Source of the DNA: Cytophagales bacterium | GTDB lineage: Bacteria > Bacteroidota > Bacteroidia > Cytophagales > UBA9547 | Length of the DNA: 33,910 nucleotides | NCBI GenBank assembly: GCA_025360395.1 | Contig: JANYCH010000199.1 | Coordinates: forward strand, 1-33,910 | Direction of reading: 5' to 3' | Shown here: piece after piece, positions 1-33,910 of the stretch | How the letters are laid out: each line of letters begins with the position of its first letter | Numbering within the stretch: the first letter of the stretch is position 1 | Made by a program: the position numbers and the translations under genes | Notes under the pieces: generated by a model | What the model was told of the DNA's origin: nothing | Database searches by the model: none | The model's input: the letters and a program-made list of their open reading frames with translations, nothing else

Positions 1-101
1 TACTTATATCTTTTCAACAATTGAGAATGTGTTAATTTCTTTTGGGAAAAGGAATAAGAGCTACAAATTAAAATCAAGATTACCAGGTATGCTTTTTTCA
101 T
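1..101 (-). CDS. 5' part of a secreted protein (runs off window edge)
   Basis: Manual translation from ATG at 101: MKKAYLVILILICSSYSFSQKKLTHSQLLKRYK, open to position 1. Sec signal peptide with S-F-S|Q cleavage site; starts 26 nt after the dusB stop. Confidence 0.7.
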   Translation of the reverse strand, partial: MKKAYLVILILICSSYSFSQKKLTHSQLLKRYK

Positions 102-127
102 AAGGTTAAATAAGAAGTATTATAAAT

Positions 128-1114
128 TCATGCTGGCTGTAAAAAATTGTTACTTATTTCATCAAGTATTTCACAAACGCCTTCATAAGTTTTTGCTTCA
201 ACTAATTGTAGCCTATATGGTTTAAAATCGGGAATTCCTTTAAAATAATTGGTGTAATGTGGTCTCATTTCAAAAATACCTGTTATAGGGCCTTTCCATT
301 TTATAGAAAATTCAAGATGTTTCTTAACGGTTCTTACCCTTTCTTCCATATCTGGAACCGGAACTAAAGTACCATCTCTAAAAAAAGATTTTATTTCTTT
401 AAAAATCCAGGGATAACCAATTGCCGCCCTTCCAATCATGAGTCCATCAACTCCATAGCGATTTTTATATTCCAGGGCTTTTTGTGGTGAATCTATATCT
501 CCGTTTCCAAATACAGGAATTCTGAAATTGGGTAAATTTTTAACATCAGCAATTAAACTCCAATCAGCCTCTCCCTTGTACATTTGTGCCCTGGTCCTAC
601 CATGTATGGTAAGTGCACTTATTCCAACATCGTATAGTCTCTGAGCAGCTTCAATAACATTTTTGGTACTATCATCCCATCCTAATCTGGTCTTAACAGT
701 AACAGGACGTTTACATATTTTAACAATTTCGGAAGTAATTTGCTGCATTTTAGGTAAATCGCGCAGTAAACCGGCACCTGCTCCTTTGCATGCAACATTT
801 TTTACTGGGCATCCGTAGTTAATATCAACAAGGTCGGGATTACATTCGTCTGCTATTCGAGCAGCTTCCCTCATAACATCCACTTTATCACCAAATATCT
901 GGATCCCAAGTGGCCTTTCATATTCGTAAAAATCTAATTTATGCGTGCTTTTAAAAGCATTTCTGGTTAATCCTTCTGAAGAAATAAATTCGGTATACAT
1001 CAAGTCGGCACCGTTCTCTTTGCAGACAGCCCTAAATGGAGGGTCACTAACATCTTCCATTGGCGCCAACAAAAGAGGAAATTCTCCTAACTCGACTTCT
1101 CTGATTTTTACCAT
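128..1114 (-). CDS. dusB: tRNA-dihydrouridine synthase DusB
   Basis: LAPMEDVSD N-terminus, catalytic NYGCP, TVKTRLG, HGRT, GNGDI and MIGRAA motifs of the Dus family. Confidence 0.93.
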   Translation of the reverse strand: MVKIREVELGEFPLLLAPMEDVSDPPFRAVCKENGADLMYTEFISSEGLTRNAFKSTHKLDFYEYERPLGIQIFGDKVDVMREAARIADECNPDLVDINYGCPVKNVACKGAGAGLLRDLPKMQQITSEIVKICKRPVTVKTRLGWDDSTKNVIEAAQRLYDVGISALTIHGRTRAQMYKGEADWSLIADVKNLPNFRIPVFGNGDIDSPQKALEYKNRYGVDGLMIGRAAIGYPWIFKEIKSFFRDGTLVPVPDMEERVRTVKKHLEFSIKWKGPITGIFEMRPHYTNYFKGIPDFKPYRLQLVEAKTYEGVCEILDEISNNFLQPA

Positions 1115-1138
1115 TCACTTCAATTCAAACCTAAATAT

Positions 1139-1163
1139 AAAAAAAAGGGCCTTAGCCCTTTTT
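1139..1163 (-). terminator. Intrinsic terminator after response regulator gene
   Basis: Minus strand reads AAAAAGGGC-TAAG-GCCC followed by T8, 23 nt after the regulator stop. Confidence 0.7.
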
Positions 1164-1186
1164 AATTAGTTGCTTTTAAATAATAA

Positions 1187-1825
1187 TTAATTGCTAAACA
1201 TCATATTATCGTGAACATATTTCAATAACTCAGCAACGTTTTTTATCCTAAGTTTCCTGAAAATATTAGTCCTGTGAGATTCTACAGTTTTTAGACTGAT
1301 GAACATCCTTTCAGAAATTTCTTTATTTGTAAGACCGTCCTGAATTAATTTAATGATTTCAATTTCTCTCTTTGAAAGATGTTTCCTCGAAACACCGGTC
1401 GCATCAACCATTTGTGCTTTTCTTTGAATCAAATCTTTTGATAAATATTCTTTACCACTTTGAACAAGATTAATGGCTTCAAAAAGTTCTTCTTTAGGAG
1501 AGTTCTTAGTCAGATAACCTGAAACACCCATTGTAAAAAGCTTTTTCACATAGGCTATCTCAGTTTGCACTGAAAGTATTATTATTTTTATCCAGGGAAA
1601 ACGATTCCTGATCACCGAAGTAGCTTCAACACCATTCATTTCTGGCATGAAGATATCCATCAATATAATATCGGTTTTTACTTTTTCAAGTACTGTTATT
1701 AAATCTTTACCATTTGTTGCCTCCCCTACTATCTCAAAATTTTTGTTTTCAGAAAGCAACAATTCCATTGCTTTTCTAATCATTAAGTGGTCTTCAGCTA
1801 GAACTATCCTTATTTTACTACTCAT
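1187..1825 (-). CDS. NarL/FixJ-family response regulator (REC + LuxR HTH)
   Basis: AEDH acidic pocket, ILMDI phospho-Asp, GYLTK, and C-terminal LSKREIEI...GLTNKEISERMFISLKTVESHRTNIFRKL HTH. Confidence 0.93.
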   Translation of the reverse strand: MSSKIRIVLAEDHLMIRKAMELLLSENKNFEIVGEATNGKDLITVLEKVKTDIILMDIFMPEMNGVEATSVIRNRFPWIKIIILSVQTEIAYVKKLFTMGVSGYLTKNSPKEELFEAINLVQSGKEYLSKDLIQRKAQMVDATGVSRKHLSKREIEIIKLIQDGLTNKEISERMFISLKTVESHRTNIFRKLRIKNVAELLKYVHDNMMFSN

Positions 1826-1914
1826 AATTATTCAGTTGCACCTTAAAATTTAACGTATTTTTTTACTAAAAAGTTGCATTTTTTTAATTGTAAGTAGTTT
1901 GCTTTGTCAGGCTA

Positions 1915-4182
1915 TTATTTAGAAACTGAGGCTCTTATGATATTCAATGCCCCACCTGCTTTAAACCATTCTATTTGTTGATCGTTGTAACTGTGATTTA
2001 CCAGGATATCATCTGAAGAACCATCTTTATGATGGAGAACAACGGTAAGGGATACACCTGGTGCGAAACTAGTCAAGCCAACTATATCAATAACATCATC
2101 TTCCAGTATTTTGTTATAATCATCCTTATTTGCAAAAGTAAGGGCTAACATACCTTGTTTTTTAAGGTTTGTTTCATGTATCCTTGCAAAGGATTTGACT
2201 AAAACTGCCCTAACACCAAGATGCCTTGGTTCCATTGCAGCATGCTCTCTTGAAGAACCCTCACCGTAATTTTCGTCACCTACCACTATAGTACCAATTC
2301 TTTCAGCTTTGTATTGCCTTTGTACTTTAGGCACCGGCTCGTATACACCTTTCAATTGATTTTTTACACTATCTGATTTATCATTGAAGTAGTTGATTGC
2401 TCCAATGAGCATATTATTTGAAATATTATCAAGGTGGCCTCTATATTTCAACCAAGGCCCTGCCATTGAAATATGATCAGTAGTACATTTACCTTTAGCC
2501 TTAATTAACAACCTAAGACCTTTAAGGTCTACTCCTTCCCAAGCCGGGAAAGGATCAAGTAACTGAAGTCTGTCTGAAGTAGGTGAAACTGCTACCTGAA
2601 TGTGGCTGCCATCTTCTGAAGGCGCCTGAAAACCAGCATCTTCAACAGCAAAACCATTTACTGGAAGTTCATATCCTTTCGGCGGGTCCAACTTAACTTT
2701 TTCTCCGCTCTCATTTGTAAGATAATCCGTCAATGGATTAAATCCTAAATCTCCAGCTATTGCTAAGGCAGTTACTAGTTCTGGAGAAGCAACAAAAGCA
2801 TAAGTATTTGGGTTACCATCTGCTCTTTTAGCAAAATTCCTATTAAAAGAATGTACAATAGTATTTTTCTCCTCTTTTTCAGCACCTACCCTTGCCCACA
2901 TCCCAATACAGGGCCCACATGCGTTTGCAAAAACTTTAGCACCAATTTTATTAAAAATATTTAAATACCCATCTCTCTCAATTGTAAATCTTACTTGCTC
3001 AGATCCGGGGGTGATAGTGAATTCGGCTTTAGTTTTCAATCCTTTTGCGGCTACTTGTTCTGCAAGTGAGGCAGCTCTCGAAATATCTTCATAAGAAGAA
3101 TTTGTACAAGAACCGATCAAACCAACTTCGATTTTTAAAGGCCAGCCATGTTTTAGTGCTTCTTCTTTTACTTTTGAAATAGGAGTAGCAAGATCTGGTG
3201 AAAATGGGCCGTTTAAATGTGGCTCCAATGTATTTAAATCAATTTCAATAACCTGGTCAAAGTATTTTGTAGGATCATTATATACCTCAGGATCAGCATT
3301 TAAGAATTCTTTAATAGAGTTTGCCAGGTCTGCAATATCTGCCCTATTAGTTGAGCGCAAATATCTTTCCATACTTTCATCATAACCGAAGGTGGAAGTT
3401 GTGGCACCCACTTCTGCCCCCATATTTGAAATGGTTCCCTTTCCTGTACAACTCATGGAGGTAACTCCTTCACCAAAATATTCAATAATGCATCCTGTAC
3501 CGCCTTTTACTGTCAGTATTCCAGCAACTTTTAAAATTACATCTTTAGGGGCTGTCCATCCGCTTAGTTTACCAGTAAGTTTAACCCCTATCAGCTTCGG
3601 CCATTTTAACTCCCACGGAAGTCCTGCCATCACATCACACGCATCTGCACCACCAACCCCGATAGCTATCATTCCAAGACCACCTGCATTTACAGTATGG
3701 GAATCTGTGCCTATCATTAATCCACCTGGAAATGCATAATTTTCAAGCACAACCTGGTGAATTATTCCTGCCCCTGCTTTCCAAAAACCTATTCCATATT
3801 TATCAGATACGGAAGACAAGAAGTTATATACTTCTTTATTTTCAAGTTCTGCTTTAGTTAAATCTTCTGAAGATCCTACTTTAGCTGTAATCAAATGGTC
3901 GCAATGGACAGTAGAAGGAACTGCTACCTTTGGCCTGCCAGCCTGCATAAATTGTAATAATGCCATTTGAGCAGTGGCATCTTGCATGGCGACCCTGTCA
4001 GGTTTAAAATCAACATAGGATTTTCCTCTTTCATATATTCGGGAAGCATTACCTTCGTCCAAATGTGAATAAAGAATTTTTTCAGTTAAGGTTAACGGTC
4101 TTCCTAGAATATTACGTGCTGCTTGAACACGTTGAGGCATACGTGAGTAAACCCCTTTTATCATTTCAATATCAAACGCCAT
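1915..4182 (-). CDS. acnA: Aconitate hydratase (mitochondrial-like type common in Bacteroidota)
   Basis: [23 protein letters not shown], Fe-S ligands GSCTN and CGPCIG, TTDHIS and GSSREHA motifs; 755 aa. Confidence 0.95.
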
Positions 4183-4396
4183 GTCTGAAGGTGTGTTTAA
4201 TGTAAATCATTTCTACGCGCAATTTATAATAATTAGCTTACAATTGAATAATGTAAGACACAGAAAGCAATTTCCATACTAATTTTATACAAAAATGCTA
4301 TATAAACAATGTAATCAACAAGGCAATTTTGTTATTAATTGTTTTTTAATTTCAGAATATACAATTTTGAATTGCCTGATATCAATAGTATCTAAA

Positions 4397-5173
4397 ATGA
4401 ATCTTTTAAAAATATTTTTCTTCAGTTCTTTGTTGATATCTCAAACTTATGCAGGGGAACTTACAGTAGTGGGAGAATATCATGGAAAAAATATTTATGT
4501 CCAAAATCCTTATTCTTTAGAAAAAAATGAATACTGTGTTCAGGAAGTTTATTTGAATAATGAAATATTAAAAACTCCTTTTAAAAGCAGCGCATTTGAA
4601 ATTGACTTATCAACACTGCCACTTCATAGTCAGGTCATTATAAGAATCTTATTTAAAGATGATTGTAAGCCTAAAATTTTAAATTTAAACGTAATTAAAA
4701 CACATGTAAAGTTTCATTTTTCAGACTTCACTATTGATGATGAAAAACTTTCATGGAGCACTACCGGTGAAAAAGTTCCTGGTAAATTTTTCATTGAGAA
4801 AACAATGCATAATTCCTGGGTAGTAATAAAAGAAATTGAATCGAATGGAGGCTTAGGCCTAAACCATTACTCTATTGAAGAAATTCACCATTCCGGATCA
4901 AATAAATATAGAATTAAATTTAAAGAAGGCCTTGATCATTTTCAATATTCAAAAGTCATAGAATATCATTCAAAAAAGAAAGCTATTACATTTTCTCCCA
5001 AAAAGCCCTCCGATATTATAAAATTCAGTGATACAACAGATTACGAAGTTGTAAATTTGCAAGGAAATTCTCTTCTGAAAGGCAGGGGAAATTCTGTCAA
5101 TGTTTCAACAATTACACCTGGTATATACTATCTAAACCTGGATAACAGAACAGAAAAAATTATAAAACGTTAA
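4397..5173 (+). CDS. Secreted protein with probable T9SS type A C-terminal sorting domain
   Basis: The ATG at 4397 gives a signal peptide (MNLLKIFFFSSLLISQTYA) and is preferred over 4295. The C-terminus YEVVNLQGN...VNVSTITPGIYYLNLDNRTEKIIKR fits the CTD pattern. Overlaps the convergent lpxK by 14 bp. Confidence 0.7.
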   Translation: MNLLKIFFFSSLLISQTYAGELTVVGEYHGKNIYVQNPYSLEKNEYCVQEVYLNNEILKTPFKSSAFEIDLSTLPLHSQVIIRILFKDDCKPKILNLNVIKTHVKFHFSDFTIDDEKLSWSTTGEKVPGKFFIEKTMHNSWVVIKEIESNGGLGLNHYSIEEIHHSGSNKYRIKFKEGLDHFQYSKVIEYHSKKKAITFSPKKPSDIIKFSDTTDYEVVNLQGNSLLKGRGNSVNVSTITPGIYYLNLDNRTEKIIKR

Positions 5174-6188
5174 CTTTTTCATTTAGGATCTTAAAAAAAA
5201 CCTCTCTCCCTGACAAAAACTCAATATTAATAGGAAGATAGAAAACCGGAATTAGCAATAATTCCTTTTTCCAAACTTTTAACCTTGCAAAATCCTTTTC
5301 TGTGGTTAAGACTGGTAAATTATTTTTTTTCATTTCTGAAATATCTGAAAGAGAAAATTCGTAGTGATCGTTATAAACGAATTTTGAAGAAATTAAATAC
5401 TCCTTTTCACAATGTGATATAAACGGGCCAGGGTTATCTATCCCGCAAATGAGGTTAAATCTTTTCGGAATTTCATTGCAAGTTCCTAGTCCCAGTAAAG
5501 GGTTGGAATACTTAATTTTAGTATAAAATATTGGGGTGCTAATTCTTGCATATTTATTTATTTTTACTTCTATTTTTTTCCTGTCGTTCTGATTTAATGT
5601 TTCCGGACATTTGGAAACAACAACAATATCAGCCCTTCTAGCTCCTGTTCTCGATTCTCTTAACCTGCCAAATGGCAAGAGAAAGTCATCATAAAAAGGT
5701 CTGTTAAATTCTGTAAGTAAAATATTGATTTTTGATGTTAATGGCCGATGCTGAAATGCGTCGTCTAACAATATAATCTCAGTGTCGCTATTCTTTTGTA
5801 GTATAGACTTAATACCATGGGGACGCTTTTCATCAACATACACATTAATACTGTCCTTGAACTTAGCGAAATATTGCAAGGGTTCATCTCCAATATCCTG
5901 TGAGGTACTTTTTTCATTCGCAACCACAAAACCTTTGGTCTTCCTTCCATATCCTCTGCTTAAAATGCTGATTTTCCACCCGGAGCTTTTATATTCATTA
6001 ATTAAAAATTCAATAAAAGGAGTTTTACCAGTCCCTCCCACTCTTAAATTTCCAATGCAAATGATCGGAACATCAAAAGATTCTGATTTTAAAAAACCTA
6101 TATCAAAAAGGAAATTTCGTAAAAAGGTAATTGCATTATAAAGGCATGCAAAAGGAAATAATAATAAAGACAGTATTTTCAAGGGCAT
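5160..6188 (-). CDS. lpxK: Tetraacyldisaccharide 4'-kinase
   Basis: IGNLRVGGTGKTP P-loop, SRGYGR, GDEP, LLDDAFQH, LPFGRLRE and TTEKD motifs. Confidence 0.95.
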   Translation of the reverse strand: MPLKILSLLLFPFACLYNAITFLRNFLFDIGFLKSESFDVPIICIGNLRVGGTGKTPFIEFLINEYKSSGWKISILSRGYGRKTKGFVVANEKSTSQDIGDEPLQYFAKFKDSINVYVDEKRPHGIKSILQKNSDTEIILLDDAFQHRPLTSKINILLTEFNRPFYDDFLLPFGRLRESRTGARRADIVVVSKCPETLNQNDRKKIEVKINKYARISTPIFYTKIKYSNPLLGLGTCNEIPKRFNLICGIDNPGPFISHCEKEYLISSKFVYNDHYEFSLSDISEMKKNNLPVLTTEKDFARLKVWKKELLLIPVFYLPINIEFLSGREVFFKILNEKVNVL

Positions 6189-6249
6189 TATATATAGTAA
6201 GAGACCAAAATAAGAGAAATTATTGTGTTAATAATTAGAAAAATGTTTA

Positions 6250-6257
6250 TAAATTTG
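6250..6257 (+). promoter_or_regulatory. Bacteroidota primary-sigma -7 element for the yceD-rpmF operon
   Basis: TAAATTTG matches TAnnTTTG, 20 nt before the yceD TTG start. No clear -33 TTTG. Confidence 0.55.
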
Positions 6258-6277
6258 CGACCTTATTTTCAAAGTCG

Positions 6278-6808
6278 TTGAAAGGGTTGAAAAATTTAGT
6301 GATAGAAATCTTCCAGCTTAAGGCAGGCATACATCACTATGACTTTGAAATAAAAGATTCGTTCTTTCAATTGATGGGTACTTCTCTTATTGAGAAAGGA
6401 AATTTAAGGGCTGAAGTGATTCTGGATAAGAACACCGACTTCTTTAAATTGAATTTTCTAATTAAAGGTCATGTAAATTTAACATGCGATCGTTCGTTAG
6501 AAGAGTTTGAACAATATATAGACTTAAATAAAAGTCTGATTATCAGGTATGGGGAAAAAACGGAAGAAGTTAGTGATGATTTAGAAACCATTACGTCTGA
6601 CACTTTGACCATTGATCTTGGAAGATATATTTATGAATATATCGGACTTGAAATACCATATAAGAAGTTACACCCACGGTTTAGGGAGCAAGTTTCTTCA
6701 AGTGACCAGGATCCACTGGTTTACCAAACAGAAACTTACAAAAAAAGTGATTTAGAGGATGATATTGATCCTCGTTGGAAAGCATTATTGAAACTTAAGG
6801 ATAATTAA
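6278..6808 (+). CDS. yceD: YceD/DUF177 family protein
   Basis: CDRSLE motif, C-terminal [11 protein letters not shown], and conserved position directly upstream of rpmF. Confidence 0.9.
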
Positions 6809-6822
6809 AAAGAAAATTAAAA

Positions 6823-7014
6823 ATGGCACATCCCAAGCATAGAACCTCTAAAGCAAAAAGAGATAAAAGAAGGAGCCATCACAAAATAGCTGACAAAGCT
6901 ATTGCGATATGTCCAACAACAGGTATGCCACATCTTTATCATAGAGCTCATTGGCACGAAGGTAAGCTTTACTACAAAGGCAAAGTAGTAATTGATAAAA
7001 CACCGACTGTTTAA
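6823..7014 (+). CDS. rpmF: 50S ribosomal protein bL32
   Basis: [20 protein letters not shown]-terminus and YYKGKVV; 63 aa. Confidence 0.97.
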
Positions 7015-7026
7015 CCTGGTCAATTC

Positions 7027-7977
7027 ATGAGAATTGCAGTAGATGCGATGGGCGGGGACAATGCTCCTGACCTCGTTATTGAAGGAGCTATTTTAGCAAG
7101 CAAAGAATTAGCTTCAGAAACTAAACTAATTCTAATTGGAGATGAAACGATAATCACTTCAATTTTGAATAAAAATGGTGGTAAACCTTCCAATATTGAA
7201 GTTGTTCACGCTTCAGAAACTGTTGGTATGGACGAACATCCTACCAAAGCTATATCCCAAAAAAAGGATTCGAGTATCATTGTAGGATACCAGCTTTTAG
7301 CTTCCAAACAAGCAGATTTATTCTGTAGTGCTGGCAATACCGGTGCAATGCTAGTTGGAGCCATGTTTACAATTAAACCAATAGAAGGTGTCTTACGCCC
7401 AGGTATTGCTGGTTTTATTCCGCAAATATCCGGCAGATACGGAATCCTAATGGATGTTGGGGCTAATACTGACTGTAAACCGGAAGTTTTAGTCCAGTTT
7501 GCAGAAATGGCAAGCATTTTTGCTACAGATCTTTATCAAATTGAAAAACCCAGAGTTGGTTTAATAAATGTAGGAGAGGAAGAGCAAAAGGGTTCCTTGC
7601 TAACACAGGCCACTTATCAACTGCTAAAAGTTAATCCCAATATAAATTTCGTTGGCAATCTCGAAGGAAGAGATATCTACAGCGATAAGGTTGATGTAAT
7701 GGTTTGTGATGGCTTTGTAGGAAATGTTATCCTTAAAGCATCAGAAGGGATTTATCCTTTATTAAAGAAAAGAAATTTTACAGATGCCTTTATAGACATG
7801 TTTCATTGGGAAACTGTTGGTGGCAGTCCTATTTTAGGTGTTAACGGCGATGTTGTTATTGGCCATGGGTCATCTGGCAAGATGGCAATCAAAAACATGA
7901 TTTTGCTCTCTCAAAATCTCGCAAAATCTGAAATATCAAAAAAAATCAAAAACGCTTACAGTAAAGTAAGTTCTTAG
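7027..7977 (+). CDS. plsX: Phosphate acyltransferase PlsX
   Basis: IAVDAMGGDNAP, SAGNTGA, DVGAN, NVGEEEQKG, CDGFVGN and HGSS motifs. Confidence 0.96.
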   Translation: MRIAVDAMGGDNAPDLVIEGAILASKELASETKLILIGDETIITSILNKNGGKPSNIEVVHASETVGMDEHPTKAISQKKDSSIIVGYQLLASKQADLFCSAGNTGAMLVGAMFTIKPIEGVLRPGIAGFIPQISGRYGILMDVGANTDCKPEVLVQFAEMASIFATDLYQIEKPRVGLINVGEEEQKGSLLTQATYQLLKVNPNINFVGNLEGRDIYSDKVDVMVCDGFVGNVILKASEGIYPLLKKRNFTDAFIDMFHWETVGGSPILGVNGDVVIGHGSSGKMAIKNMILLSQNLAKSEISKKIKNAYSKVSS

Positions 7978-7985
7978 CTACGCTA

Positions 7986-8984
7986 ATGTCAAAAAAAATC
8001 CGAGCAGCCATTACTGGAGTTGGAGGCCATGTTCCTGATTATATTCTTACGAATAAGGAATTGGAGAAAATGGTTGATACAAATGACGAGTGGATAACCT
8101 CCCGTACAGGCGTTAAAGAAAGACATATCTTAAAAGGCGATGGGATGGGAACATCTCATATGGGTGAAAAAGCAGTAAGAGATCTCCTTAGGAAGACTAA
8201 TACTGACCCAATGGAGATCGACATGATTTTATGTGCTACAGCTACACCAGATTATATTTTCCCTGCAACAGCCAATTTGATTTGCGATATGGTTGGAGCA
8301 AAGAATGCTTTTAGTTTTGATCTGCAAGCAGCCTGTTCTGGGTTTCTTTATGGGCTTGTCACAGCCCAACAATTTATAGAAACAGGCAAATACAAAAAAA
8401 TTATTGTTGTAGGGGCCGATAAGATGTCTTCTATTATTGACTACACTGACCGTAAAACCTGCATTATTTTTGGGGATGGGGCAGCAGCAGTTATGCTTGA
8501 ACCAGATGAATCTGGGAATGGAATTCAAGATAGTATTTTAAGAACTGATGGATCGGGCTTACCTTATCTTCACCTAAAAGCAGGAGGAAGCAGAAAACCA
8601 GCTTCTTTAGAAACTATACAAAACCGAGAACATTACGTTTTTCAGGAAGGTGCGACTGTATTTAAATTTGCCGTTACAAACATGGCAGGCGTTGCTGCAG
8701 AAATCATGGTAAGAAACAATCTTTCTTCGGACGATGTGGATTATCTTGTTCCACATCAGGCAAATAAAAGGATTATAGACGCTACAGCAGAAAGAATGGG
8801 TGTTGGCGAAGACAAGGTGTTAGTAAATATTGAAAAATACGGAAATACTACCGCAGCTACAATTCCACTTGTGTTGTGGGATTTTGAAAAAAACTTTAAA
8901 AAAGGCGATAATTTAATTTTAGCTGCATTTGGAGGAGGTTTTACATGGGGATCCTGCTATTTAAAATGGGCTTATAATTCTTAA
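7986..8984 (+). CDS. fabH: Beta-ketoacyl-ACP synthase III
   Basis: Cys-His-Asn triad: AACSGF, PHQAN, GNT; FGGGFTWG. Confidence 0.96.
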   Translation: MSKKIRAAITGVGGHVPDYILTNKELEKMVDTNDEWITSRTGVKERHILKGDGMGTSHMGEKAVRDLLRKTNTDPMEIDMILCATATPDYIFPATANLICDMVGAKNAFSFDLQAACSGFLYGLVTAQQFIETGKYKKIIVVGADKMSSIIDYTDRKTCIIFGDGAAAVMLEPDESGNGIQDSILRTDGSGLPYLHLKAGGSRKPASLETIQNREHYVFQEGATVFKFAVTNMAGVAAEIMVRNNLSSDDVDYLVPHQANKRIIDATAERMGVGEDKVLVNIEKYGNTTAATIPLVLWDFEKNFKKGDNLILAAFGGGFTWGSCYLKWAYNS

Positions 8985-8990
8985 AAATAA

Positions 8991-9554
8991 ATGGCTTCGA
9001 CAGCAGATTTTAAAACCGGTTTGTGTTTAAATTTCAAAAATGATCTTTACACAATTGTTGACTTTCAGCATGTTAAGCCTGGTAAAGGTCCTGCCTTTGT
9101 GAGAAGTAAACTGAAAAGTTTGACTACTGGCCGCGTAATAGAAAACACTTTCACTGCTGGCGAAAAAGTAGATACAGCCAGAATTGAAACACGTCCCCAC
9201 CAATATCTTTTCAAAGAAGAAAGTGGATATACTTTTATGGACAGTGAAAATTTTGAACAGGTTACTATTCCTTCAAAACTTGTATCTGGGTTTGAATTTA
9301 TGAAAGAAGGACAGGAAGTGACAATCCTGTTTCATGCTGAAACGGAAAAGGCACTTTCTTGTGAATTGCCACCTTTTGTTGCACTACAAGTGACTTATAC
9401 TGAACCAGCAGTTAAAGGAAATACGTCTTCAAATGCGATGAAATCTGCAACTCTTGAAACAGGGGCTGTAATAAACGTACCTATGTTTATTGAACAGGAT
9501 GAATGGATCAAGGTTGATACCAGAGATGGATCTTATTATGAGAGAGTAAAATAA
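8991..9554 (+). CDS. efp: Translation elongation factor P
   Basis: HVKPGKGPAFVR loop with the conserved Lys, LETGA and VDTRDGSY. Confidence 0.97.
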   Translation: MASTADFKTGLCLNFKNDLYTIVDFQHVKPGKGPAFVRSKLKSLTTGRVIENTFTAGEKVDTARIETRPHQYLFKEESGYTFMDSENFEQVTIPSKLVSGFEFMKEGQEVTILFHAETEKALSCELPPFVALQVTYTEPAVKGNTSSNAMKSATLETGAVINVPMFIEQDEWIKVDTRDGSYYERVK

Positions 9555-9646
9555 AAGTGGTTTTTTCATTTTTTTCTAATAAACTTGAAGATTCAATAAG
9601 AAGAAATAAAATTTTGATTGACTTAATGGCTTAGCCTGACAATATT

Positions 9647-10135
9647 ATGAAACCAAAGGAAATTCAAGACCTTCTTGACTTTATTGCAAAATCCGGATTA
9701 GCAGAAGTCAGCATTGAAACAGAACAATGTAAAATTGTGGTAAAAAGAGATTCTATACAAGGCCATGCATTGCCACAAATGCATATTGCCCAACCTATTC
9801 AAAGCTTGCCAACGGCGCATCCGCATTCTTTGCCAACACACTTGCCAGCAAAAGCTAAAGAAGAAGATGTAGTACCTATTACATCAGAAGGTACTTATCT
9901 TACTATTAAATCCCCTATGATCGGTACTTTTTACCGCTCATCTAGTCCAGATTCGGATAATTTTGCAAACATAGGAGATACTATAAGTAAAGGACAGACT
10001 GTTTGTATTATCGAAGCAATGAAATTGTTTAACGAGATCGAAACAGATATAGCAGGAAGAATTGTAAAAATTCTTGTAGAAAATGCCACACCAGTTGAGT
10101 ATGACCAACCATTATTCCTTGTTGACCCGTCGTAA
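9647..10135 (+). CDS. accB: Acetyl-CoA carboxylase biotin carboxyl carrier protein
   Basis: SPMIGTFYR, EAMKL biotinylation motif, and Pro/His-rich linker. Confidence 0.96.
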   Translation: MKPKEIQDLLDFIAKSGLAEVSIETEQCKIVVKRDSIQGHALPQMHIAQPIQSLPTAHPHSLPTHLPAKAKEEDVVPITSEGTYLTIKSPMIGTFYRSSSPDSDNFANIGDTISKGQTVCIIEAMKLFNEIETDIAGRIVKILVENATPVEYDQPLFLVDPS

Positions 10136-10183
10136 GCCCATTTCTATTTAATTATTATTCATTATTAATCAATCATTAAGCTC

Positions 10184-11533
10184 GTGTTTAAGAAAGTATT
10201 GATTGCAAACAGGGGAGAAATTGCCTTACGGGTAATAAGAGCCTGTAAAGAAATGGGAATCAAAACGGTTGCCATATATTCTACTGCTGACAAAGCAAGT
10301 TTACATGTTAAATTTGCCGACGAGGCTGTTTGTATTGGCCCGCCATTAAGTTCTTTATCCTATTTGAGTATTCCTAATATAATTGCAGCAGCAGAAATTA
10401 CGAATGCTGATGCCATTCATCCTGGCTATGGATTTCTATCTGAAAATGCTGAATTCTCTAAAATTTGCCAGGATTATAAAATTAAATTTATAGGTCCTTC
10501 GCCGGAAATGATCAATGCGATGGGCGATAAATCCACTGCAAAGGCATATATGAAAAAGGCCGGAGTACCAACAGTTCCAGGTTCTGTAGGTCTGGTAGAA
10601 AATATTAAAGACGGCAAAAAAATTGCAAAAGACATAGGTTACCCTGTCATACTCAAAGCTACTGCGGGTGGTGGAGGTAAAGGCATGAGAATCATCAATG
10701 AAGATGCTGAATTTGATAAGGCATGGAATGATGCCAAACAAGAAGCAAGTGCTTCGTTTTCTAACGATGGGGTATATCTGGAAAAATTTGTAGTAGAACC
10801 CAGGCATATTGAAATCCAGATTTTTGGAGACAAACATGGAAATGTTGTCCATCTTTCAGAAAGAGATTGCAGTATTCAAAGAAGACATCAGAAATTGGTA
10901 GAAGAAGCTCCTTCTCCAATAATGACTGATAAATTAAGAAAAGAAATGGGAGAAGCTGCCATAAAAGGTGCTAAAGCCATTAAGTATGAAGGAGCAGGTA
11001 CGATTGAATTCCTTGTTGATAAATTCGGAAAGTTCTATTTTATGGAAATGAACACGAGGATTCAAGTTGAACACCCTGTAACCGAAGACGTAACAGACAC
11101 TGACTTGGTTAAGCAACAAATACGGGTGGCGGCAGGAGAAAAACTTTCTTTTGGGAACCTTATTCCTAAGCGTTGTTCCATGGAGGTAAGAATAAATGCA
11201 GAAGATCCAGGAAATGGTTTCAGACCTTCTGCGGGTAAAATCACCCAACTCCATTTCCCTGGAGGAAAAGGTGTACGTGTTGATTCACATATTTATGATG
11301 GGTATACAATTCCTCCTAATTATGATTCTATGGTAGCCAAACTTATTGTGACTGGTGAATCAAGGGAAGAAGTATTAAACAGGATGAAAAGAGCTTTACA
11401 GGAATTTGTTATAGAAGGTATTAAAACCACAATCCCTTTCCACTTAAAGTTGATGGATGATGCTGGTTTCAGATCTGGTAATTTCACGACAAAATATCTT
11501 GAAACTTTTGACTTTACAAGCTTGAAAGCTTGA
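10184..11533 (+). CDS. accC: Acetyl-CoA carboxylase biotin carboxylase subunit
   Basis: [34 protein letters not shown] and YDSM motifs; GTG start. Confidence 0.96.
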
Positions 11534-11583
11534 TAGATGTATTGAAATATTTTAGTTACTTAGCATTTGATCAAATATCCAAC

Positions 11584-12201
11584 GTGGATAAAATAAAATT
11601 AGAAATATTAGGGTTATCCTCAAGTCAATCTCAGACTGGGTCGTTTGCATTAGTCTTAGGAGAAGAAGGTGGAAATCGACGATTGCCAATCATTATTGGA
11701 ATGTTTGAAGCACAGGCAATCGCAATAGAAATTGAAAAGATCATCCCTAACAGGCCAATGACTCATGATTTGTTTAAGTCATTTTCTGCTAATTTTAATT
11801 TTTATGTTGAGGAAGTTTTAATTTCAGACCTAAAGGAAGGTGTCTTTTATGCCAAAATACACTGCTCTGACGGCCGTACCCATGTAGAGATTGATGCGAG
11901 ACCTTCTGATGCTATTGCTATTGGCTTGAGATTTAATGTTCCGATATTCACTGTTGAATCCATCATGTCGGAAGCGGGGATATTGCTGTCTGATATAACC
12001 CCAGAAGAGTCTGCAACTGAATTGCCAGCTGAAAAAAAGAACCGTAAACCTTCTAAACAGTCTAAGTCTGCTGTAGAAAAGTCTGATAATGTTAAAAACT
12101 TAAGTAGTGAACAGCTTAAAACAATGTTAGAGGACGCTTTAAAAAACGAAGATTATGAAAACGCTGCTAAAATCAGAGATGAATTAAACAAAAGAAACTA
12201 A
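11584..12201 (+). CDS. Bifunctional nuclease (DUF151) family protein with C-terminal UVR domain
   Basis: LPIIIGMFEAQAI, RPMTHDL, DARPSDAIA motifs and UVR motif EDYENAAKIRDE. In-frame GTG at 11584 preferred over TTG 11530. Confidence 0.88.
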   Translation: MDKIKLEILGLSSSQSQTGSFALVLGEEGGNRRLPIIIGMFEAQAIAIEIEKIIPNRPMTHDLFKSFSANFNFYVEEVLISDLKEGVFYAKIHCSDGRTHVEIDARPSDAIAIGLRFNVPIFTVESIMSEAGILLSDITPEESATELPAEKKNRKPSKQSKSAVEKSDNVKNLSSEQLKTMLEDALKNEDYENAAKIRDELNKRN

Positions 12202-12217
12202 GGCTATCGGATTCAAT

Positions 12218-12256
12218 AAAAAGGGAAGCCTCCAATATTTGGAGGCTTCCCTTTTT
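12218..12256. terminator. Bidirectional intrinsic terminator
   Basis: Perfect inverted repeat AAAAAGGGAAGCCTCCAA-TAT-TTGGAGGCTTCCCTTTTT between convergent genes. Confidence 0.92.
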
Positions 12257-12274
12257 GTCAACTTCTTGATTCAG

Positions 12275-13165
12275 TTAAACAATAAATGTTGAGTTATCCT
12301 TGTTTAAATAAGAAGTCTGCAATGTTTCCGATCCTAGTATAAAGTCAAGCAGATCCTGATTTAATCTATCCCGGTGTGTATAAAATAAACCATGAGGGGC
12401 ACCTTCATACACCAAATATTGACTATTAGGTAACAATTCAGAGGTTCTTGCGCTGCTTGCTTCAATAGGGACTATCTTATCTGCATCACCATGTATAATT
12501 AAGGTTTCTACATTTATGGATTCGATATCCATTCTGAAATCTGTATTTGCAAAAGCCATTGCTGCCTGCTTGGTTGCATTTGGAGATGCAATAGAGGCAA
12601 GATTCGTAAAGTAAGGTAAATACGAATTACTTACCGGGTGGTTTATAAGATTTACTCCGAAGAATTGTTTTCCAAAATTATCCAGAAAAGCAATCCTATC
12701 CTCATTTATTGCCTCCAAGATTTGTTGAAATACCTCAGAGTCAACGCCATCCTGATTATTTTCTGTTTTTAACATAAATGGCAAAACTGTACTAATTAGT
12801 ACAACTTTTGTAACCCTTGAGGATCCAAATCGGCTTAAATATCGGGCAACTTCTCCCCCACCCATAGAGAAGCCTACTAATACAGCATCTTGTAAGTCCA
12901 GTTGAGTCATAACAGCATCTAAATCTTCAGCAAATGCATCATAGTTATAAAGCCCCCAAGGCTTACTTGATTTGCCGAAACCCCTGCGATCATATTTAAC
13001 TACACGAAGATTGTTGTTAACCAAATCTTCAATTTGATATTCCAACATCTCTTTACTGGATGGCCAGCCATGTATAAGCACTACAGGACGTCCTTTTCCA
13101 TAAGATTTATAGCATAGTTGTATCTCTTCTCCAGTGGAGAGATCTGTCGTTTGAATAAATTCCAT
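12275..13165 (-). CDS. Alpha/beta hydrolase, non-heme haloperoxidase/arylesterase-like
   Basis: HGWP, YDRRGFGKS, nucleophile GFSMGG, HGDAD and GAPHG catalytic triad motifs. Confidence 0.88.
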   Translation of the reverse strand: MEFIQTTDLSTGEEIQLCYKSYGKGRPVVLIHGWPSSKEMLEYQIEDLVNNNLRVVKYDRRGFGKSSKPWGLYNYDAFAEDLDAVMTQLDLQDAVLVGFSMGGGEVARYLSRFGSSRVTKVVLISTVLPFMLKTENNQDGVDSEVFQQILEAINEDRIAFLDNFGKQFFGVNLINHPVSNSYLPYFTNLASIASPNATKQAAMAFANTDFRMDIESINVETLIIHGDADKIVPIEASSARTSELLPNSQYLVYEGAPHGLFYTHRDRLNQDLLDFILGSETLQTSYLNKDNSTFIV

Positions 13166-13348
13166 GATGATAAGATTAAGGATTGGTAGTTCTTAATATT
13201 TTAATAAGTCCTTCCATTATGAAAAGACTTATTAAAACAGAAAAACCATGCCGTTCCAACTAAAAGTGAGACCTTATATTAATTATAATCTAAATATCCT
13301 GAATTCCTTAAGAATCCACAGTGGACTCACTTAAAAATAACAAAGAGA

Positions 13349-14035
13349 TTATTCCTCCTTTTTGAAAAATTTATACGTTAATCCTGTAGTAAACAATGCC
13401 CCACCAATTCCAAGATCAATATTTGCGCCCAAATGCTCATTAAAGAAAACTCCCATACCAAAACCTGCACGGGCACCAATTGGGATAAAATTGTCAGAAC
13501 CATAATTCCTGTAGCTCCCGTAACTGTTCTGTTGGTTTACGTTTGTACTCGTATAATTATACTTATAGTTTACATAACCAAATCCTACGTGTACATAAGG
13601 ATCAACTTTAGAACTACTACCTAAATGTACAATAAATCTTCCTAGTGCAGTTATTCTTCCAAGGGATTCAGTGATGTCGTACTTATTTTGAATAACTAAG
13701 GGAGTTGAATAATAACCATCATTGTAGTTGTAGCCATAATTTATAGTTTCTGTTCTGGTTCCACTAACAGAGGTTTTAACATACCATATGTCCAACCCAA
13801 AGCCTATCCTTTTTGCAATCAGGTATTCAATTCTCCCACCAATAAAACCAGTCGATTTAGCATTGAATTTGTCGGTGCCATTAGAAGGATAATCATTTCT
13901 GAACTGATATTTATAAAACCAATCCGGGAACCCGTAATAAACATCTACAAATACATCTCCAGCTTTAGTCTGGGCTGAAATGTTATTTAAAACAAGGAAA
14001 AATACTGAAGCACTTATTAAAATAATTTTTTTCAT
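13349..14035 (-). CDS. Small outer-membrane beta-barrel protein
   Basis: Signal peptide (ISA|Q), alternating Gly/aromatic beta strands (DPYVHVGFGY), and terminal strand GLTYKF. Confidence 0.75.
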   Translation of the reverse strand: MKKIILISASVFFLVLNNISAQTKAGDVFVDVYYGFPDWFYKYQFRNDYPSNGTDKFNAKSTGFIGGRIEYLIAKRIGFGLDIWYVKTSVSGTRTETINYGYNYNDGYYSTPLVIQNKYDITESLGRITALGRFIVHLGSSSKVDPYVHVGFGYVNYKYNYTSTNVNQQNSYGSYRNYGSDNFIPIGARAGFGMGVFFNEHLGANIDLGIGGALFTTGLTYKFFKKEE

Positions 14036-14111
14036 AATTGTAGTTTAAATTGCTATATTATAAAGAACAGACACAATTTTATCTAATTCAAATTAATCTT
14101 TTAAAACTTTT

Positions 14112-16583
14112 TTAATCGCTCTCCTTTTGACCTTTATGGAACCTGTCAAAAAGATCTAAACCTATATTCATTTTGCCATCCTTTTCACGGGCTCGAAGGC
14201 GGAGATTGCCGTGTTGAATATCTTTAATTTTAAAATATTCACTGTTATGGTCTTTTAAATTGGATAAAGGGATTTGAATACTCAAATCCGTTTTATGTTT
14301 AAAACTAAAAATACCTTCTAAATAAAGACTTAATACAGATGAGCTTACAACCATTTTTTCTATATAAAGTTCCTCGCCTTCTAAAACAAAAATGTTATTT
14401 ATTTCGTCGAACTGAATATGCATCATATCCCTATTTTTGAAAACCAAGTCTCCAACCTTTTTTAAAGGCAAGAAATTTTTCAATTTCCCCTGAGTTAACA
14501 GAATAGACATTCTACCCTTAATTGATCTTTGTATAGGCTCAAATGAACGGTTTGTTTGACAGTTAAAATTAACCTTAGAGTTAATTATCCCTTCCAGATT
14601 TTCGTTTGTAAGCGAACTTTGACCAAAATTGTTAAATCCATAGAATAGATTTGATGCATCAATATTCTTTAAATTAGCTTCCATTTTGACTTTACCAGAA
14701 TCATTATCCTGAAAAATATAAGCACCATTTAAGGTAATTATTCCTTTTGCAGGCAGATATAGTTTCCAATTATTCAATGATATAGACTCATTAGAAATAT
14801 CAACATTTCCACTTATATCATGAGCAACTAATTTCTTGTATTGAAATTTATGGAGGTTCACATCAAATTCCATCTCCATTTTACTTAAAATTTTATGCAA
14901 GTGACCCATGAATGGTTTAGTTACTTTTATATCATTTTCATCATATTTATGATCTCTTTTAACGAGTAAGTTGTTTAAATTGAAATACGGTGATGATATT
15001 CTCATTTTTGCTTTAATATTATTTTCAGGAAAAAGAAGATAAGGAAGCATATTTTTAAGATCAGCTTGAATTCTGACCTGGTTCTCATTCATTTTACAGG
15101 ACAATCCTTTAACATTCATATCTGAATTAAGAAAATTTAAATCTCCGTTTATATTTGAGAAGGCGAGATGCTTTTTCAAAATATCTATTTTACCATCGGT
15201 TATATTTAAACCAGCATTTATATACCCTTTCATCATGATCGGGTCTGGAATTGTCTTCAAAGAAATGGGACCCTTTTGTTTAAGCTTAAATGAAAAATTG
15301 CCTCCCGAAAATTTATAAACAGAAGTATCTAAATAGTGATGAAAAGCTTTTAACGGACCACTTAATACAGCATCAACATTTGTTTGAGGAACATTTAAGT
15401 TGTGAAGGTCTCCTATTACTTTAAAGTTTATTTCCTTATAATTAAAATCTGAGGTCAGAATTTTGAGGACAGAATTTTCATCACTAGAAAGTTGAAGAGT
15501 ATCGTAATGATTATTGAAGACACCATTTAACTTTACATTTTCCAGAAAATATTCTATTAGTCTTACTCTACTATTTTCAATTTGAAAATTCACCAGAGCA
15601 AATGGCTGAATACCAGGTTTGGTATCTAACACCAAATGGACTTGGGCACTAAGTCCATCATCAACATGAAATTTATTAAGTACTTTCTGTAAATGTGTAT
15701 TCAATAATGAAATTGCTTTGTCATAATCGGTATTGGTTGTATTGATATCCAGGTATATTAGAGGCAGTTTCTTATTTAACCTACATTTTCCTGAAACTTC
15801 GTAAATCTGTCCTTCGCTATTTATTGATGACTGCAACAAAGTCAACAAACTGTCTGACTTATTATAACTCAAATGCAGCTTAAGTTCCAATTCCTTGTTT
15901 GCAAGAAATGGTCCTTTTAAATTATTAAACAATAAGCCTTCTGAAAAAACATGACCATTAACATGACAAACAACTTGATTTTCCAATTTCTTAACTCTTA
16001 TTAAGACGTCATTACAAGCAAGTTGAATCCGTTTTTTTTTCTTATCATCCAAATAGACCAACGATACTTTTTTAAAGACTATTTTTTTAAGGTCAAAGTC
16101 CATTAAGGAGGACTTTACACTTTTGGTGGTATCAGACTTTAATGACTTTCTGGAGAAAACAGACAGATTTGAATAACCTAAAGAATCTTTAAAGATGTTG
16201 AAACTGGCATTTTGAACTATTATACTTTTTACATCAAGTTCCTTTCGTAATAATTTAAAAAGATGAATCTGCAAATAGACTTTTTCAGCCTTGATTATTT
16301 CATTATTATAAACCGAGTCTTTTATCGTAAGGCCAATTAAAGTGACTGAAACAGATGGAAATTCTCTAAAAATGGTAAAGCTTATATTATTTAAATGTGC
16401 ACTTCCTGTAATTCCATTATCAATTTCTCTATTGAAATACGCAAGAATATCCTTTTTATGTATGCTGGCGATAGAATATGCTATTATAAGGAGACTTATT
16501 AAAAATAAGAAAAACCAGAAAAAAACTTTAAAAATAAAAAATACAAATCTTTTCATCAGCGGAGCATTAAAAAATAAAGCCAT
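14112..16583 (-). CDS. AsmA-like family protein
   Basis: Single N-terminal TM anchor, then ~780 aa of beta-rich sequence (FREFPSVSV, FNNFGQ..L...NLEG). True start may be the Met at residue 10. Confidence 0.75.
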   Translation of the reverse strand: MALFFNAPLMKRFVFFIFKVFFWFFLFLISLLIIAYSIASIHKKDILAYFNREIDNGITGSAHLNNISFTIFREFPSVSVTLIGLTIKDSVYNNEIIKAEKVYLQIHLFKLLRKELDVKSIIVQNASFNIFKDSLGYSNLSVFSRKSLKSDTTKSVKSSLMDFDLKKIVFKKVSLVYLDDKKKKRIQLACNDVLIRVKKLENQVVCHVNGHVFSEGLLFNNLKGPFLANKELELKLHLSYNKSDSLLTLLQSSINSEGQIYEVSGKCRLNKKLPLIYLDINTTNTDYDKAISLLNTHLQKVLNKFHVDDGLSAQVHLVLDTKPGIQPFALVNFQIENSRVRLIEYFLENVKLNGVFNNHYDTLQLSSDENSVLKILTSDFNYKEINFKVIGDLHNLNVPQTNVDAVLSGPLKAFHHYLDTSVYKFSGGNFSFKLKQKGPISLKTIPDPIMMKGYINAGLNITDGKIDILKKHLAFSNINGDLNFLNSDMNVKGLSCKMNENQVRIQADLKNMLPYLLFPENNIKAKMRISSPYFNLNNLLVKRDHKYDENDIKVTKPFMGHLHKILSKMEMEFDVNLHKFQYKKLVAHDISGNVDISNESISLNNWKLYLPAKGIITLNGAYIFQDNDSGKVKMEANLKNIDASNLFYGFNNFGQSSLTNENLEGIINSKVNFNCQTNRSFEPIQRSIKGRMSILLTQGKLKNFLPLKKVGDLVFKNRDMMHIQFDEINNIFVLEGEELYIEKMVVSSSVLSLYLEGIFSFKHKTDLSIQIPLSNLKDHNSEYFKIKDIQHGNLRLRAREKDGKMNIGLDLFDRFHKGQKESD

Positions 16584-16731
16584 GAAATTAATGGTTACTA
16601 TTTAATCAGAAAATTTAAAAAGAAAATGAATAGAATGGATAGAAATAACAATAAAATTTGGCTGAAATATAAAGAATGTCAGAATTAAATATGGATTTAT
16701 TATAAAAATAATTATTATTTCAGAATTAAAT

Positions 16732-16761
16732 TTTGTATTTTAAAATAAATATTTACCTTTG
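16732..16761 (+). promoter_or_regulatory. Bacteroidota primary-sigma promoter (-33/-7)
   Basis: TTTG at 16732-16735, 18-nt spacer, TACCTTTG at 16754-16761. Predicted +1 falls close to the ATG at 16765. Confidence 0.7.
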
Positions 16762-16764
16762 TTA

Positions 16765-16851
16765 ATGTTCAAGCCCGAACACATATCGACTTCTCTAAGG
16801 TTTAACCAAGACCTTCTCTGCACTTCAGATTTCTGTTGTTGTTGCCGCTAA
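16765..16851 (+). CDS. Putative poly-cysteine leader peptide MFKPEHISTSLRFNQDLLCTSDFCCCCR
   Basis: Manual translation, ATG 16765 to TAA 16849-16851. Codons TGT TGT TGT TGC at 16834-16845 plus TGC at 16819. Lies right after a promoter and upstream of tRNA-Cys. Confidence 0.7.
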   Translation: MFKPEHISTSLRFNQDLLCTSDFCCCCR

Positions 16852-16901
16852 CTTTCCGTCGCAACGCCTTCTATCATTTCTTTAATATAAACTTCTTCGA
16901 C

Positions 16902-17171
16902 ATGAATAAGTCAGAAATCAAATTAATAAGTTTTAAAAAATTCTTTACTAAATACTTCAAGTTTCATTCAGACATTATTGTTTTTAACCCGGATGCAGAT
17001 TATTCATATGAATTTAAGGATCCTCGCGTGTCGTTCCTTGAATTGAATATCAACAATGGCAACCAAAGAAAAGATTGGCTGGAGTACAGTTATTATCCCT
17101 TCTTAGGCTCTAGCCTAAATTTAAAAATAAACGATGAAAATGCATTATTTGGTTTTATAGGCAATAATTAA
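16902..17171 (+). CDS. Hypothetical small protein (89 aa)
   Basis: ATG 16902 is in frame within the 16836..17171 ORF. Fills the gap between the leader and tRNA-Cys; no recognised family. Confidence 0.6.
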   Translation: MNKSEIKLISFKKFFTKYFKFHSDIIVFNPDADYSYEFKDPRVSFLELNINNGNQRKDWLEYSYYPFLGSSLNLKINDENALFGFIGNN

Positions 17172-17177
17172 AAATTT

Positions 17178-17248
17178 GGCTACGTGTCCGAGTGGTTAGG
17201 TACGGGTCTGCAAAACCTTTTACAGCGGTTCGAATCCGCTCGTAGCCT
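17178..17248 (+). tRNA. tRNA-Cys (GCA)
   Basis: Acceptor stem GGCTACG/CGTAGCC, anticodon loop CT-GCA-AA (anticodon 17210-17212), T-arm AGCGG-TTCGAAT-CCGCT, discriminator U73. CCA is not encoded. Confidence 0.95.
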
Positions 17249-17276
17249 CAAGTGAAAGATTTTCTTTTTTAACTAG

Positions 17277-18509
17277 TTAGTTAAAGCAGAATATAAATTC
17301 AGTTCCGATATTTTTTTGACTGTTTACTTTGATAGATACATTATACTTATCTAAAAGCTTTTTTACAATATAAAGGCCCATACCTGTCCCTTCTATATCA
17401 TGATTGTCCATACGTTCAAACAGGTTAAATAACTTTCCTTGTTCTTCATCTGTCATCCCTCGACCGTTGTCTGCAACTGATAGATATTTTAGTCCATCCT
17501 GAGTAGTAAAATTCAGTTTAAGATAGGGAGCCCGGTCAGGATGTTTGTATTTTATTGCGTTTGTAATGAGGTTATAAAGCAAACTTTTAAAAGCAACCCT
17601 ATTAAAAGTAAAATCTTCAACTTCAGAGAAGTTTTCGACAATTATTGAATTTGAATTATTTATCAGGGAAGTGATACTTGTTTCAATCTCTTCTAATACC
17701 GGTTTAACTTTGAAAGTCTCGAAAGAGGTACCTTCATTTTCTTTTCTTATTATATCAATTAATTCATTAATGGTGTTTTTAAGTTGTACAATAGCGCCTT
17801 CCTGCATTTTAATTATTTCAAACACTTCTGTTGAAATGGGGCTTTCCAACTCATCTTCTAATGCACTTATAAGTGCTTCCAGATTTGCGACCGGCAATTT
17901 CAGATCGTGAGAGGCTGTATAAACAAACTGATCGAGGTTATTATTAAGACTAATAAGTTTTTGATTATAAATCTGCAATTCAGCTTCAATAGTTTTCCTT
18001 TTCTCTATTTCAGCATTGAGGTCTGCATTCTTTATGTTCAGATCAGCGGTTCTTTGCTGAACAATTAATTCAAGATTATTATATGCTTCTTCAAGGTTCC
18101 TTTGCTGAATGTAAATGTCAATAAAAGAATAAACTTTAGATCGGGTAATTACCGGATCTAAAGGCTTAAACAGATAATCAACAGCTCCTTTGCTGTAACC
18201 TTCGGAAACATATTTGGATTCGTGGTTCAGGGCTGTGACAAATATGATGGGTATATTTTGAGAAGTTTTAGATTTCTTCAAAAAAGAAGCAACCTCATAA
18301 CCATCCATTTCGGGCATTTGTACGTCTAAAAGTACCAAAGCAATATTGCCTTTGTAAGCAATTTTCAAAGCTTCGTTTCCCGAGGTTGCGCGAAGAAAAT
18401 TAACAGACCTTTCTTCTAAATTTAGCAAATTCTCAAGAGCATAAATATTTTCTTCCTTATCATCTACTATGAGGACGTTGACAGAAATATCCTTTGGGTT
18501 TGAATTCAT
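17277..18509 (-). CDS. Hybrid REC-HisKA-HATPase sensor kinase
   Basis: N-terminal REC (VDD, LLDVQMP, FKP), H-box ASHDLKLP, N-box NLITNAIKY, DNGRG and GTGMGL. Confidence 0.92.
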   Translation of the reverse strand: MNSNPKDISVNVLIVDDKEENIYALENLLNLEERSVNFLRATSGNEALKIAYKGNIALVLLDVQMPEMDGYEVASFLKKSKTSQNIPIIFVTALNHESKYVSEGYSKGAVDYLFKPLDPVITRSKVYSFIDIYIQQRNLEEAYNNLELIVQQRTADLNIKNADLNAEIEKRKTIEAELQIYNQKLISLNNNLDQFVYTASHDLKLPVANLEALISALEDELESPISTEVFEIIKMQEGAIVQLKNTINELIDIIRKENEGTSFETFKVKPVLEEIETSITSLINNSNSIIVENFSEVEDFTFNRVAFKSLLYNLITNAIKYKHPDRAPYLKLNFTTQDGLKYLSVADNGRGMTDEEQGKLFNLFERMDNHDIEGTGMGLYIVKKLLDKYNVSIKVNSQKNIGTEFIFCFN

Positions 18510-18513
18510 GTAA

Positions 18514-19101
18514 CTATAACGTTGACATTAATAATGACTGTATTTCCTCCAGTTTCAAAATGTGATCTATCTTAACCCTTTCAATTGCAGAAAGTGGCAT
18601 TGTTTTACTTATTGCCTCCATTGGATCCTGCACAATAGTCAGGCCACCCATTTCAGAGATTGCCTTTAATCCCTGGCTACCATCAGAATTTGCTCCTGTC
18701 AAAAGTATACCTATAAGTTTGTTTCGAAAAACCAATGAAGCGCTTTCAAATACTATGTCAATTGAAGGTCTTGAAAAAAGGACATTTTCAGAAACATCTA
18801 ATGAAAAGGTCCTGTCTTTTTCTACTAATACATGATAATTTGCCGGGACAAGATATATGGTTCCTGGACGAATTTCTTCTTTATCAGTTACTTCTTTAGT
18901 ATAAAGCCGGGTATTTTTTGTAATAACTGAACACAGGTTGCTTTCTACATTTTTTTGACGGTGAACTACAACAACAATCGGCAAAGGAAAGAAAACTGGC
19001 AAATCTTTTACGATTTTAATAACCGCTTCCATTCCTCCCCAGGATCCTCCGATCACAATGGCTTCGTAACCATTTTTTTTTATTTTAAAATTTTCTTCCA
19101 T
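18514..19101 (-). CDS. cheB: CheB-type methylesterase, catalytic domain only
   Basis: Catalytic Ser (GGSWGG), His (VVVH) and Asp (LTGANSDG); SRPSID; no REC domain. Confidence 0.9.
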   Translation of the reverse strand: MEENFKIKKNGYEAIVIGGSWGGMEAVIKIVKDLPVFFPLPIVVVVHRQKNVESNLCSVITKNTRLYTKEVTDKEEIRPGTIYLVPANYHVLVEKDRTFSLDVSENVLFSRPSIDIVFESASLVFRNKLIGILLTGANSDGSQGLKAISEMGGLTIVQDPMEAISKTMPLSAIERVKIDHILKLEEIQSLLMSTL

Positions 19102-19928
19102 TAAGAAATACGCCTGTAAATCTTTTCCTTACTATCTATTACTTCAAAATTTTTCCTGTATCTGGAAGTACTTAATGATTCTTTATTTCCTAAAACAAGG
19201 TATCCAAATACAGGAAGGCTATCAAGGAACATGCCAATTACTTTTTCCTGTAAATCTCTTTGAAAATATATCAATACGTTTCTGCAAACGATTAAATTAA
19301 ACTCATTGAAAGACGCATCACTAACCAAATTATGGGTAGAGTAAATTACGTTTGCTTTTAACTGTTCATTCATTATTGCATTATTATATCTCGCAAAATA
19401 ATAATCGGATAATGAAGTATGACCGCCAGCATTGATATAGTTTTTTGAATAATCTTTCATAACAGACAAAGGATAAATACCTTCTGCTGCTTCATTTATT
19501 ACTTTTTGATTAATGTCAGTAGCATAAATCCTGGTTTTTTTTAATATTCCTTCTTCTTTAAACAGGATTGCCAATGAGTAAACTTCTTCTCCAGTAGAAC
19601 ACCCAGCATCCCAAACACGAACATGCGGGTAAGTATCTAATTGAGGTATAACCTTAGCACGCAATTCTTTAAAGAAACCAGGGTCGCGGAACATTTCTGT
19701 TACATTGACAGTTATCTCCAACAGAAAATTATTAAAATGAAACTGGTCAATTTCCAAGTAACGCTTTAATTCTTCAACGGCTGACATCTTCATATTGGCC
19801 ATATATCTTCTTATTCGTCTCTGAAAAGAAGCTATAGAATATAAAGTAAAATCGAACCCATACATTCCCTTTATAAACAAAAGTAAATCAAGATATTCGT
19901 CATCATCCAATTCTAAAAGTGCAGACAT
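19101..19928 (-). CDS. cheR: CheR-type protein-glutamate O-methyltransferase
   Basis: VTEMFRD, WDAGCSTGEEVYS, ATDIN, HNL, CRNVLIYF motifs. Stop overlaps the cheB start (TAATG). Confidence 0.93.
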   Translation of the reverse strand: MSALLELDDDEYLDLLLFIKGMYGFDFTLYSIASFQRRIRRYMANMKMSAVEELKRYLEIDQFHFNNFLLEITVNVTEMFRDPGFFKELRAKVIPQLDTYPHVRVWDAGCSTGEEVYSLAILFKEEGILKKTRIYATDINQKVINEAAEGIYPLSVMKDYSKNYINAGGHTSLSDYYFARYNNAIMNEQLKANVIYSTHNLVSDASFNEFNLIVCRNVLIYFQRDLQEKVIGMFLDSLPVFGYLVLGNKESLSTSRYRKNFEVIDSKEKIYRRIS

Positions 19929-19935
19929 GTGAATT

Positions 19936-22900
19936 TTAAATCTGGTAAAGCCAAACTCTCATAAGAGAGATAAGTTTTGGTATATCAATAGGTTTTGAAG
20001 CATAATCAGAGATTCCAGCTGCCAGACATTTCTCTTTGTCTCCCGGCATTGCCTTGGCAGTTACTGCTATTATGGGCAAGTTATTAAATCTTTCATCAGC
20101 ACGTATAATTTTAGTTGCCTCGATTCCATCCATTTCAGGCATCATAATATCCATTAAAACAATTTGTATGTCAGGGTTTTTATTCAATTCATCAATCGCC
20201 TGCTTACCATCGTAGGCAACCAAGACTTCCATTCCCTGATCTTCCAATACGTTGGTCAAGGAATAAATATTCCTCATGTCATCATCTGCTATGAGTACCT
20301 TTTTGTATTTTAAAGATGCTTCAGATTTGTTTAAATTTTTCAGGAATGACTCTGCCTTGTTAAGGGTTTTATCAATACTAAACAGAAATAATTTAACTTC
20401 TTCTAATAACCTGGTATAAGAATAAGCCGTCTTTATAATAATCGTATTTGCATATTTTTTATATGCTGCTTCTTCTTTCTCAGTTAAGTCTTTACCTGAA
20501 TAAATAATGACTGGAATATTCTGGATTTGAACATTCTTTCTGATATTTTCTAAAACCTGGTAACCCGTCATATCTGGCAGGTTAATGTCCAATATCACAC
20601 AATCAAATTCTTTAACTAAAAGCATTTCCAAGGCCTCTTTCCCCGAAAAGGCACTTTGAGATATCAGATCCTGGGTAATAAGTAATTCTTTTACTGCATT
20701 ATTTTCAATAGTATTGTCTTCAACTATCAGGACGGTTTTTGTGGGGCTAGCCTCTTCATTCCTGTTAATATTTCCTAAAGTCTGATCCAACATCTGCAAA
20801 GTCAAGGGTTTCGGAATGAAAGTTTCCTGACCCAAATCTTTCGAACCTTCTTTTTCAAAGGCCGACATTAAATGGACCGGCACTTTCTTTAATGAGGGGT
20901 CATTTTTCAATTTCCTTAAAACTTCCCACCCTGTTGTATCTGGAAGTTGAATATCAAGTAGAATAGCGTCAGGATTACAGTTTTTAGCAAGTTCAAAACC
21001 TTCGCTTCCGTTACTTGCTGTAAACACTTCATATCCCTTTTTCTCAGAATAATCTACCAGAATATTACTAAAGTAAAAATCATCTTCGATAATCAGGATC
21101 CTGGTTTTCCCTCCTATAATTTTCCCTTTTTTAAATTCAACAGCTTGCGCTGTTTTTATTTCCTTCACATTTCTGGCTGGCTGTTCTCTTTCAACATTCT
21201 CAATAGGTTGAGGCGCTTCCAGCAGATACGGCAAATAAAGAGTGAAGGAGCTTCCTTTTCCCAGTTCACTTTCAAACTGAATTTCTCCGCCTAATAATGC
21301 TGCCAGGTCACGGCTTATGGTTAAGCCCAATCCGGAACCTCCAAATTTTCTGGTTGTAGAAAGGTCTGCCTGTTGAAAAGCTTCAAAAACAATGTGTTTT
21401 TTATCTTCCGCAATACCAATCCCAGCGTCTTTGACAGTAAATGCTATTGTTTTACCATTTTTCAAATTGGTATTGGCAAACTTTACTTCATTCCCTACTC
21501 TGTGTATATTGTATTCAATCGATTTATCCTTCGGAGTAAATTTAAAAGCATTTGATAATAAGTTCTTCAGGATTTGTTCTACCCTAAAACGGTCGGTACG
21601 GATAGTTTCTGGCAGGGCAGGATCTATAAAAACTTTAAAATCTATCTGTTTTTCTAAGGCAAGGTCTTTAAATTGGCCTTCAAGATTGAATTCATCAATT
21701 TTATACTCACTTAATTCAAGAGCAACTTTTCCAGATTCAATTCTGGCAAGATCTAATATTTCGTTTATTAGTTTTAGAAGGTCGTTCCCTGACTTTTCAA
21801 TAACACCGGCATGTTGAGTCTCTTTTTCGGATAAGGTATTATTCCGGTTGTCCTTTAATATTTTGGCAAGGATCAGAATACTGTTTAATGGTGTCCTTAA
21901 TTCGTGCGACATATTGGCCAGAAAATCTGACTTATATTTACTAACCATTTCGAATTGTTCCATTTTAAGCTGAATTGCATCTTTTGCATTTTCAAGCTCC
22001 TGGTTTTTGTACCTTAGGCTTTCATATTGTTCTTCAAGTTCATTGGTTTTTTCCTCCAATTCGGCATTTTTTTCCTGTAGTTCTTCTTCACTTGTTCTCA
22101 ATTCTTCTTCTGAAGCCTGCAAAAGATCCCTTTGATAACGGATTTCTTCATTAATCTGCCTTAATTCTTCCTGCTGGGCTTCAAGTTCTTCTGCCTGGTT
22201 TTGAACTTGTTTTAGAAACTCTTCAGTTTTCATTTCTGACTTTATTGCGAACAAGAATGTAGCAACAGTAAGATTAATGCCATTCAGGAATTCTAAATCC
22301 TTCTTGTCAAAATTATTTTTATGTAATAATTCTACTATTGCAATTGTTTTATTGTGATGATAAAAAGGAAGTAAAAGTATACTGGAAGGCTCAATATTTA
22401 CAAAAGTTGACTTTATTGTCAAACTGCCATCCGGTACATCGTTTATTATAGTTGGTTTCATATCAAGTACGACCTGACCAAGTAAACCCTCTCCTGATTT
22501 AAATTTGGAACGGGTATTCGAAGTATTTTCAAATGCAAATTGGTTTGTCAATTGAAACTCATCATTTTCATCCTGAATAAATAAAATTCCAGAATTACTT
22601 TTGGTAAAATCGCATAAGAAACGTAATAGCTTATCTCCAAAACTTTCCAATTCCCTTTCCGGTCTCAACAAATCATTTAGTTCAGTCGATTTTGAGAGTA
22701 GATAGTTGTTCTTATTTAATTCTGTTTGACTCAATAAAATTTGTTCATTGTTAGATTTGAGTTCGGCATTTAGCCTGGAAAGTTCCATTTCTGCAAACTC
22801 CCTGATTTTAATATCTTTGGAGATAAGGTAGAAAGACAGCAAGGAAACTAAAACTGCTATCATGGATGTAATACCTATAATATAGGGTGTAATAGTAGCA

Positions 22901-23442
22901 AATTGTTCAACTCCCTTTATCCTGATATTCAACAACCTGTCTTCTTCAATTTTCATTTCGGCTATGATAGCCCTACATTTAAACATAATTTCCCTGCCCT
23001 TTAACATATCATGAACAGGCATTCTATGTTCGGCTTTGTAAATTCTTATAACAGAATCTAATGTGGAGAATCTTAGATTAATATACGGCACAAGCCTTCT
23101 AATGCTATTCTGTTGCCTGTCATTGTCTATTGTAAGAGCCCTTATTGATTCTACGGATTCCATAGCCCTTTCGTGGCTTCCATTGTAAAGTGAAAGAAAA
23201 ACATCTTCTCCTGAGAGCAAATAACCTCTTTGTGAAGTTTCCCCATCTTTAAGACTAGAAAGCACATTCTCAAGACTTTTTAATACTTCATTGGTGTGGT
23301 CAACTAATTTAGACATCTTAATTAACTCCCTTATACTGAAAAAGGACAGCAAGGAACTGATGATCAATATGATTAAAGAAAATCCTAACCCGAACTGTAT
23401 TTTCTTATTTAGGGTTACGTTAGAAAAATTTAAATTTGACAT
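19936..23442 (-). CDS. Membrane hybrid histidine kinase: CHASE3-GAF-coiled coil-HisKA-HATPase-3xREC
   Basis: Two TMs flank a CHASE3 domain (ETSQRGYLLSG). GAF (GEGLLGQ), FLANMSHELRTPLN, NLLSNAFKFT, GGSGLGL, and three REC domains, each keeping the Asp (ILLDI, VILDI, VLMDI). Confidence 0.93.
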   Translation of the reverse strand: MSNLNFSNVTLNKKIQFGLGFSLIILIISSLLSFFSIRELIKMSKLVDHTNEVLKSLENVLSSLKDGETSQRGYLLSGEDVFLSLYNGSHERAMESVESIRALTIDNDRQQNSIRRLVPYINLRFSTLDSVIRIYKAEHRMPVHDMLKGREIMFKCRAIIAEMKIEEDRLLNIRIKGVEQFATITPYIIGITSMIAVLVSLLSFYLISKDIKIREFAEMELSRLNAELKSNNEQILLSQTELNKNNYLLSKSTELNDLLRPERELESFGDKLLRFLCDFTKSNSGILFIQDENDEFQLTNQFAFENTSNTRSKFKSGEGLLGQVVLDMKPTIINDVPDGSLTIKSTFVNIEPSSILLLPFYHHNKTIAIVELLHKNNFDKKDLEFLNGINLTVATFLFAIKSEMKTEEFLKQVQNQAEELEAQQEELRQINEEIRYQRDLLQASEEELRTSEEELQEKNAELEEKTNELEEQYESLRYKNQELENAKDAIQLKMEQFEMVSKYKSDFLANMSHELRTPLNSILILAKILKDNRNNTLSEKETQHAGVIEKSGNDLLKLINEILDLARIESGKVALELSEYKIDEFNLEGQFKDLALEKQIDFKVFIDPALPETIRTDRFRVEQILKNLLSNAFKFTPKDKSIEYNIHRVGNEVKFANTNLKNGKTIAFTVKDAGIGIAEDKKHIVFEAFQQADLSTTRKFGGSGLGLTISRDLAALLGGEIQFESELGKGSSFTLYLPYLLEAPQPIENVEREQPARNVKEIKTAQAVEFKKGKIIGGKTRILIIEDDFYFSNILVDYSEKKGYEVFTASNGSEGFELAKNCNPDAILLDIQLPDTTGWEVLRKLKNDPSLKKVPVHLMSAFEKEGSKDLGQETFIPKPLTLQMLDQTLGNINRNEEASPTKTVLIVEDNTIENNAVKELLITQDLISQSAFSGKEALEMLLVKEFDCVILDINLPDMTGYQVLENIRKNVQIQNIPVIIYSGKDLTEKEEAAYKKYANTIIIKTAYSYTRLLEEVKLFLFSIDKTLNKAESFLKNLNKSEASLKYKKVLIADDDMRNIYSLTNVLEDQGMEVLVAYDGKQAIDELNKNPDIQIVLMDIMMPEMDGIEATKIIRADERFNNLPIIAVTAKAMPGDKEKCLAAGISDYASKPIDIPKLISLMRVWLYQI

Positions 23443-23806
23443 TAAAGGTTTATTTCGTGGATTAATATTTGTCTTAAAACAATTTCAAACAATCTTAACA
23501 AAATTTAAAAATTCCATTCGTTTCATACTGATATATAAGAACTTATAATAATCCTGTATCAAACTGTTTTTCAAATAGTTATTTAAAAATCTAAATAACA
23601 TACAACTAAAAAAACTTTGCCATAAGGTACGCATGAAACCATAAAAAATTATATTATTGTTATTTAATACTTCTAATTTAATAAATAAGACAAGTGGATA
23701 AAAATAAATATTATTTATCCTTTTCGAAACAAAAATCCGAATATTGACCAAAAACAATATTTTTAAATATTATAATTAGTAAAATTTGAATATTTCAGAA
23801 TAATAT

Positions 23807-23837
23807 TTTGTAATTACTTGAAGCATCCCTATATTTG
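23807..23837 (+). promoter_or_regulatory. Bacteroidota primary-sigma promoter for the TauE/SafE gene
   Basis: TTTG at 23807-23810, 19-nt spacer, TATATTTG at 23830-23837. Confidence 0.7.
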
Positions 23838-23933
23838 AAATGCTTATTTATCTTTTTGAAAACATTCATTCCTTCTGGTTTCTATATCCTTCACAACATA
23901 GATTTTAGGCAGGTATAACAAGACAGAGCCACA

Positions 23934-24941
23934 ATGAAAATCAGGAGAATTATAGAAAAACATGATAAGGCAGACATTGAGCATGAGGAATTAGGCATAC
24001 CGCCTTTAGAAGAATCAGTTCACGAAGAACCATGGAGCCTCCTCAAAAAATGCTTAGTGGCAGCATTCATTGCAATAGGTGTGGTAACTGTAGTTTATTT
24101 TCTGCTTCAATTCCTTTTTCCCGTTTTTACTGCTGAAAAAGTTGTTCAATTTATTGATGTATTTACCCAGAAAAAATTCTGGACATATGTATTTGTTGGC
24201 CTTGGTGCACAAATGATTGATGGGGCTTTAGGAATGGCATATGGAGTTAGTTCTACAACCTTTTTATTGAGTGCAGGTGTAGGGCCTTCCGCAGCAAGTG
24301 CAAGTGTGCACATTGCCGAAATGTTTACATCAGGTATATCCGGCATTTCTCACCTCAAATTTGGGAATGTTAACAAAAAGCTATTTAAAAGTCTTTTATT
24401 TACCGGTGTACTTGGAGGAATGCTAGGTGCATTTCTATCAACACAAATAGATGGTAATATTCTAAAGCCTTATATATCAGGATATTTGCTTATCATGGGC
24501 ATTGTAATTATAAGGAAGGCTGTTAGAAAGAATGTTAAAAAGAAAAAGACAACCAATATACGCTGGCTGGCTTTGTTTGGCGGGTTTGTTGATGCAGTCG
24601 GTGGTGGAGGTTGGGGACCTGTAGTAACTACTACACTTGTTAGCTCAGGAAGAGACCCTCGTTATACGATAGGTTCGGTTAACCTAGCCGAATTCTTTGT
24701 CGCAGTAGGTACGGCTTTGTCATTTGCCCTTTTCATGGGCCTTCAGGAATGGCAAACAATAGGTGAACTTGGTGTTATTATTTTAGGCTTAATAGTGGGT
24801 GGAATGTTTGCAGCGCCATTTGCTGCTATAATATTAAGACATGTAAAGGCAAAAAAACTGATGATTTTTGTTGGTATACTTATTATTGTTTTGAGCCTTC
24901 GGACACTGCTGAAAGCATTATTTGGAATACAATTATTCTAA
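23934..24941 (+). CDS. TauE/SafE (TSUP) family transporter, sulfite-exporter-like
   Basis: AQMIDGALGMAYG, SASVHIAE, DAVGGGGWGP and GSVNLAEFFV motifs; multiple TMs. Confidence 0.9.
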   Translation: MKIRRIIEKHDKADIEHEELGIPPLEESVHEEPWSLLKKCLVAAFIAIGVVTVVYFLLQFLFPVFTAEKVVQFIDVFTQKKFWTYVFVGLGAQMIDGALGMAYGVSSTTFLLSAGVGPSAASASVHIAEMFTSGISGISHLKFGNVNKKLFKSLLFTGVLGGMLGAFLSTQIDGNILKPYISGYLLIMGIVIIRKAVRKNVKKKKTTNIRWLALFGGFVDAVGGGGWGPVVTTTLVSSGRDPRYTIGSVNLAEFFVAVGTALSFALFMGLQEWQTIGELGVIILGLIVGGMFAAPFAAIILRHVKAKKLMIFVGILIIVLSLRTLLKALFGIQLF

Positions 24942-24954
24942 ACCTGAAAAAAAA

Positions 24955-26169
24955 ATGGATCAGTTATTACTACAGGAAGTAAGGAGAATTGCGGGACAAA
25001 TTTCAAATGAAGTAATTTTCTACAGGCGGCATTTGCACCAAAATCCCGAACTTTCTTTTAAAGAATTTAAAACTTCCGAATTTATTGCCCAAACACTAAT
25101 CAGCAAAAATATTCAGGTAGAATATGTAAAAGAAGGGATTGCCCAGACAGGATTGGTTGCATATATAAAAGGCAAAAATCCTGAAAAAAAACAGGTCGCT
25201 TTAAGGGCAGATATGGACGCATTGCCTATTCAGGAGCAAAATAGCGTAGATTATAAATCTGAAAATGAAGGAATTATGCATGCTTGTGGACATGATGTAC
25301 ATTCATCGTCCTTGCTTGGCACTGCGATAATCCTTAATGACCTAAAAAATGAGTTTGAAGGAACAGTAAAATTAGTGTTCCAGCCTGGTGAAGAATTAAT
25401 TCCCGGAGGAGCTTCATTGATGATAAAGGCTGGCATTTTAGAAAACAAATCCATAAAGAGCATGTTTGGCCAACACGTGGCGCCACAAATTGAGGCAGGA
25501 AAAGTCGGTTTCCGTTCCGGAATATATATGGCAAGTGCAGATGAAATTTACCTGACAATTAAAGGAAAAGGCGGTCATGCTGCCATGCCAGACACTACTG
25601 TTGATCCTGTGCTTATTATGGCACATGTCATTATTGCCCTTCAGCAAGTAGTAAGCCGCAATGCCAATCCTAAAATACCAACTGTATTATCCTTTGGTAA
25701 AGTAGTTGCTGATGGTGCAACCAATATCATTCCAAATGAGGTAAAAGTAGCCGGAACCTTTAGAACCTTGAATGAGGAGTGGCGTGCAGAAGCAAAAAAA
25801 AGAATAACTAAGATAGCCACCGGAATTGCCGAAAGTATGGGAGGGACCTGTGACGTCAATATTCTAGATGGATATCCTTACCTGGAAAACAATCCTTTAC
25901 TTACCGAACGGGCGAAAGAATATGCTAAAGAATTTTTAGGTGAAGAAAATGTTGTTGACCTGGATATTTGGATGGCATCAGAAGATTTTGCTTACTATAC
26001 ACATCATGTAGATTCGTGCTTTTATAGATTAGGTGTACGAAATGAAGAGTTAGGTATTACTTCGGGAGTTCATACTCCAACCTTTAATGTTGACGAAAAA
26101 GCATTAGAAGTCGGCAGCGGATTGATGGCCTGGCTTGCTATTAAAGAATTAGAGACTGAGCTCTCATAA
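24955..26169 (+). CDS. M20D family amidohydrolase
   Basis: RRHLHQNPELS, LRADMDALP, MHACGHD, FQPGEE, GGHAA, SEDF and HTP motifs. ATG 24955 preferred over TTG 24922. Confidence 0.92.
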   Translation: MDQLLLQEVRRIAGQISNEVIFYRRHLHQNPELSFKEFKTSEFIAQTLISKNIQVEYVKEGIAQTGLVAYIKGKNPEKKQVALRADMDALPIQEQNSVDYKSENEGIMHACGHDVHSSSLLGTAIILNDLKNEFEGTVKLVFQPGEELIPGGASLMIKAGILENKSIKSMFGQHVAPQIEAGKVGFRSGIYMASADEIYLTIKGKGGHAAMPDTTVDPVLIMAHVIIALQQVVSRNANPKIPTVLSFGKVVADGATNIIPNEVKVAGTFRTLNEEWRAEAKKRITKIATGIAESMGGTCDVNILDGYPYLENNPLLTERAKEYAKEFLGEENVVDLDIWMASEDFAYYTHHVDSCFYRLGVRNEELGITSGVHTPTFNVDEKALEVGSGLMAWLAIKELETELS

Positions 26170-26180
26170 GTACATAATCA

Positions 26181-27044
26181 ATGAACCTCATCAATATCTC
26201 TCCTCTCTGGAACGAATACGAGCTTATAGACTCAGGGAATTTTGAAAAGCTTGAACGCTTCGGAGAGTTTACCCTTGCCAGGCCTGAACCACAAGCCATG
26301 TGGGACAAAACATTACCCGATGAGGAATGGAATAAAATGGCTCACGCAAATTTCAGAAGAGACGAAAAAAACCCTGAAAAGGGGCTTTGGACTTTAAAAT
26401 CTTCTATGAGGGAACAATGGTTTGTTTCTTATAAATTCAACAATCTGGACCTGAAGTTCAGGTTAGGTTTATCATCATTTAAACATGTTGGTTTATTTCC
26501 GGAACAAGCTGATAACTGGAACTATATTTACCAGAAAACAGCATCTTTTGGAAAGCCCAAAATCCTGAACCTTTTTGCCTATACCGGCGGAGCATCTCTT
26601 GCAGCCAAAGCAGCAGGTGCAGATATAACACATCTTGATTCTGTAAAACAATGTATTTCATGGGCCAAAGAAAACATGGAAGCAAGCAAATTGGATAACA
26701 TCCGCTGGTTAGTTGAAGATGCTTTTAAGTATGTAAAAAGAGAAGCTAAGAGAGGTTCAAAATACCAAGGGATAATATTGGACCCACCTGCATATGGTCG
26801 TGGTCCGGAAGGCGAGAAATGGATTTTGGAAGATTGCCTCAATGAAACTTTGAAATGTTGTGCTCAAATTTTAGATGATAAAGGATTTTTAGTCCTTAAC
26901 CTGTATTCTATGGGTTATTCAGCATTGCAAGCCGAAACCTTGATTAGGTCTGTATTTGGAAACAAAAAAATAGAAATCGGGGAATTTTATTTTGAGGACA
27001 AAGCCAAAAGAAAATTACCTCTCGGACTTTTTGCCAGGTTCTAG
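26181..27044 (+). CDS. Class I SAM-dependent methyltransferase (RlmI/RlmK-like)
   Basis: HVGLFPEQ, LNLFAYTGG motif I, and ILDPPAYG motif IV. Confidence 0.85.
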   Translation: MNLINISPLWNEYELIDSGNFEKLERFGEFTLARPEPQAMWDKTLPDEEWNKMAHANFRRDEKNPEKGLWTLKSSMREQWFVSYKFNNLDLKFRLGLSSFKHVGLFPEQADNWNYIYQKTASFGKPKILNLFAYTGGASLAAKAAGADITHLDSVKQCISWAKENMEASKLDNIRWLVEDAFKYVKREAKRGSKYQGIILDPPAYGRGPEGEKWILEDCLNETLKCCAQILDDKGFLVLNLYSMGYSALQAETLIRSVFGNKKIEIGEFYFEDKAKRKLPLGLFARF

Positions 27045-27048
27045 CATA

Positions 27049-29046
27049 TTATTTAGTCCCGATAATTTCAAATTCAGTCCTTCTGTTTAGTTGCCTTCCC
27101 TCTGGATTATCGCTTCCATCTGCCTTTTTATTGGGGGCAATTGGTTTTTCAGACCCGAATCCAGCAAACTTAAATCTGTCGTTGGTTATCCCTCTGGTGA
27201 TAAGGTAATCGACAACAGCCTTTGCTCGTTTCTCAGACAACGATTTATTGTATTCTGCAGTCCCTAGATTATCAGTATGGCCTGAAATCAGTACAATGAT
27301 ATTTGTTTGCATCATAACAAGAAAAAGCTGCTGAAGCTCAGGAAAAGATTCTGAACGGAGTGTTGCCTTATCAAAATCAAAAAAGATGTTTTTAAGGATA
27401 ATTTTAGTCCCGACAGACACTTTTTTCAAATCCACATCTACAACAAACTCCTGATAATTGGTACTCAATGGAATGTTAAAATTTTCAGAATGAAATAGGT
27501 ATGACTCCTTGTTAACTGAAATACCATAATTTTTACCTGATGGCAGTACAATTAAATATCCTCCGGTAGCATTATTTGAGGTAATTTCACCTATTACTTC
27601 ATTTTTGGTATTGTCTGTTATAGTTATCTTTCCTTCTAATGGTTGCTTTGTCACTGCATCACGGATAGTACCTTTTAATATGGTTATTGGATTAACAGTT
27701 GATGTTTGTGCAATATTTAAGTTAAAATCCTTTTTCACAAGATGATCCTTTACTTCTACTTTATGTGTTGCAACAGCAGTAGCATTAACCTCTTTAGGCA
27801 TTGAAATTTTGTAAATATCTTTCTCTCCATATGTATCTTCTTTGGCTGAAGAAAAATAACCAGTCCTGCCATCAGCTGAAAGCACAAAATAAATATCATC
27901 ATCAGGCGAATTGATTGGATAGCCTAAATTATCGGGCTCTTTAAACTGTCCATTTTCCAATTGAGACTTAAATATGTCATACCCACCCATTGTACTATGG
28001 CCCTCTGAACTAAAATACAAAGTAGTTCCATCGGGATGGATAAAAGGAGAATCTTCATCTTCTTCCGTATTTATTGTGGGACCAAGGTTGACAGGTGCAG
28101 ACCATTTCCCTTTTGTGTCCTTTGCAATTTTGTAAATATCAAAACCTCCATACCCTCCTGGGCGATCACTGTTGAAATACAATGTTTTACCATCTGGAGT
28201 GATAGAACAATGTAACTCTGAATATTTGGTATTTATTTCCTTAAAAGGCTTCGGTGCATCCCAAACTATACCGTTTAGCTTTGAAATATAAATATCACCA
28301 CCATTATTATCACGATATAAAAAAAGTTGGCTACCGTCAGGCGCTAAACCAATACTCGCATCGTGTTGGTCTGTATTTATAGGATAACCCATATTTTTAG
28401 GCGCAGACCATTTGCCATTTACATTAGTCGAAATATAAATATCTTCAAAAAATTCACCGTTTTGGTCCTTTACATCTCCGGTAGTTCCTTCTCTTGTAGA
28501 AGTAAAAACCATTTCACTTTCATCTGCCTTAATTACAGGAACATAATCACTTGCTTTGGAATTGACTTCTTTTCCTAAATTTTCGATTTTAGCAGTTACA
28601 GGATGAGCCAGTAGTACTGCACCAAATTCACACTCTTTTAGTCGTTTCTTGATTATATCATTGTCTTCTGGTGTAGCGTGGTATTTATGAAAGAGTTCAT
28701 AACTGATCTTAGCTTCTCCAAATTCAAGGTTTAACTGATGTGCCTGACCCAAAAGGTATGTGATGGACTCATCTACTTTAGAGTTTTTATTATATGCCTT
28801 CTGAAGGTAAGACAACGCCTTTCTGTTGAAAGGAGAATGAATAAGACAATAACCATAGCGGAAATTCAGGTATGCATCTTCCGAATTAATATTTAGTGCA
28901 TCTTTATAATAGGCAAGGGCCAGTTTGTAGTTTTTATCATCAAATAATTGGTCTGCTTGCCTGGTTAACTTTTTAATGTTCTGAGAAAAAGCACAAATAG
29001 AAATCAGGCAAAATGCAATTCCTAAAACAATATTGTTAATCCTCAA
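27049..29046 (-). CDS. TPR-PD40 propeller-OmpA_C peptidoglycan-binding protein (PorE-like architecture)
   Basis: Signal peptide, TPR helices, PD40 repeats (TPDGKTLYFNSDRPGG, HPDGTTLYFSS), and OmpA domain (NIFFDFDK, GHTD, LSEKRAKAV, NRRTEF). Confidence 0.9.
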   Translation of the reverse strand: MRINNIVLGIAFCLISICAFSQNIKKLTRQADQLFDDKNYKLALAYYKDALNINSEDAYLNFRYGYCLIHSPFNRKALSYLQKAYNKNSKVDESITYLLGQAHQLNLEFGEAKISYELFHKYHATPEDNDIIKKRLKECEFGAVLLAHPVTAKIENLGKEVNSKASDYVPVIKADESEMVFTSTREGTTGDVKDQNGEFFEDIYISTNVNGKWSAPKNMGYPINTDQHDASIGLAPDGSQLFLYRDNNGGDIYISKLNGIVWDAPKPFKEINTKYSELHCSITPDGKTLYFNSDRPGGYGGFDIYKIAKDTKGKWSAPVNLGPTINTEEDEDSPFIHPDGTTLYFSSEGHSTMGGYDIFKSQLENGQFKEPDNLGYPINSPDDDIYFVLSADGRTGYFSSAKEDTYGEKDIYKISMPKEVNATAVATHKVEVKDHLVKKDFNLNIAQTSTVNPITILKGTIRDAVTKQPLEGKITITDNTKNEVIGEITSNNATGGYLIVLPSGKNYGISVNKESYLFHSENFNIPLSTNYQEFVVDVDLKKVSVGTKIILKNIFFDFDKATLRSESFPELQQLFLVMMQTNIIVLISGHTDNLGTAEYNKSLSEKRAKAVVDYLITRGITNDRFKFAGFGSEKPIAPNKKADGSDNPEGRQLNRRTEFEIIGTK

Positions 29047-31450
29047 GGTGTCTTACGTTTATGGAAATTTCTATTCTTCTGTGAAGTTTGCTATCATCTT
29101 GTGCATTTGGCACTTTTTTATCTTCAACGTATTTGGAAGTAATCATATTTGAGCTAAACCCTCTGTGAACTAGATATCTAACTATGGCATCTGTTCTTTT
29201 CTTCGCCAGTTCTGCACCTTCTTTGGAATTACTTTCTGAATGGCCTTCGACAAGAATTGGTAATTTGTTTTCCTTTAACAATTTAACAAATTCAAGCAAA
29301 TCTTTATTTACAGAATCGGTAAGATCTGTTTTCTTACCAGGGAAATACACCCTCATTTTATACTTATTGTCTTTCACCGTAATCAATTTTGTAGAAAGTG
29401 GATCAGTAGATTTTACATATTTATCTTCTCTGGTTTTTCTTTCTCTTTCCAAACTGTCCCTTTCTTTTCTAAAATAAAAAGCATTAAAAGTGTTTTCATA
29501 TCTGGTTTTGAATTTAAACTTATCTACAAAAATAAATTCACTTCTTCTATTCAATTGTCTGCTTTCCGGAGTAATGTTATTTGCTACAGGGAAATCTTCT
29601 CCATAACCGACTGGCAATAACCTGGTTGAATCTATTCCGTTTTCAACAAGATATTTAACCACAGCTTTTGCCCTGTTTTTAGAAAGTTTCATATTATAAA
29701 TATTATTTGCAATAGAATCTGTATGTGCAGCTATCTCAACATATTTATCAGGATTCGATTTTAGAAGCTTTACCAATCTGTCAAGTTCAGTTTTAGATTG
29801 TGGCCTTAAAGTCGATTTATCGTAATCAAAAAATACATTGTTCAATACTGCGACTTTATCAATTTCACCCACTGGTTCCAGTTCGAGATTTTGTTCTATT
29901 TCCATGAATTTGTCAGCCTCCTGAATGTTTATATGCTCTGAATGAAATACATATCCCTCTGCTTCAGCTGTTACAGAAAAATCTTTTCCTACAGGCAAAA
30001 CTAAAACATACTTACCTGTTAAGCTGTTAGAATTAATTACCCCAACAATCTCTCCTTTTGAAAGATTAAAAATATTCAGTACTGCAGCTACAGGTTTATT
30101 GGTTTTTTTATCGGTAACTTTTCCTTTAAGCACAACAACAAAATTGCTTACCTCTTTTTTACTTGCCATGTAAATATCCTTTTCTCCATAAGTATCAGCT
30201 CTTATTGAAGAAAAATAAGCTCGTGTACCATCGGCAGACCATACTAAAAAAAGATCGTCATCTGCAGTATTAATAGGATAACCCACATTTTCAGGTTCAG
30301 ACCATTCTTTTGTATCTTCATTATAAACTGTTTTAAATATGTCATAGCCGCCCATAGAAGCATGCCCCATAGAACTAAAATATAGAGTTTTACCATCTGG
30401 GTGGATATATGGACAATCTTCATCAAATTCTGTATTTACTTTGATACTAAGGTCTTCAGCAACGCCCCAATTCCCATCAGCCATCCTCCTGGAAACATAA
30501 ATATCTTTGTGGCCTTTGCCACCTGGTTTATCGCTTGTGAAATACAATGTCCGTTCGTCAGCTGTAATACTTGCATGAGATTCCCAATAAGGTGAATTGA
30601 TATTTTCACTCATCTTAACAGGTTTCTTCCAATTTGCGCCATCCAGGTCGCTTACATAAATATCTCCTGCTAAAATCTTATTACTGGGTTGAGGCTTATA
30701 GAGGAATAGTTCCTGGCCATCCGGTGAAAGCCCAATTGCAGCATCATGCCCGTTAGTATTTATTACCGGACCTATACCTTTTGCTTCTCCCCACTCTTTG
30801 CCTTCTTTCACAGAAATATAAACATCTTCAAAGTAACAGTTGTGGAGTTCGTCAAAACCTCCACCGGTTGTAGTATTTCTTTTTGAAGTAAATATTAATT
30901 CCGTTTCATCAGCAGATATAACAGGGGCATAATCTGAATATTTAGAATTTATTTTTGGTCCAAGATTGGTAATCTCATAGTTTAAGGGGTTGGCCATTAA
31001 CTTTTTAGCCAGTTCGCACTGAGCTATTAATCTGTTGATTTCCTTATTATCTGCCTCAATTATGGGTTTTTTATCATTCACATATTTCCTGTGGTGACCA
31101 TAACTCTCAATAGCCTTATCAAATTGATGATCAAGATGATAAATCCTTCCTAGCATTAAGTCCATTTCATGGTGCTTGTGCAATAGCTTTTTGGCTTTTA
31201 AAAAATAGGGAAGAGCTTTTAATTTGTATTCAGAATTATAATAACAAACACCTATCCTGTAATTTATTTCAGCATTGTCAGGACTTAGGCTATCAAGTCT
31301 AAGATATAGGGGAAGTGCCTGGGCATATTCCTCCACACGAAAATATTCTGTCGCATTAGATTTTATCTCCCGAATGTTGTTTTGTGCAACCGACTGATTT
31401 ACAATAATTAAAAAGATAAAAAAGTAAAAAATGATGCCTGATTTAAACAT
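29036..31450 (-). CDS. TPR-PD40-OmpA_C protein with a second, degenerate OmpA-like domain
   Basis: Same architecture as its neighbour (NVFFDYDK, AHTD, NRRSEF), plus a C-terminal VYF...VEGHSE...LAKKRTDAIVRYL...HRRIEI repeat. Confidence 0.88.
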   Translation of the reverse strand: MFKSGIIFYFFIFLIIVNQSVAQNNIREIKSNATEYFRVEEYAQALPLYLRLDSLSPDNAEINYRIGVCYYNSEYKLKALPYFLKAKKLLHKHHEMDLMLGRIYHLDHQFDKAIESYGHHRKYVNDKKPIIEADNKEINRLIAQCELAKKLMANPLNYEITNLGPKINSKYSDYAPVISADETELIFTSKRNTTTGGGFDELHNCYFEDVYISVKEGKEWGEAKGIGPVINTNGHDAAIGLSPDGQELFLYKPQPSNKILAGDIYVSDLDGANWKKPVKMSENINSPYWESHASITADERTLYFTSDKPGGKGHKDIYVSRRMADGNWGVAEDLSIKVNTEFDEDCPYIHPDGKTLYFSSMGHASMGGYDIFKTVYNEDTKEWSEPENVGYPINTADDDLFLVWSADGTRAYFSSIRADTYGEKDIYMASKKEVSNFVVVLKGKVTDKKTNKPVAAVLNIFNLSKGEIVGVINSNSLTGKYVLVLPVGKDFSVTAEAEGYVFHSEHINIQEADKFMEIEQNLELEPVGEIDKVAVLNNVFFDYDKSTLRPQSKTELDRLVKLLKSNPDKYVEIAAHTDSIANNIYNMKLSKNRAKAVVKYLVENGIDSTRLLPVGYGEDFPVANNITPESRQLNRRSEFIFVDKFKFKTRYENTFNAFYFRKERDSLERERKTREDKYVKSTDPLSTKLITVKDNKYKMRVYFPGKKTDLTDSVNKDLLEFVKLLKENKLPILVEGHSESNSKEGAELAKKRTDAIVRYLVHRGFSSNMITSKYVEDKKVPNAQDDSKLHRRIEISINVRHLED

Positions 31451-31554
31451 AGGTTTCTTTTTTTTATATAGAAGTGCGTAAAAATAACAAATTACTTGCT
31501 TTCTATATTTAAGAAAGAAATATTTGTATCATTTACAGTTAATAATTTATTATT

Positions 31555-32277
31555 TTGACAACAAAAACCCTCTATCTAATCCCTAGTAATTTAAGCGAAG
31601 CCCCCGTTCCGGGCATGTTACCCCCATTTTTACTGGATGTAATTTTAAAAACCAAATATTATTTTGCAGAGGAGTTAAGGACATCAAGAAGATTTATCTC
31701 TTCTTTAAAACTAGGGATAAAAATTGAAGGCCTCCAGTTTTATGAATTAAATAAGAAAACCAGCAGGACCGAATTGAAAGATATTTTACTCTCAATTCCT
31801 GCTGAGGTGGAAGAAATTGGTGTAATGTCAGAAGCTGGATGCCCTGGGGTGGCCGATCCTGGTGCGAAAATTGTTGCCATTGCACATGAACAAGGTTGGA
31901 AAGTAGTTCCTATTCCCGGCCCTTCCTCAATTATATTAGGTTTAATGGGGTCTGGTTTTAATGGACAGCAGTTTTCTTTTGACGGATACCTTCCTATAAA
32001 CAACGAGGACAGGGCAAAAGCAATGCGGAAAATTGAAGAAGATGTGAATAATAAAGGAACGACACATATTTTTATCGAAACCCCATTTAGAAACCAAATT
32101 GTTTTGGTGGAGCTTTTAAAAAACTTGAATCCCCAAACTCTTCTTTGCCTTGCAATAAACCTTACCTCAGATACAGAATCAGTAGTGACAAAAAGAGTTG
32201 CAGTCTGGAAGAATAATATTCCGAATATACACAAAATACCAACTATATTTCTGATAGGAAAGTCTGAAGCAAAATAA
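31555..32277 (+). CDS. Tetrapyrrole-methylase family SAM methyltransferase (RsmI-like paralog)
   Basis: LYLIP, MSEAGCPGVADPG, PIPGPSS, FDGYLP and FIETPFRN motifs; TTG start. Confidence 0.85.
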   Translation: MTTKTLYLIPSNLSEAPVPGMLPPFLLDVILKTKYYFAEELRTSRRFISSLKLGIKIEGLQFYELNKKTSRTELKDILLSIPAEVEEIGVMSEAGCPGVADPGAKIVAIAHEQGWKVVPIPGPSSIILGLMGSGFNGQQFSFDGYLPINNEDRAKAMRKIEEDVNNKGTTHIFIETPFRNQIVLVELLKNLNPQTLLCLAINLTSDTESVVTKRVAVWKNNIPNIHKIPTIFLIGKSEAK

Positions 32278-32332
32278 TATTGCGAATTATACCCAATAGT
32301 AAAAATTTATTTTTTTTATTTATTTCCCTGAA

Positions 32333-32340
32333 TACCTTTG
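32333..32340 (+). promoter_or_regulatory. -7 promoter element for metK
   Basis: TACCTTTG matches TAnnTTTG, 40 nt before the ATG. Confidence 0.55.
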
Positions 32341-32380
32341 TTCTTTTAATAGAATATTCATTTAAACAGATTAATTTAAA

Positions 32381-33691
32381 ATGGCTTTATTATTCACTTC
32401 AGAATCAGTTTCGGAAGGACATCCGGATAAGGTTGCTGACCAGATTTCAGATGCTATCCTTGATGCCATGCTAGCACAGGACCCTTCATCACGTGTTGCC
32501 TGCGAAACCCTTGTTACAACAGGATTAGCAGTAGTAGCAGGAGAAATTACAACTAAAGCATATGTTGATGTTCAGGAAGTAATCAGAAAAACAATTGCGA
32601 ATATTGGATACACCAAAGCGGAATATATGTTTGAAGCCCGCTCTTGCGGAATCATCAACGCACTGCATTCCCAATCTCCAGACATTGCGCAAGGAGTAAA
32701 TGAGGGAGAAGGTTTAGACAAAGACCAAGGGGCAGGAGATCAGGGAATGATGTTTGGCTACGCCAGCAAAGAAACACCAGAATATATGCCAATGGCACTT
32801 GCTTTTTCTCACCGTATAGTAAAATACATGGCTGAAATAAGAAAAGCTGGTAAAATGATGACCTACCTGAGACCAGATACTAAGTCACAAGTAACAATTG
32901 AATATGACAGTAAAGGAAAAGCTTTAAGAGTAGATACTATTGTTGTTTCAACACAGCATGATGATTTCGTTAAACCTGCTGACAGCAGCAAACAAGCAAA
33001 AGAAAAAGCTGATTCTGCTATGTTGGAAGTAATCAAAAAAGATATTCTGGAACAAATAATTCCTGCATGTATCCCAAAAGAATTACTTGATGCTAAAACC
33101 AAATATTATGTAAACCCAACAGGGGTTTTTGTAATAGGTGGGCCTCACGGTGACTCTGGCTTAACAGGCCGTAAAATTATTGTGGACACTTATGGAGGAA
33201 AAGGAGCACATGGTGGAGGTGCATTTTCAGGGAAAGACCCTTCTAAAGTTGACAGAAGTGCAGCATATGCTGCAAGGCACATCGCTAAAAACCTGGTCGC
33301 TGCAGGTGTGGCAGATGAAGTATTGGTACAAGTTGCTTACGCAATCGGAATTGCGAAACCAGTTTCAGTTAATGTGAACACTTACGGTACTAACAAAACA
33401 GGTTTGAATGATGAGCAAATTGCGACTGAAGTGGCCCAGATATTCGACCTTAGGCCTAAAGCTATTATTGACAGGTTTGGATTGAAAAACCCTATTTATT
33501 CTGAAACGGCGAAATATGGCCACATGGGGCGGGAGCCTTATGAAAAAGAAGTTGATGTAAACTATGTCACCTTGGAAGAAAAAGGCAACCAGGTAATTGA
33601 AGTACGTACCGCATCTAAAAAGAAAGTCCAGTTCTTTGGTTGGGAAAAACTTGACTATGTTGATAAACTGAAGAAAGCTTTTTCTTTGTAA
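32381..33691 (+). CDS. metK: Methionine adenosyltransferase
   Basis: [28 protein letters not shown] and DRSAAY signatures. Confidence 0.98.
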
Positions 33692-33706
33692 TAAAAATTA
33701 ATTAAT

Positions 33707-33746
33707 AAACATGAAAGGCTGCCCTAAAAGCAGCCTTTCATGTTTT
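33707..33746 (+). terminator. Intrinsic terminator after metK
   Basis: 16-bp inverted repeat AAACATGAAAGGCTGC-CCTAAAA-GCAGCCTTTCATGTTT, ending in a T run. Confidence 0.88.
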
Positions 33747-33866
33747 AAACTTTATACGTGATTTTTAAAGACAATGTGGTCAAAGATGGTTGGTAAAACC
33801 TCTGTAAATAATTGACTCAAAAGGGTTTCGATAGTATATATTGAAACTCTTTTGAATTTCAATAAT

Positions 33867-33910
33867 ATGTCAAAAAAAAATCTTGTTGGGGTTGTCATAG
33901 TAAAGAGGTA
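33867..33910 (+). CDS. Possible start of the next gene (partial)
   Basis: ATG after A-rich AATAAT; MSKKNLVGVVIVKR is open to the window end. Too short to confirm. Confidence 0.3.
   Translation, partial: MSKKNLVGVVIVKR

What the first reader, a model, noticed from the sequence alone, without database searches (positions are those of the whole stretch)
16732..17248. Candidate cysteine-sensing cassette: poly-Cys leader peptide, unknown small protein, tRNA-Cys
Seen: a TTTG-N18-TACCTTTG promoter; 3 nt later a 28-codon ORF missed by the ORF track (MFKPEHISTSLRFNQDLLCTSDFCCCCR*) with four consecutive Cys codons near the stop; then an 89-aa ORF; then tRNA-Cys(GCA) 6 nt after its stop. All are co-oriented with no intrinsic terminator visible between them. 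Known: amino-acid-run leader peptides sense charged-tRNA levels, and leaderless poly-Cys sORFs act as cysteine-responsive attenuators in mycobacteria. Inference: this is a Bacteroidota equivalent, and unusual because the transcript includes the tRNA that decodes the sensor codons, which would create a feedback loop. I know of no description of this arrangement, but cannot search the literature.
Basis: partly seen in the sequence, partly recalled or inferred. Interest (0 to 1): 0.9.

Follow-up and report, generated by a model that had tools for sequence, protein, structure and literature searches.

The report
Poly-cysteine leader, relic sulfhydrylase, extra tRNA-Cys
A tiny gene ending in four cysteine codons most likely acts as a cysteine-supply sensor for a small operon that holds a shrunken remnant of a sulfur-assimilation enzyme gene and a second copy of the cysteine tRNA, and similar cysteine-rich sensor genes recur in front of sulfur genes in related bacteria.

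Summary
A -33/-7 promoter match ends 3 nt before a 28-codon ORF (16765-16851, ...CCCCR*). An 89-aa ORF (16902-17171) and tRNA-Cys(GCA) (17178-17249) follow, with no terminator-like site between them.

The promoter match and a four-Cys run are each at chance level alone. Conservation carries the case:
- Three cassettes in this genus keep a -7 box 3-4 nt from the ATG, a 28-codon length and a C-terminal Cys4-5 run. The middle of the peptide drifts.
- One cassette keeps a 403-aa O-acetylhomoserine-sulfhydrylase-like gene that lacks the Lys of the S-A-T-K motif. ORF89 is its multiply deleted descendant, still under purifying selection (dN/dS about 0.16).
- Across Cytophagales, 9 of 28 true metY loci carry Cys-rich sORFs upstream, against 34 of 446 control windows. 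The 8 of these 9 that were tested all lie behind a SAM-I riboswitch.

The tRNA is an accessory, divergent copy. Congeners keep the housekeeping tRNA-Cys after rpsA.

Best reading: a ribosome-mediated cysteine sensor of a kind shown only in mycobacteria, here in Bacteroidota with a tRNA-Cys in the operon. The transcription start, sORF translation, cysteine response and co-transcription of the tRNA are all inferred, because no RNA data exist.

The parts
16721..16735 (+). Operator-like 15-mer CAGAATTAAATTTTG. It has 3 mismatches to the palindrome CAGAATAATATTCTG, and its last 4 nt are the -33 TTTG.
   Evidence: only 4 places in G000 combine this palindrome (up to 3 mismatches) with a TAnnTTTG box 15-23 nt downstream. 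Two are in this window: this one, and 23796 before a TauE gene. Better copies precede metK, a PF01053 gene, and the SAM-I/Cys-sORF operons.
16732..16761 (+). Bacteroidota sigma-A-type promoter match: TTTG, 18 nt spacer, TACCTTTG.
   Evidence: The match alone is at chance level (3 observed, 2.2 expected). The -7 box lies 3-4 nt before the sORF ATG in all three cassettes.
16765..16851 (+). 28-codon, probably leaderless leader sORF, MFKPEHISTSLRFNQDLLCTSDFCCCCR*.
16766..16781 (+). Inverted repeat TGTTC-N6-GAACA at the 5' end of the sORF. It could be an RNA hairpin that includes the UG of the AUG, or a DNA site.
   Evidence: It is kept in all 3 cassettes. The first 8 codons show 1 change between window and C359, although synonymous sites in the neighbours are saturated. 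The motif is not enriched genome-wide (5 observed, 3.6 expected).
16834..16845 (+). Four consecutive Cys codons, TGT TGT TGT TGC (codons 24-27), followed by CGC and TAA.
   Evidence: C359 has five Cys (TGT TGT TGT TGC TGC). C403 has five with a different TGT/TGC order.
16840..16866 (+). Weak hairpin. The 5' arm lies in the last Cys/Arg codons (GUUGCC.CG) and the 3' arm lies 7-15 nt after the stop (CG.CGCAAC).
   Evidence: -6.4 kcal/mol, z = -1.6. Analogous Cys-tract hairpins occur in C359 (-4.5, z = -1.5) and C403 (-12.4, z = -2.45).
16852..16901 (+). C-rich, G-poor spacer (15 C, 4 G). It contains a block TTTAAT.TAAACTTCTTC that is conserved before the ORF89 start.
   Evidence: its C-G skew is in the top 1.5% of 50-nt windows of the genome. 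The conserved block is seen.
16902..17171 (+). ORF89, a miniaturised relic of an O-acetylhomoserine-sulfhydrylase-like gene. It keeps N-terminal residues 1-50 plus short C-terminal-domain pieces.
   Evidence: Residues 1-50 are 42% identical to the N-terminus of the 403-aa paralogue (E = 2e-9). Three orthologues are all 89 aa. dN/dS is 0.157. It has no Pfam hit.
17178..17249 (+). Accessory tRNA-Cys (GCA).
   Evidence: The housekeeping copy follows rpsA in G002 and G003.
17260..17270 (+). T-rich run after the tRNA, the probable end of the transcription unit. The next gene is convergent.
   Evidence: A T-rich tract also follows the tRNA in C359 and C403.

Best explanation
The cassette is a small sulfur-regulon operon under ribosome-mediated cysteine sensing.

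Inferred steps:
1. Transcription starts at or next to the A of the sORF ATG, giving a leaderless sORF.
2. With ample Cys-tRNA, the ribosome runs through the four terminal Cys codons and leaves. The Cys tract then pairs with the complementary segment just after the stop, and the C-rich, G-poor spacer is exposed. Expression of what follows is kept low.
3. With scarce Cys-tRNA, the ribosome stalls on the Cys run next to the stop codon. It occludes that hairpin and spacer, and so lets transcription and/or translation proceed into ORF89 and the tRNA-Cys.

On the molecular mechanism, I favour occlusion of a Rho-entry or structure site over a classical terminator/antiterminator switch, because no intrinsic terminator is present.

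Shown by comparison. The ancestral cargo of this leader was a metY-type sulfhydrylase gene. In this lineage the gene first lost the Lys of the S-A-T-K motif (403-aa form) and then most of its body (ORF89). The downstream accessory tRNA-Cys was kept.

A palindromic operator-like site over the -33 element suggests a second, transcription-factor layer shared with metK, TauE and other sulfur genes.
For: (1) The sORF has the conservation pattern of a leader peptide.
- Three cassettes keep 28 codons, the start context and a C-terminal run of 4-5 Cys directly before the stop.
- Between window and C359, codons 9-23 show 9 non-synonymous and 4 synonymous changes. TGT/TGC order differs in C403.

(2) There is a link to sulfur amino-acid metabolism.
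- The C403 cassette carries a PF01053 Cys/Met PLP-family gene (9.8e-35) whose best structural relatives are O-acetylhomoserine sulfhydrylases.
- ORF89 is its homologue.

(3) The device recurs.
- 9 of 28 true metY loci from at least 5 genera in 3 other Cytophagales families have Cys-rich ATG sORFs within 400 nt upstream, against 34 of 446 control windows.
- With a strict rule (3 or more Cys in the last 8 residues) the counts are 8 of 28 against 6 of 446.
- In the window's own family, 8 of the 9 SAM-I riboswitches that do not precede metH-like ORFs are followed at +7 to +15 by an 18-35-codon sORF. All 8 carry Cys near the C-terminus and 6 contain CC. The background is 11 of 192 sORFs of that size with CC.

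(4) G000 itself has two more such sORFs.
- One (…CCCCC*) follows a SAM-I riboswitch and is followed by a hairpin plus T-run.
- One (…CCCCQ*) has an 11-bp Cys-tract hairpin and precedes a TonB receptor and a ChrA-family transporter.

(5) The leaderless geometry fits. The -7 box ends 3-4 nt before the ATG, and the box lies at -12 to -5 in F. psychrophilum (PMC9723704 passage).

(6) The features look like one unit.
- There is no other TAnnTTTG and no terminator-like site between the sORF and the tRNA.
- The tRNA lies 6-20 nt after the ORF stop in all three cassettes.

(7) The operator-like site sits in the same register as at the TauE promoter.
Against: - No expression data of any kind exist. No RNA run holds the region.
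- Only three cassettes are known, all from one genus. One lies on a 3.2-kb contig of a MAG with 6% contamination.
- The 5' 23-mer of the sORF found no further relative in the metagenome collection. Its 1 hit was a chance match inside a coding region.
- The leader has no intrinsic terminator. Its hairpins are weak: z = -1.5 to -2.45 for the Cys-tract hairpin and about 0 for the start-codon hairpin. The read-out step is therefore a guess.
- The invariant 5' end of the sORF shows a nucleotide-level constraint. An operator or RNA element could explain it without any translation.
- Leaderless mRNAs are a minority in Bacteroidota: 5.5% in F. psychrophilum, and 3.7% with a 5'UTR under 10 nt in B. thetaiotaomicron (passages).
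- If the box sits exactly at -12 to -5, the window's +1 falls on the T of the ATG, one base too far.
- The 4 true metY loci checked in the window's own family have no Cys sORF.
- Four-Cys runs and the promoter match are individually at chance level.
Confidence: 0.6

Rival explanations
1. The leader controls only ORF89, the relic sulfhydrylase. The tRNA-Cys is a neighbour by descent, for example a duplicated tRNA that marked the edge of a sulfur-starvation island. It is made from read-through or from its own weak promoter and has no regulatory meaning.
For: - None of the 29 metY-like loci fetched from other genera has a tRNA within 400 nt downstream.
- In G002:C403 the tRNA is followed by an SrpI-like type 2A encapsulin gene found in no other genome of the genus. 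That looks like an island.
- The accessory tRNA evolves faster than the housekeeping one. The C403 copy has an A1.G72 mismatch.
Against: - A full-length cloverleaf tRNA with U73 is kept in all three cassettes, 6-20 nt after the ORF stop, while the ORF shrank from 403 to 89 aa.
- There is no TAnnTTTG box or terminator-like site between the sORF and the tRNA.
Confidence: 0.2
2. The sORF is not translated. The Cys run is a (TTG)n-type simple repeat in a 5'UTR. Regulation, if any, comes from the palindromic operator and the 5' inverted repeat, through a transcription factor or an RNA element.
For: - 15 runs of 4 or more Cys codons occur in the genome in any frame.
- The 5' 24 nt are conserved at the nucleotide level, not the peptide level.
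- The operator-like site lies at the -33 element.
Against: - Frame, ATG, 28-codon length and a stop right after the run are kept in three loci, with no indels. The flanking spacer does have indels.
- Cys codon usage differs in C403.
- Unrelated Cys-rich sORFs with indels in multiples of three precede metY in other families, far above background.
Confidence: 0.12
3. The sORF encodes a functional Cys-rich micro-protein, for example a metal- or redox-binding peptide or a modified-peptide precursor, rather than a sensor.
For: The C-terminal Cys cluster is conserved.
Against: - The rest of the peptide is not conserved: 9 non-synonymous and 4 synonymous changes in codons 9-23.
- Counterparts in other genera share nothing but the Cys.
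- No maturation genes lie nearby.
Confidence: 0.05

Closest known systems
Mycobacterial polycysteine leaderless sORF attenuators (Canestrari et al., bioRxiv 10.1101/834739; I read the abstract, the Discussion and found passages)
   Same: - A leaderless short ORF is the first cistron.
- It has consecutive Cys codons at its end.
- It lies upstream of cysteine/sulfur metabolism genes.
- The Cys tract is predicted to pair with downstream RNA, so a stalled ribosome would prevent the pairing.
- Several independent loci per genome act like a 'ribulon'.
   Different: - The phylum differs (Bacteroidota) and there is no sequence homology, so the origin is independent.
- There is no Shine-Dalgarno site to sequester. 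The Cys tract pairs with a segment right after the stop, not with the start region of the next gene.
- Most relatives are in tandem with a SAM-I riboswitch.
- The operon contains a tRNA-Cys gene. The passages found with the term 'tRNA' in that paper concern charging only.
Classical leader-peptide transcription attenuators (trp, his, leu, thr, phe operons; textbook knowledge, recalled)
   Same: A short ORF with a run of codons for the amino acid whose metabolism is controlled. The ribosome position decides the expression of the downstream genes.
   Different: - No terminator/antiterminator pair was found in the window.
- The regulatory codons sit directly at the stop codon.
- Some Cytophagales metY relatives (genus g25) do have a hairpin plus U-tract overlapping the sORF end.
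E. coli tnaC-tnaAB control (a ribosome stalled at the end of a leader ORF blocks Rho access; recalled, not read here)
   Same: The sensing codons lie at the very end of the leader. A C-rich, G-poor spacer follows the stop. There is no intrinsic terminator.
   Different: - The stall signal there is free tryptophan acting on the nascent peptide, not a shortage of charged tRNA.
- Rho dependence here is only a conjecture.
tRNA genes co-transcribed behind protein genes (for example E. coli secG-leuU, recalled; rpsA-tRNA-Cys in Cytophagales, seen here)
   Same: A tRNA lies a few nucleotides downstream of a protein-coding gene and has no promoter of its own.
   Different: Here the upstream unit carries a sensor made of the codons that this tRNA reads.

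Membership tests
Ribosome-mediated amino-acid-sensing leader peptide (attenuator sORF) | A short ORF upstream of, and co-oriented with, the controlled genes in one transcription unit. | tested here: met
   The sORF ends 50 nt before ORF89. There is no promoter box or terminator-like site between them. Co-transcription itself is inferred.
Ribosome-mediated amino-acid-sensing leader peptide (attenuator sORF) | A run of codons for the sensed amino acid that is conserved while the rest of the peptide drifts. | tested here: met
   Cys4-5 occurs in 3 of 3 cassettes. Codons 9-23 show 9 non-synonymous and 4 synonymous changes.
Ribosome-mediated amino-acid-sensing leader peptide (attenuator sORF) | The controlled genes belong to the metabolism of that amino acid. 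| tested here: met
   The paralogue carries a PF01053 sulfhydrylase-like gene. ORF89 is its relic. A tRNA-Cys follows. Cys sORFs are enriched before true metY.
Ribosome-mediated amino-acid-sensing leader peptide (attenuator sORF) | Mutually exclusive terminator and antiterminator structures. | tested here: not met
   There are 0 terminator-like sites. Only weak hairpins are present, z = -1.5 to -2.45.
Ribosome-mediated amino-acid-sensing leader peptide (attenuator sORF) | The sORF is translated, and downstream expression responds to the supply of the amino acid. | not testable with these tools
   No RNA run holds the region.
Mycobacterial-type polycysteine leaderless sORF attenuator | The transcript begins at the AUG of the sORF. 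| tested here: inconclusive
   The -7 box ends 3-4 nt before the ATG in 3 of 3 cassettes. The box lies at -12 to -5 in F. psychrophilum. No TSS data exist.
Mycobacterial-type polycysteine leaderless sORF attenuator | The Cys tract base-pairs with the ribosome-binding region of the next gene. | tested here: not met
   The predicted partner of the Cys tract lies 7-15 nt after the sORF stop, not at the ORF89 start.
Cys/Met metabolism PLP-dependent enzymes (PF01053), for ORF89 | A match to the family profile, and the Lys of the S-x-T-K motif. That this Lys binds PLP is recalled knowledge. | tested here: not met
   ORF89 has no Pfam hit and lacks the whole core. The 403-aa paralogue matches the profile but has S-L-E-D where the solved sulfhydrylases have S-A-T-K.
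tRNA-Cys | A cloverleaf, a GCA anticodon and a U73 discriminator. The role of U73 as an identity element is recalled knowledge. | tested here: met
   ARAGORN finds it. Rfam RF00005 scores 53.5 bits. The anticodon stem has a C.U mismatch.
SAM-I riboswitch (RF00162) plus Cys-sORF tandem, the arrangement seen in relatives | A SAM-I aptamer upstream of the sORF. | tested here: not met
   No Rfam match other than the tRNA in 16000-18000 at E up to 10. The sORF starts at the predicted TSS.

The most novel reading that the evidence does not exclude
The real cargo of this leader is the accessory tRNA-Cys. It would be a starvation-inducible tRNA isodecoder whose synthesis is gated by how well its own codons are being read. 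That forms a closed loop: slow decoding of UGU/UGC leads to more tRNA-Cys. The former enzyme gene would survive only as a short translated spacer or adaptor.

More broadly, Cytophagales would run a two-input SAM-riboswitch AND Cys-leader logic on sulfur-assimilation and transport operons. I found no description of that tandem in the library.
Probability: 0.3. Interest if true: 0.85.

Novelty: new variant of a known kind. Interest (0 to 1): 0.72.

Why it matters
- Cysteine-sensing leader peptides have been shown experimentally only in mycobacteria. Finding the same logic, independently evolved, in Bacteroidota would show that it is a general solution for sulfur control. This phylum lacks Shine-Dalgarno-led initiation, and its sulfur regulation is poorly known.
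- The family-wide tandem of a SAM-I riboswitch followed by a Cys-rich sORF would be a natural two-signal gate made of a riboswitch and a leader peptide. It is directly testable with reporters.
- A tRNA gene placed under a sensor built from its own codons would be a new kind of tRNA-supply homeostasis.
- The cassette records stepwise decay of an enzyme gene (Lys loss, then in-frame deletions) while its regulatory front and tRNA back are kept. This helps in separating what selection acts on.

Tried and rejected
- **Transcription-factor regulon for the 5' inverted repeat TGTTC-N6-GAACA.** It is not enriched: 5 observed against 3.6 expected, and GTTC-N6-GAAC 36 against 35. Two look-alikes lie inside coding regions. 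A local site is not excluded.
- **More cassettes by DNA.** The metagenome scan with the sORF 5' 23-mer gave 1 hit, a chance match inside an unrelated coding region. The genome-contig scan with the 403-aa protein found only its own record.
- **Cys sORFs upstream of tRNA-Cys elsewhere.** None of 18 tRNA-Cys loci of the order resembled the cassette. 10 of the 18 follow rpsA, and none has a homologue of the 403-aa protein.
- **The TonB-receptor sORF of G000:C210.** I first judged it not conserved, using a rule of 3 or more consecutive Cys. That was too strict. The G003 and G001 orthologues carry SAM-I plus sORFs ending in CC.
- **Context check of Cys runs.** Of the 15 runs of 4 or more Cys codons, I examined 7 in context. 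The other 8 were set aside from the listing, because their open frames are under 25 codons or the run is far from the stop.
- **Start-codon hairpin** suggested by RNAalifold. It is not better than shuffles, z = -0.7 to +0.4.
- **AlphaFold2 model of ORF89** from a 3-sequence alignment. Mean pLDDT was 49.6, so I did not use it and ran no fold search.
- **Expression.** No RNA holder is listed for the region. There are 2 DNA holders from one study, which may be the source of the assembly.
- **Tools and files not available.** I did not consult supplements of the papers. The F. psychrophilum list of structured 5' regions (its Table S7) might bear on leader peptides in Bacteroidota.
- **Literature.** Searches found poly-Cys leaders only in mycobacterial papers. 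The library misses most subscription journals.
Full report
**1. What is in the sequence**

- TTTG is at 16732-16735. After an 18-nt spacer, TACCTTTG is at 16754-16761. Three bases later comes an ATG at 16765.
- That ATG opens a 28-codon frame, MFKPEHISTSLRFNQDLLCTSDFCCCCR*, which ends at 16851.
- An 89-codon ORF runs 16902-17171.
- tRNA-Cys(GCA) is at 17178-17249 (ARAGORN; Rfam tRNA 53.5 bits).
- Nothing else in Rfam matches 16000-18000, even at E up to 10.
- The scan finds no terminator-like site there.
- The + strand between 16600 and 17250 has only this one TAnnTTTG box.

Taken singly the features are unremarkable. The two-box promoter pattern occurs 3 times in the window against 2.2 expected. 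The 3.1-Mb, 36.5% G+C genome has 15 runs of four or more Cys codons in any frame. The case therefore rests on comparison.

**2. Conservation of the cassette**

- I searched 41 related genomes with 701 nt of DNA. Only a congener, G002 contig C359, matches beyond the tRNA, at 77% identity. It has the same order of parts: the sORF MFNPEHISTPLRLLQSLIPASDSCCCCC*, an 89-aa ORF that is 67% identical, and the tRNA 7 nt after the stop.
- I searched 301 genomes of the order with the ORF89 protein. Besides G000 and G002:C359, this found a second place in G002, contig C403. There the same kind of sORF (MFNPELISQFTRNGNLFFQMFNRCCCCC*, again 28 codons) precedes a 403-aa ORF, and a tRNA-Cys follows 20 nt after that ORF's stop.
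- In all three cassettes a TAnnTTTG box ends 3-4 nt before the ATG.
- Between the window and C359, the neighbouring histidine-kinase gene has pS = 0.67. The first eight sORF codons nevertheless differ at one base. Codons 9-23 carry 9 non-synonymous and 4 synonymous changes. The four TGT/TGC codons are identical, and the 28th codon changes from Arg to Cys.
- C403 uses a different TGT/TGC order.

This is the pattern of a leader peptide. Frame, length, regulatory codons and some RNA- or DNA-level signal are kept, while the peptide itself is not.

**3. What ORF89 is**

- ORF89 has no Pfam match. Among 5.8 billion proteins it has only two relatives, both 89 aa.
- Its residues 1-50 align with residues 1-50 of the 403-aa protein at 42% identity (E = 2e-9).
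- The 403-aa protein belongs to the Cys/Met-metabolism PLP family (PF01053, 9.8e-35). Its nearest solved relatives are O-acetylhomoserine sulfhydrylases.
- In those alignments the enzymes' S-A-T-K motif reads S-L-E-D in the 403-aa protein. That this Lys carries PLP is recalled knowledge.
- A multiple alignment places the rest of ORF89 on short pieces of the C-terminal domain.
- ORF89 is therefore a multiply deleted descendant of a metY-like gene. It is not a dead pseudogene: three orthologues keep 89 codons, and dN/dS is 0.157, although dS is saturated, so the value is rough.
- An AlphaFold2 model was too poor to use (pLDDT 49.6).
- The closest relatives of the 403-aa protein are 404-aa second paralogues in another family (genus g101, about 40% identity). 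These also lack the S-x-T-K motif and a C-terminal block. A Lys-less MetY-like subfamily therefore exists in its own right.
- Every genome of the window's genus has one ordinary PF01053 enzyme (about 450 bits). Only G002:C403 has the 403-aa form.

**4. Is a Cys-rich sORF a regular partner of sulfur genes here?**

Yes.

*True metY loci in the order.*
- I examined 28 true metY loci. 25 came from the best hits of an order-wide search, and 3 more came from the window's own family. Nearly all show S-A-T-K-W.
- 9 have an ATG sORF of 8-45 codons containing CC within 400 nt upstream. Examples are MRMCCCCQG*, MRMRCCCGACCCCC*, MQPCCICICCPCCC* and MLCCCCCCFSL*.
- Control 400-nt windows from the same loci give 34 of 446. 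With a strict rule (3 or more Cys in the last 8 residues) the counts are 8 of 28 against 6 of 446.
- The 9 loci come from at least five genera in three families. They are not independent, but the peptides share nothing except Cys, and they differ by whole codons.
- I put 8 of the 9 through Rfam, and all 8 have a SAM-I riboswitch upstream of the sORF.

*The window's own family.*
- 16 SAM-I riboswitches were found in 12 of 22 genomes.
- Seven precede metH-like ORFs and have no such sORF. I recognised these ORFs by eye and did not test them against a profile.
- One precedes another gene.
- All eight others are followed at +7 to +15 by an 18-35-codon sORF with Cys at or near its C-terminus. These eight lie before TonB-receptor, PstS-like binding-protein or similar genes, and six contain CC. 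The background is 11 of 192 sORFs of that size with CC.
- The four true metY genes checked in this family have no Cys sORF.

*G000 itself has two further examples.*
- MEEFSVPSAIPFNRYKQLAYCCCCC* lies directly behind a SAM-I aptamer and is followed by a hairpin and T-run.
- MLFMLNVSLNAKSLVNPLLSKKCCCCQ* precedes a TonB receptor and a ChrA-family transporter. Its Cys tract forms an 11-bp hairpin with the sequence after its stop.

**5. A second regulatory layer**

- A palindrome, CAGAATAATATTCTG, stands before several sulfur-related genes of G000. These include the SAM-I/Cys-sORF operon (a perfect copy), the TonB-receptor operon (two copies) and the ordinary PF01053 gene.
- Inside this window it stands before metK (site at 32209, gene 32381-33691) and before a TauE/SafE gene (site at 23796, gene 23934-24941).
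- Only four places in the genome combine this palindrome (up to 3 mismatches) with a -7 box at promoter distance. One is the cassette promoter at 16721-16735, with 3 mismatches. It sits in the same register as at the TauE promoter, with its last four bases forming the -33 element.
- This was noticed after the fact and is moderate evidence that the cassette belongs to the same regulon.

**6. The tRNA**

- G002 and G003 carry an identical housekeeping tRNA-Cys just after rpsA. 10 of 18 tRNA-Cys loci across the order have that linkage.
- The cassette tRNA is a different sequence, about 82% identical. It has a normal cloverleaf, U73 and a C.U mismatch in the anticodon stem. The C403 copy also has an A1.G72 mismatch.
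- G000 has only 16 tRNAs assembled and no rpsA. I therefore cannot say that the cassette tRNA is its only tRNA-Cys. It is more likely an accessory copy.
- No metY locus outside this genus has a tRNA downstream (0 of 29).
- In C403 the tRNA is followed by an SrpI-like type 2A encapsulin shell gene (PF19307, 336.8 bits). This is absent from the other four genomes of the genus. That such encapsulins are tied to sulfur starvation is recalled knowledge, not read here.

**7. Mechanism**

*Shown by comparison:* the sORF architecture, its association with sulfur genes, and the descent of ORF89.

*Inferred:*
- **Leaderless start.** The -7 box lies at -12 to -5 in F. psychrophilum (PMC9723704 passage). 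That puts +1 on the A of the ATG in C403, and one base later in the window and C359.
- **Stalling.** The ribosome stalls on the Cys run when Cys-tRNA is scarce.
- **Read-out.** There is no intrinsic terminator.
  - In all three cassettes the Cys tract is the 5' arm of a modest hairpin closed just after the stop: -6.4, -4.5 and -12.4 kcal/mol, with z = -1.6, -1.5 and -2.45.
  - The 50-nt spacer is C-rich and G-poor, with 15 C and 4 G, in the top 1.5% of the genome.
  - The Cys run always abuts the stop codon. I therefore favour steric occlusion by the stalled ribosome of a structure or a Rho-loading site next to the stop, as in tnaC (recalled). A terminator/antiterminator switch seems less likely. 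This step is conjecture.
  - In mycobacteria the Cys tract instead sequesters the Shine-Dalgarno site of the next gene (10.1101/834739; abstract, Discussion and passages). Bacteroidota mRNAs lack that site.

**8. Comparison with what is known, and novelty**

- The element works like the mycobacterial poly-Cys leaderless sORFs, but it is not their homologue.
- It fails the classical attenuator test for a terminator/antiterminator pair.
- It lacks the SAM-I aptamer that accompanies its relatives.
- My seven library searches found poly-Cys leaders only in mycobacterial work. They found no description of a SAM-riboswitch/Cys-leader tandem, nor of a tRNA gene behind such a leader. The library omits most subscription journals.
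- I rate it a new variant of a known kind.

**9. Limits**

- Everything is computational, on MAG contigs.
- G002 is 6% contaminated, and C403 is a 3.2-kb contig.
- No RNA data exist for the region.
- The cassette itself is known from one genus only. By the ORF89 search it occurs in 2 of the 5 genus genomes.

Noticed in passing
L027 2212-2396 (G000:C223); L041 866-1088 (G012:C8); L065, L066, L067, L068, L069, L070; metY loci L089, L094, L095, L102, L103, L104, L108, L110: A SAM-I riboswitch is followed by a Cys-rich sORF, either 7-15 nt after the aptamer or about 110-125 nt after it. This tandem precedes metY, TonB-receptor and PstS-like binding-protein genes across Cytophagales. It looks like a two-input (SAM and Cys) leader, and the library searches found no description of it.
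   Followed up: partly
window 23796-23810 and 32209-32223; G000:C223:18619, C210:4810 and 4851, C48:1261: The palindrome CAGAATAATATTCTG stands before TauE/SafE, metK, a PF01053 gene, and the SAM-I/Cys-sORF operons. Similar AGAATAATATTCT sites stand before metY in other genera of the family. It is a candidate operator of an unidentified sulfur/methionine regulator.
   Followed up: partly
L025 442-1653 (-), which is G002:C403; L082-L085 (genus g101): A conserved MetY-like subfamily of about 403 aa lacks the S-x-T-K motif and a C-terminal block of true O-acetylhomoserine sulfhydrylases. It is probably a non-catalytic derivative of unknown role.
   Followed up: partly
L114, which is G002:C403:3-683 (-): An SrpI-like type 2A encapsulin shell gene (PF19307, 336.8 bits) lies directly downstream of the cassette tRNA-Cys. 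It was found in none of the other four genomes of the genus.
   Followed up: partly
L041 about 1150-1210; the same region in L065-L068, L070 and L027 about 2480-2540: A conserved stretch lies 160-220 nt after the SAM-I aptamer, downstream of the Cys sORF. It contains (AT)GGTGG, and in several loci a following CCCGGGACAGGG-like segment. It has no Rfam match and may be a further structured element.
   Followed up: no
L008 1-1575 (G003), L051 148-2090 (G002:C274), and 8 further loci of L003-L020: The housekeeping tRNA-Cys lies 20-50 nt downstream of rpsA in 10 of 18 Cytophagales loci. A small hairpin lies between them and a terminator follows the tRNA. This is a conserved rpsA-tRNA-Cys unit.
   Followed up: partly
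L027 2565-3236 (G000:C223): The PstS-like gene behind the SAM-I/Cys-sORF leader is 223 aa in G000 but 315-356 aa in its relatives. A different frame continues to the contig end, so the gene may be frameshifted or truncated.
   Followed up: no

Follow-up and report, generated by a model that had tools for sequence, protein, structure and literature searches.

A cysteine-codon leader ahead of a MetY-derived mini-protein gene and a tRNA-Cys gene: a candidate attenuator in a Cytophagales bacterium

The window, as we call the whole 33,910-nucleotide stretch of DNA that was analysed, derives from a Cytophagales bacterium of soil/rock whose assembly is 85% complete and holds 16 tRNAs. Within it a Bacteroidota-type promoter is followed by a 28-codon short open reading frame (sORF) with a run of cysteine codons close to its stop, a C-rich/G-poor spacer, an 89-aa ORF and a tRNA-Cys gene (Table 1). 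Because the flanking genes lie on the other strand, this sORF-ORF-tRNA stretch forms a compact unit of its own. The whole stretch was found in one of 61 related genomes (G002, of the same genus), where contig C359, at 78% identity, carries the same promoter, an sORF with five Cys codons at its end, the 89-aa ORF and the tRNA. A second site in G002, C403, consists of a leader, a gene for a 403-aa MetY-like protein and a tRNA-Cys gene, and a metagenomic locus, L114 (49% protein identity), has the promoter, an ATG at +1, a leader, a gene for a 407-aa protein and a tRNA-Cys gene. The order promoter, Cys-run sORF, MetY-like ORF, tRNA-Cys is therefore common to 4/4 loci (window, C359, C403 and L114).

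Table 1. Features of the sORF-ORF-tRNA unit, in coordinates of the window
Feature	Position	Strand	Description
Bacteroidota-type promoter	16732..16761	+	TTTG 16732-16735; -7 box TACCTTTG 16754-16761; assigned from sequence
Leader sORF, 28 codons	16765..16851	+	MFKPEHISTSLRFNQDLLCTSDFCCCCR, then stop; ATG 16765, TAA 16849-16851; peptide end CCCCR
Four-Cys-codon run	16834..16845	+	TGT TGT TGT TGC; fifth Cys codon at 16819-16821
P1 5' arm	16828..16835	+	GATTTCTG (RNA GAUUUCUG); codes Asp, Phe and the first two bases of the run's first Cys codon
Local hairpin P2	16840..16866	+	UGUUGC(C)GC ... G(U)C.GCAACG; in the MFE structure; last Cys codons pair with GCAAC tract
Spacer	16852..16901	+	Pyrimidine/C-rich, G-poor (A11 C15 G4 T20); block 16875-16899 nearly invariant in C359
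Small hairpin P3	16891..16911	+	ACUU/AAGU + UUC/GAA; AUG of the 89-aa ORF in the loop
89-aa ORF	16902..17171	+	First ~51 residues homologous to MetY-like N-terminus, then a 38-residue tail of its own
P1 3' arm	16912..16919	+	CAGAAATC (RNA CAGAAAUC); codons 4-6 of the 89-aa ORF, +11..+18
tRNA-Cys (GCA)	17178..17249	+	ARAGORN; Rfam RF00005, 53.5 bits; 6 nt past the stop of the 89-aa ORF

The geometry of the promoter is identical at all four loci. In Flavobacterium psychrophilum the TAnnTTTG -7 box spans -12 to -5, according to the available text of PMC9723704, and by this geometry C403 and L114 would have their +1 on the A of the sORF ATG, the window and C359 1 base away from it. Because the position of the box sets +1 at or next to the ATG, a leaderless mRNA is the probable template for translation of the sORF. 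The open reading frame listing begins the frame of the sORF at an upstream TTG, located within the promoter. At each of the four loci the leader promoter holds the sole exact TAnnTTTG box 5' of the tRNA-Cys gene on the same strand; since no other such box lies upstream of the tRNA, we infer that sORF, 89-aa ORF and tRNA-Cys are carried on one transcript.

The 89-aa protein is homologous to the 403-aa protein of C403 over residues 4-51 only (hhalign probability 94.6%, E 6.8e-8), and a profile search with its three-protein family matched the same C403 protein (E 7.8e-10). Those three members are the only ones in a set of 5.8 billion proteins. Neither Pfam (PF01053 included) nor NCBIfam gave a match for the 89-aa protein, searches with it of genome contigs and metagenome contigs returned no loci, and an AlphaFold2 model built from the 3 sequences had a mean pLDDT of 49.6. 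Compared with its C359 counterpart the ORF has a dN/dS of 0.17 (NG86) or 0.29 (YN00), with 40 of the 73 differences at third positions, and this purifying selection identifies it as a gene rather than debris. Two other ways of reading its start were discarded. Extension of its N-terminus from TTG 16836 (to 111 aa) and a frameshift from the Cys run into its frame are both broken by a 2-nt gap in the ortholog's spacer, and for the frameshift tRNA-Cys is moreover not expected to re-pair on UUG.

The full-length relatives belong to the Cys/Met-metabolism PLP family: the 403-aa protein of C403 matches PF01053 with an E of 9.8e-35, and the relatives also match TIGR01326, a full-length one scoring 171.7 bits against a cut-off of 495 bits. 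They form a MetY-like subfamily of 13 proteins at 43-100% identity, with ordinary O-acetylhomoserine sulfhydrylases at 32-38%. Unlike PF01053 enzymes at large, the subfamily is without an N-terminal segment and a C-terminal segment, and its motif SLED(Y/F) takes the place of the SATK(W) of canonical and solved enzymes, so that an aspartate stands at the position of the lysine that carries PLP; of all this the window's ORF retains only residues 4-51. The lysine-less subfamily occurred in 9 of 401 sampled genomes of the order (E <= 1e-79) and in 0 of 401 genomes sampled across the class (E <= 1e-78). A search of genome contigs with the subfamily alignment returned 80 loci, all of them canonical MetY at 31-37% identity, and the same search of metagenome contigs gave one useful locus, L114.

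The tRNA-Cys gene lies 6-19 nt behind the ORF at all four loci (18 nt in C403, 19 nt in L114). These four leader-linked tRNAs are 83-99% identical to one another and 76-85% identical to the tRNA-Cys genes linked to rpsA, the arrangement seen in 15 of the 28 other loci of the relatives; by this measure the leader-linked tRNA is a distinct isodecoder, of a separate lineage. Some 13 of the 72 positions distinguish the two isodecoders. Upstream of the tRNA-Cys genes of those 28 loci no run of three Cys codons stood beside the tRNA. G002 has an rpsA-linked copy in addition to its leader-linked ones, while the window's assembly, which is incomplete, is without rpsA, and it is the relatives that suggest the window's tRNA-Cys to be an extra copy.

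Polycysteine attenuators are recognised by an sORF with at least 2-3 consecutive Cys codons, and the window's leader has four, 50 nt before the 89-aa ORF. The C359 leader has the same length and frame and ends SDSCCCCC; those of C403 (MFNPELISQFTRNGNLFFQMFNRCCCCC, ending NRCCCCC) and L114 (ending FYCCCACC) are related to it. The run thus comprises 5 consecutive codons in C359 and C403 and reads CCCACC in L114, and together with the start and the frame it is all that is kept between the leader peptides. Peptides that are alike only in a terminal Cys run argue for a sensor of codons, not for a peptide product; in agreement, no modifying enzymes for a Cys-rich peptide are encoded among the genes near the sORF. 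Two DNA read sets yielded no variants of the leader, over which only the source contig matched.

Similar leaders stand elsewhere in the order ahead of MetY-type genes (L116, L123 and L125), with ends such as CCCCCPC in genome G400 (L116) and CCCC in genome G380 (L123), both among the nine genomes with the lysine-less subfamily. The L125 sORF stands directly behind a SAM riboswitch (65.2 bits): in genome G164 this riboswitch is directly followed by an sORF ending ICCCMCCCC, an OsmC-like gene and canonical MetY. Genome G315 (L117), also one of the nine, has an sORF with CCKSC, read by eye. Loci L118-L122, from five genomes of one genus within the same nine, hold no polyCys sORF and have a palindromic motif in common. 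Altogether, terminal Cys runs on unrelated peptides precede sulfur amino-acid genes at no fewer than 9 loci, and predicted polyCys leaders are a wider habit of the order.

A preliminary description of this DNA had proposed that the Cys codons of the leader pair with the region around the downstream start. Read from the sequence, GATTTCTG (16828-16835) and CAGAAATC (16912-16919) are indeed exact reverse complements, and the extensions that it listed, TTGTT (16836-16840) with AATAA (16905-16909) and GTTG (16841-16844) with CGAC (16898-16901), each including one G-U, are likewise there, as is the ATG at 16902-16904. The 8-bp helix, P1, is present in the minimum free energy (MFE) structure of 16765-16930 and in the ensemble. 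That structure is a three-way junction closed by P1 and enclosing P2 and P3, and the probabilities of the P1 pairs are 0.83-0.88 in transcripts to +162/+177 and 0.96-0.99 in those to +237. The hairpin GTTGC (16841-16845)/GCAAC (16861-16865) had been taken for a competitor of the pairing. It exists, but it does not compete with the 8-bp helix, inside which it is nested in the MFE structure; as 16840-16845/16861-16866 it competes only with the two extension helices.

P1 is the unique perfect 8-bp inverted repeat within 16765-16945, where 26.8% of 2000 dinucleotide shuffles have at least one such repeat anywhere. When the comparison was restricted to the Cys region (27 nt) and the start region (-20 to +20), 4.3% of 1000 shuffles reached 8 bp and 4.5% of 1000 reached -13.3 kcal/mol, the energy of the duplex; the two regions having been delimited once the helix was known, the p values are nominal. 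Taken as a whole, the 166-nt fold has no unusual stability (z = -1.45; equalled by 14 of 200 shuffles). Rfam 15, searched over 16500-17350 with E up to 10, matched the tRNA (53.5 bits) and no T-box or other family, three further matches being at chance level (E 6-9.9, far below thresholds).

The claim that a ribosome stalled on the Cys codons would free the initiation region holds in the predicted folding of the window and fails in that of two of its relatives. With the footprint forced single-stranded, the start region (-15 to +19) became more open: its mean unpaired probability went from 0.40 to 0.58 in the window and, in C359, from 0.44 to 0.51-0.57. The same constraint opened neither the L114 nor the C403 start region, which are already 0.73 and 0.65 unpaired, and in C403 it lowered openness from 0.65 to 0.50-0.59. 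A ribosome placed at the sORF stop codon gave 0.56 in the window, nearly the stalled value of 0.58, so the two states would differ in dwell time alone. On stalling, accessibility is predicted to rise modestly.

Covariation in orthologous leaders, by which the preliminary description had suggested judging the helix, gave a divided answer. C359 retains 6 of the 8 P1 pairs. One pair is altered on both sides, from U-A to C-G, a double change that alters an amino acid in each reading frame (Ser replaces Phe in the leader and Gly replaces Glu in the 89-aa ORF, a position at which the third known protein of this type also has Gly); another is broken by a synonymous change, and in the longer transcript the probability of P1 in C359 falls to 0.43-0.45. 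RNAalifold on window plus C359, the only two P1-bearing sequences and 78% identical, kept P1, the AUG hairpin and two hairpins within the sORF, with 2 of 28 pairs compensatory. On the four tRNA-linked loci, for which the alignment of L114 is poor, it gave 0 shared pairs. P3 fares somewhat differently: its 7 pairs are invariant in C359, and C403 has an analogous hairpin.

A duplex between Cys region and start region was supported at nominal p = 0.045 in the window and 0.059 in C359, and was absent in C403 (p = 0.73; pairing mass 0.52) and L114 (p = 0.72; pairing mass 0.06). In L116 the Cys run finds a perfect 9-bp match within the 20 nt that precede the AUG (p = 0.033). Such complementarity is thus found at 3 of 9 polyCys loci (window, C359 and L116), or 2 of 8 independent cases, and is missing from the other 6 (C403, L114 and four more). 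P1 is therefore not family-wide and, given modest statistical support, plausible for the window lineage only; that it is a working part of the sensor there we hold to be somewhat short of an even chance.

The preliminary description had also likened the spacer to a Rho loading site, and its figures of 15 C and 4 G for 16852-16901 are correct. Among 1315 stretches of 50 nt upstream of long ORFs in the same genome, 0.76% have C >= 15 and G <= 4. The excess of C over G runs from 16740 to about 16980, that is, from the transcript start to ~80 nt into the 89-aa ORF, so that the C-rich, G-poor RNA typical of tna-type attenuation is found beside the leader stop codon. By contrast the intrinsic terminator that classical attenuators have between leader ORF and first gene was not found: there were 0 terminator-like sites in 16600-17400, hence none after P2, and none in the L114 or C403 leaders. 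The skew extends to all four tRNA-linked loci, whose spacers have C15/G4, C12/G2, C11/G2 and C20/G6. It is lacking in C223 (C31/G26) and L123 (C20/G12), which carry terminator-like hairpins, and in L125 (C25/G24), which carries a strong hairpin. A rho gene is present in the window's genome. Because the spacer and the early ORF are C-rich/G-poor and no intrinsic terminator was found, the untranslated RNA is likely a Rho substrate; a stalled ribosome would cover at most about 15 nt of the spacer, which makes direct masking of a rut site doubtful. Participation of Rho in regulating the unit is, on balance, a tentative proposal that we rate slightly less than probable.

From the sequence features, the predicted folds and the conserved sORF-ORF-tRNA architecture we infer a course of events that runs from transcription start and sORF translation to stalling and its regulatory consequences. 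A sigma-A-type promoter would start the mRNA at or next to the AUG of the 28-codon sORF, and how long the ribosome stays on the four terminal Cys codons would reflect how much charged tRNA-Cys is available. With plenty of it the ribosome would reach the stop codon and leave, and the RNA would fold into the junction of P1, P2 and P3, in which the 89-aa ORF has a start region that is hard to access. Under shortage of charged tRNA-Cys the ribosome would dwell on 16834-16845 with its footprint over both 5' arms, that of P1 and that of P2, and translation of the 89-aa ORF would follow. Initiation in this organism makes no use of Shine-Dalgarno pairing and relies on start regions being open. The untranslated RNA would likely also be open to Rho, and translation of the ORF would then set the amount of transcript that reaches the tRNA-Cys. 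A polycysteine leader attenuator is well supported, and we consider it likely that the sORF is a Cys-responsive cis-regulator of the whole unit; the full reading, with a P1-closed junction that stalling opens at the start of the 89-aa ORF, has in our estimate about an even chance of being correct.

Part of the evidence would fit a regulator that works through Rho and has no use for P1. In such tna-like attenuation the RNA behind the sORF would load Rho when the leader is translated fast, stalling near the stop codon or the downstream translation that it permits would prevent termination, and P1 would be an accident. The G-poor, pyrimidine/C-rich spacer is the sole feature besides the Cys run that is common to the four tRNA-linked loci, and the polyCys loci that have terminator-like or strong hairpins instead (C223, L123, L125) are those without it; the window, L114 and C403 have no terminator-like site, rho is present, the start regions of C403 and L114 are open whether or not a ribosome stalls, and Rho has been proposed for actinobacterial Cys leaders without terminators, according to the available text of PMC1262725. 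This evidence is, however, compositional, and a G-poor spacer is partly a corollary of the absence of hairpins; a ribosome stalled on the Cys codons reaches just the first bases of the spacer, and the compensatory change in P1 would go unexplained. We regard Rho without P1 as unlikely. A role for P2 in place of P1 is quite improbable, and here too the wider set of loci is informative. The working structure would be the Cys codons paired with a downstream (RCA)n tract, melted by the stalled ribosome with a read-out that varies by locus, and P1 would be due to chance. Duplexes of Cys run and spacer beat shuffled spacers in C403 (p = 0.005), L116 (0.009) and L125 (0.001) and nearly do so in C210 (0.056) and the window (0.086), for a Fisher combination of 4.9e-5 over 8 loci without C359, and the P2 equivalents of C403, L116, L125 and C210 are stronger than the window's. 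In L116 the tract ends at the base preceding the AUG, exactly as in the pairing of Cys codons with the ribosome-binding region in mycobacteria (10.1101/834739, as far as its available text goes). Yet P2 is weak in the window (-8.7 kcal/mol), the duplex is not significant in C359 (0.23), L114 (0.74), L123 (0.26) or C223 (0.96), the GCAAC 3' arm is not conserved in C359, and the 3' arm lies anywhere between 0 and -67, counted from the start codon.

The remaining alternatives concern the sORF itself. Were it untranslated, or translated into a Cys-rich peptide with a function of its own, the complementarity would be coincidence, and 27% of shuffles do hold an 8-bp complement somewhere. The recurrence of terminal Cys runs on unrelated peptides ahead of sulfur amino-acid genes, the leaders' retention of only run, start and frame, and the lack of modifying enzymes nearby make such an sORF without a sensing role very improbable. 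The logic could also be the opposite of the one we favour: ribosomes that finish the sORF would scan the spacer and reinitiate at 16902, and the 89-aa protein would be made when cysteine is plentiful and fall on stalling. An unstructured, pyrimidine-rich spacer of 48-67 nt at the four loci would suit this, and reinitiation after leader genes has been proposed, Bacteroidetes included, in the available text of PMC4833913. It is nevertheless hardly to be expected here, being without known precedent for Cys leaders and contrary to the behaviour of the mycobacterial ones, and a Cys-free, MetY-derived cargo with a tRNA-Cys better fits induction under shortage.

The attenuator reading can be set beside several known systems. 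The E. coli tna operon responds to free tryptophan, which the nascent peptide senses at the stop codon, whereas starvation-type stalling on sense codons is proposed for the window. With tna and with the predicted actinobacterial Cys-codon leaders (Seliverstov et al. 2005, PMC1262725, in its available text) the window shares a codon run near the leader stop, of Cys codons in the latter, the lack of a terminator hairpin and a C-rich region behind. In ermC and cat, as cited in the available text of 10.1101/834739, a ribosome arrested in the leader opens a hairpin in which the next start region is concealed; the same opening is proposed here, although arrest in those systems comes from an antibiotic together with the nascent peptide and not from a shortage of charged tRNA.

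The closest relative is the Ms5788A type of polycysteine sORF in mycobacteria, the 'Cys ribulon' of Canestrari et al. (10.1101/834739). According to its available text, the Cys codons of these sORFs in M. smegmatis form base pairs with the ribosome-binding region, and control returns in compensatory mutants; the sORF is a leaderless first cistron ending in a Cys run, a stalled ribosome is proposed to melt the duplex and so uncover the start region of the following gene, the cargo is linked to sulfur amino acids, and there are several such sORFs per genome. The window would thus work by the same mechanism, and the principle is known. What differs is the 5' arm, mostly the two codons preceding the Cys run, and the cargo, a non-catalytic MetY-derived mini-protein and a tRNA-Cys gene. 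The window also lies in another phylum, one that makes no use of Shine-Dalgarno pairing, so its P1 partner, codons 4-6 of the ORF, is not a Shine-Dalgarno sequence. Where the window and C359 would pair the 5' edge of the run with +11 to +18, L116 would pair its run with -20 to -1. New here are the phylum, the lack of a Shine-Dalgarno partner, and a cargo that unites a conserved mini-protein, derived from a MetY paralogue without the lysine, with a tRNA-Cys of separate lineage.

Cys-codon leaders have been proven only in mycobacteria, and a Cytophagales case would extend the same logic to Bacteroidota, for which no report was found in the literature searched, judged partly by titles. Because translation in Cytophagales starts without Shine-Dalgarno pairing, the locus offers a natural test of start-site accessibility alone as a regulator. 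The conserved link between a leader, a separate tRNA-Cys lineage and a lysine-lacking MetY relative is unexpected, and it points to a response to cysteine shortage in which tRNA supply itself takes part, together with a sulfur-assimilation enzyme's non-enzymatic descendant. A bolder reading, to our mind somewhat unlikely, is that the cargo of the sensor is the sensed tRNA: an accessory tRNA-Cys isodecoder, inherited together with the polycysteine leader and the MetY paralogue, would be switched on by stalling for charged tRNA-Cys, and the MetY-like protein in between may be a catalytically dead paralogue or, in the window, an 89-aa derivative of one. If true, a feedback loop through ribosome stalling would set tRNA supply, for example against cysteine shortage or loss of tRNA-Cys, and this would be the first known leader-peptide attenuator to govern a tRNA gene.

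In trpL, hisL, thrL and leuL a short leader ORF carries a cluster of codons for the cognate amino acid close to its stop. The window's Cys codons are clustered near the sORF stop in the same way, and unlike those leaders the window showed neither an intrinsic terminator nor a terminator/antiterminator alternative. C223, a polyCys sORF of the window's genome, does resemble a classical terminator-type attenuator. That genome contains 40 short frames with at least 3 consecutive Cys codons, of which two besides the window's are convincing: one ends YCCCCC and has a terminator-like hairpin 5 nt behind it, and the other ends KKCCCCQ and lies ahead of a gene for a TonB-dependent receptor.

The leader-linked tRNA-Cys genes (window 17178-17249, L002, L033, L114 and L149) are 83-99% alike among themselves, versus 76-85% to rpsA-linked copies, and constitute a separate lineage. 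In the acceptor stem of the tRNA-Cys on C403, a contig of a same-genus genome, A1 lies opposite G72.

Two further hairpins were predicted in the window's leader. The one at the 5′ end includes the UG of the sORF AUG; it is unchanged in the ortholog (contig C359 of the same-genus genome) and is reduced to 4 bp in C403. It may bear on mRNA stability or on how leaderless initiation is controlled. The hairpin within the sORF differs in the ortholog by one compensatory replacement of U-A with C-G and by a further substitution on a single side of the stem. None of the three neighbouring window genes listed in the table is sulfur-related.

The window's genome (G000) contains two more polyCys sORFs, on contigs C223 and C210. 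On C223 the sORF and its terminator-like hairpin are followed by a 223-aa ORF and then by a membrane protein without a Pfam or NCBIfam family, an arrangement that looks like a classical transcription attenuator. On C210 a TonB-dependent receptor gene starts 49 nt 3′ of the sORF; the intervening spacer is G-poor (C13/G1) and contains CAGCAACAC, the pairing partner of that sORF's Cys codons.

Coordinates of leader elements, motifs and neighbouring genes
Feature	Location	Strand	Remark
5-bp hairpin	window 16766-16781		extreme 5′ end of predicted leaderless mRNA
Hairpin within sORF	window 16797-16815		also in ortholog (C359)
AsmA/DUF748-like protein	window 14112-16583	-	
Hybrid response-regulator/histidine kinase	window 17277-18509	-	
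CheB-like protein	window 18514-19101	-	assigned by eye
Second polyCys sORF of G000, MEEFSVPSAIPFNRYKQLAYCCCCC	G000:C223:18818-18895 = L145 519-596		
Terminator-like hairpin with T-run	L145 601-616		5 nt 3′ of C223 sORF
Third polyCys sORF of G000, …SKKCCCCQ	G000:C210:4945-5028 = L146 446-529		
SAM riboswitch and polyCys sORF region	L125 545-759 (G164:C14)		
TCTATAGAnTTAATA motif	L118 1366-1380		
TCTATAGAnTTAATA motif	L119 1345-1359		
TCTATAGAnTTAATA motif	L120 2704-2718	-	
TCTATAGAnTTAATA motif	L121 2594-2608	-	
TCTATAGAnTTAATA motif, two copies	L123 1129-1143 and 1201-1215		

At locus L125 of another genome, a SAM riboswitch (RF00162 match, 65.2 bits) is directly followed by an sORF ending ICCCMCCCC, and then by an OsmC-like gene and a canonical MetY. 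This single leader is a putative tandem of SAM and Cys sensing. A polyCys leader is also concealed in P0005, a database protein of the lysine-less MetY-like subfamily: its 55-residue N-terminal extension is an annotation artefact, being the gene's own leader read through in the Val frame (…VVVV…). The palindrome-containing motif TCTATAGAnTTAATA, present at 5 of 151 loci, precedes genes for lysine-less MetY-like proteins and is possibly an operator for some regulator; it occurs at loci without a polyCys leader and also next to one such leader.
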